Shown: positions 1 through 32,000 of the stretch, one piece after another | Layout: each line of letters opens with the position of its first letter | Position numbering within the stretch: position 1 is the stretch's first letter | Assembly (NCBI RefSeq): GCF_000007225.1 | Contig: NC_003364.1 | Location: 1,140,001 to 1,172,000, forward strand | DNA length: 32,000 nt | Reading direction: 5' to 3' | From: Pyrobaculum aerophilum str. IM2 | GTDB lineage: Archaea; Thermoproteota; Thermoprotei; Thermoproteales; Thermoproteaceae | Made by a program: the position numbers and the translations under genes | The notes under the pieces: model-generated | What the model was told of the DNA's origin: nothing | What the model saw: the letters and a program-made list of their open reading frames with translations, nothing else | The model's database searches: none

Positions 1-1723
1 GAAAGGTTGAGTCTGCGTGGTAAATAGCCTCTACAGTGAGCTGGGCCTCCGCCTCTCCTCTGTACACTGCTCTAACTACGTCTTTAACTGTAGCGGACTT
101 GCCCCCGCAACTAAACTTCCCGCCGCTGTACTCCGGGTCGCACCCCAACACTTTCCGCGCCGCTTTTAAAAGCTCCTCTTTCAGCCTCCTGGCCGCAAGT
201 ATTGCCGCCGAGCCCCCAGCTGTTATTGACCGGCTGCCCATAGTCCCAATGCCGTCAGATATCAGGGCTGTGTCCCCCCAGACGACTTTAACAGACTCAA
301 TTGGCACGTCTAACTCCTCGGCGACTATTTGAGCCAGGGCAGTGGCCAGGCCCTGGCCGTGCGGCGTGAGGGCCGTGTACAACGTGAAAGTGCCGTCTCT
401 CTCAGCTCTGAGAATTGCCGTTTCGTAACCAAATGTTGTAATCTCTACGTATACCGAGAAGCCGACTCCTACGACGCGTCCGCGTTTAAGCTCCTCCTCA
501 GCCCACTGTTTAAGCTGGGAATAGCCCAGCCTCTCTAGCCCTTGTTTAAACGTGGTGAGGTAGTCGCCGGTGTCGTACGTAATGCCAAAGACATTTGTAT
601 AGGGCAGCTGTCGAATTAAATTCCTCTCCCTAATCTCCACTCTGTCTATGCCGAGCTCGTCGGCGAGGCGGTCCATAATTCTTTCAATAAAAAACGTGGC
701 CTCGGGCCTGCCGGCCCCCCTGTACGCGCTAAGCGGAGTTTTATTAGTCAACACTGCAACGGCTTTAACTCTGCCGTTGCGTATATCGTAAGGCCCCGGG
801 AGCATTCTCGCGGCCGTATCGGCCAGCCCCTCCCCCCAGTAATAAGCCCCTGCGTCGGCATATACAGTCCCCTCAATAGCTAAAATCCTCCCGTCGCGCG
901 TGGCGCCTACTCTGTAATCTAGTATTAACGCCCTGCCGTGAGTAGTCGTTTTGAAATCCTCGCTTCTAGTTGCAACCCACTTCACAGGCCTTTTCAATAA
1001 ATACGCCGCCTTGGAGACCCATATCTCCTCGGGGTAGACTATCAGTTTTGAGCCGAAGGCGCCGCCCACAAAGGGCTGTACCGCTCTTACTTTCACAAGG
1101 GGAATGTCAAGCGCCTTGGCCACTTCTTTTCTTATATCAAAAGGCACTTGGGTAGAGCTCCAAATAGTCAGCATATCGCCGTCATAAGCCGCCACCACCC
1201 CCCGGGGCTCCATAGCCGCCGGCACTACTCGTTGTATTGTAAGCCTCTCCTCTATCTTGACCTCAGCCTCTCTCATTGCACTGTCAACATCGCCTCCTTC
1301 ATACACCTCTTCATGTGCTATATTAGTGCCGAGGTTTTCGTCTACCAACGGCGCTCCTGGCCTCAAGGCCTCAAAGACGTCTAACACCGCCGGGAGGGGC
1401 TCGTAATCCACTACTACCTTCTCTAACGCGTCGTATAAAAGATAGCGGTCACCAGCCACGACCATGGCCACGGCCTCTCCCTGGTATCTCACCTTGCCCC
1501 CAGGGGCGAAGCCCATCTCCTCCGGCCCGAACACCGCCACAACTCCCTTTTGTTTAGCCGCGTCGGAGAGATCAACCCTAAGGACTCTGGCGTGGGCGTA
1601 GGGGGAGCGGACAAATCCCGCGTACAACATTCCAGGAAGGACTATGTCGTCGACGTACTGCGCCCGTCCGCTGAGAATTACGTCGTCCTCAAACCTGGGT
1701 ATCGGTCTGCCGACGTACTTCAT
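1..1723 (-). CDS. Molybdopterin-binding large subunit of an aerobic-type CO/xanthine dehydrogenase family enzyme (CoxL/XdhA-like), partial; the 3' end lies beyond the left edge
   Basis: The ORF is missing from the track because it runs off the window. The reverse-strand ATG at 1723 reads MKYVGRPIPRFEDD. It overlaps the upstream small-subunit stop (1720-1722) as ATGA. Reverse translation near 1440-1510 gives GFAPGGKVRYQGEAVAMVVAGDRY, typical of this family. The gene order is M-S-L. Confidence 0.85.
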   Translation of the reverse strand, partial: MKYVGRPIPRFEDDVILSGRAQYVDDIVLPGMLYAGFVRSPYAHARVLRVDLSDAAKQKGVVAVFGPEEMGFAPGGKVRYQGEAVAMVVAGDRYLLYDALEKVVVDYEPLPAVLDVFEALRPGAPLVDENLGTNIAHEEVYEGGDVDSAMREAEVKIEERLTIQRVVPAAMEPRGVVAAYDGDMLTIWSSTQVPFDIRKEVAKALDIPLVKVRAVQPFVGGAFGSKLIVYPEEIWVSKAAYLLKRPVKWVATRSEDFKTTTHGRALILDYRVGATRDGRILAIEGTVYADAGAYYWGEGLADTAARMLPGPYDIRNGRVKAVAVLTNKTPLSAYRGAGRPEATFFIERIMDRLADELGIDRVEIRERNLIRQLPYTNVFGITYDTGDYLTTFKQGLERLGYSQLKQWAEEELKRGRVVGVGFSVYVEITTFGYETAILRAERDGTFTLYTALTPHGQGLATALAQIVAEELDVPIESVKVVWGDTALISDGIGTMGSRSITAGGSAAILAARRLKEELLKAARKVLGCDPEYSGGKFSCGGKSATVKDVVRAVYRGEAEAQLTVEAIYHADSTF

Positions 1724-2163
1724 AGACCCGCTGCCTCTTTTATTGCATTAATAATGTTCTGGTAACCAGTGCATCTACACAATACCCCGCTAATGCCCTC
1801 TATGACTTCCTCCTCGCTCTTCACGCCCCTTTTCAGAAGGTGATAAGCCGTTAACAACATGCCCGAGGTGCAGAAGCCGCACTGCGCGGCGTGATTTCTC
1901 TTAAAAGCCTCTTTCAGCCTGTCCATAACTTCATCGCTGTGTTCAATTGTGAATATCTCCGCGCCGTCTGCCTGCACGGCGAGTATATTACAGCTCTTAA
2001 CAGGCCTCCCGTTCATTATAACCGTACAAGCGCCGCAAGTGGCAGTATCGCACCCGATTCGCACAGAGGTGAAGCCGAGCTCCCGCAGTACGTGGGCCAA
2101 CAGCCTGCGCGGCTCCACTTCCACTTCGTACAAAACTCCGTTTATTTTCAGGAAGACTCTCAT
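1720..2163 (-). CDS. [2Fe-2S]-binding small subunit of the CoxS/XdhC-type molybdoenzyme
   Basis: The 147-aa product has a plant-type ferredoxin cluster (CDTATCGACTV) and a second cluster (CGFCTSG...CRCTGY). It overlaps both flanking genes by 4 nt. Confidence 0.95.
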   Translation of the reverse strand: MRVFLKINGVLYEVEVEPRRLLAHVLRELGFTSVRIGCDTATCGACTVIMNGRPVKSCNILAVQADGAEIFTIEHSDEVMDRLKEAFKRNHAAQCGFCTSGMLLTAYHLLKRGVKSEEEVIEGISGVLCRCTGYQNIINAIKEAAGL

Positions 2164-2984
2164 AACCTCCCCAGCGCCCTCCTCAAGGCCACTCCTATTA
2201 AATGCCTCCTATACTCGGCAGAGGCCCTGAAGTCAGAGGGCGGGTTCGCCTCTCTCCTTGCGGCCTCGACGGCTTCGTCAATTACCTCAGGCCTAAGCGG
2301 AGCGCTCTCTAAAACTGCCTCCACTTTCCTAAGCCTCACGGGCCTGTCAGCCGCCCCTAAAGCGGCGATTTTAACGTTAAAGACGCGTCCTTCCTTTACC
2401 TCGCCGGTCACCGCGACGGCGGCGAGGGCGAAGTCGTTGTGCCTCCTTGAAAACTTGACGTACGCCCCCCTCTGCGGACATTTAAACGCCACGCCGGCCA
2501 CCAGCTCCCCCCTTTCAAGGGCTGTGGAGTACGCCCCCTTGAAGAACTTCTCGGCTTCCACCTCACGCCGTCCGCCTGGGCCTATGATTTTTACGACACC
2601 GCCCAGGGCCAACATCGCCGCGGGCCAATCGCCGAAGGGATCCGCGTGGGCTAGAGAACCGCCTAAGGTGCCGAGAGATCTAATCTGGACGTCCCCAATT
2701 CTAGATGCCACTTGCCTCAAAAACGGGCAGGGAGACTCCTCAAGCTCAAAATGCCTAGTCAAAGCCCCAAGCTCCACCACCTCCCCATAGCGGGCGTAAC
2801 GCAGTTCTGACAGGCGGCTGATGTCCACTAACAGCCCATATGAGACGGCGCGGAGCTTCAACAGGGGGATTAAGCTCTGTCCCCCCGCCAGCGGCGCCGA
2901 GTCGTCGCGACTAGACAACAACTTCAACGCCTCATCGAGACTGGTTGCCCGGACGTATTCGAAATTCGGCGGATACACGCACAA
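2160..2984 (-). CDS. FAD-binding medium subunit (CoxM-like) of the molybdoenzyme
   Basis: The 274-aa product has an N-terminus FEYVRATSLDEALKLL and motifs LAGGQSLIPLLKLR and GTLGGSLAHADP, typical of the CO dehydrogenase flavoprotein domain. The start is TTG at 2984 or GTG at 2978. Confidence 0.9.
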   Translation of the reverse strand: MCVYPPNFEYVRATSLDEALKLLSSRDDSAPLAGGQSLIPLLKLRAVSYGLLVDISRLSELRYARYGEVVELGALTRHFELEESPCPFLRQVASRIGDVQIRSLGTLGGSLAHADPFGDWPAAMLALGGVVKIIGPGGRREVEAEKFFKGAYSTALERGELVAGVAFKCPQRGAYVKFSRRHNDFALAAVAVTGEVKEGRVFNVKIAALGAADRPVRLRKVEAVLESAPLRPEVIDEAVEAARREANPPSDFRASAEYRRHLIGVALRRALGRL

Positions 2985-3008
2985 TCAACGGCACTCCATT
3001 TTTAACAA

Positions 3009-3761
3009 TTACCTCTGGATCTCGCCCATTGCCTCAAGGGCTTTGTAAAAAGCCCTGTACGCCGCGTCTGGATCTATAAGGGCTTTTGGCGCGTCCTCCC
3101 TTTTGAGAAAGCCTATGAATTCATCTATAGGGGCTTTCTCTGCGTACTTCGCGGCGTTGGGATCTCTGAGGAGGGAAAAGGCGTAAGTAGCAAGGTACTT
3201 AAACGACGTCCCGCCGTATTTAAACACTTCATCTCCCAGCTCGCCATAAAGCCTAGCCAAGGCCAGCCCCACGGCGTAGCTCAAGGCTATAGTCCTCGAG
3301 ACGTAGAAGTCGTGCTTTTCCAACTCCCCCCACTCGGCCCTGGCCCCCAGCTCAGACCAGAAGCGAAAAGCCTCCTCGGCCCCCCGGCGCCCCGGCACCG
3401 CCATTATTAAAACCCTCTGGCCGCGGATAGAAGAGGCCCCGGGGCCGAAGAGGGGGTGGACAGTGGCGACGAGGGCGTCTTGGGGGAACAAGCCGTAGGT
3501 CTCCACCACGCCCTCTTTAAAAGTGGCGATGTCCATTACAAGCCTCCCCCGGGAAAGGGGGGCCAGCGCCTTAAGCACGCCGCTTGTCTCCCAAAACGGC
3601 ACGGCCACAATCAGCGCCTCGGCCCACAGGGCCAGCTCCTCTAAAGAGCCCACGTCGGATCTCGACTTATCTACGTCGAAAATCCTCACCTCGTGTAAAG
3701 AGGTCATCTCCCTCTTCAGCCATGATCCCATGGCCCCGCCGCCCACAATTCCCACTCTCAT
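3009..3761 (-). CDS. tyrA: Prephenate dehydrogenase
   Basis: There is a Rossmann motif at MRVGIVGGGAMGS and a VHPLFGP motif. I moved the start from the track's 3812 to the ATG at 3761, because a TATA-like gtttataaatt (3781-3791) lies about 25 nt upstream of it. Confidence 0.8.
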   Translation of the reverse strand: MRVGIVGGGAMGSWLKREMTSLHEVRIFDVDKSRSDVGSLEELALWAEALIVAVPFWETSGVLKALAPLSRGRLVMDIATFKEGVVETYGLFPQDALVATVHPLFGPGASSIRGQRVLIMAVPGRRGAEEAFRFWSELGARAEWGELEKHDFYVSRTIALSYAVGLALARLYGELGDEVFKYGGTSFKYLATYAFSLLRDPNAAKYAEKAPIDEFIGFLKREDAPKALIDPDAAYRAFYKALEAMGEIQR

Positions 3762-3858
3762 GCACGACCCACTAGGCCAATTTATAAACATGCCGCCAAG
3801 CCTGGCGCCCAACAGCGCCTGTCAAAGGCGACTGCAGAAATACCAGTCCCGCGGAAGG

Positions 3859-4392
3859 CTATTCCTTGGACTCGCCCATCTCTTCGGCCTTTTTCCTCCT
3901 CGCGAGGGCCACCCAAATGGAGGCGTATGCATGTAGCTTCCACGTCTCGGGAGTGCCGTATTCTATAATTAGCCTCCTAGCCACCTCTCTCAGCCACAGG
4001 GCCTCTTCATATGTCAACTCCTCTTTCTGGATGAGCTCCTTCAGCCTCTCCACCTCCTCTTTAGAAAGCGGGTTGGCCCCCACCAGCTTCACAACACGCC
4101 AAAGCTCCCCCCTCGCGAGCTCCGCCCTTTTCTTGTCAATAACGTCCTCAGCAGTTAAAAACTCCAGGAAAAACTCTTGATAGCTAGCAAAACCGTTTAA
4201 TAAACGGCTAAACCTCTCATCTACATAACGCCTCAGCTCCCCCTGCCCCTCTCTTATCTGTCTCAACTCCCTCTCAACTGTCTTAAACCGCTTGTCGATC
4301 TCCTTAAACTTGCCTCTCAGCCAGTACAACGCGCCTCCCAACATCCCCACGACAGTGAGGGAAAACCCCACGACGTAGTAAACAATATCCAC
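3859..4392 (-). CDS. Hypothetical membrane-anchored coiled-coil protein
   Basis: The 177-aa product has an N-terminal TM segment (VYYVVGFSLTVVGMLGGALYWL) followed by a charged helical region. It starts at GTG and has its own TATA-like element (4411-4419 on the plus strand). I recognise no family. Confidence 0.6.
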   Translation of the reverse strand: MDIVYYVVGFSLTVVGMLGGALYWLRGKFKEIDKRFKTVERELRQIREGQGELRRYVDERFSRLLNGFASYQEFFLEFLTAEDVIDKKRAELARGELWRVVKLVGANPLSKEEVERLKELIQKEELTYEEALWLREVARRLIIEYGTPETWKLHAYASIWVALARRKKAEEMGESKE

Positions 4393-4438
4393 GAAAAGCT
4401 CTCCCCGCGCACATAAATACTTAACGGGAAACGCCCCC

Positions 4439-4933
4439 TTAGCTTAGAAAAGTGGGGTTGAAAACTGCGACAACTCTCAGCGTCTTGCCAGAGGGCACGT
4501 TGGCGTCTACGAGGACCTCCACGCGGGCGGGGACGCAGGCGCCCGGGGGGAGGACCCACCTCCACTCAGACCGATTGCCCCACTTAACCCCAAAGAAAGA
4601 CCCGTTTACATACACCGCGAAGACCCTAACCCCCTCGGGCACCTCAGAGACGCGCGCCCAAACCGCCGCGGGCTTGTCCGCCAAGTTGCACAGAGGCATT
4701 TCAAAAACGACGATAGAGCCAGGCGCCGCCTCCACCCAATGCGAGCCGTTAACTCCCACTCCAAACACAGCCGCCCGCGCGCCGCCCTCCCCCCTTGTTG
4801 CAAACGCCGCGGGGCCGAAGAAAAGCCCCAGCATTGACACAATTCCCATAATTAACAGGGCAACGGCCCACCTCCTCTCTTCCGGCGAAACCTCTTCAAC
4901 TTTAACTCTCTGTTCGACCTTGGCCTCGGTCAT
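4439..4933 (-). CDS. Secreted or membrane-anchored protein A3 of operon A (C-terminal LPPGAC...VDANVP motif)
   Basis: The ATG at 4933 overlaps the upstream stop (4930-4932) as ATGA; the track's TTG at 4939 is less likely. The product has one TM segment (WAVALLIMGIVSMLGLFF). Its C-terminus aligns without gaps to the C-terminus of the 202-aa protein at 10721-11329. Confidence 0.65.
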   Translation of the reverse strand: MTEAKVEQRVKVEEVSPEERRWAVALLIMGIVSMLGLFFGPAAFATRGEGGARAAVFGVGVNGSHWVEAAPGSIVVFEMPLCNLADKPAAVWARVSEVPEGVRVFAVYVNGSFFGVKWGNRSEWRWVLPPGACVPARVEVLVDANVPSGKTLRVVAVFNPTFLS

Positions 4934-7167
4934 CCCCAAGCCTCTATGGAGTACGCTTTTAGTATTTGTCCTGCGTTTGTTTTATACCCGACGTATTGCG
5001 GCGTTGTGGAGTATGTACAGCCGTATCTGGCCAGTATAGCGCCGTTTTGGTCTCTTATTATCACGTCGCCAAATCCGTTTAACGGCCTGAGCTCTACGTA
5101 TTTCGCCGCTGGGAGCGTGCCGAGGGCGACTGCTGAAGGCCCGCAGAGGGCTGAGAAGGAAGAGCCCGTCTTGAATACGCCGAAAATAACATTAAACGAG
5201 GAGTCAAAAACTACAAACGCCCCAACGCCGGTGAAATTAGAGAGGTAAGTGAGGGCGTTGGGGACGAGGCCTCTGTAAGCAACGGCGCCGTTAGCTAAAA
5301 ACAACGCGTAATTAGTTTGCCACGCGTAAACGCCTGTGGAGTACCAGCCGCCTGGGAGGGGACAGCTGTAGCTCGTAATGGAGACGGGGCCCCACAACAC
5401 CTGAATATCGCCGTTGATGTTACCTGAGTCGTAGTAGCTGGCGTCTGTTACGACAAGCGCTATTTTCAACACAGCGCCAGTGATAGAGCCGAGGTTTATG
5501 TTGAAGCTAAGAGTCTGCTTGTAGGAAGTTATAGCGCCTAGCGCAGTAACGAGGTATCCAGCCGGCGCGTTGCACGTGCCCGCCGAGGACACAGTGCACA
5601 CAACTTGGCTAGTGAACGGGGAGACGATTACGCCGTTGTACTGAGCCGTGTCGTAATAGTAGTAGATATATTCCACGTCGCCTACGCCGTCAAAATTACT
5701 ATCTACCAGTAGGTCGATGTACACGACGTTATTAATGCCATCTCCGACCCCTCTGTAGTACTGCGCGGTCACGGAAATCGCAGCGTTAGTGGCGTTGAAG
5801 ACGTAGCTGAAAATGCCGGCGGCGATGCCGTAATCGGCGCTGGGGTTGTTGTTATTCCCGTAGGCGTCCACCTGCGTCACTAAGTAATTCCCCGGCGCCA
5901 CGAACACTGAGGTGTACTGTTGCCCCCTAGTGACTGTCTGTAGATCGCTGGGAGCGGAACAGGGGGTTTGGATAGACAAATTCTTCCAGTCGACCCAGAA
6001 GTCGCCAGCGGGGGAACCTGCGACGAATCCCGAGGCATCGACCACGGCGAGGGCAACGCTCACGATATTCCCGCTCAGCGTACTGGGCAGCACTACTGTG
6101 ATTTTAAAAGCGGAACCGCTCGAGACGCTCTGGACCTTAATCAGCCCATATACCTGTGGCGGGTTTGTTGTCGGGTTACCGTTGGCGTCTATACTGGCTA
6201 CCTGAGTTCCTGGGTTCACCAGAACGGAGTAAATGGTGCCATTACCATCGGCGGTGTCCCATACATAGGCGATGATCTCTATGTCCGCTGTGCCGTTGCC
6301 GTTAGTGTCAATGCCAATTGACACATAAGCCACGTTGTTCTGAGTATCCCGCGAATTTCTGTAATAAGTTCCTTCCACAGACACCACGGTCCCCCCGGCT
6401 GAGATGGAGCCCCACCGCGATGTCACATTATAGATAATAGAAGATATACCATATCCTATTGGTCTTGCGTCTATTTGCGTTCTTATGGAAGTACCGGTAT
6501 ATTGAACGGGGTTTGTCAATGTGGCGGTAAAATACACGGTGTACTCCGTGATGTAGGCCGGCTTAGATGTATATGCCAGCGGGTCGTAGTATGTGGTGGA
6601 GCCGCTACATGTAAAGGTCTTTTGATATGTATAGCCGGGACAACTGAAGCTCTGTTGGTACAGCCTCTGCATTGGCTCTGCTGTGAAGTTCACCCACTGC
6701 CACGCCGTTATGCCTCCCTGTTGGAAAATTGCCCTGGCCAGCACGGAGTATCTGCCGGTTGTCGTCGTTGTCCATACAAGCTGGGCGGTTGTGGGGACGA
6801 AGGGCCCCGCGTCTTGCTGGTCAGTTATCTGCGGCTGGCCGCCTAGCGATATGGCGTAGGTGCCGCCGGGGTTGCCGGCGCGGGAGACGGCCACAAGCCT
6901 CGCGCTCCATCCGGGGTCGCGGGCTCTGAATCTGCCCACTACGTACTGCTCCGGCCACCCCGGCATGAACTTCATGTAGTAGTACGTAATGTTGACGTCT
7001 GATAACTGGTACCACCCCCTGGCCAGCGGGTATAGAGAGGCGTTGAAGTCTTTCATGACGGGGGGGAGCGTGGCGTTTACCCTCCAGTACGTGACGTTGA
7101 AGAAGGAAAACAGGGCGTATACGGCGGCTACTCCCAAGGCGATTAGCAGAAGCGCCAGCCTCTTCAT
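4930..7167 (-). CDS. Large secreted, sequon-rich beta-type protein A2 of operon A (745 aa) with an internal tandem domain duplication
   Basis: The product has an N-terminal hydrophobic segment followed by NVTYWRVNATLPPVMK. There are many N-x-S/T sequons and the composition is rich in T, S, G, Y, V and N. Two ~165-aa repeats are present (aa ~236-404 and ~445-604). It overlaps the upstream gene as ATGA. Confidence 0.75.
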   Translation of the reverse strand: MKRLALLLIALGVAAVYALFSFFNVTYWRVNATLPPVMKDFNASLYPLARGWYQLSDVNITYYYMKFMPGWPEQYVVGRFRARDPGWSARLVAVSRAGNPGGTYAISLGGQPQITDQQDAGPFVPTTAQLVWTTTTTGRYSVLARAIFQQGGITAWQWVNFTAEPMQRLYQQSFSCPGYTYQKTFTCSGSTTYYDPLAYTSKPAYITEYTVYFTATLTNPVQYTGTSIRTQIDARPIGYGISSIIYNVTSRWGSISAGGTVVSVEGTYYRNSRDTQNNVAYVSIGIDTNGNGTADIEIIAYVWDTADGNGTIYSVLVNPGTQVASIDANGNPTTNPPQVYGLIKVQSVSSGSAFKITVVLPSTLSGNIVSVALAVVDASGFVAGSPAGDFWVDWKNLSIQTPCSAPSDLQTVTRGQQYTSVFVAPGNYLVTQVDAYGNNNNPSADYGIAAGIFSYVFNATNAAISVTAQYYRGVGDGINNVVYIDLLVDSNFDGVGDVEYIYYYYDTAQYNGVIVSPFTSQVVCTVSSAGTCNAPAGYLVTALGAITSYKQTLSFNINLGSITGAVLKIALVVTDASYYDSGNINGDIQVLWGPVSITSYSCPLPGGWYSTGVYAWQTNYALFLANGAVAYRGLVPNALTYLSNFTGVGAFVVFDSSFNVIFGVFKTGSSFSALCGPSAVALGTLPAAKYVELRPLNGFGDVIIRDQNGAILARYGCTYSTTPQYVGYKTNAGQILKAYSIEAWG

Positions 7168-7835
7168 CCCGCCGCGGCGAGGAAGTCCAGCTTTTCCCTG
7201 TCCTCAGGCGGGAGGGCGCTGGGATCGACGGAGGACAGTATTACCTCTGCCGCCTTTTTCGGGTCAATGAAATAATAGGTAAAGGCTCCAATTCTAATGG
7301 ACTTCAGCTTCCCCTCCCTCTCCAAGACGTATATGTGCCACTGCACCGCGCCCCAGCTCTTGCCAGTGGCCTTAGCTATTTGCGACATAGTGGCGGCGCC
7401 CATTTGTTCCACCACGCGGAGTATTTCCCTCCTGGCGGGGTCGTCCGCAGCGGCCCTCTTTATCCTCGCCACAATGGGGAGTACGGGCGCGGCGAGGAGC
7501 TCCCTCCTGTTACTGGCGAGGTGGCTCAGTCCGGCCGCCGCCGCCACGCCGGTCGCGACGACTATAAGGGGCGACACAGTGGGCGGAGGGGCAGGCGGGG
7601 GAGGCGGGGCGCGGTATTCAACGGCTATGTAGCCGCTGAAAGCCGCTGGGCTTAACCCGGGGTTTGCGCACATAATCGTCACAGGCTTGTCTATGTATAA
7701 GACTCCAGTGGCGTTGCAAGCGCCCGCGGGCAAGACAGCGTGTACTGTGGCAGTAGTATTAGGCGGCACGTACACTGGGAACAGCCATGTGGCCAGAGGC
7801 GCCAGTATTATAAATACAGTGATGTTCACAAGCAT
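7164..7835 (-). CDS. Membrane-tethered winged-helix (ArsR/TrmB-like) transcription regulator A1. Layout: signal/TM, small extracellular domain, poly-Pro linker, TM, cytoplasmic wHTH
   Basis: N-terminal TM segment: VFIILAPLATWLFPV. The extracytoplasmic part carries LPAGAC. The linker is APPPPPAPPP. The second TM segment (LIVVATGVAAAAGL) is followed by NRRE. The wHTH region reads RREILRVVEQMGAATMSQIAKATGKSWGAVQWHIYVLEREGKL. Confidence 0.75.
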   Translation of the reverse strand: MLVNITVFIILAPLATWLFPVYVPPNTTATVHAVLPAGACNATGVLYIDKPVTIMCANPGLSPAAFSGYIAVEYRAPPPPPAPPPTVSPLIVVATGVAAAAGLSHLASNRRELLAAPVLPIVARIKRAAADDPARREILRVVEQMGAATMSQIAKATGKSWGAVQWHIYVLEREGKLKSIRIGAFTYYFIDPKKAAEVILSSVDPSALPPEDREKLDFLAAAG

Positions 7836-7850
7836 TTAAATGCTTCGATA

Positions 7851-7868
7851 TAAATATTCTACGTTGTG
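7851..7868 (-). promoter_or_regulatory. Promoter-proximal element upstream of operon A (plus-strand taaatattctacgttgtg): TATA/BRE plus an ACGT-centred site
   Basis: It matches 11352-11369 upstream of operon B at 17 of 18 positions. It lies 16-33 nt upstream of the A1 start codon (7835). Confidence 0.55.
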
Positions 7869-7897
7869 GTAATTATTACTACGGATCAATTCCGCGT

Positions 7898-8260
7898 TTA
7901 ACCGCCTCGGCGGGCCAGTTTTAACAAATCCCAGTACAAGCCCTTGTCCAGTATCTCTGTCACCAGCCCTAAGTCTAATGCGCCGTAGCCGTGCACTACG
8001 ACGTTTCTAAATCCTATTGTCCTCCTCAACAGCGCGGCCTCCAGTACTCCAAGTTGCGCAAGAGCCCTCGGTATGTCTGAATACTTAGCAGGCGGCTCCG
8101 TCCCCGCCTCCGCTGCCAGCCTCGACGCGGCGTCTATTAGCGCTTGTATTGCCACTTACATTAAACGCAACGCCGCGTTTAACAAGACGTAGTCTTCCAC
8201 AATTTCCCTGGCGCCGTGCCGCTTGACTAAGCCGTCGAGAGTCTCCACGTTTCTCTTCAC
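7898..8260 (-). pseudogene. hepT: HepT (DUF86/HEPN) toxin gene interrupted by an in-frame TAA
   Basis: The downstream part (7898-8155) carries the HEPN motif R-x4-H-x-Y (FRNVVVHGY). The same frame continues upstream as KRNVETLDGLVKRHGAREIVEDYVLLNAALRLM, then TAA (8156-8158), then VAIQALIDAAS. A probable GTG start at 8260 lies 8 nt after the MNT stop. The total is about 120 codons, the normal HepT size. Confidence 0.65.
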
Positions 8261-8268
8261 TAAGGAAA

Positions 8269-8673
8269 TCAGCGAGTCGATTTTTCCGATAGCGTCTTCA
8301 CAAACCTCTCCTGCACGCCTGTCTTCTTGAGGAATATTTGGAAGTCGGCCCACAGGTAAAACGCCTTTACTAACTTGTCTATGTACGCCCCCTTGTCTTT
8401 GGCATATATAAGCCTCCCCGCCAAGGTTCTGTATTTCAACTCGTAGGGCAAGTCGTCGGAAATTACGAGCACGTCCACTCGGTTCACGCCCAAGGCGTCT
8501 GAGGCGTCTACTGAAAAGTCTGCGATAAAAGCCAGCGGGTCGCAATTATCCGCTATCTTAACCGCCACGTCGACGTCGCTGAGTGGCCCCGCCCTGCCCG
8601 TCGCAACTGAGCCGAAAAGTACTGCGAAGATGACGCAGTCGCCGTATTTCTCCTCTATTAAGCCTCGACGCAA
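8269..8673 (-). CDS. mntA: MNT-type nucleotidyltransferase antitoxin (minimal nucleotidyltransferase)
   Basis: It has the motif FGSVATGRAGPLSDVDVAV (GS-x9/10-DxD). It sits directly upstream of the HepT-like gene. The start is TTG at 8673, 12 nt after the stop of the preceding membrane-protein gene. Confidence 0.85.
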   Translation of the reverse strand: MRRGLIEEKYGDCVIFAVLFGSVATGRAGPLSDVDVAVKIADNCDPLAFIADFSVDASDALGVNRVDVLVISDDLPYELKYRTLAGRLIYAKDKGAYIDKLVKAFYLWADFQIFLKKTGVQERFVKTLSEKSTR

Positions 8674-8685
8674 CCGCCTCGCTCA

Positions 8686-9048
8686 TTATATAAAGAAGGG
8701 GTCTCCCAGCCCTAGCGCCCTGGCCACAACGGCCAGGATTATTATATAAATCCACGCCGCCGCGGCGAATAGATACATCGTCCACCTCCTGCGGAACATG
8801 CCCCAGTAGGTATATGCAATGGACGTGGCGAGGAGGGCGAGGGCCAGGAGGTAGGTGAACCTCGCGTAGAACAGCCCCCACTGCTGGGCCAGCAGAGTGA
8901 GGACAAACCCGGCTATGAAAGAGACGATGGCTCCCGTCCACACGGTGAAAGTCACCGGGCGTGTGTAGTAGAAAAGGTATATAAGGGGCGCCAGGGCGGC
9001 GATGACGCCCCCCGCGGCGGCTATTAAGAAGGTCTCGGCGCCGTTCAT
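8686..9048 (-). CDS. Small polytopic membrane protein B4 (about 4 TM segments)
   Basis: I moved the start to the ATG at 9048 (MNGAETFLIAAAGG...). This sits 1 nt after the stop of the upstream gene (9050-9052). The product is almost entirely hydrophobic helices. Confidence 0.6.
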   Translation of the reverse strand: MNGAETFLIAAAGGVIAALAPLIYLFYYTRPVTFTVWTGAIVSFIAGFVLTLLAQQWGLFYARFTYLLALALLATSIAYTYWGMFRRRWTMYLFAAAAWIYIIILAVVARALGLGDPFFI

Positions 9049-9049
9049 G

Positions 9050-9451
9050 TTAAAACAGCCAGAGGCTGTAGTTGTTCGTCGCCAGCGCGGCGACGTAGAG
9101 GGCGAATAGGTATACATACGGCGCGCATGATATCAGCGCAAGCTCTAAATCCCGCTTTGACGGCCTCAGCGCTATGTTGAGCTGTATGAGTTGCGCGGCG
9201 ACTAGGAGCGCGAGGCCGATTACCGCCGACAGCCTCCACGCCGCGACTCCGCCGTATGCCACTGTAATCCACACCGCATATATATTGGCCGCCCCCGCCA
9301 GGACTAAAAAGGGCACGATGACATCTCGGTGTTGAAATAAAAGCTGGGGAGCCAGGCCGTAATACTTCGCAGTAAGCCTCTCTGCGTATACTCTGCCGAA
9401 GGCCACGGCCATGCCCACCGCAATGCCGACGAGAAGCGCAACGTAGTTCAT
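9050..9451 (-). CDS. Small polytopic membrane protein B3 (about 4 TM segments)
   Basis: The 133-aa product is hydrophobic throughout. It has its own TATA-like element (9473-9483 on the plus strand) about 27 nt upstream of the ATG at 9451. Confidence 0.65.
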   Translation of the reverse strand: MNYVALLVGIAVGMAVAFGRVYAERLTAKYYGLAPQLLFQHRDVIVPFLVLAGAANIYAVWITVAYGGVAAWRLSAVIGLALLVAAQLIQLNIALRPSKRDLELALISCAPYVYLFALYVAALATNNYSLWLF

Positions 9452-9482
9452 GTGATTGCGTATGCACCGGGGTTAAAATTTT

Positions 9483-10721
9483 TTACGTTTTCCAAGGCCT
9501 TAGAGACTCTTGAACCACTGAAATCACGGCGGGCCAGCCGCCCCAAGTCCCCGTTGGGTCGGCAACGACGTATATTGGCTCTGTCCAGCCGGAGGGCACG
9601 CCGCATGGCGGATTGCAAGTATAATAGGGGGAGGATCTGCTGAAAACCCAGTATTTAGACATGCCGTCTGTGTACAGCCAAGCAACGCCTTGTCTAAAAG
9701 GCCCTGTGGCGTTGAGAGGCTTGTACAGCGATACAAGCGTTGTGAGATAAGTAGAGACGCCGAATTGATACCTTATAACCGCGCCCCACATGCCAACAGG
9801 AGTGCTGTAAGTGTAGAAATGTACGCGGTAGGACTTGGCCGTAGCTACTGTGTAGTTAACCTCGCGGAGAGCCGTTTTGAAAACCCTCACCCCCTCAGCC
9901 CTAGGCGAGTCGAAGAAGGGCCCGGCGTAGCCCGGCAACACAACCCCCATTTCTCCCCGCAGAGTCGGGGCGGGAGGGACGGACACGTTGACCGCAGGGG
10001 GACACGGGGCATCGTAGACATACAGCTTTTCAACGCCTTGCAGTTTTACAAAAGCCCCGTATCTCTCTACCCCCTTGTCCGAGGGCGCGTACACTGGGGG
10101 AAGGACGTTAGGCACAACCTCTGCGTATTTTAAGGTCTCTGTTATGAGCACTGACTTGTTAAACACAAAGACGCAACCCGAGATGGGCAGTTTCCCCACG
10201 TCTCTCTCCCAGATGTAAAAAGCTCCGTCTCTGCCCACTTGCACGAACTGCCGTCCAGAGCCGTTGAGCGTAATCACCACGCGCTGGGCGGAGCCCGGGT
10301 ACCAGTCGACAAGCCTTACTTTTAACCTAACCGCGTCCCGCCACCCAGAGGGGTGGGTGAAGTTCACCAAGCACTCTCCCTCAAAGCCCGGCGGGATGGT
10401 TAAGTCGACGGGGTAGGCCCCGGGGGCTTCGCCCACAGAGGACACCCCCACTGCCCCGCAAGTAGACGACGCGAGAACTGTAGTCGGGTAGAACAACCTA
10501 ACCTCCACCGCCTTTGGGTAGAGCCAAGGCCCGTAGGGCGAGCTGTAGAGATACAGCGTCTTGTCTTCCGCAGCCACGTAGGAGGGCAACTGGCCCAGGG
10601 CCACTTCGGCTAAGGGACCGCTACGGAAGGCGTAATCGCCCCCCGGGGAGGTTAGGGCTATTATGAAGACGAGGGTGGGGAGGAATAAAAGGAGTGTTCT
10701 TATTACCGCCTCTTTGCGCAT
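9483..10721 (-). CDS. Secreted protein B2 of operon B (412 aa)
   Basis: It has an N-terminal signal/anchor (TLLLFLPTLVFIIALT), several N-x-S/T sequons, and a looser IPPGFEGEC motif. It is coupled to the upstream gene by a TAATG overlap at 10721. Confidence 0.7.
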   Translation of the reverse strand: MRKEAVIRTLLLFLPTLVFIIALTSPGGDYAFRSGPLAEVALGQLPSYVAAEDKTLYLYSSPYGPWLYPKAVEVRLFYPTTVLASSTCGAVGVSSVGEAPGAYPVDLTIPPGFEGECLVNFTHPSGWRDAVRLKVRLVDWYPGSAQRVVITLNGSGRQFVQVGRDGAFYIWERDVGKLPISGCVFVFNKSVLITETLKYAEVVPNVLPPVYAPSDKGVERYGAFVKLQGVEKLYVYDAPCPPAVNVSVPPAPTLRGEMGVVLPGYAGPFFDSPRAEGVRVFKTALREVNYTVATAKSYRVHFYTYSTPVGMWGAVIRYQFGVSTYLTTLVSLYKPLNATGPFRQGVAWLYTDGMSKYWVFSRSSPYYTCNPPCGVPSGWTEPIYVVADPTGTWGGWPAVISVVQESLRPWKT

Positions 10722-11329
10722 TACTGCGGCACTTTCTCTATGTTGACTTGGAAGGCGGCGAGGGTCTCGTAATACGGCGCGTTTGCGTCAATTATCATGT
10801 CAACGCCCAACACCGCACAAGTGCCGGAGGGTAGAGTCACGTAGTCAGTTGTCGTGTCCACGGGCTGTCCATCTTTAATTATAACAATAGGATCGGCGGG
10901 AGGCGGCGTGGGCTCTACAAACTTAATGGCAAGGTATCTTATCAGTTTGGCGCCGGAGCCCGTGGTCCCGTTTTGATAAGTTACAGTGAAGTCTTGTAGC
11001 AGTAAGACGTCTGAAATTCTTATCTTAATGTCTGTATTGTAGTTATTACAGACGCGTAAGGCGTTGGTAATGTTGAGAATATCGCCGGGGACGCCGGTTA
11101 CGTAAACTCTCGTTATGTTAAGACCCGTGTTCGGGTCGTAGTACCAATCTGCCTTTACAAACGTCCCGTTCATAACATTAGTATCTTTGCCGACGTATTT
11201 AATCACCGGCGGCTCAGTGGTGTTTACATACCAATATGTCACGTTTAATACAGACACAGCCGCAAACAGCGCCACTGCTCCAAGCAATACGACTATTAGC
11301 CCCAAAGCCCTGTACTCCCTCCTTGTCAT
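10721..11329 (-). CDS. Secreted protein B1 of operon B (202 aa), carrying both the NVTYW-VN-T-PPV-K and the LPSGTC...IDANAP motifs
   Basis: N-terminus: RALGLIVVLLGAVALFAAVSVLNVTYWYVNTTEPPVIK, compared with A2's NVTYWRVNATLPPVMK. C-terminus: LPSGTCAVLGVDMIIDANAP, compared with A3's LPPGACVPARVEVLVDANVP. Confidence 0.7.
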   Translation of the reverse strand: MTRREYRALGLIVVLLGAVALFAAVSVLNVTYWYVNTTEPPVIKYVGKDTNVMNGTFVKADWYYDPNTGLNITRVYVTGVPGDILNITNALRVCNNYNTDIKIRISDVLLLQDFTVTYQNGTTGSGAKLIRYLAIKFVEPTPPPADPIVIIKDGQPVDTTTDYVTLPSGTCAVLGVDMIIDANAPYYETLAAFQVNIEKVPQ

Positions 11330-11351
11330 GTATCGAAGAAATGTACCTAGT

Positions 11352-11369
11352 TAAATATTCAACGTTGTG
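11352..11369 (-). promoter_or_regulatory. Promoter-proximal element upstream of operon B (plus-strand taaatattcaacgttgtg), containing the palindrome CAACGTTG
   Basis: It matches 7851-7868 at 17 of 18 positions. The TATA part is centred about 27 nt upstream of the B1 ATG (11329). The palindrome (11360-11367) lies between the divergent B1 and GTPase promoters. Confidence 0.55.
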
Positions 11370-11413
11370 CCGTTCAGACATACACATCTTTATATATGGG
11401 AGGGGGTTTTTCC

Positions 11414-11905
11414 GTGGCTAAGTCTTGGGCTGTGGTGTTTTTGGGCGTCGGCGGCGTGGGCAAGACCACTTATATATATAAGTTGCTGGGCATTTCTAAG
11501 ACGCCTCAGTTGACGCGAAGGCCGCGCACTTATTTCACCGCCACTGAGCTTGGGAGGCTGTTTTTAGTGGATATCCCGGGGCAGAGGGCTACGGAGGTGG
11601 CCAAGGCTTATTACGAGGCGGCTAGGAGCTACGGGCTGAGGCTGGACCTCGCCGTTTATATGTACAGCGTGGTGGAGCCGGAGACGTTAGACGCCCTTTG
11701 GCAGATACACGAGTGGGCTGTGAGAATTCCCGTGGCGCGGAGGATTTTAGTGGGCAATAAAGTCGACTTGGCGGAGGAGCTTGGGGTGATAGTGGAGGGC
11801 GAGGACGCGGCTAGGGGCCTCGGCATCTCCGCCGTTTACTACACGTCTGCGCTAAAAGACGAGCCCACACGCCTTTTAACGATTCTCTTTGACAACTTGA
11901 CATAA
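11414..11905 (+). CDS. Ras-superfamily small GTPase
   Basis: G1 is GVGGVGKT, G3 is DIPGQ, G4 is NKVD and G5 is TSA. I prefer the GTG at 11414 (read as M-AKSWAVVFLGVGGVGKT, Ras-like spacing) because the TATA-like tttatata (11389-11396) overlaps the track's ATG at 11396. Confidence 0.8.
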   Translation: MAKSWAVVFLGVGGVGKTTYIYKLLGISKTPQLTRRPRTYFTATELGRLFLVDIPGQRATEVAKAYYEAARSYGLRLDLAVYMYSVVEPETLDALWQIHEWAVRIPVARRILVGNKVDLAEELGVIVEGEDAARGLGISAVYYTSALKDEPTRLLTILFDNLT

Positions 11906-11968
11906 AATATATATTCCCTCGGCGTAAATATGTAAAAGGTGACTGTCTCTAGTTGCGGGGGCGTTGCG

Positions 11969-12874
11969 TTACGCCACTAGCTGTACTGCTTTGCACATCT
12001 GTACCACTAGTTCAAATATCTGTTTGAAATCCCCCGCCCTGCGCAGTACCTGCGCCTCGCGTACGTCGTCGTATATGGGCAGTCCTGCGTCTTTTTTGAG
12101 GCGCCCCATGTCTCTACACACCTCCAGCCTCTTCTTGAGTAAGTACATGAGGCCTCCGTCTACCCAGTCCAAGGCCTCTCTCAGCGCCGGGAGCCCGCCC
12201 CCGCTCGGCGTAATGCCCAGGGCGAGCAGGGCGGCGTAGTAGGCGTCTGCAGTCAACTGGCCTGGGGCCGTGGCCTCGCCCAGCGAGACGTACATAATGG
12301 GGCTTCCCAGCGCCGCGGCGGCCACTCTTGTGTACGCCCCTGCGGGCCCCATGGCGAAGGCGACAGTGGGCTTCTCCACCGCCCCTATTAACGACAGCAC
12401 TCTGAGCCCGTCCCCCGGCTCTTTGGCGTAGGTGACGATTTTCACCAAGTCGCCGACCGCCGCCGCTTTTTTAGCCCACTGGCTCAACACGTCGAGAGGA
12501 GGCGTCTTCTCGAAGTCGTGTCTGCTGGCTATTAACTGCGCCTTTCCCTTAATTTTCGCCACTTCGCCTATAATGGGCGACTCGGCCTCTACGTCGATGT
12601 AGTGCGGGTTTAGCTCCAGGAGCTTTCTGTACAAGGCCTCTCTCCCCTCCTCGTCTCCCCTCCACTGGCCCCCCTCCTCACGCCTCCTCACTGTAAAAAT
12701 TACCACGCGTCTCGCCACTGCGTGTTCTAAAAGGGGCCGCACCTCGGCGAGATCCGCCTCTAAATAGTCGAGCCTCAGCTCTAGACAGGTCACGGGCGCC
12801 TCCAGCGCCTTTTCTATATCGCGCGGCTTTCTGACGGGGACGACGCCGCAGATTAATACCCCATATTGTAACAT
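11969..12874 (-). CDS. aroD: Bifunctional type I 3-dehydroquinate dehydratase fused to an AroQ-type chorismate mutase
   Basis: The N-terminal ~225 aa look like AroD type I (LELRLDYL, IASRHDFEKTP, AFAMGPAGAYTRV). The C-terminal ~75 aa look like AroQ chorismate mutase (LPALREALDWVDGGLMYLLKKRLEVCRDMGRLKKDAGLPIYDDVREAQVLRR). Confidence 0.8.
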   Translation of the reverse strand: MLQYGVLICGVVPVRKPRDIEKALEAPVTCLELRLDYLEADLAEVRPLLEHAVARRVVIFTVRRREEGGQWRGDEEGREALYRKLLELNPHYIDVEAESPIIGEVAKIKGKAQLIASRHDFEKTPPLDVLSQWAKKAAAVGDLVKIVTYAKEPGDGLRVLSLIGAVEKPTVAFAMGPAGAYTRVAAAALGSPIMYVSLGEATAPGQLTADAYYAALLALGITPSGGGLPALREALDWVDGGLMYLLKKRLEVCRDMGRLKKDAGLPIYDDVREAQVLRRAGDFKQIFELVVQMCKAVQLVA

Positions 12875-12885
12875 AATTCTCTATT

Positions 12886-13749
12886 TTAAAAGAGAACTCC
12901 CCGTCTCCAACAGAGGGCGCACTCGGCGCACTGAGGCCTTCCCGCGAACTCCTCGGGGTCTAGGACTATCCTCTGGCTCAAGGCCCCCAGCGCCTCCCTC
13001 AGCCATTTCCACAGAGCGGTCTTTAGGCGGGGGGCGTGTTGGACGTGGTTTAGAAATACGAGGATTCTGGCGTCTGTGTTCTCCAGTATATATTTAATCG
13101 CGGGGAGGTCCCTCTCCTCCTGCCCCGGGGTATATACGTACGTAATGAGCCCTCTCTTAATCTCCCGCCACGTCTCCACCGCCTTTATGTAATTGTGGGG
13201 ATCTGCGCTGAGGTGTATAATTAAGTTCTGAGGCGCCTCGCCCCGCACTACGTGAAACGACTTGGTGTATGTGTAAAATACGCGGTCTGGGTGTTGCCGG
13301 GCTATCTCTGCCCATTTTTCAAAATACTCCTCGTCGTAGAAATCCCCGCTTACGTGAAGCCTAATTACTCTGTGCGGCAGGCGGGCTAGGTATTTGCCCA
13401 CCACTTGGGGGAAGTCCTCTCTGAGGGAGAGAAGGTATGAAGCGGCCTCTCTGACGTAAGCCCGCCAGTTGGTGATTTCGTACACAGCGTAGCACCACTT
13501 GTAGCAGAACTCCGTGGCCCCCGGGCAGGTGAGCACTGGCGGAAGGGAGAAGAAGGGGATTTCCCCCATTTTCCTATTTCCTATAGTGAAGGGGCCTAGC
13601 CACCACCTCCCCACGCCTACTAGCGCCGGGTCAAAGGGCGTTCTTGCCAGGCAATTCTCGTCGCCGCAGTTGGCCCAGGCCTCCGCCAGGTATTTCGCCA
13701 ATTCGCTGCGAATAAGCCTCCCCGCCTCTTCAACGCGCCAGAGCCTCAT
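12886..13749 (-). CDS. Cysteine-cluster protein of unknown function, possibly related to the phage GP88-type family
   Basis: The 287-aa product has SLPPVLTCPGATEFCYKWCYA (C-x6-C-x3-C) and a C-terminal CAECALC. The resemblance to GP88-type proteins is from memory only. The coding quality is good. Confidence 0.6.
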   Translation of the reverse strand: MRLWRVEEAGRLIRSELAKYLAEAWANCGDENCLARTPFDPALVGVGRWWLGPFTIGNRKMGEIPFFSLPPVLTCPGATEFCYKWCYAVYEITNWRAYVREAASYLLSLREDFPQVVGKYLARLPHRVIRLHVSGDFYDEEYFEKWAEIARQHPDRVFYTYTKSFHVVRGEAPQNLIIHLSADPHNYIKAVETWREIKRGLITYVYTPGQEERDLPAIKYILENTDARILVFLNHVQHAPRLKTALWKWLREALGALSQRIVLDPEEFAGRPQCAECALCWRRGVLF

Positions 13750-13774
13750 CTATATTAACCACGTGTATTACTAT

Positions 13775-14755
13775 ATGGATTTTGCCACTGTAATTAGACG
13801 CATAGAGGCCGCCGGGCCCCGCCACAGGCTGGACATAGGCGACCCCGACTTGCCGCCTCCTCCCGAGCTTTTAGAGGCGCTCGGCAGAGTGGGGGACATG
13901 CGCTACGGCCCCCCCGAGGGGTTGCAGGCGTTTAGAGAGGCCGTGGCCTCTATCTTCGGCGTAGATCCCGGCGAGGTCGTGGCGGTGGCGGGCGGCCGGC
14001 ACGGGCTGGCGGCTTTAATGTGGATTTTTAGAAAGAGGCGCCTCCTCACGACGCGGCCCTACTACCCGGGGTATTTTGAAATAGCTAACGTGTTCGACAT
14101 CCCCCTGGGTTTTGTGGAGACGGGAGACGGGTGGGTGCCCCAGTTCGCCGAGAGGGGGGTGTACGTGGTCAACTACCCTAATAACCCTACGGGCGCCGTC
14201 CTTCCGCGGCACAAAGTGAAAGAGCTTGTGGACGTGGCGGAATTTATTATTAGCGACGAGATTTACCGCGACATCTCCTTTGTTGAGTTCACGTCGCCGC
14301 TAGAGCTCTCTCCCAACGTCGCCGTTGTTTATAGTTTTTCAAAAGTGTTTTCAGTGCCTGGGCTGAGGCTGGGCGTTGTAATAGCGCCTAGAGATGTGGC
14401 GAGGGAAGTGGCCCGTTTTAACAAGGCCACTATAAACGTCCCGCCGACACACGCCCAGAGGGCAATTGCATCTGTTATAGACATCTTGCCGAAGAGGAGG
14501 GAGGAGGTATCTGCGGCGTATAGGCGGAGGGCGGAGCTGGCGGAGAGGCTGTTGAGACTCCCCTTTGTCAAGCCCGGAGGGGCCTTTTACCTTTTCCCCC
14601 GCGTCTCTGAGGGCTGTTTTGACAAGGCGCTGGCGGCCGGGGTCTCAGTCCTCCCCGGGGAGCTGTACGGAAGGGGCGGGCACGTCAGAATTGCGCTTGT
14701 AGAGCCCGAAGAGCAACTAGCCGAGGCCTTTTCTGTTTTAAACGAGGTGTGTTAG
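13775..14755 (+). CDS. Class I PLP-dependent aminotransferase (aspartate/aromatic type)
   Basis: Motifs include NYPNNPTG and YSFSKVFSVPGLRLG (PLP-lysine). I moved the start from the track's 13514 to the ATG at 13775 (MDFATVIRR...), because the upstream 87 codons are the antisense shadow of the neighbouring gene. Confidence 0.85.
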   Translation: MDFATVIRRIEAAGPRHRLDIGDPDLPPPPELLEALGRVGDMRYGPPEGLQAFREAVASIFGVDPGEVVAVAGGRHGLAALMWIFRKRRLLTTRPYYPGYFEIANVFDIPLGFVETGDGWVPQFAERGVYVVNYPNNPTGAVLPRHKVKELVDVAEFIISDEIYRDISFVEFTSPLELSPNVAVVYSFSKVFSVPGLRLGVVIAPRDVAREVARFNKATINVPPTHAQRAIASVIDILPKRREEVSAAYRRRAELAERLLRLPFVKPGGAFYLFPRVSEGCFDKALAAGVSVLPGELYGRGGHVRIALVEPEEQLAEAFSVLNEVC

Positions 14756-14772
14756 CGCACAGCCAATTCGGC

Positions 14773-15062
14773 CTATTCCGCCATCCTCCTCACGTAGGAC
14801 AGCCTGGCTTTAACGTAGTCTTTAGCCTCGTGAAAGCCCCAGACGTGCATGCCCTGTCTCGCACCTCGCCGAGCCCCAAGCGCTTGCTTATCTCCTCCAC
14901 GGCCTTCACCAGCTCCGTCACAGTCCGCCTCGCCTGGCCTCTTTATTCAACACGTATAAGGCCTTCACGGCCTCTTCCGCCGCCTTGTATAGTTTTTTGA
15001 AGCTTGCACTGGGTCTTTGTCCGCGGGCCCCTCTTTTAGGTATTTTGGCCGGCTCTATGCGC
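14773..15062 (-). pseudogene. Decayed PaREP1/HEPN-like gene remnant, broken across at least 3 frames
   Basis: Reverse-strand fragments lie in different frames: SFKKLYKAAEEAVKALYVLNKEARRGGL* (stop at 14918-14920), TVTELVKAVEEISKRLGLGEV, and HVWGFHEAKDYVKARLSYVRRMAE* (stop at 14773-14775). The family assignment is from memory of PaREP1-type helical proteins. Confidence 0.4.
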
Positions 15063-15216
15063 CTCGGCGGCTGTGGCTGGGTTTATGTTAAGAGCTCGTG
15101 AGAATATCAATAGCTGGAGAGGCCTCTTTTGGTCAATTCCTCGGCTAGTTTCTGCGGCGGCGCCTGCGCGTACGGCTCTTGGCTTTTGTTTAAAAACTTG
15201 CCGTATCTCTAGGCTA

Positions 15217-16032
15217 ATGGAGTGCGCCTCAGGTTGCGCCTACGGCGGCGGCACGATAATTAACGCCATTGCCACAGGCCACGGAGCCGCCTTCCCCATA
15301 TCGTTGAGAGTAGCCGCTGAGGTTTGCCTCTCGGACAGCCCGTCTGTTTCCACCTACGCCGATGTAGACGTAGGGCCTATATACAAAATTCTGACTAGGC
15401 TGGGGGAGAAGCTCGGCGTCGGCCCAGTCTCTGTGAGAATTACTGGCGACTTGCCGACGGCTGGAGGCTTGAAGTCAAGCAGCGCCACTGTTAACGCGAT
15501 TATTATCGCCATGTTTAAACTAGCTGGAAGGGAGGCGGATTTGTTCAACATCGCCAGGCTCAACGCGGAGTTGAGCAAAGAGGCGGGGATTAGCGTCACT
15601 GGCGCTTTTGACGACGCAGTTGCCAGCGCTGTGGGCAGGAGCTACCTCACTGACAATTACAAAATGATCGTCTTGAGGGAACTCGACGTCTCTGGGAGGG
15701 CAGTCGTGTTAATACCTCCTTATGAAAAACGGAGGCAGAGGCTTGAGGAGATGAGGGCAATTGCCCCTGTTATTAGGACGGCGGTTGCCTACGCGGGCTT
15801 GGGGATGTGGAGAGAGGCCATGTTAATAAACGCAGTGGCTTATGGATACGCGCTGGGGTACCCGCCGGAGCCGACCCTTGAGGCGTTAAAACTAGGCGCG
15901 GTGGGAGGGGTGTCCGGGACGGGGCCTGCCCACGTCTTTATCGCCGAGAACCCGGAGGAAGTCGCCGCCGCTCTGTCAAAATACGGAAGGGTTTATGTCG
16001 TGGACATTCCTCAATCCCCTTGTTCCACGTAA
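15217..16032 (+). CDS. aroK: Archaeal GHMP-kinase-type shikimate kinase
   Basis: It has the GHMP motif LPTAGGLKSSSATVNA. I moved the start from 15073 to the ATG at 15217, because a TATA-like gtttaaaaac (15188-15197) lies about 25 nt upstream. Confidence 0.85.
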   Translation: MECASGCAYGGGTIINAIATGHGAAFPISLRVAAEVCLSDSPSVSTYADVDVGPIYKILTRLGEKLGVGPVSVRITGDLPTAGGLKSSSATVNAIIIAMFKLAGREADLFNIARLNAELSKEAGISVTGAFDDAVASAVGRSYLTDNYKMIVLRELDVSGRAVVLIPPYEKRRQRLEEMRAIAPVIRTAVAYAGLGMWREAMLINAVAYGYALGYPPEPTLEALKLGAVGGVSGTGPAHVFIAENPEEVAAALSKYGRVYVVDIPQSPCST

Positions 16033-18065
16033 GTGCCCAGCCTTGTATAGGCCCCGCGGCGGGGCACTCCGTTTACAACCACTTCGTCTAGTCTCTCAGA
16101 CAAGATGAAAATAGGCATTGCTTTAGTTATCTTCACCTCGTCCCCCTCGCGGGAGACTTCCACAATCCCCTCGTCTGTGTAAATAACCCACTTCCCCCCT
16201 CCGAATATTAGAACTCCCTCTTGAGAGGGCACTGCGGATTTTGACCTTATGTATAGAGGCATGTCGGCCTCTGAGAGCGCCCAAGTGGGCCCTATATGCG
16301 TTTTGCCTGTGGCGAGCTCCAACCAAATCCCCCGCGGGAGGTAGACCTCCCTACGCTGAGCCCCCTTGTCCACTATGGGGGCGTAGAGGAGGTAGGGGCC
16401 CACCATATACTCGTCGTATATCTTAAAGGCGTCTTCGTCGTCTGGGAACTCAAGGCCAAGCGGCCTGACAATAGGCTTACCTGTTAAATGTGCCTCCCAC
16501 GCCAAGTGCCGCAAATAGGGCATAAACCTCAGCCTCATTTTCACTGCCTCAAGCGCCATCTGCTGGTATTTAGTCGGTAGCCTGGTAATTTCGGCGTCAG
16601 GCGTCCCCTTGTCTCTATGCACTCTGTAAATGGGGAAAAAGGCCGCCGCCTGGTACCACCTGGCGATTAGCTCGTAGTCTCCAATCCCGGCGAACCCCCC
16701 AACGTCGGCGCCCACAAAGGGCACTCCGGAGGCCGAGAGGCCTAACACCGCCATTAAAGTGAGCCTCAAGCCCTCCCAAGTGCTCGGCACGTCGCCAGTC
16801 CACAAGGCGGCGTATTTCTGTATGCCCAAATAGCCAGACCTTGAGAGAATGAAAGGCTCTTTCCCAGCCTTTAACAAGCCCTCGTAAGTAGCCATAGCCT
16901 CGAAATAAGGGTATAGCCCCCTAACCGCCTCGTGGGGGATCTTCACCCCGTTTACCACGTGATAAGCGCCGCGGGGGGCCTTGCAGTATAACTCTTCTTT
17001 CGTCAAGCTGTGAGGCGTCGCCCCGGCGAGGGCGTATATTCTTGACTTCGTGGCCACTGCGTCGCAGTTAAAAACAGTGGGCTCATTCATATCAAGCCAA
17101 ATGCCGTCGATGTTATAATTAGAAACAAACTCGGCGACTAGAGCGGCCCACTTCTCTCTACATTCGGGTTTTAAAAAGTCGGGCAGGGCGGAGAGGCCGG
17201 GCCAGCCCCGGGCTAGGTAAATCTCGTCGTTTTCAGTTACGAGAAAACAGTCGAGGAGTTTTTCAAAGGGCTTGTAGCCGGGCTCTGCCTTGATATACGG
17301 GTCTAAGATAGCGACTACCCTCGCCCCCAGCTCGTGTACTTGTTCCACAAACCCCCTGGGGTCGGGGAACTTCCTCGCGTCCCAAGTGAATTGCTTATAC
17401 CTGTCCATGTAGTCTATGTCGAGATAAACGGCGTCAACCGGCACTGCCTCAATTACCTCTTCCACGACTTCAACTACGGCGTTGTGAGGCTCGTAGCTGT
17501 ACCGGGATATGTGGAGGCCGAGGCCCCAATTGGGGGGTAAAAACGGCTTTCCAGTGACGTCGCTATACGTGGAGTATACGTCTAGCGGCGTCTCGCCGAA
17601 TAGTATATACAGCTCCGGTTTGTCCTCCACGTAAATGGACACCTCACTGTATTTCGTATATCCAATGTCGACAATGCCATACGCCGGGCTGTTAACAATA
17701 AGCCCAAAGCCCCTTCCCCCCTCCACAAAGACCATAAAGGGGATAGAGGCATAGAGGGGGTCCATCCCCAGCTGGTAGGCATATAAGTCGTTGTTAAAAA
17801 GTATAAAACGGCCCCGTCTGCGGTCTGGCGGATAGGCCCTTGTCCCCAAGCCGAAGACGTGCTCCCAGCGGCCCAATTGTTTATACAAACGGACACCCCC
17901 CTCGGTTTGTTCAATTTTAAGCTCAACGCTCACGTCGCAACAACTAGCCGTTAGAGTTCTCCCGTCAAAAGCGGCGGCGGGTCTCGGCTCTCCTTGCGGC
18001 AGGGGGAAAGAAAGTAGCTGTCTTCCCTGCGTTAGCTTTACAGACTTCCTCCCAACTGCGAGCAC
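16011..18065 (-). CDS. GH31 alpha-glucosidase
   Basis: The 684-aa product has the GH31 nucleophile signature GIWLDMNEP and a GADVGGF acid/base region. Its 3' end overlaps the convergent shikimate kinase gene by 22 nt. Confidence 0.9.
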   Translation of the reverse strand: MLAVGRKSVKLTQGRQLLSFPLPQGEPRPAAAFDGRTLTASCCDVSVELKIEQTEGGVRLYKQLGRWEHVFGLGTRAYPPDRRRGRFILFNNDLYAYQLGMDPLYASIPFMVFVEGGRGFGLIVNSPAYGIVDIGYTKYSEVSIYVEDKPELYILFGETPLDVYSTYSDVTGKPFLPPNWGLGLHISRYSYEPHNAVVEVVEEVIEAVPVDAVYLDIDYMDRYKQFTWDARKFPDPRGFVEQVHELGARVVAILDPYIKAEPGYKPFEKLLDCFLVTENDEIYLARGWPGLSALPDFLKPECREKWAALVAEFVSNYNIDGIWLDMNEPTVFNCDAVATKSRIYALAGATPHSLTKEELYCKAPRGAYHVVNGVKIPHEAVRGLYPYFEAMATYEGLLKAGKEPFILSRSGYLGIQKYAALWTGDVPSTWEGLRLTLMAVLGLSASGVPFVGADVGGFAGIGDYELIARWYQAAAFFPIYRVHRDKGTPDAEITRLPTKYQQMALEAVKMRLRFMPYLRHLAWEAHLTGKPIVRPLGLEFPDDEDAFKIYDEYMVGPYLLYAPIVDKGAQRREVYLPRGIWLELATGKTHIGPTWALSEADMPLYIRSKSAVPSQEGVLIFGGGKWVIYTDEGIVEVSREGDEVKITKAMPIFILSERLDEVVVNGVPRRGAYTRLGTYVEQGD

Positions 18066-18083
18066 TGACGCTAAATGCCTTAG

Positions 18084-18395
18084 CTATTTAGACGTTATCT
18101 CGTTTGTCAGCTTCGCGGCTAGGACCTCTAGCTGTTTGCGAATTTCTCTAATACGCTCTTTAGCGACCTCGCCCTGGGCGAGGTACTCCAACTCCTTAGC
18201 TAATACAATGCCCTCGTGTAAGAAATGATCCAGGCGCAGTAAGGCCGCTAAGTCCGCGTCTTTATACACTTTGCCTGATAACTCCCTCTCAAGACACTCC
18301 CAGTGCACTGGGCCTTTGGAGTAAAAGGTAAACACCTGCCCCTCTATTATCTCCTCGCCGCACACAGCACACTTCCATTTTTTCAACTGGCGCAT
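18084..18395 (-). CDS. Small zinc-binding (CxxC...HxxC) helical protein, conserved archaeal hypothetical
   Basis: The 103-aa product has WKCAVCGEE...PVHWEC followed by a charged helix. It is divergent from rpl3. Confidence 0.6.
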   Translation of the reverse strand: MRQLKKWKCAVCGEEIIEGQVFTFYSKGPVHWECLERELSGKVYKDADLAALLRLDHFLHEGIVLAKELEYLAQGEVAKERIREIRKQLEVLAAKLTNEITSK

Positions 18396-18433
18396 GTCCC
18401 CCTATGCGATCTGGATTTTTAATAATTGCGCTA

Positions 18434-18447
18434 AAGTTTATAAAGGG
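18434..18447 (+). promoter_or_regulatory. BRE/TATA of the rpl3 operon (aaagtttataaagg)
   Basis: It is centred about 26 nt upstream of the rpl3 ATG at 18466. The same AAAGTTTAWA pattern recurs upstream of rpoL (22981-22994). Confidence 0.55.
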
Positions 18448-18465
18448 TTATTATTGGGAGGCGGC

Positions 18466-19482
18466 ATGGGTTTGAAGATTAATAGGCCGCGCCGCGGCTC
18501 GATGGGAGTATATCCGAGGAAGCGAGCTGCCGACATTGTGCCCAGAGTCCGAACGTGGCCTGAGGTTAATTTAGGCAAGCCTGCTCTCCTCGGCTTCGCC
18601 GCATATAAGGCGGGGATGCTACACGCCGTTGTAGTCGACGACAGGCCCACAAGTCCCCTGTACGGCAAAGAGGTTGTCAAAGCCGTCACTGTGCTAGACG
18701 CCCCCCCGCTGTATGTATGGGGGTTTAGGCTTTACACCCTCGACCCTACTAACGGCTATAAAAGGGCTGTGGCGGAGGTCTGGGCCAGCGAATTGCCCAA
18801 ATTCCTACACAGAGTTTTAACTCTGCCGGAGAAACTAGACGTAGATAAACAGTTAAAGAAAGTTGAGGAGTTTAGAGACGTGGCCGTGGACGTAAGGGCA
18901 TTAGTGGCCACGCAGCCCCACCTCTCGGGCATTGGGAAAAAGACCCCCGAGCTCTTAGAGATACCCATAGGCGGCGTCCCCAGCGTAGACGAGAGGATTA
19001 ACTTCGCAATCTCCCTCTTGGGCAAGACAGTGTCGCCAAAAGACGTGTTTACCCCTGGCCAGCTCGTTGACGTAATCGCCGTGACTAAGGGAAAAGGCTA
19101 TCAAGGCGTAATTAAGAGGTTTGGAGTAACAATATTGCCGCGCTGGCACAAACACAGAAAGGGACATAGAAGGACTGGCACTATAGGCCCACAAGCCCCT
19201 GCTGTTATGTTCACCCAGCCAAGGCCCGGCCAGATGGGATTCCACCAGCGCACTGAGTATAACAAGCGGTTGTTAAAAATAGGAGAAAACGGCGCTGAAA
19301 TTACGCCGAAGTCTGGATTTCCCCATTATGGAGTAGTGAAGGGTCCCTATATTTTAATCCAGGGCAGCGTGCCGGGCGCTAGGAAGAGGCTTGTGGTGTT
19401 GAGACACCCCGTGAGGCCGCCGCGAAAGGCGCCTCCAGCCGCCGAGCCGCAAGTAGTTTGGGTAAGTTCACAAACTTTATAA
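18466..19482 (+). CDS. rpl3: 50S ribosomal protein L3 (uL3)
   Basis: Motifs MGLKINRPRRGSMGVYPRKRA and KGKGYQGVIKRFG. The start is at the internal ATG 18466 rather than 18394. Confidence 0.95.
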   Translation: MGLKINRPRRGSMGVYPRKRAADIVPRVRTWPEVNLGKPALLGFAAYKAGMLHAVVVDDRPTSPLYGKEVVKAVTVLDAPPLYVWGFRLYTLDPTNGYKRAVAEVWASELPKFLHRVLTLPEKLDVDKQLKKVEEFRDVAVDVRALVATQPHLSGIGKKTPELLEIPIGGVPSVDERINFAISLLGKTVSPKDVFTPGQLVDVIAVTKGKGYQGVIKRFGVTILPRWHKHRKGHRRTGTIGPQAPAVMFTQPRPGQMGFHQRTEYNKRLLKIGENGAEITPKSGFPHYGVVKGPYILIQGSVPGARKRLVVLRHPVRPPRKAPPAAEPQVVWVSSQTL

Positions 19483-19501
19483 ATGGGGCGTAGTAGACGC
19501 C

Positions 19502-20353
19502 GTGATGAACGAGGTTTTGCTAAAGTTTAAACAACTGGATCTCAGCCCGTATATACAGCCGTTGCCCGAGAAGCCTGCTGAGAAGTTAAAAGTCTACGGC
19601 ATTGACGGCGCCTATGTAGCGGATATTGAGGCTCCGCTGCATTTTCTAGAGCCTATAAGGCCGGATTTAATTAGGAGGGCATATTTAAGCGCGTTGTCAG
19701 CCCGGTTCCAGCCCAAGGGCGTGTATGAAGGCGCCGGCAAGGAGCACAGTTGTGAGTCTTTCGGCGTGGGCCTTGGGATTGCCAGAATACCGAGGTATAA
19801 AGGATCTCTCTGGCCCAGGGGTTGTTTTGCGCCGAATACGAGAGGCGGCAGGCGGGCTCACCCGCCTAAGGTAGAGAAAAAGCTACACGAGGAGATAAAT
19901 AAAAAGGAGAAGAAGTTGGCAATTAGATCAGCCATTGCCGCGACAGCCTACCGTTCCTGGGTGGCCGCCCGCGGCCACGTCGTTGAAAAAGTGCCCTCTC
20001 TCCCGGTGGTTGTTGTCGGCGATGCCGAGAAAATTAACAGGGCAAAGGAGGCCAAAAAGCTGTTTGAGGCGCTGGGCTTGTGGCCAGACGTGGAGAGAGC
20101 CGCCGAGGGGGTTAAGATCAGAGCTGGTAAGGGCAAAATGAGGGGTAGGAGGTATAAAGAGCCTAAAAGCGTGTTAGTAGTGGTCTCAGATTTAAACGCC
20201 CCGCTGATAGCTGCGGTGAGGAATTTCCCCGGCGTTGACGTAGTGGCCGTGAATAATTTAAACATATTAGTGCTGGCCCCTGGCGGCGTCCCCGGCAGGC
20301 TAACTCTGTGGACGGCGCCAGCGGTGGAGAAGTTGAGAGGGCTGTTCCTATGA
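19502..20353 (+). CDS. rpl4: 50S ribosomal protein L4 (uL4)
   Basis: Motifs GAGKEHSCESFGVGLGIARIPR and GKGKMRGRRYK. The start is GTG at 19502 or ATG at 19505. Confidence 0.95.
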   Translation: MMNEVLLKFKQLDLSPYIQPLPEKPAEKLKVYGIDGAYVADIEAPLHFLEPIRPDLIRRAYLSALSARFQPKGVYEGAGKEHSCESFGVGLGIARIPRYKGSLWPRGCFAPNTRGGRRAHPPKVEKKLHEEINKKEKKLAIRSAIAATAYRSWVAARGHVVEKVPSLPVVVVGDAEKINRAKEAKKLFEALGLWPDVERAAEGVKIRAGKGKMRGRRYKEPKSVLVVVSDLNAPLIAAVRNFPGVDVVAVNNLNILVLAPGGVPGRLTLWTAPAVEKLRGLFL

Positions 20354-20595
20354 TTAAGAGAATTGTCGTAACAGAAAAAGCACTGCGCCTAGCCGAAAAG
20401 GAGAATAAAATAACGCTGATAGTTGACAGAGGCGCCACTAAGAAACAGATAGCAGAAGAGGTGGAGAGGCTGTATAACGTCAAAGTAGAGAAAGTAAATA
20501 CTCTAATAACCCCCAGGGGGGAGAAAAAGGCCTATGTCAAGTTAACAAAAGAACACAACGCAATGGATCTGCTCAGCAAGCTGGGCGTATTATAG
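20350..20595 (+). CDS. rpl23: 50S ribosomal protein L23 (uL23)
   Basis: The product reads MIKRIVVTEKALRLAEKENKITLIVDRGATKKQI...KKAYVKL. Its ATG overlaps the rpl4 stop as ATGA. Confidence 0.95.
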   Translation: MIKRIVVTEKALRLAEKENKITLIVDRGATKKQIAEEVERLYNVKVEKVNTLITPRGEKKAYVKLTKEHNAMDLLSKLGVL

Positions 20596-21310
20596 CGCCT
20601 CTGCGACAGTTTGTCCTCCCCAGCATCGCAACAAGGTTATATACGGCTACAAAATTTATTTCGAAGTGATGTAGGTCTTTAGTGCAGAGGGATGACGAGG
20701 AATCCACGATCTGATCGGCGTTATCTCGGGGATGGCCTCCTGGCAAGGCGTGAAGACTAGAAAAACTAACCTGGATATTCGCCGTGGGCGTATTGCAACC
20801 AGACCTGTAAAGTATTAGGAAAGCGCAATAACCGCAACTTCTCAGAACATTGGCGCAAAGGTCTCTTTGTCGTATCAACTAGGGGGCGCCACGCCCTTTA
20901 CGCAGAATTTTCCCAAGTCCCCGCTGTATGCTTCCGTAGAAAAGCATTGCGTACGCTAGGAATTTCGCTACTTCAGGAGCATCTTAGGCGACGTAGTGTA
21001 CCAATGCCGTCTTATCCAGTGACGAGAAGACGCTTAAGGGAACTCGGGCGCCGTTGAGGACCTTAAAGAGGCCTTTTGGCGGGATGGGAATGGATCGGGT
21101 AGCTGCTTTCGTGTTTTGTGGCGTGGCGAGACTGTATGTGACTGGGGCAGGTTTAAGATAGTGTAATGCGCGTGCCACCTCCCCGAGGGGGCCACTCGGC
21201 GTCTCTTTGTCTCGTTGAGGGTGTTTTTATGGCCGAGGGGCGCGTTAAAAGTCTCTATTTTTGCCATGTACTACCTCACGGCTTATCTAAATGAGGTGTA
21301 AGGGAGAGCG

Positions 21311-21673
21311 CTATTGGATTTTTCGCAACAATCTGAGCCATGTGGCTATTGACTCCCCGCCTGCGACGTATTTATTCCGAATTAACCAATACTGCGTGGC
21401 CAGCCCTTTTTGGACTATATACGCGGCGAACATATTTACGAGCACCTTCGCCTGCCCCCTTCTCACAAGGCCCTTAACATATTGCTCGGGGTAGTCCTTG
21501 GCGACTGGGTTGCCCCTCTCCGCCGCCTCCCTAGCCCTCGCCGATAATAACTTAACGCCGACGTCTTTAAGCCACCTCTCGAAATTCTCCAGCTCGTTTT
21601 GAAAGGCCTTTGCTATGTCTGTCGACACGAATTGGCCCCAATACTGTTTAAGCTCTTTAAGCACCGACTCCAC
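21311..21673 (-). CDS. Hypothetical helical protein
   Basis: The 120-aa product starts at GTG. A TATA-like ttttataaaaa lies about 27 nt upstream (plus-strand 21690-21703 region). I recognise no family. Confidence 0.5.
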   Translation of the reverse strand: MESVLKELKQYWGQFVSTDIAKAFQNELENFERWLKDVGVKLLSARAREAAERGNPVAKDYPEQYVKGLVRRGQAKVLVNMFAAYIVQKGLATQYWLIRNKYVAGGESIATWLRLLRKIQ

Positions 21674-21703
21674 TTTGTAAAAACAACGGTGTTTTTATAA
21701 AAG

Positions 21704-22240
21704 TTACGTGGCGTAGTGGCCTACCGCTATTTTCCTCTTCACCTCTGCGCCGCAGTTAGGACAGTACAACATCATGCCCCGCCTTTTTAATACAGCGCCG
21801 CATTTGGGGCACCTGGATAGAATTACGCCGTATGTGGGGCCCCTAATGGAGACGACGATGGGCGGCCCGTAAGTGGACACCACCTTAGCCCTTAGGTAAT
21901 CTCCGATCCCTATATCGCCGTCTGAGAAAAAGTAAGGCAAAACCCCCGAAACGGGGTATTTCAAGTCCGCGGCGTTCTTCCCCTCTTCGACGGCGAAACA
22001 CCTCAGCTGGTAAGCCCTCCTCCCCTTTCCGGTGACTTGGCAGTAAACCACAGCGCCTGGCTGCGGGTAGGCAGATCCCCTGACTGGCTTTACGACTGCT
22101 ACATGGCTCTTCTCGTCATATGTGGCGACGCTTAAAGCCGACGCGTGGTATTTGTGATCTACGGCTAGTACAGCTCCCTTTGTTTCAAACTCCTCTGCGT
22201 ACGCCACAAGCTCTCCGGGGGTGACTATAGTCTTTTTCAC
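21704..22240 (-). CDS. csl4: Exosome RNA-binding subunit Csl4
   Basis: It has an N-terminal domain, an S1-like middle region, and a C-terminal zinc ribbon (CPKCGAVLKRRGMMLYCPNCG). Confidence 0.85.
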   Translation of the reverse strand: MKKTIVTPGELVAYAEEFETKGAVLAVDHKYHASALSVATYDEKSHVAVVKPVRGSAYPQPGAVVYCQVTGKGRRAYQLRCFAVEEGKNAADLKYPVSGVLPYFFSDGDIGIGDYLRAKVVSTYGPPIVVSIRGPTYGVILSRCPKCGAVLKRRGMMLYCPNCGAEVKRKIAVGHYAT

Positions 22241-22296
22241 ATAGCCACCAGCCGCTTAAGGTATAAATTTTTTTAACCCCGAGCGCCCGTCACGCA

Positions 22297-22899
22297 GTGT
22301 ATATTACGCTGTCCTTCAAGTTTAACAGTAGAGAGGAAATGGAGCGTTTCCTCGAGTTTTTAGAGAAACATGTAAAAACAACATATCTAGTTACCACCCG
22401 CCTAACGCATGTATACGTCCAGCTAGAAGGCGAGGGGAAAGAGCTTGAAGACGCCGCGTCGCTAGTTAAAAAACTAGCCGGTTTAGCCAGGCAACAGAGG
22501 CACACAGTTCAAATACCGCTGGTAGTCTTGTTTAGAGATGCGGATTTGGCCAGGCCGGTGCCTCCCGATGTAATAGCAGATGCCTTAAAGTTAAAGGGCA
22601 TGCCCTCCGAAGTGCGGGGCGGAGTGCTAGAAACGGCGGCGAGTTATGAGGAAGTATTAAAAACGGCGGAGGCCCTCTCTAAAATCTACGAAGAGACGGA
22701 GAGGTTGCCGCTTACGCCACAGGCTAAAAAAATAGTCGTTGCATACGCCTTTGCCCGGGGGATGCCCGTGGATAAGGCAGCGGAGGAGCTGGCCGCCACC
22801 GGGCTGTTAAATGTGGGTTCTGTCATCAGCCTTAGAAATACGCTGGAGGAGACGAGAAGGCGACTCTATGCGCTTTCGCAAGCCCGCAGGCGTTCCTGA
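22297..22899 (+). CDS. Conserved archaeal hypothetical protein
   Basis: The 200-aa product has good coding composition. It is divergent from csl4 across an AT-rich spacer (ggtataaatttttttaacc). No function is recognisable. Confidence 0.6.
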   Translation: MYITLSFKFNSREEMERFLEFLEKHVKTTYLVTTRLTHVYVQLEGEGKELEDAASLVKKLAGLARQQRHTVQIPLVVLFRDADLARPVPPDVIADALKLKGMPSEVRGGVLETAASYEEVLKTAEALSKIYEETERLPLTPQAKKIVVAYAFARGMPVDKAAEELAATGLLNVGSVISLRNTLEETRRRLYALSQARRRS

Positions 22900-23001
22900 C
22901 GGGCATAACAAGCATGTCGTAAGGCCTCTCCGCCCGGCTCGGGGGCCCGACGCCTCCGGACGCCAATACCCCCTCGTGTAAAGTTTAAATAAGTCCGGCT
23001 A

Positions 23002-23280
23002 GTGAGTCCCGTGTTGCGACTAGAAATCTTGAAATTAGACGATAAATACCTTGAACTTAAGGCGAAGGGGGAGACCTACACATTATTCTCTCCTCTAGTG
23101 GAGTACCTCTCAAACGATCCAGATGTGGAGTATGTACAATTTGACGTGGATCATCCTCTACAAGAAAATGCGTATTTCAAATTAAAAGTAAAGAGGGGAA
23201 ACCCACTTGAGGCAATTCAGAGAGCTGTCAACGCAATTCTCTCAGATCTCGAAGAGTTGGAAAGAGGTTTCTTTTCGTGA
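23002..23280 (+). CDS. rpoL: DNA-directed RNA polymerase subunit L (Rpo11)
   Basis: The product includes LEILKLDDKYLELKAKGETYTLFSPLVEYLSNDPDVEYVQFDVDHPL. The true start may be GTG at 11 nt downstream (23011), given the TATA at 22981-22994. Confidence 0.85.
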   Translation: MSPVLRLEILKLDDKYLELKAKGETYTLFSPLVEYLSNDPDVEYVQFDVDHPLQENAYFKLKVKRGNPLEAIQRAVNAILSDLEELERGFFS

Positions 23281-23942
23281 TTTTGGTATTGGCAGAGTCC
23301 GCCCTTGAGCTGGTGCCCAAGGAGATATGGAATCACCCTGCCGTGTTGGCCGACGCCCGCCGGAGGGGGAAGAGGCCTGGGGAAATTTTATTGGACAGAG
23401 CCAGACACCACCCAGCCATGCGCCTTTTAGCTGATGCAAAGAGGAGGGGGCGCCCCGATATTGTGCACCAAGTGCTATTGGCGTTTCAATACAGTCTCCT
23501 CGCAAAGAGGGGGTTAGGAAAGGCGTATATTCACACGCGGGATGATTACGTAATAGCTGTTAGCCCCGAGGCCCGCGTGCCGAAGAATTACAACAACTTC
23601 GTCGCGTTGATTGAACAGCTATTTGCACTTGGAAAGGTGCCTCCTAAGGGGGAGCCTCTCATGGAGTTATACAGAAAAGACTTGGCGACGTTGCTACAAG
23701 AGCTTGGAGGAGTTTGGGCGGTATTCCACGAGTCGGGAGCGAGAAAGCCCCTTTCGCAAATGGGGAGCGAGCTTTTAAAGTCGGTGGTAGTGGTTGGAGG
23801 TTTTCCCCACGGCGATTTCCAGAACAAGTGGGTTGTGGAGAAGGCCGCTGTTGTGTACAGCCTCGGCGAGGAGAGCCTAGACGCCGCACAGGTAATTTGT
23901 AAAGCGGTAACCGCCGCGGAGGTAGCCGCCGGGCTCTTATGA
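23277..23942 (+). CDS. nep1: Nep1/Emg1 rRNA pseudouridine-N1 methyltransferase
   Basis: It has the RGRPDIVHQ motif and a SPOUT-like C-terminus (VVVGGFPHGDF). It overlaps rpoL as GTGA. Confidence 0.9.
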   Translation: MILVLAESALELVPKEIWNHPAVLADARRRGKRPGEILLDRARHHPAMRLLADAKRRGRPDIVHQVLLAFQYSLLAKRGLGKAYIHTRDDYVIAVSPEARVPKNYNNFVALIEQLFALGKVPPKGEPLMELYRKDLATLLQELGGVWAVFHESGARKPLSQMGSELLKSVVVVGGFPHGDFQNKWVVEKAAVVYSLGEESLDAAQVICKAVTAAEVAAGLL

Positions 23943-24688
23943 ATTTCCAAGTCTACATAAAGCGCCGCGGCAAGTGGAGGGAGTTATTGCGATACGTATC
24001 GCAACGAAACGTGGCCTACGTCCTAGAAACAGGGCATTTAGACACGTCCCGCTCGCCCTTAACTGTCGCAGTGGACTTTGAAGAAACCGCACCAGAAGCG
24101 CTGGTGTTGCCGCCTGTGGGGGAGGAGAATTTTGACTGGTATATAATGTTCGCCGACGCGCTGGGAGTAAAGAGGTTAGTAATGCACCCCCCTCCCTCTC
24201 TAGAGCAAATAGCTAAGCTTTACGATAAGGCCGTTGGATACGGCATTGAGATAAACTGGCTTTACGGAGAGCCGCCTATGTCAAGAATAAGAGATGTGGA
24301 GATCGTGGCGCGTAACGTGAAAACCACGGCGGCGAGAGTAGTCTACGACCCAGTGAGGGCCCGCGGAACTAAAGAAATCTATACCACTATTGTCGCCCTG
24401 AGCGGGTTTATAAAAGAGATATACCTCTCCAACCGGAGGGGAGAAAGGGGTCCGCGGCTCCCCCCCTTTGATCCCATTGGGCGAGTGAACTTTGTGGAAA
24501 TACTCCAAGCGCTTTACTTAATCCAGTGGGAGGGCAAGCTGACTATTAGACAAGCCCCCCAGTACTTCAACGAGTTAGATTTACAATTGAGAATCGGCGC
24601 TGAGGTGATAGAAACTGCGAAAAGCATAGGCGTTTCTAAAAAAGTTCAAAAAAGAGTTTCCGCTGTAATAGACGAATTAATGTCATAA
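23939..24688 (+). CDS. Hypothetical protein, possibly with a TIM-barrel (xylose-isomerase-like) fold
   Basis: The 249-aa product overlaps nep1 as ATGA. The fold guess rests only on alternating beta/alpha-like segments (KRLVMHPP, IEINWLYGEP) and is weak. Confidence 0.5.
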   Translation: MNFQVYIKRRGKWRELLRYVSQRNVAYVLETGHLDTSRSPLTVAVDFEETAPEALVLPPVGEENFDWYIMFADALGVKRLVMHPPPSLEQIAKLYDKAVGYGIEINWLYGEPPMSRIRDVEIVARNVKTTAARVVYDPVRARGTKEIYTTIVALSGFIKEIYLSNRRGERGPRLPPFDPIGRVNFVEILQALYLIQWEGKLTIRQAPQYFNELDLQLRIGAEVIETAKSIGVSKKVQKRVSAVIDELMS

Positions 24689-24728
24689 TATTTGAAAAGA
24701 CGTAAAAAACTGGCTCAATGCCAAAGGT

Positions 24729-25890
24729 TTGGCGGCACTAGTGGCATTTCTTCAAGCCGCGAGGATTGTAGTGGGCTATGTCGATTCCCCTCCCACGGAA
24801 GCTTTAAAAGAGTTAAATAAAACAGGCGATATTAAAATAATAAAACATTTAAAAGAAATCAAGGCAATTGTATTAAACATTCCCGATAATAAAACAGAGA
24901 AACTTAAGGAAAAGTTAAAAGGAGTTAGATATATAGAGGAAGACGGCGTTGCGTATGCGTTTGGTTTTTCTAATTATACCGATGTACAGTGGAATGTAAA
25001 AATGATAAACGCCCCGCGCGTCTGGGACGCCTATTTTCTCACATTTGGCGACGCCGCATTTGGCTATGGAGTTAAAGTGGCGGTGCTCGACACAGGCATT
25101 GACTACAAGCACCCGGAGCTATCCGGCAAGGTGGTTTATTGTATTAACACTCTCGGCAACACTCTCTACAAGGGGACAAATTTAAGGAAGTGCGCCGACA
25201 GAAAATGGCCACGGCACGCATGTAGCTGGGATAATAGCCGCTTCGTTGAATAACGTGAGCGCAGCCGGCGTTGTGCCTAAGGTGCAGTTAATAGCAGTTA
25301 AGGTCTTATACGACAGCGGCTCCGGGTACTATAGCGATATTGCCGAGGGGATAATAGAGGCAGTTAAAGCAGGGGCTTTAATTCTATCAATGTCCCTAGG
25401 AGGCCCCACAGACGCCTCTGTGTTGAGAGACGCCTCGTATTGGGCCTATCAACAAGGCGCTGTTCAGATAGCCGCCGCTGGTAATTCAGGCGATGGCGAT
25501 CCCTTGACAAACAACGTGGGGTATCCCGCCAAGTATAGCTGTGTAATAGCAGCGGCGGCGGTAGATCAAAACGGCTCCGTCCCCACGTGGAGTAGCGACG
25601 GGCCAGAGGTGGACACCGCGGCGCCAGGGGTAAACATATTGTCCACATATCCCGGCGGCAGATACGCGTATATGTCCGGCACATCTATGGCGACGCCTCA
25701 CGTGACTGGCGTAGCGGCCTTAATACAAGCGTTGAGACTCGCCTCAGGCAAGAGGTTGCTAACCCCAGACGAGGTTTATCAAGTAATTACCTCTACGGCT
25801 AAGGATATCGGCCCGCCCGGTTTTGACGTCTTTTCGGGCTACGGCTTAGTTGACGCATACGCCGCAGTTGTGGCCGCGCTAAGTCGCTAA
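24729..25890 (+). pseudogene. Subtilisin-family (aerolysin/pyrolysin-like) serine protease split by a +1 frameshift in an A4 run
   Basis: The catalytic Asp (VAVLDTGID) is in the frame of 24729-25253. The His motif NGHGTHVAGIIAA begins at 25204 in the next frame, and the Ser motif GTSMATPHVTG is in the 25246-25890 frame. The frames switch at gacagAAAAtggc (A-run at 25202-25205). Confidence 0.85.
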
Positions 25891-25918
25891 CTTTTTATAT
25901 AGAATTCAAATTGAGTAT

Positions 25919-27166
25919 ATGCCCACGTGGACTGAGTACATACTCTATAAAAAATTGGGGAAAACTCCGTCGCCAGGTGACGTCGTTGAAATAGTTCCAG
26001 ATCTCGTCGGCTTTCACGACTTGACGGGGTACCACGTCCTTGAGGTGTTGGAAAGCATGGGCAAAGTGGAGGTGTTTGACAGGGAGAGAGTCGTTGTTGC
26101 GTTTGATCACTTGTCCCCGCCCCCAAATCAGAGAGCCGCTGAGATAATGGTGTACATAAGGCGTCATGTCAAGGCTCTGGGCCTTCCTAATTTCTACGAC
26201 GTAGGCGGCGGCATTTTGCACCAGATTATCCTGGAGAAATACGCCTTGCCGGGCCAAGTGATCTTCGCCGCGGATAGCCACACAAACACCGCGGGCGCAG
26301 TTGGCGCCTTTGCCCACGGCATGGGCGCCACTGATATAGCCGCAGCGTTAAAACTGGGAAAGACGTGGATTGTCGTCCCGGCGCCATTTAGAATAGACGT
26401 AGTGGGGGAGTTCCCAATAGGAGTGATGGGCAAAGACGTCGCCTTACACCTCCTCGGACAGTTCGGCGCTGAGGGCTTCAACGGCTACTCAGTCGAGGTT
26501 TTCGTAGAGACGCCTAAGGCGTTTCCCATGGACGACAGGGCAACTGTGGCCAATATGTCAACTGAAATGGGAGCCGACGCCTTGATGTTCATTCCCGACG
26601 TCATAACGGCGGAGTATTTAAAGACGGAGCGCGGAGTTGATTACACGCCGCCAAGAATAGAGCCTGGGAACTACGCCGATAAATACACCGTAGAGCTGCC
26701 AAGACTAGAGCCCCTCGTGGCGGCGCCTTACAGCGTGGACAATATAAAATCTGTAAGGGAGGTAGAAGGCGTTGAGGTAGACCAGGTATTTATTGGCAGC
26801 TGTACTAACGGCAGGCTCAGCGATATCGCAGTGGCGGCTAAAATACTGAAGGGGAGGCGGGTTAAGAGCAGATGTATAGCGATTCCGGCTAGTTACGAGG
26901 TATTTAGAAGGGCTATGAAATTAGGCTATATAGACGTGTTGACCGAGGCGGGGTGTGTAGTGACCTATGGAACATGTGGGCCGTGTCTCGGAGGCCATTT
27001 CGGCGTCGCGGGGCCGGGCGAGGTGGTGGTGACAACTAGCAATAGGAATTTCAGGGGGAGAGTGGGCCACCCAGACGCAAAAATATACTTGGCAAACCCA
27101 GCCGTGGCTGCGGCTACTGCCGCCGAGGGAAAAATCGCGGATCCTCGCCCATACCTCCGCGGGTAG
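25919..27166 (+). CDS. Aconitase-family dehydratase large subunit (3-isopropylmalate / homoaconitate dehydratase, LeuC/HacA)
   Basis: The 415-aa product has Fe-S ligand regions [12 protein letters not shown] and [10 protein letters not shown], plus an ADSHT motif. Confidence 0.9.
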
Positions 27167-27175
27167 CTTAAGTAA

Positions 27176-28093
27176 TTATTTTAAGAGGTAGGCCAGCACC
27201 GCCTTGGCAGTGTGCATTCTATTCTCAGCTTGGTCCCACACTGCTGATTGAGGGCCGTCAATTACATCATCAGTGACTTCTTCGCCGCGGTGCGCGGGCA
27301 GACAGTGTAGAAACACCGCCTTCTTGCCCGCAATTTCCATTACCCTCTGGTTGACTTGATAGGGCTTTAATAACCTGCGCCTCTCCTCGGCCTCTTTTTC
27401 AAAGCCCATAGATACCCACACGTCGGTGTACACGCCGTCTACTCCAGCTACTTCGTTTATGGAATCTGTGAAATATATGCGGGCCCCCGTTTTGGCCGCG
27501 TCCTCGGCCAGCTCATCCACTAGCCGTTGATTCCACAGCTGTTTCGGGCCTACTAGCCTCACCTCCCAGCCCAGCTTGGCGCCGATAATAGCTAAGCTAG
27601 TGGCTACGTTATTTGAGACGTCGCCAACAAAGGCAATTTTTACGTTGTGGAGCCTCCCGGCGCGTTCCCATAAAGTCAATGCGTCGGCCAGCGCTTGAAG
27701 CGGGTGGTGTTTATCAGAGAGCGCGTTTATCACCGGAATCGCGCTGTGCCGCGCCATTTCCTCCAACGTCTCGTGTTTATAAACCCTCGCTGCCACGGCG
27801 GCGGCATAGCGGGAAATAACTCTCATAGTATCGGCCACGGTCTCGCCCCTGGCGATTTGGAGCTCGTTTGGCGTAGTGTACACAGCTTGTATGCCTAACT
27901 GCGCCGCGGCTGAGGTTAGAGAAAGCCTTGTCCTCGTGCTGTGTTTTTCAAAATAAAGGATTAGGACCCTCCCGGGGAAGAGGGGGGTGTATATCTCTCC
28001 CGCGAGAAATCTAGTCTTGAACTCTCTTGACACGCGCAGGAGATATTCAACCTCATGTGGGGCAAACTCCATTAGAGTTAACAAATGTTTCAT
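27176..28093 (-). CDS. argF: Ornithine carbamoyltransferase
   Basis: Motifs: STRTR, HPLQALAD, DVWVSMG and HCLPA. Confidence 0.9.
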   Translation of the reverse strand: MKHLLTLMEFAPHEVEYLLRVSREFKTRFLAGEIYTPLFPGRVLILYFEKHSTRTRLSLTSAAAQLGIQAVYTTPNELQIARGETVADTMRVISRYAAAVAARVYKHETLEEMARHSAIPVINALSDKHHPLQALADALTLWERAGRLHNVKIAFVGDVSNNVATSLAIIGAKLGWEVRLVGPKQLWNQRLVDELAEDAAKTGARIYFTDSINEVAGVDGVYTDVWVSMGFEKEAEERRRLLKPYQVNQRVMEIAGKKAVFLHCLPAHRGEEVTDDVIDGPQSAVWDQAENRMHTAKAVLAYLLK

Positions 28094-28138
28094 AATGAGG
28101 GATTAATTTCTGTATTAAAAAATGTCGCTAACGGCGGA

Positions 28139-29544
28139 TTAGTGGTTAGTCGGCAATTCTTTCAATACTATACTTGTCAACGTGGAGGCTACGCCTTTTA
28201 TTTCCCTGATGTTCTCAATAACTCTGTTAAGCTCCTCTGTGTTTTCGGCGATTATTTTAACCACAATGTCGTAGTCGCCGGTGATTTCTGAAACAGATAC
28301 TACGTTTTTCAACGTGGCCACTCTCCTCGCCACAGAAGTGGTGTATACATTATTGGCGACTTTTAGCCATACATACGCCTCTATGTGTCTATTGACAATT
28401 GCCTTGAACTTCATATTACTTACCTTTTCTAAAATCTCAAGAAGATCTTCATCCCTCAGCCTCGGCAGATTAATCCTCTTCACTTCTTCCACTACTTTCT
28501 CCACGACGTCTTGAGGCACTGATATGCCTAATTTCTCTAGGCGGTGTTGTATTGCCTTTCTGCCGCTGTATTTATCCAAGGAGAAATCCCTATTCCTGCC
28601 GACAGTCTCAGGCGGAATTGGCTCGTAAGTCTCCGGGTTAGACAAAACGCCGGCTTGATGGACGCCGGCCTTGTGAGTAAAGGCGTTTTCCCCCACAATG
28701 GGGAAAGTCGGCATTATAGTAATCCCAGTGGCGGCCTCTACCATTGCAGTAATCTCCGGCAACTTTTCCAGCTTTATTAACTTCACCCCGTAGTGGTAAT
28801 AATACGCGGCGGCGAAGACTTGTAACGGCGTTATTCCCGCCCTTTCTCCCAGGCCGTTTACTGTGGTGTGGACTACATCGGCGCCGCCCTCCACAGCTGC
28901 TAGGCTGTTAGCCACGGCCATGCCGAAGTCATTATGGGCGTGTATGTCAAGGCCGACGCCAGGCACGGCGGCTTTGACCTTGGAGAAGACCTCCCTGGCT
29001 CTTTCGGGAGTGAAGACGCCGACTGTGTCGGCAATACTCACCCTATCAGCCCCGGCCTCATATGCCGTCTTGACCACTTGGATTAAATAGTCCAAATCGG
29101 CTCTTGAGCCGTCCTCAGCAGTAAACCTCACAGAGACTCCGTGGGATTTTGCTAAAGACACCATCTCTGCTATTATTTGCAACGCCTCTTCCCTTGTCTT
29201 TTTATGTTTATACTTTAAGTGCAAGTCGCTGACGCCGTAAAATACGGCAATTCGGTCGGGCTCAAGAGAGGCGGCGTTTTCTAGGTCTTGTCTCACTGCC
29301 CTGCTGTGAACAACTATTTCGCTCTTAATGTCGCCGTTTTTCTTAAGCGCAATTATTTTCTTTATGGCAGACTTAATATCGGGGGCGACGTTTGGATCTC
29401 CCGCTTCAATCATCGCAACGCCTATGTCTGAGAGGGCTTTGGCTATTCTAATACGCCATTCTTCAGAGAACACCACGCCTGGAGTTTGCTCGCCTTCTCG
29501 CAGGGTGGAGTCTAGTATCTTAACCCGTCTTTCCCCTGGCGCAT
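28139..29544 (-). CDS. Homocitrate / 2-isopropylmalate synthase family enzyme with a C-terminal Lrp/AsnC-type RAM domain. The 5' end needs a 1-nt frame correction
   Basis: The DRE-TIM core includes HAHNDFGMAVANSLAAVEGGA. The C-terminal ~80 aa are RAM-like (EAYVWLKV...ITGDYDIVVKIIAENTEELNRVIENIREIKGV). The catalytic VKILDSTLREGEQTPG is encoded upstream of the track's GTG start (29476), in-frame but with no start codon. An ATG at 29544 lies in the neighbouring frame. Confidence 0.85.
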
Positions 29545-29560
29545 ACCAACGGGTTACAAG

Positions 29561-29572
29561 CTATTTAAAAGC
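29561..29572 (-). promoter_or_regulatory. TATA box of the synthase gene (reverse strand ttttaaatag)
   Basis: It lies about 20-27 nt upstream of the reverse-strand ATG at 29544. This supports that ATG as the leaderless start. Confidence 0.5.
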
Positions 29573-29630
29573 CTTCTCTCTATATATAGCATATATATGA
29601 AAACTTAATTTATTCCTCTCGGGCTTTACT

Positions 29631-31418
29631 GTGCCGGTTTGGTGGTGTGAAGATCTAAACTTGCCGGTGCTGGAGCCCAGATCGGTTGCAGGGAAGTGCA
29701 GTGTTTTCACAGAGGTCAGGTTGACTCAGCCGGCGGATCCGAGGCCCGCGTTTCCGGCGGATATCGCCGTGATAAGAGAGGCCGTTGTCAACGAGCTCGG
29801 AGATAAGACGTTAGCGGAGTTGCTAATCCCTGAGGGAGAGGTGGTGTTGTTAAACAAAATACCGGGCTACGCCGATCAAGCCGATGAAGTTGTTGTGAGA
29901 GGACGCCTGATTGGCCACAGGTTTTACGACGTCTTGGAGAGGCGGTGGCGGTTTAGGCCGCTGTATGAGGGGGTGGCCACTATATTGTGGTCCAGACGCG
30001 GGCGCTGGGCTGTTGTTAATATGGAGGAGCTCCCGGAGAATTACGACGTGCATCCAGATAAGGTGCTGGAGGGCAATTTGCCTGAGGAGAAATACCGGCA
30101 TATAGCTGTGGCCACTGTAAACGGTAAATTCCACGGAGTGGCAAAGCTTTTCAGAGGGCGTAGGCTCCACATAGTCAAGTCTTGGCGCGCTAAACAGCCG
30201 TTGCCCCCGGGCAAGCCCTCTACCCTCGTAGAGGCGGCTGAGTTGAATAAAGACTACATAGAGGCTAAGGCGAAGGAGGCCGTGGAGTTTATAAAGTCGG
30301 TCGTGGAGAAGTATAAAAAGCCGGTGGTGGTCTCCTATTCGGGGGGAAAGGACAGCCTCGTTGCGCTGGATTTAACCGCTAGAAGCGGGGCGAAGTTCTA
30401 CATATTTTTTAACGACACAGGGCTCGAGCCCCCGGAGACTTATGAGAATTTAAAAATAGTTGAGGAGATGTATAGAGCCGAGGTTTTAATCGGCTCTGCC
30501 GGCTCCCGCTTCTGGGAGTCCATGGAGAAATTCGGCCCTCCTGCCAGGGATTACAGGTGGTGTTGTAAAGTAATAAAACTGGGCCCAACTACAGAAGTCC
30601 TCAAGGCGAGATTCCCAGAGGGATATATCAGCATAGTGGGGCAGAGAGGCGCCGAGTCTTTCCAAAGGGCTAAGTTGCCGAGGGTCTCCCCCAGCAAGTG
30701 GGTCGCCGGATCTATTGTCGCCGCCCCGTTGCAAGAGTGGACAGCCTTAGAGGTCTGGCTGTATATCTTCCTCCACCGCCTGCCGTATAATAAGGCATAT
30801 GAGAGGGGGTTTGACAGATTGGGGTGCGTGGTTTGTCCAGCTAATGAGCTCGCCGAGCTGGAGCTAGTTAGCCGTAGCTATCCCGAGATATATAACAAAA
30901 TGGCAGAGGCCTTGAGGGAACACTTCAGCGAAGAGGAGGTGAAAATGGGCCTTTGGAGGTGGCGGGGAAGAATCCCCGGGGATTTGGCTAGGTGGGTAAA
31001 AAAAGACACAGGGTCGCCGCCACCGGTTAGAATTAAGACACAAGAGCGGGGGCTCGTGGTGGAGATGGACAGAGAACCCAATGAGACCACGCTGAAAGAG
31101 CTGTTGAAAATGGTGGGGCGGGTTGAAGGAGAGACTGTGGCGACTAAAAGGGGAGTGGTTAAACTCGTGCGCAACGGCAATCAGTGGTTTATTAATGCCG
31201 GGGATAGAAAAACTGCTCTTGACGTCGCAGGGCTTTTAGTAAGGTCGGCTATATGCGGCGATTGCGACCTATGCGTGCAGTGGTGTCCAACCGGCGCGTT
31301 GAAGAGGACTGGGCCTGGGCGTTCCTTTGCAGTAGACGAGGGGAGGTGTATAGGCTGTCTGTTATGTAGTGCGGCGTGTCCAGCGGCGCAGTACTTAGTG
31401 TATAGAAATGAGGCCTAG
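29631..31418 (+). CDS. PAPS-reductase/PP-loop family protein with an N-terminal extension and a C-terminal 2x[4Fe-4S] ferredoxin domain
   Basis: PP-loop: VVVSYSGGKDSLVALDL. The C-terminus has CGDCDLCVQWCP and CIGCLLCSAACP. The start is GTG, with a TATA-like aacttaatttatt about 25 nt upstream. Confidence 0.8.
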   Translation: MPVWWCEDLNLPVLEPRSVAGKCSVFTEVRLTQPADPRPAFPADIAVIREAVVNELGDKTLAELLIPEGEVVLLNKIPGYADQADEVVVRGRLIGHRFYDVLERRWRFRPLYEGVATILWSRRGRWAVVNMEELPENYDVHPDKVLEGNLPEEKYRHIAVATVNGKFHGVAKLFRGRRLHIVKSWRAKQPLPPGKPSTLVEAAELNKDYIEAKAKEAVEFIKSVVEKYKKPVVVSYSGGKDSLVALDLTARSGAKFYIFFNDTGLEPPETYENLKIVEEMYRAEVLIGSAGSRFWESMEKFGPPARDYRWCCKVIKLGPTTEVLKARFPEGYISIVGQRGAESFQRAKLPRVSPSKWVAGSIVAAPLQEWTALEVWLYIFLHRLPYNKAYERGFDRLGCVVCPANELAELELVSRSYPEIYNKMAEALREHFSEEEVKMGLWRWRGRIPGDLARWVKKDTGSPPPVRIKTQERGLVVEMDREPNETTLKELLKMVGRVEGETVATKRGVVKLVRNGNQWFINAGDRKTALDVAGLLVRSAICGDCDLCVQWCPTGALKRTGPGRSFAVDEGRCIGCLLCSAACPAAQYLVYRNEA

Positions 31419-31875
31419 GATAACAGTTGTCGCGCCCAGCCGTATTAAGCCTCTGGAAATACCTGAATTTACGACTATATGGCAATTTAAAGACATCGAC
31501 ATATCTCATTTTCTAGATCTTGCGAGAGGGCAGTGCAGAGCTGATAAAGTAGTAGAGGCTTTATCAAACGGCGTAAAAAGCCCTACTGTCTACGTGCTAG
31601 ACTGCGACGGGTATTACCCGGGGCTTAACTTCGTGTTCGGCCTCGCCGTTCCAGTATTAAAAACGGCGGTAGTCTTTACGGCAAGGCTAGTAGGGCCTAG
31701 GTTTGAGGAGAGGCTAGTCAAGGAGATTACTCACGAGGCAGGCCACCTTTACGGCCTTGCCCACTGTGCCAATCCCTCGTGCGTAATGTATTTCAGCAAT
31801 TCGCTGTTAGATACCGACCGCAAATCTCCTTATTTCTGTCCCAAATGCAGGGAGAATTTAGCGAGAATTCTTTAA
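31408..31875 (+). CDS. amzA: Archaemetzincin (zinc metalloprotease)
   Basis: It has the signature HEAGHLYGLAHCANPSCVMYF...FCPKC (HExxHxxGxxHC...CxxC). It overlaps the upstream gene by 11 nt. Confidence 0.9.
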   Translation: MRPRITVVAPSRIKPLEIPEFTTIWQFKDIDISHFLDLARGQCRADKVVEALSNGVKSPTVYVLDCDGYYPGLNFVFGLAVPVLKTAVVFTARLVGPRFEERLVKEITHEAGHLYGLAHCANPSCVMYFSNSLLDTDRKSPYFCPKCRENLARIL

Positions 31876-32000
31876 GTAGTTTAAAAGGCCTCCCGCTTTT
31901 AAAATCTCCAGCGGCAGCCCCCTTAGTGGCTTCCCCACTATGACCTCCCCGGTGGTAATGTTCCTGACAATTCCGCCCTCTACGTCCAGCTCTACCTCGT
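31858..32000 (-). CDS. Aconitase-family dehydratase small subunit (LeuD/HacB), C-terminal end only; the 5' part lies beyond the right edge
   Basis: It is missing from the ORF track because there is no start in the window. The reverse strand reads EVELDVEGGIVRNITTGEVIVGKPLRGLPLEILKAGGLLNYLKNSR*, with the stop at 31858-31860. This is a typical small-subunit C-terminus. Confidence 0.7.
   Translation of the reverse strand, partial: EVELDVEGGIVRNITTGEVIVGKPLRGLPLEILKAGGLLNYLKNSR

Follow-up and report, generated by a model that had tools for sequence, protein, structure and literature searches.

Positions 4439-11905 of the window, the 32,000-nucleotide stretch of DNA analysed here, very likely (probability of about 0.9) carry the gene cluster for the archaeal bundling pilus (ABP) of a Pyrobaculum species. 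The ABP is a donor-strand surface filament which ties cells together in biofilms (PMC9245690). Its eight-gene cluster in Pyrobaculum calidifontis, Pcal_0910-0903, and the cryo-EM structure of its pilin AbpA (PDB: 7UEG) were reported by Wang et al. 2022 (PMC9245690). The system, described as uncharacterised in the original prediction, has therefore been in print since 2022, and the region is its Pyrobaculum copy, a single cluster of eight genes.

Orthologues of all eight P. calidifontis ABP genes were found in the window with 31-77% identity (BLASTP, E 3e-20 to 0; Table 1), and each of them fits the size and features given for its counterpart in the published operon (PMC9245690). The gene order is that of P. 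calidifontis apart from the relocated GTPase gene, which lies divergently upstream of abpA on the other strand; the same arrangement is seen in the MAG locus L004. An identical gene order is found in the loci L001, L002, L005 and L006. In both the window and P. calidifontis, abpB lies directly downstream of the pilin gene and aromatic-amino-acid genes flank the cluster. Besides the pilin, the conserved cluster comprises as accessory genes AbpB, two four-helix membrane proteins, the small GTPase, the winged-helix (wHTH) protein A1, the large beta-rich A2 and the small A3.

Table 1. Positions of the ABP cluster genes, the inserted gene pair and the two motifs in the window.
Feature	Position	Strand	Description	Evidence
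GTPase gene	11396..11905	+	small Ras-like GTPase, Pcal_0906 orthologue	55% identity, E 4e-57; Pfam MMR_HSR1, Ras
abpA (B1)	10721..11329	-	bundling-pilus pilin, 202 aa	full-length match to 7ueg_A
Motif 1 in AbpA	11198..11248	-	residues 28-44, LNVTYWYVNTTEPPVIK, donor strand at the N-terminus of the mature pilin	
Motif 2 in AbpA	10775..10834	-	residues 166-185, LPSGTCAVLGVDMIIDANAP, C-terminal beta-strand region with conserved C171	
abpB (B2)	9483..10721	-	TapA-like secreted protein, 412 aa	47% identity, E 4e-114, full length, Pcal_0909 (410 aa)
Membrane protein gene	9050..9451	-	small polytopic membrane protein, Pcal_0908 orthologue	76% identity, E 2e-51; four hydrophobic segments
Membrane protein gene	8686..9117	-	small polytopic membrane protein, Pcal_0907 orthologue	77% identity, alignment from residue 24; four hydrophobic segments
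MntA/HepT	7898..8673	-	type VII toxin-antitoxin pair, MntA (8269-8673) and HepT (7898-~8290)	Pfam, NCBIfam
A1	7164..7835	-	predicted membrane-bound winged-helix regulator, 223 aa, Pcal_0905 orthologue	60% identity, E 2e-81
A2	4930..7167	-	745 aa, Pcal_0904 orthologue	54% identity, E 0
Motif 1 in A2	7051..7101	-	residues 23-39, FNVTYWRVNATLPPVMK, predicted donor strand	conservation in 53 orthologues
A3	4439..4933	-	164 aa (from ATG at 4933), Pcal_0903 orthologue	40% identity, E 3e-20
Motif 2 in A3	4493..4552	-	residues 130-149 of the 166-aa ORF, LPPGACVPARVEVLVDANVP	BLASTP against B1

The original prediction had placed the minus-strand genes in two paralogous operons, one with A1 to A3 and one starting with B1 and B2, of a surface filament or matrix system with private motifs. 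Its ORFs are all present on that strand at the coordinates given, and the overlaps read from the sequence are ATGA at A1/A2 and A2/A3 and TAATG between the abpA stop and the abpB start. Besides this tight coupling inside each unit, the motifs common to B1 and A2 and to B1 and A3 speak for two operons, as does the outcome that no Pfam or NCBIfam family was found for A2, A3, B1 and B2. Nevertheless, we consider this reading very improbable, as B1 is AbpA, each gene has its orthologue in the published operon in the same order, and unit A has no B2 paralogue. The resemblance to B1 is limited to the N-terminal ~75-100 residues of A2 and, possibly, the A3 ectodomain. In other genomes (P. calidifontis and Pyrobaculum sp. 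WP30) the two units form one uninterrupted cluster, and only an inserted MntA/HepT pair, unmentioned in the original prediction, parts them here. Orthology and synteny thus refute the two-operon reading.

The MntA/HepT pair matches Polbeta/NTP_transf_2 and HepT-like in Pfam and MntA_antitoxin and HepT_toxin in NCBIfam, and the HepT reading frame is broken by an in-frame TAA at 8156-8158. It is missing at the equivalent position in P. calidifontis and WP30, is present in the MAG locus L003, and sits where P. calidifontis has the GTPase gene. The pair does not belong to the pilus system. It has interrupted a single cluster between genes four and five, the GTPase gene has shifted upstream, and insertion and relocation together give one cluster the look of two operons.

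On sequence grounds, B1 is an orthologue or paralogue of AbpA and belongs to a divergent subtype. Its sole PDB match is 7ueg_A, annotated as 'Pilin' (phmmer, E 4.2e-21, residues 3-196 against 4-197), and its identity to Pcal_0910 is 31% (BLASTP, E 4e-23). B1 agrees with P. calidifontis AbpA in pilin length, signal-peptide register, donor-strand motif, Cys pair and three glycosylation sequons, with N36, N71 and N86 of B1 all aligned to the glycosylated N37, N78 and N93 of 7UEG. The AbpA family alignment shows no variation at C94, C171, D181 and P185, nor at T31, Y32, W33, N36, T38 and P40 across 17 AbpA sequences. Some genomes carry the B1 subtype and a calidifontis-type pilin side by side in tandem, which together with the low identity means that B1 might not be the major pilin but a minor one.

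Motif 1 of B1 aligns to T25-K44 of P. calidifontis AbpA, in which T25 is the mature start and the donor strand bears the glycosylated N37 (PMC9245690). The idea of a donor strand directly behind the signal peptide was right because B1 is the AbpA orthologue or paralogue; the motif aligns to the strand seen inserted in the cryo-EM structure, and for B1 this role had already been published. A six-frame translation of the window contains the motif at two places only, in AbpA and in A2. As originally proposed, it is shared by the two proteins, whose N-termini match over 76 residues (BLASTP, E 2e-9), and the AbpA and A2 families match over 75 columns spanning the signal peptide, the donor strand and the next strands (hhalign, probability 97.3%, E 2e-11). 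Searched against all PDB sequences, the A2-family profile matches 7ueg_A alone (E 0.0042), and the match reaches the mature domain up to AbpA residue 124. The motif is kept in the A2 orthologues: A18, N24, P36 and K39 are each found in 52 of 53 sequences, N31 in 51, L34 in 50 and A32 in 49, and 51 have T or S at position 33. A18 falls on the Ala at -1 of the signal-peptidase site in AbpA, and N31 on the glycosylated N37. The donor motif of the P. calidifontis orthologue, FNASQWAANATLAP, is less AbpA-like than the window copy.

Behind the AbpA-type signal peptide and the donor strand, A2 consists of a multi-domain jelly-roll (CBM-like) ectodomain. Its AF2 model has a pLDDT of 92.5, with residues 24-32 below 50 and unpacked and the remainder above 90. 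The best Foldseek matches are tandem CBM22, Vip3 and CBM32; the CBM-like domains of the model are probably carbohydrate-binding. Residues ~228-400 and ~428-598 are an internal duplication (E 3e-19). Starting at the PP of motif 1, the ectodomain recurs in P. calidifontis (30% identity, E 3e-63), in a protein whose N-terminus is type-IV-pilin-like and whose gene neighbours PilB/PilC-like genes; the module thus appears to be present on two kinds of filament. From the sequence comparisons and the model we infer that A2 is the filament tip or initiator. No mention was found in the searchable literature that the A2 family combines CBM-like jelly-roll domains with the signal peptide, cleavage-site Ala and donor strand of the AbpA type. 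Wang et al. put forward AbpB, not Pcal_0904, as a possible strand-donating initiator (PMC9245690), and neither the donor-strand likeness of Pcal_0904 nor a pilin-like fold of Pcal_0903 is mentioned in the main text of that paper.

Motif 2 aligns AbpA residues 166-185 with A3 residues 130-149. The match between B1 and A3 is real (BLASTP, E 9e-5 over 25 residues), but it is weaker than that of motif 1, with a probability of only 17% between the two families (hhalign, E 0.0015). Two further copies had been proposed and do not hold up. LPAGAC of A1 gives E 0.3 and differs in orthologues (LPPVCN in Pcal_0905, LPHQLCN in WP30), and the match of IPPGFEGEC in B2 is not significant. Profile comparison of AbpB gave E 0.39 with AbpA and E 0.053 with A3, and the control comparisons of A3 with the A2 family and with AbpB yielded no more than a membrane-helix match.

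In A3, a Gly-rich linker joins a single N-terminal membrane helix to a beta-sandwich of ~105 aa; in the AF2 model the helix lies at 19-41 and the ectodomain has a pLDDT above 90. Among 350,542 chains, Foldseek ranks 7ueg_A as the best PDB match of the model (E 1.2e-3, probability 1.0, TM 0.40), followed by chaperone-usher pilins; this is the comparison with AbpA that the original prediction had suggested. C84, C135, E141 and D145 are invariant in the A3 family (n=11). A Cys pair in the context CN ... PGxC is conserved in the AbpA and A3 families, with both Cys in register (hhalign). The A3-family profile has no match among PDB sequences, and its relationship to AbpA is weak. A3 is the last gene of the ABP cluster in every case compared. 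Based on sequence and model, A3 is a candidate membrane anchor of the filament. This make-up of A3, one membrane helix with a small beta-sandwich that weakly resembles AbpA, was not found in the searchable literature.

Other roles have to be considered for both proteins. A2 may be an adhesin or matrix glycoprotein that is free or attached to the envelope but not built into the filament, its AbpA likeness reflecting a shared export and processing signal or gene conversion between neighbouring genes instead of a donor-strand function. A large share of the matched region is signal peptide, the similarity peaks in this genome and drops in P. calidifontis, as recent gene conversion predicts, the paralogue carries the ectodomain without the strand, and Wang et al. 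give no such role to Pcal_0904 (PMC9245690). We think this rather unlikely, as the strongest conservation (N24, N31, A32, L34, P36 and K39) lies beyond the predicted cleavage site, unlike in signal peptides, the AbpA match runs on into the mature domain, and the segment is unpacked in an otherwise very confident model.

For A3 it is quite plausible, if short of an even chance, that it is a generic membrane-tethered Ig-like (CARDB/DUF11-type) protein, which may be a chaperone, sensor or envelope protein, with motif 2 as a common beta-sandwich signature. In phmmer, A3 matches repeated domains of giant proteins, of which the scanned P0178 has DUF11, CARDB and NEW3 domains, so that motif 2 may be a generic beta-sandwich feature. 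The low hhalign probability, the missing PDB sequence match and assorted beta-sandwiches at similar E values throughout the Foldseek list point the same way. However, AbpA is still the first structural match, both conserved Cys are aligned, A3 always closes the cluster, and the control profiles gave a membrane helix or nothing, all of which speaks against this reading.

Pcal_0909, the orthologue of B2, was named AbpB by Wang et al. (PMC9245690). The Pcal_0908 orthologue has no match in Pfam, NCBIfam or the PDB and the Pcal_0907 orthologue none in the PDB; the ATG at 9048 is probably the true start of the latter. A1 has hydrophobic segments at 1-25 and 85-108, which enclose an outside domain of ~55 aa with two Cys and a poly-Pro linker, followed by a cytoplasmic-type wHTH (residues 129-198: HTH_24, E 1e-6; HTH_5, E 3e-5; ArsR/SmtB-type, E 3e-7). 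Judged by this sequence layout, A1 is a two-helix membrane wHTH regulator and not a secreted protein, a description which was not found in the searchable literature. The claim that all products are secreted glycoproteins is not supported, given A1 and the two four-helix membrane proteins. Overall, the observations of the original prediction were partly confirmed and its interpretation is partly supported.

The cluster can be compared with other donor-strand systems. In TasA/TapA/SipW of Bacillus subtilis, jelly-roll subunits also form a fibre via N-terminal donor-strand insertion, and TapA gives its N-terminus to TasA, starting the fibre (PMC10151520), which is the role inferred for A2. In contrast, the window cluster has no dedicated signal peptidase (hmmscan of B1 gave no Pfam Peptidase_M73 match), the A2 fold is unrelated to TapA, and it is AbpB that is called TapA-like on structural grounds. 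The haloarchaeal Tat-fimbriae (Tafi) comprise the pilins TafA/E, the tip TafC, the anchor TafF and the two-helix regulator TafB, where the roles of TafC, TafE and TafF are themselves modelled only (PMC11821415, PMC12337348). By description, the logic is the same, with a donor-strand pilin, a multi-domain tip, a helix-tethered pilin-like domain as proposed anchor and a two-helix membrane regulator in one cluster. Tafi pilins differ in using the Tat pathway and the dedicated peptidase TafD, their pilin fold was described as differing from those of ABP and thread pilins, and the membrane region of TafF is C-terminal (H. hispanica paper) whereas the A3 helix is N-terminal.

Bacterial chaperone-usher pili (Fim/Pap) likewise rely on donor-strand exchange between beta-sandwich subunits that are incomplete and have specialised subunits for tip and termination, and FimG, PapA and FimA are among the structural neighbours of the A3 model. 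The window system has no chaperone, usher or outer membrane. The polarity would be reversed as well: the FimH adhesin has a groove and no strand, whereas in the window system the donor strand would be on the adhesin. Sulfolobus threads and Pyrodictium cannulae (CanA) are likewise chaperone-free filaments of hyperthermophilic archaea with donor strands and glycosylation, but they are built from other subunit families; neither thread subunits nor CanA were among the sequence and structure matches obtained for the window proteins.

In the resulting model, the membrane-embedded A1 would relay a signal from outside the cell to the transcription of the cluster genes. Because of the homology to the solved system, AbpA (B1) would be exported via a cleavable signal peptide, and its new N-terminus, the N-glycosylated motif 1, would insert as donor beta-strand into the jelly-roll groove of the neighbouring AbpA, giving a very stable filament. 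A2 would be cleaved at the same Ala, and its N-terminal strand would fill the groove of the terminal AbpA subunit, comparable to TapA and TasA; this would place A2 at one end of the filament, with its CBM-like domains on display. A3, tethered by its membrane helix, would present a pilin-like beta-sandwich without a donor strand of its own and take up the strand at the opposite end, anchoring or terminating the filament at the membrane in the way proposed for TafF. The pilin parts that A2 and A3 have in common with AbpA suggest a filament cap and a filament anchor, respectively, and the filaments of different cells would bundle antiparallel and hold the biofilm together.

By sequence, the locus is a further member of the archaeal bundling pilus (ABP) gene clusters, with a pilin subtype about 31% identical to the solved AbpA. 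In Pyrobaculum calidifontis this cluster comprises eight genes, Pcal_0910 to Pcal_0903 (PMC9245690): AbpA (Pcal_0910, 204 aa), the TapA-like AbpB (Pcal_0909, 410 aa), two four-helix membrane proteins (Pcal_0908 and Pcal_0907), a GTPase that is not conserved in other species (Pcal_0906), a wHTH regulator (Pcal_0905), a protein with a large beta-rich ectodomain and one N-terminal membrane segment (Pcal_0904), and Pcal_0903, listed among the proteins with four predicted membrane helices. AbpB was the suggested initiator, and the six accessory genes were given generic predictions only (PMC9245690). Every gene of the original prediction is present in the ORF list, on the minus strand throughout, and the ATGA overlaps at A1/A2 and A2/A3 can be read from the sequence; its gene list omitted two minus-strand genes between the two units, MntA and HepT. 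The abpB gene (B2) lies directly 3' of abpA (B1) with a TAATG overlap, as in the ABP cluster of P. calidifontis. Ten proteins were scanned with Pfam and NCBIfam, and A2, A3, B1, B2 and the two membrane proteins matched no family in either.

Coordinates, strands and best P. calidifontis counterparts of the cluster genes and related features (window positions unless another sequence is named)
Feature	Position	Strand	Product	Counterpart
GP88 gene	12886-13749	-	287 aa; Pfam GP88 ('Gene product 88'), E 3e-38	
GTPase ORF	11396-11905	+	Ras-like GTPase	Pcal_0906, 55% identity, E 4e-57
B1 (abpA)	10721-11329	-	202 aa (ORF list)	Pcal_0910, 31% identity, E 4e-23 (BLASTP)
B2 (abpB)	9483-10721	-	412 aa (ORF list)	Pcal_0909, 47% identity, E 4e-114
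Small hydrophobic protein	9050-9451	-	133 aa (ORF list)	Pcal_0908, 76% identity, E 2e-51
Small hydrophobic protein	8686-9117	-	143 aa (ORF list)	Pcal_0907, 77% identity, E 9e-49
MntA-type nucleotidyltransferase	8269-8673	-	MntA_antitoxin, E 5e-15	
HepT RNase	7898-~8290 (past stop: 7898-8155)	-	HepT_toxin, E 2e-15	
A1	7164-7835	-	223 aa (ORF list)	Pcal_0905, 60% identity, E 2e-81
A2	4930-7167	-	745 aa (ORF list)	Pcal_0904, 54% identity, E 0
A3	4439-4939	-	166 aa from TTG start (ATG of the original prediction at 4933)	Pcal_0903, 40% identity, E 3e-20
A2 paralogue P0168	L008 8001-11525 (P. calidifontis CP000561.1)			

The two units had been described as paralogous operons whose products share motifs. 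The sharing itself is partly real. Motif 1, the segment after the signal peptide, is common to B1 and A2 (BLASTP E 2e-9 over 76 residues), and B1 and A3 match in motif 2, near the C-terminus (E 9e-5, 25 residues). The copies of motif 2 proposed for A1 and B2 are not significant. Direct paralogy of the two units is ruled out by synteny. A contig scan gave five close Pyrobaculum loci, and the P. calidifontis locus (L006) was reached via the A2 homologue. In all loci that are long enough (L001, L002, L005 and L006) the order is one or two copies of abpA, abpB, two membrane protein genes, then the GTPase gene, MntA/HepT or nothing, and finally A1, A2 and A3. The other six ABP genes are all present in the window and keep this order, save for a relocated GTPase gene and the toxin-antitoxin insertion. 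The flanking genes common to the window and P. calidifontis encode a type I dehydroquinase/chorismate mutase, a GP88-like protein, an aminotransferase, a GHMP kinase and a GH31 enzyme. Because the gene order is shared across loci, the two 'operons' are halves of one known cluster, split by the toxin-antitoxin insertion. The proposed uncharacterised filament is thus the archaeal bundling pilus published in 2022 (PMC9245690), and the finding as originally framed is not new. Since the ABP is already known, the check is useful mainly in a negative sense, sparing effort on the locus as a discovery.

The insertion is a nucleotidyltransferase antitoxin gene adjacent to a HepT toxin gene, which is a type VII toxin-antitoxin arrangement, and it is common to the window and the MAG locus L003. 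MntA looks intact. The HepT frame contains an in-frame TAA at 8156-8158 (...AALRLM*VAIQALID...) and the toxin is therefore probably inactive; judging from the reading frame, HepT is probably a pseudogene or an 85-aa C-terminal fragment only. On a larger scale, the whole ABP cluster is inverted between the same flanking genes when the window (3009-12874) is compared to Pyrobaculum sp. WP30 (L002 8318-17456), the flanks being a prephenate-dehydrogenase-like gene and the dehydroquinase/chorismate mutase gene. The GP88 gene lies among aromatic-amino-acid biosynthesis genes and is kept at the equivalent WP30 position; at the counterpart position in P. calidifontis there is a 273-aa ORF with zero Pfam matches.

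Searching B1 against all PDB chains with phmmer gave a sole match, the 'Pilin' chain 7ueg_A (E 4.2e-21, residues 3-196 against 4-197). This chain is AbpA, the P. calidifontis ABP subunit, solved by cryo-EM as 7UEG. P. calidifontis AbpA is cleaved at AMA|TL with T25 as the first mature residue, its N-terminal strand is inserted into the adjacent subunit, and this strand bears N37, one of three glycosylated Asn (PMC9245690). By alignment, B1 A23 takes the position of the -1 Ala, which is kept in 16 of the 17 AbpA-family members, and T31, Y32, W33, N36, T38 and P40 are invariant in all 17. At the sequence level, the B1 sequon N36 inside motif 1 aligns with the glycosylated N37 of 7UEG, and the sequons N71 and N86 align with the glycosylated N78 and N93. 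Motif 1 thus sits at the AbpA strand that carries N37 and aligns with the N-terminal strand shown experimentally in the orthologue, so that the donor-strand hypothesis of the original prediction is probably correct for B1. As the sequence is conserved in the window, the processes shown for the orthologue would be expected here as well: Sec export with signal-peptide cleavage, N-glycosylation, joining of the jelly-roll subunits by N-terminal donor strands, and antiparallel bundles between cells. B1 hits no Pfam family in hmmscan at E <= 1, including the TasA/camelysin family (Pfam: PF12389, Peptidase_M73); P. calidifontis AbpA was connected to the TasA/camelysin superfamily by HHpred only, with 97% probability (PMC9245690).

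No second abpA and no further motif-1 protein was found within the window. Several Pyrobaculum genomes have two tandem abpA paralogues (L002 9157-9750 and 9920-10501; also L001 and L005), one of the calidifontis type and one of the B1 type, which are about one third identical. The P. calidifontis cluster has the calidifontis type only and the window the B1 type only. The WP30 abpB (L002 10431-11737) is split into ORFs of 283 and 150 aa, pointing to a frameshift, a pseudogene or an error in sequencing.

A similar N-terminus is found in A2. In an alignment of 53 A2 orthologues the most conserved N-terminal positions fall past the hydrophobic segment. Of these, A18, N24, P36 and K39 each occur in 52 of the 53, N31 in 51, L34 in 50 and A32 in 49; at position 33, 51 sequences have T or S. 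In the alignment with AbpA, A18 falls on the -1 Ala of the signal-peptide cleavage site and N31 on the glycosylated Asn of the donor strand. Comparing the AbpA and A2 families with hhalign gave a probability of 97.3% (E 2e-11, 75 columns, B1 9-89 against A2 4-77), and the A2-family HMM against all PDB sequences has AbpA as its sole match (E 0.0042, chain residues 11-124). The AlphaFold2 (AF2) model of A2 is very confident (pLDDT 92.5, pTM 0.82) with the exception of residues 24-32, whose pLDDT is < 50 and which lie unpacked, away from the ectodomain. A whole-chain Foldseek search with this model found tandem carbohydrate-binding modules, CBM22 and CBM32, together with the CBM-like domains of Vip3 toxins, and the sequence contains a tandem duplication (residues ~228-400 against ~428-598, 31% identity, E 3e-19). 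In the searchable literature, including the main text of the 2022 ABP paper (PMC9245690), the only one in which the gene name Pcal_0904 occurs, we found no mention of donor-strand homology of the Pcal_0904 family. The annotated start of the public P. aerophilum A2 orthologue (P0096) is the M38 equivalent, so the signal peptide and the donor strand are lost from the record, and start-site miscalls of this kind could mask the donor-strand motif in databases.

Moreover, P. calidifontis has an A2 paralogue of 1174 aa, P0168, which shares the A2 ectodomain in full, starting at the 'PP' of motif 1 (30% identity, E 3e-63). Its N-terminus, MWRIRGLSTVASFAIFLTAFAVIVL, also given as RIRGLSTVASFAIFL..., resembles the class III signals of archaeal type IV pilins, and its gene adjoins two T2SSF genes and one T2SSE gene, which are PilC/PilB-like (L008 4011-7035). 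Together, the conservation, profile, model and paralogue results argue for reading the A2 ectodomain as a filament-borne adhesin module, and the shared ectodomain with the type-IV-pilin-like start suggests that one adhesin module is used on two unrelated filament systems. By analogy we infer that the AbpA-type short strand may be the attachment of A2 to the ABP filament, comparable to the N-terminus of TapA, which attaches TapA to TasA (PMC10151520).

In the AF2 model of A3, a long helix (19-41) is joined by a Gly-rich linker of low confidence to a beta-sandwich of ~105 residues with pLDDT > 90; a hydropathy scan gave one long hydrophobic stretch in A3 (22-48) and one in Pcal_0903 (20-69). Searched with Foldseek against 350,542 PDB chains, the model has AbpA (7ueg_A) as its best match (E 1.2e-3, probability 1.0) at a TM of only 0.40, followed by several chaperone-usher pilins (FimG, PapA and FimA). 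The AbpA and A3 families match weakly in hhalign (E 0.0015, probability 17%, 84 ectodomain columns), and this alignment lines up the conserved Cys pairs of the two families (CN ... PGxC). As controls, A3 against the A2 family gave a membrane-helix match only (E 0.0044) and A3 against AbpB no match (E 0.053); AbpA against AbpB gave E 0.39. Two further copies proposed for motif 2, 'LPAGAC' in A1 and 'IPPGFEGEC' in B2, were rejected, neither pairwise match being significant and the A1 orthologues lacking the motif. The A3-family profile had zero matches among PDB sequences. A word-indexed search found four A3 homologues and an exhaustive search 24. A3 also matches repeats of giant proteins; five large repeat proteins from the exhaustive search were scanned, one of which (P0178) has DUF11/CARDB domains and the others PKD, SH3 or other Ig-like repeats, and we read these matches as a generic beta-sandwich signal. 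In view of the weak AbpA link, the giant-protein repeats and the empty PDB sequence search, we treat A3 only as a hypothetical pilin-like acceptor or anchor, for which TafF of the haloarchaeal Tat-fimbriae is a precedent (PMC11821415, PMC12337348).

A1 had been counted among the secreted proteins. Instead, Pfam, NCBIfam and hydropathy indicate a membrane-bound regulator. Its hydrophobic segments (1-25 and 85-108) flank ~55 residues that contain two conserved Cys, and the protein also has a poly-Pro linker and, at its C-terminus, an ArsR-like wHTH. This layout is comparable to that of TafB of the Tat-fimbriae, a putative regulator with two helices. Directly 5' of the A1 start codon (7836-7885, minus strand) is the AT-rich stretch aatatttatatcgaagcatttaa, which could be an archaeal TATA element; the A1-A2-A3 half would then have a separate promoter, 3' of the toxin-antitoxin insertion. 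The two four-helix proteins (8686-9451, minus strand) are conserved more strongly than any other product of the cluster, with 72-86% identity between loci. Pfam, NCBIfam and PDB sequence searches gave no match for either, and the two may be part of an assembly platform that has so far gone unrecognised. The GTPase gene and abpA are divergently oriented, with 66 bp of AT-rich sequence between them. The former is positioned within the operon in P. calidifontis and divergently upstream also in the MAG locus L004, and since it stays by the cluster despite rearrangement, this is a hint of a functional link.

These observations can be combined into a tentative model, to which we assign a probability of roughly 0.3: a chaperone-free, three-part donor-strand ABP with A2 as tip or initiator, A3 as anchor and A1 as outside sensor. 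A2 would cap or start one filament end by giving its glycosylated AbpA-type N-terminal strand to the first pilin, and would display its lectin-like (carbohydrate-binding-like) domains. At the opposite end, A3, as a membrane-tethered pilin-like domain without a donor strand, would hold the filament at the membrane by accepting its final donor strand, and A1, as a two-helix wHTH protein, would sense assembly from outside and regulate the cluster. Chaperone-usher pili depend on a periplasmic chaperone and an outer-membrane usher, whereas the ABP cluster has neither: no PapD- or PapC-type family was found in any cluster protein with Pfam and NCBIfam, and the host, an archaeon, has no outer membrane. 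The predicted mature N-terminus of A2 resembles the AbpA donor strand, as a TapA-like initiator would; the AbpA-AbpB profile comparison gave no such resemblance for AbpB.

If this three-part model is true, the initiator role would move from AbpB to A2, the polarity of the filament would become defined, and the ABP would fall in line with the logic of TasA/TapA, Tafi and chaperone-usher systems. The putative donor strand of Pcal_0904 and the pilin-like tethered fold predicted for Pcal_0903 provide testable candidates for tip and anchor, and with them a testable polarity. Besides, the recurrence of the ectodomain on a protein with a type-IV-pilin-like start points to adhesins being exchanged as modules between unrelated archaeal filaments.

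Follow-up and report, generated by a model that had tools for sequence, protein, structure and literature searches.

The archaeal bundling pilus (ABP), a filament system of Pyrobaculum aerophilum str. IM2, is very probably controlled through a conserved signal of about 20 bases, recognised by sequence comparison. The best explanation that we can offer, and a reasonably probable one, is a composite ABP promoter element in which an operator abuts the BRE and would be bound by the wHTH family of the proteins named A1 and sA1 below. The signal occurs twice in the window, by which we mean the whole 32,000-nucleotide stretch analysed (positions 1,140,001 to 1,172,000 of NC_003364.1).

A rare sequence at two promoters of the ABP locus

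The preliminary description had reported near-identical 18-nt elements upstream of two operons. The sites at 7851-7868 (taaatattcTacgttgtg) and 11352-11369 (taaatattcAacgttgtg) are indeed identical at 17 of 18 positions, with the coding-strand consensus CACAACGT[A/T]GAATATTTA, and CAACGTTG at 11360-11367 is the perfect palindrome that had been described. The two "operons", nevertheless, are halves of one published cluster, the ABP locus, which comprises an abpA paralogue, abpB, two membrane proteins, a wHTH regulator, and a large ectoprotein. This gene order is kept in at least 10 genomes by tblastn synteny, including G002, which is P. calidifontis judging by its AbpA sequence. The features of the locus are as follows.

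4439..7167, minus strand: A2, a beta-rich ectoprotein of 745 aa whose N-terminus is pilin-like, and A3 (166 aa), same direction as A1, with overlapping stops and starts
7164..7829, minus strand: A1, membrane-anchored wHTH protein (Pfam, PDB matches, orthologue alignment)
7850..7870, minus strand: promoter element of A1, the wHTH gene, ACCACAACGTAGAATATTTAT (rarity, matrix score, orthologous A1 promoters)
7898..8673, minus strand: MNT/HepT toxin-antitoxin cassette between B4 and the A1 promoter (Pfam HepT-like, 5e-14)
8686..9451, minus strand: two small polytopic membrane proteins, B3 (9050-9451) and B4 (8686-9051), in an order kept in at least 10 genomes; B4 probably starts at an internal ATG (MNGAETF...), orthologue alignments starting at residues 23-28
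9464..9489, minus strand: AT-rich box AAACGTAAAAAATTTTAA after the B2 stop, 21 nt before the ATG of B3 (6 of 10 genomes)
9483..10721, minus strand: B2, 412 aa, AbpB (TapA-like) orthologue (synteny; 47% identity to the abpA-adjacent gene of G002)
10721..11329, minus strand: B1, 202 aa, AbpA-type bundling pilin paralogue (full-length match to the pilin of PDB 7UEG)
11351..11371, minus strand: promoter element of B1, the abpA paralogue, GGCACAACGTTGAATATTTAA (genome-wide rarity, top matrix score, orthologue conservation, generic-promoter geometry)
11389..11905, plus strand: small GTPase gene, divergent, with its TATA box TTTATATA at 11389-11396 and the GTG at 11414 as probable start (orthologue alignments begin at residue 9 or 23)

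B1 matches PDB 7UEG over residues 3-196 (E=4.2e-21) and is 34% identical to P. calidifontis AbpA; the name AbpB for the B2-type gene is that of PMC9245690. The genome has no Pcal_0910-type copy and retains the paralogue alone. As had been stated, A1 and B1 show no homology at their N-termini, the N-terminal homology being instead between A2 and B1 (76 aa, 38% identity, E=2e-9), and the sequences flanking the two copies of the element are unrelated to each other. The copy at 11352-11369 lies, as described, between the B1 promoter and the divergent promoter of the GTPase, its box about 21 nt upstream of the GTPase TATA.

The pattern is rare. With up to three mismatches only these two sites occur in the window, against a shuffle expectation of 0.02, and none of 100 shuffles contained two or more; at up to two mismatches they are the sole sites in the whole genome of 2,222,430 bp. 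A weight matrix trained on orthologous sites of other genomes only ranked the B1 site first genome-wide (35.1 bits) and the A1 site third (25.0 bits), after which scores fall to 19. The "weaker copies" reported before B3 and before the gene at 3859-4392 do not hold up as copies, with matrix scores of 2.6 and -7.3 bits. The B3 site, scored at 2.6 bits with the type-I matrix and lying outside the top 30 with a broad matrix, owes its ACGT to the last sense codon (ACG) of B2 and the T of its TAA stop; the AT-rich box there is possibly an internal promoter and not a copy of the element. The gene at 3859-4392 is present only here and in one near-identical relative.

At B1, the TATA box (TATTTAA, 11351-11357) occupies -28..-22 from the ATG at 11329, the palindrome -38..-31, and the specific 5' flank GGCA 11368-11371. 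At A1, TATTTAT (7850-7856) is preceded by the box CAACGTAG (7859-7866), at -37..-30 from the GTG at 7829, which is probably the true start since all orthologues begin (M)N[IV]T; orthologous A1 promoters have the box CRCAACGTTAAATAT. A model built from 645 promoters gives WAAWR-TTTAWAWA as the generic promoter of the genome, with column 0 at -37/-38. The ABP sites align with it at -36..-39 and score in its 61st-94th percentile, and the spacing of their BRE and TATA-like octamer from the start codon is typical for the genome. The 3' half of the element (G-Y-W-R-A-A followed by TATWTAA) is a near-consensus BRE/TATA, whereas the 5' half (ACGGCRC-WACG) falls in columns that carry no information in ordinary promoters, and WACG stands at this register in only 11 of 458 TATA-anchored promoters. 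The element is specific to the locus and differs from the generic promoter consensus. An ACGT site followed by BRE/TATA had also been proposed; the association with promoters stands, but the right half of the palindrome is itself the BRE position, and the truly specific part is the stretch of 8-11 nt on its 5' side (ACGGCRCWAC-G).

Conservation and variants of the element

The footprint drawn from 36 orthologous promoters in about 20 genomes of heat-loving archaea from two genera confirms that the element is conserved among relatives. A block of 19-21 nt lies 20-22 nt upstream of the ATG or GTG, its 19 columns carrying 0.9-2.0 bits each, against mostly about 0.1 and at most 0.6 in the flanks. 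It is found 5' of abpA-type genes and of the wHTH gene, that is, of non-homologous genes of one cluster. In 15 of the 16 genomes of the genus the box is nearly confined to the cluster, and a reversed-pattern control gave counts at or near zero.

These data bear on the simplest account, in which there is no specific regulation and a strong core promoter was spread by duplication or gene conversion and kept by descent. B0 and B1 are tandem paralogues whose promoters may have been duplicated along with them, and the recent B0 duplicate of G005 has an identical promoter. However, the wHTH gene carries the element without being an abpA paralogue, and positions with no generic role are invariant over two genera in which the proteins are 35-50% identical and the flanks are randomised. 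Moreover, in G004, which has lost the cluster and keeps abpA as a 121-codon remnant, the element is mutated at otherwise nearly invariant positions. We regard this account as highly improbable.

The sister genus has CTACGYAAAATAT at both promoters, and so has G014. The change to this form is concerted and includes a symmetric A.T-to-T.A swap that preserves the dyad: at pair 2/7 of the palindrome 24 sites have A.T and 8 have T.A, so that 32 of 36 are complementary, although the swap amounts essentially to a single event in evolution. At the abpA sites the 8-bp palindrome is CAACGTTG, with TACGTA in its place in the sister genus; the dyad spans no more than 8 bp, and wHTH-gene sites match it at 7 of 8 positions or worse. 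In G002, G013, and G015 the box of the A1 gene has degenerated or been replaced, and abpA promoters of Thermofilaceae have a different box, GAACTAAAAA. Boxes related to the element also precede type IV pilin genes.

The 5' half might alternatively be an extended BRE read by a particular TFB paralogue, which would make it the mark of a promoter class and not an operator; the TFB3-dependent pilus and DNA-import promoters of Sulfolobus are an analogue. The G of ACG is the R of the BRE consensus RNWAAW, the box being contiguous with the BRE, and a wider class with the same left half exists, of the type CRCTACG[GC]A..ATTTTTTAAAWTGGAT, at eight promoters of this genome; the genes that follow the box in the sister genus are of assorted kinds. 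A dyad with a symmetric change at pair 2/7 would nevertheless be unexpected for a contact by monomeric TFB, and classes residing in the same genome differ, with CAACGTT at the ABP genes and CTACGCA at sA1. An unsystematic search found no TFB gene linked to the cluster. Overall, we consider this reading very unlikely.

The element common to the pilin and wHTH units suggests that the cluster consists of two or three co-regulated transcription units and not of one eight-gene operon. The proposal of a small regulon is right insofar as the element marks more than one unit, although these belong to the single ABP cluster, with an internal promoter before the wHTH gene. The MNT/HepT cassette is absent from the B4/A1 boundary in most relatives; it is present there only in G000, G010, and G003, and in G008 it is located between B2 and A1. 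That a toxin-antitoxin cassette is tolerated exactly 5' of the A1 box in three genomes fits an independent promoter at this point.

The wHTH family and the proposed mechanism

A1, which is Pcal_0905 of the published operon (PMC9245690), consists of a TM segment, an ectodomain of about 60 aa, a Pro-rich linker, a second TM segment, and a cytoplasmic ArsR-like wHTH. Its hydrophobic segments span roughly residues 3-22 and 89-108, and its wHTH residues 130-195. Its Pfam matches (HTH_24, 1e-6; HTH_5, 3.2e-5), with 24.2 bits for PF01022 (cutoff 22) and 28.6 bits for PF13412, place it among ArsR/SmtB-type wHTH proteins, and its best PDB relatives are ArsR-family proteins, weakly (E=5e-4). Pfam detects no HAMP domain in A1. 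A small soluble wHTH paralogue, sA1, has aACGGCGCTACGCAAGATTTTTTAAA in its promoter in all 14 genomes examined; the 11-nt left half is the same as in the abpA boxes, and ACG stands at -36..-34 from the start in both. The recognition helices of the two proteins are near-identical (SWGAVQWHIYVLEREG in A1, SWGRLQWHLYVLEREG in sA1).

We propose a composite promoter element of 19-21 bp for the ABP cluster, with the 18-mer as its core. Its 3' part would set the transcription start at or a few bases from the start codon and thus give leaderless mRNAs, which are established in P. aerophilum according to work cited in PMC2151090; no transcription-start data for the element promoters were found in the literature searched. 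The 5' part, ACGGCRC-W-AC continuing into the G of the BRE and represented in Pyrobaculum by the palindrome CAACGTTG, would be a sequence-specific protein-binding site that abuts and overlaps the position of TFB. In this way the wHTH-A2-A3 unit would share a dedicated control with the pilin gene or genes of abpA type, behind which lie abpB and the membrane-protein genes. The binder is predicted to be a dimer from the Thermoproteaceae-specific wHTH family that includes A1, the candidates being A1, which is membrane-anchored, encoded in the cluster, and has the box on its own promoter, and the soluble sA1, which also has it on its own promoter. Given core promoters that are good in themselves and a site overlapping the BRE, we lean towards repression, by TFB occlusion with ArsR-like negative autoregulation, and release might be signalled via the A1 ectodomain; the factor may, alternatively, activate by recruiting TFB.

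The operator could also be real and its binder a factor of another kind encoded elsewhere, with A1 merely a target. Lineages with different boxes (CAACGTT, CTACGYA) share an unchanged A1 recognition helix, so that helix and box type do not co-vary, and full-length paralogues of A1, in which the helix hardly differs, bear another box, ACACCACAAAATAT, at their own promoters. In G052, which has neither A1 nor the ABP genes, the box persists at genes of the type IV pilin, MscS-like, and FAD-oxidoreductase kinds, hence A1 is not the universal binder, and in G013 and G002 the abpA boxes are still perfect although the A1-gene box is lost. Against such a factor, no genome with the box is without a member of the wHTH family, and the presence of the box in the same register at both the A1 and sA1 promoters is the usual mark of autoregulated factors. 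Family and ACG box also have the same taxonomic range, Thermofilaceae having no family member except for one weak match. A factor from outside the family is in our view unlikely. A1, named earlier as the possible controller, remains a reasonable candidate, with the reservation that sA1 shares the box, that G052 keeps it without A1, and that the helix does not co-vary.

A broader scheme, which we put forward as a speculation and consider quite unlikely, is a private filament code of the Thermoproteaceae, in which boxes at -42..-31 would be paired with members of this lineage-specific wHTH family, namely soluble sA1 and membrane-anchored A1 with its paralogues. ACGGCRC-WACG would serve the bundling pili and the sA1 regulon, ACACCACAA the type IV pilin, and GGCACAAAG the type IV pilus assembly operon. 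The A1 ectodomain would then detect, on the outside of the cell, pilin that is unassembled or in the course of assembly, for instance through strand complementation, and feed this back to the pilin promoters. The ectodomain has a weak, permuted similarity to beta-strands of the B1 pilin (E=1e-4 and 0.005).

Comparison with known systems

TFB-RF1 of Pyrococcus furiosus and Ptr2 of Methanocaldococcus jannaschii bind sites directly 5' of BRE/TATA and act on the recruitment of TFB or TBP, as activators of promoters with a weak BRE or a weak TATA. In contrast, the core elements of the ABP promoters are good and the site overlaps the BRE, which occlusion would fit at least as well.

In Bacillus subtilis, the tapA-sipW-tasA promoter has operators for SinR, a dedicated HTH repressor, and TasA/TapA form a homologous filament system. 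The likeness lies in a structural-operon promoter of a filament system bound by a dedicated HTH repressor, as predicted for ABP; the Bacillus promoter, however, is of the sigma-70 type, and the repressor belongs to an unrelated family without a membrane anchor and recognises unrelated operators.

ArnR and ArnR1 act with ArnR boxes at the archaellum (flaB) promoter of Sulfolobus acidocaldarius (PMC6396743). They resemble the arrangement described here as membrane-bound HTH one-component regulators of a crenarchaeal surface filament, the role of A1 being predicted, and in having conserved dyad cis boxes upstream of BRE/TATA, with cross-talk to other pilus promoters. A1 does not, however, have the ArnR-type architecture: in ArnR the HTH is N-terminal and is followed by a HAMP-like and sensor part and a C-terminal pair of TM helices, whereas A1 has an N-terminal TM-ectodomain-TM part and a C-terminal wHTH. 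The ArnR boxes are two 15-bp repeats (TCGAC-N5-GTCGA) between -43 and -84, while the one box of each ABP promoter lies at -42..-31, in contact with the BRE or overlapping it. Binding by ArnR was shown experimentally, whereas binding at the ABP box is a prediction.

The closest counterpart is the ABP operon of P. calidifontis itself (Pcal_0910-0903; Wang et al. 2022, PMC9245690; PDB 7UEG), which is orthologous to the cluster in the window and likewise has a GTPase nearby, its gene lying within the operon in that species. PMC9245690, in which the word promoter does not occur, presents the locus as a single potential operon of eight genes, whereas the element points to abpA, its paralogue, and the wHTH unit each having a promoter of its own under shared regulation.

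Genes around the element

The element lies in a gene cluster for the archaeal bundling pilus (ABP), whose members in the window are as follows.

Genes of the ABP cluster
10721-11329, minus strand: B1, abpA-type pilin paralogue
9483-10721, minus strand: B2, abpB orthologue
8686-9451, minus strand: B3 and B4, small membrane proteins
7898-8673, minus strand: MNT/HepT pair, a toxin-antitoxin (TA) cassette
7164-7835, minus strand: A1, two transmembrane segments plus a wHTH domain; probable start GTG 7829, not ATG 7835
4930-7167, minus strand: A2, ectoprotein of 745 aa
4439-4939, minus strand: A3, 166 aa

B1 matches the cryo-EM structure of the P. calidifontis bundling pilin (7UEG) over its full length (E=4.2e-21), and A1 contains a winged helix of the ArsR/Lrp type. 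We set the start of A1 at GTG 7829 because all A1 orthologues open with (M)N[IV]T; B4 probably starts at an internal ATG (MNGAETF). The N-terminal 76 residues are common to B1 and A2, with 38% identity. We also observe that the A1 ectodomain (about residues 1-83, window 7590-7829) weakly resembles the C-terminal beta-strand segments of B1 in a permuted order (E=1e-4 and 0.005), with an LPxGxC motif within the similarity that is found in A3 too.

Synteny was assessed by tblastn of the window proteins against the loci of relatives. The order [abpA]-[abpA paralogue]-abpB-two membrane proteins-wHTH-A2-A3 is conserved in about 15 genomes of two genera and matches that of Pcal_0910 to Pcal_0903 in P. 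calidifontis, the same cluster, described as a "potential operon of eight genes" (PMC9245690). The preliminary description had assigned these genes to two operons, A and B; given this match, the two sets are halves of one known ABP cluster.

The wHTH gene is directly 3' of B4 in most relatives. Only in this genome, G010 and G003 is the MNT/HepT cassette inserted precisely at this junction, just 5' of the A1 promoter; a related TA cassette is found between B2 and A1 in G008, and the HepT reading frame is split in P. aerophilum. Compared to the relative G001, the segment from tyrA to A2 (window 1-7830) encodes proteins that are about 97-100% identical, in a DNA block of 96.7% identity overall, whereas the A1 protein is only 73% identical and the B half about 73% in DNA. 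This pattern points to a recent exchange with the G001 lineage, presumably with a breakpoint near the A1/A2 junction.

A conserved element next to the core promoter

The two 18-mers are exactly where they were first reported, at 7851-7868 (A1 promoter) and 11352-11369 (B1 promoter), with one base differing between them. The palindrome CAACGTTG is indeed perfect at 11360-11367, and this site is located, as described, between the two divergent promoters of B1 and the GTPase. The GTPase probably starts at GTG 11414, not at ATG 11396, which is within its own TATA box. A genome search, suggested in the preliminary description together with a comparison of orthologous promoters, returns the two 18-mers as the sole sites at ≤2 mismatches on the whole 2,222,430-bp contig C1, the single contig, on which the window is C1:1140001-1172000. 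Within the window, no further match is found at ≤3 mismatches, for which shuffles give a chance expectation of 0.02.

For the comparison, upstream sequences of 100-110 nt were taken from all orthologues of the pilin genes B0 and B1 (the paralogue) and of the wHTH gene A1. The same block is present in all of them, about 20-22 nt 5' of the ATG or GTG, as GGCRCAACGTTGAATATWTAAA at the pilin genes and CRCAACGTTAAATATWTAT at the wHTH gene, in otherwise unrelated surroundings. When 36 promoters are aligned on the box, 19 columns carry 0.9-2.0 bits each, against mostly about 0.1 bits (maximum 0.6) in the flanks. On this comparison, the element is a phylogenetic footprint. A weight matrix trained on 21 sites, none of them from this genome, places the B1 site at the top genome-wide with 35.1 bits and the A1 site third with 25.0 bits, after which scores fall to 19. 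Across the genus, matches to CRCAACGTTRAATATWTAA at ≤2 mismatches are almost confined to the ABP cluster, with 0 matches to the reversed pattern in most genomes. In G004, where the ABP cluster is gone and abpA is a 121-codon remnant, the element shows two changes at otherwise nearly invariant positions.

The second-ranked match (C1:1278853, 25.4 bits) is inside a long ORF, read as a class II aminoacyl-tRNA synthetase, and is probably due to chance, as about 0.1 chance matches are expected at this score. A 19-bit match at C1:1750804 falls on the border of an ORF whose product looks secreted. We also set aside the inverted 8-mer TATCGAAG, found just 3' of both TATA boxes on opposite strands and regarded as chance because it is not conserved in orthologues, and the wider motif GCRCAA-N5-AATAT, which is unenriched on its own since its 2 matches equal the 2 in the reversed control.

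In the upstream regions of 1011 long ORFs of this genome, A+T content is highest at -26 to -21 relative to the start codon. A generic promoter, WAAWR-TTTAWAWA, emerges from an EM alignment of 645 of these regions; its TATA ends about 20 nt 5' of the start, in agreement with the leaderless geometry known for P. aerophilum (as cited in PMC2151090). The contrast drawn earlier with housekeeping promoters is right. In this register, TATWTAA is the TATA box and G-Y-W-R-A-A occupies the BRE (RNWAAW) position. The 5' 8-11 nt of the element (ACGGCRC-W-AC) fall in columns which carry ≤0.12 bits in ordinary promoters, and WACG is found at the register of the element in only 11 of 458 TATA-anchored promoters. 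Scored with the generic matrix, the core parts of the ABP promoters reach the 61st-94th percentile, which makes them intrinsically good promoters. Two or three of the cluster's promoters combine a good BRE/TATA with a conserved, locus-specific sequence contiguous with it.

Layout of the two promoters relative to the start codon
B1: start ATG 11329; TATA -28 to -22; palindrome -38 to -31, with flank reaching -42
A1: start GTG 7829; TATA -27 to -21; box -37 to -30

The two weaker copies proposed for the same block fare less well. The one before B3 (9473-9489) scores 2.6 bits with the orthologue-trained matrix, indistinguishable from ordinary promoters, and is missing from the top 30 of the genome even with a broader matrix including sister-genus variants; its ACGT consists of the Thr codon ACG and the first base of the B2 stop codon TAA. 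Six of 10 genomes have an ACG plus A/T box about 21 nt 5' of the B3 start, which in G007 is not part of the B2 coding sequence; the box is absent where B2 and B3 abut. This AT box is possibly an internal promoter. The copy upstream of the 3859-4392 gene scores -7.3 bits, and its conservation is uninformative because this gene occurs only here and in G001, inside the near-identical segment.

Box variants and candidate binders

In the sister genus and in G014, the abpA and wHTH promoters both show CTACG[TC]AAAATATATAT, replacing CAACGTT[GA]AATAT, and the two sites are identical across 17 nt in G051. Of the 36 sites, 24 have A.T at pair 2/7 of the palindrome and 8 have T.A, so that 32 stay complementary; a change in this pair converts CAACGTTG into (C)TACGTA(A). 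Two unlinked sites changing jointly and symmetrically would be predicted for a shared dimeric binder, but this is suggestive only, as it is essentially one evolutionary event.

A1 is a candidate for this binder: its gene is inside the ABP cluster, its own promoter bears the box, and it is restricted to the family possessing the box. A1 keeps the same recognition helix, KSWGAVQWHIYVLEREG, in lineages whose boxes differ, and we found no convincing covariation of this helix with box type; a KTW vs KSW difference follows three of the four ACACCACA-type promoters, but phylogeny as well. Full-length A1 paralogues with an almost identical helix bear ACACCACAAAATAT in their own promoters, the copy in this genome (C1:2028832-2029493) being frameshifted in its Pro-rich linker. 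At the A1 gene itself, G002 and G015 have a degenerate box, and in G013 it is replaced by one of the ACACCACA type. Finally, G052 lacks both A1 and the ABP genes. It nonetheless bears the sister-genus box 5' of two genes resembling type IV pilins, one resembling MscS, and one for an FAD-oxidoreductase, and the orthologous promoters of other sister-genus genomes bear it too. The invariant helix, the boxes of the paralogues, the degenerate or replaced boxes at A1, and G052 argue against a simple model in which A1 is the only binder. A paralogue of the window GTPase (…FLGVGGVGKTTYIYRLLG…, C1:2034063-2034644) is located about 5 kb from the A1 paralogue, which repeats the wHTH-GTPase neighbourhood.

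A class-wide search shows a small soluble paralogue of A1, sA1, in 14/16 Pyrobaculum genomes and in about half of the sister genus.

sA1 and promoters of its class in P. aerophilum, all outside the window
C1:1729739-1730002 (within 1729739-1730027): sA1, soluble wHTH, 82 aa from MARAKTAK
C1:347963, 852042, 889062, 931055, 1191904, 1734852, 1944154: CRCTACG[GC]A..ATTTTTTAAAWTGGAT promoters

sA1 is 49% identical to the A1 wHTH, with LSWGRLQWHLYVLEREG as its helix, and the 14 genomes examined all retain its promoter aACGGCGCTACGCAAGATTTTTTAAATTGGAT. The left 11 nt of this box (ACGGCGC-T-ACG) equal those of the abpA boxes (cACGGCRC-A-ACG), and the ACG is at -36 to -34 from the start codon in both. 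Besides sA1, the seven promoters of this class precede six paralogous genes of about 50 aa (MPLVVEVLGIHAHVLRRYGV...), a family with just a weak DUF7831 match, and one 75-aa ORF.

The sA1/A1 family is confined to Thermoproteaceae, one weak match excepted. In Thermofilaceae (loci L095-L108), abpA is present, A1/sA1 are absent apart from one weak match, and the abpA promoters have their own conserved box, TGAACTAAAAAGTTTATAA, with a leader of about 30 nt. The pairing of the box family with the wHTH family, and not with A1 alone, holds everywhere we examined. In Pyrobaculum genomes with both A1 and sA1, the ABP boxes (CAACGTT) are distinct from those of the sA1 type (CTACGCA), which would fit a specialisation of the two paralogues.

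Related boxes are found before other pilus-like genes outside the window. ACACCACAAAATAT occupies an equivalent position in the promoters of a type IV pilin-like gene (C1:524709-525168) and of the A1 paralogue (C1:2028832-2029528), and 8 genomes keep it before the orthologous pilin gene. In G008 and G014, the pilin promoter instead bears the ABP-type ACG box of its own genome. GGCACAAAGCAAAATATTTAA is found 20 nt 5' of a gene whose product is a polytopic membrane protein of 509 aa; the next gene encodes an ATPase of 494 aa that has a Walker A motif (C1:430022-433080). By our reading, the two are a putative type IV pilus platform and an ATPase. This box is kept in at least three other genomes and has GGCACAA...AATATTTAA in common with the ABP box.

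A putative operator for bundling pili

In archaea, bundling pili correspond to the TasA biofilm fibres of bacteria. The pilus gene cluster is already known, and the pilus structure was solved in 2022 in a paper that does not mention promoters (PMC9245690). We found no report in the searchable literature on how bundling pili are switched on, nor on the element, its multi-promoter organisation, or its link to the wHTH family.

The element is probably an operator adjoining an archaeal core promoter, with a one-component regulator. We hypothesize that its binder is a wHTH dimer from the A1/sA1 family, with CAACGTTG and CTACGCAA as putative targets. Activation through recruitment of TFB is possible, but we lean to repression, given strong core promoters and the overlap of the box with the BRE. 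In repression, the protein would occlude TFB at the BRE, with autoregulation, and the membrane anchoring and ectodomain of A1 would supply the signal. The element indicates that the "eight-gene operon" is a set of co-regulated units, and in Pyrobaculum and Thermoproteus one box family connects bundling pili with type IV pilin genes and with a small regulator gene. It also gives tests a precise handle, with about 12 specific bases at two or three promoters in each genome and with A1 and sA1 as candidate binders. The putative operator against the BRE also offers a natural example of how a regulator may interfere with or recruit TFB at high temperature.

The closest working analogue is found at the archaellum promoter of Sulfolobus, where ArnR/ArnR1 are paired with ArnR boxes (PMC6396743). 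Nevertheless, A1 has the reversed domain order, no HAMP domain, and a different box, which places it outside the ArnR family.
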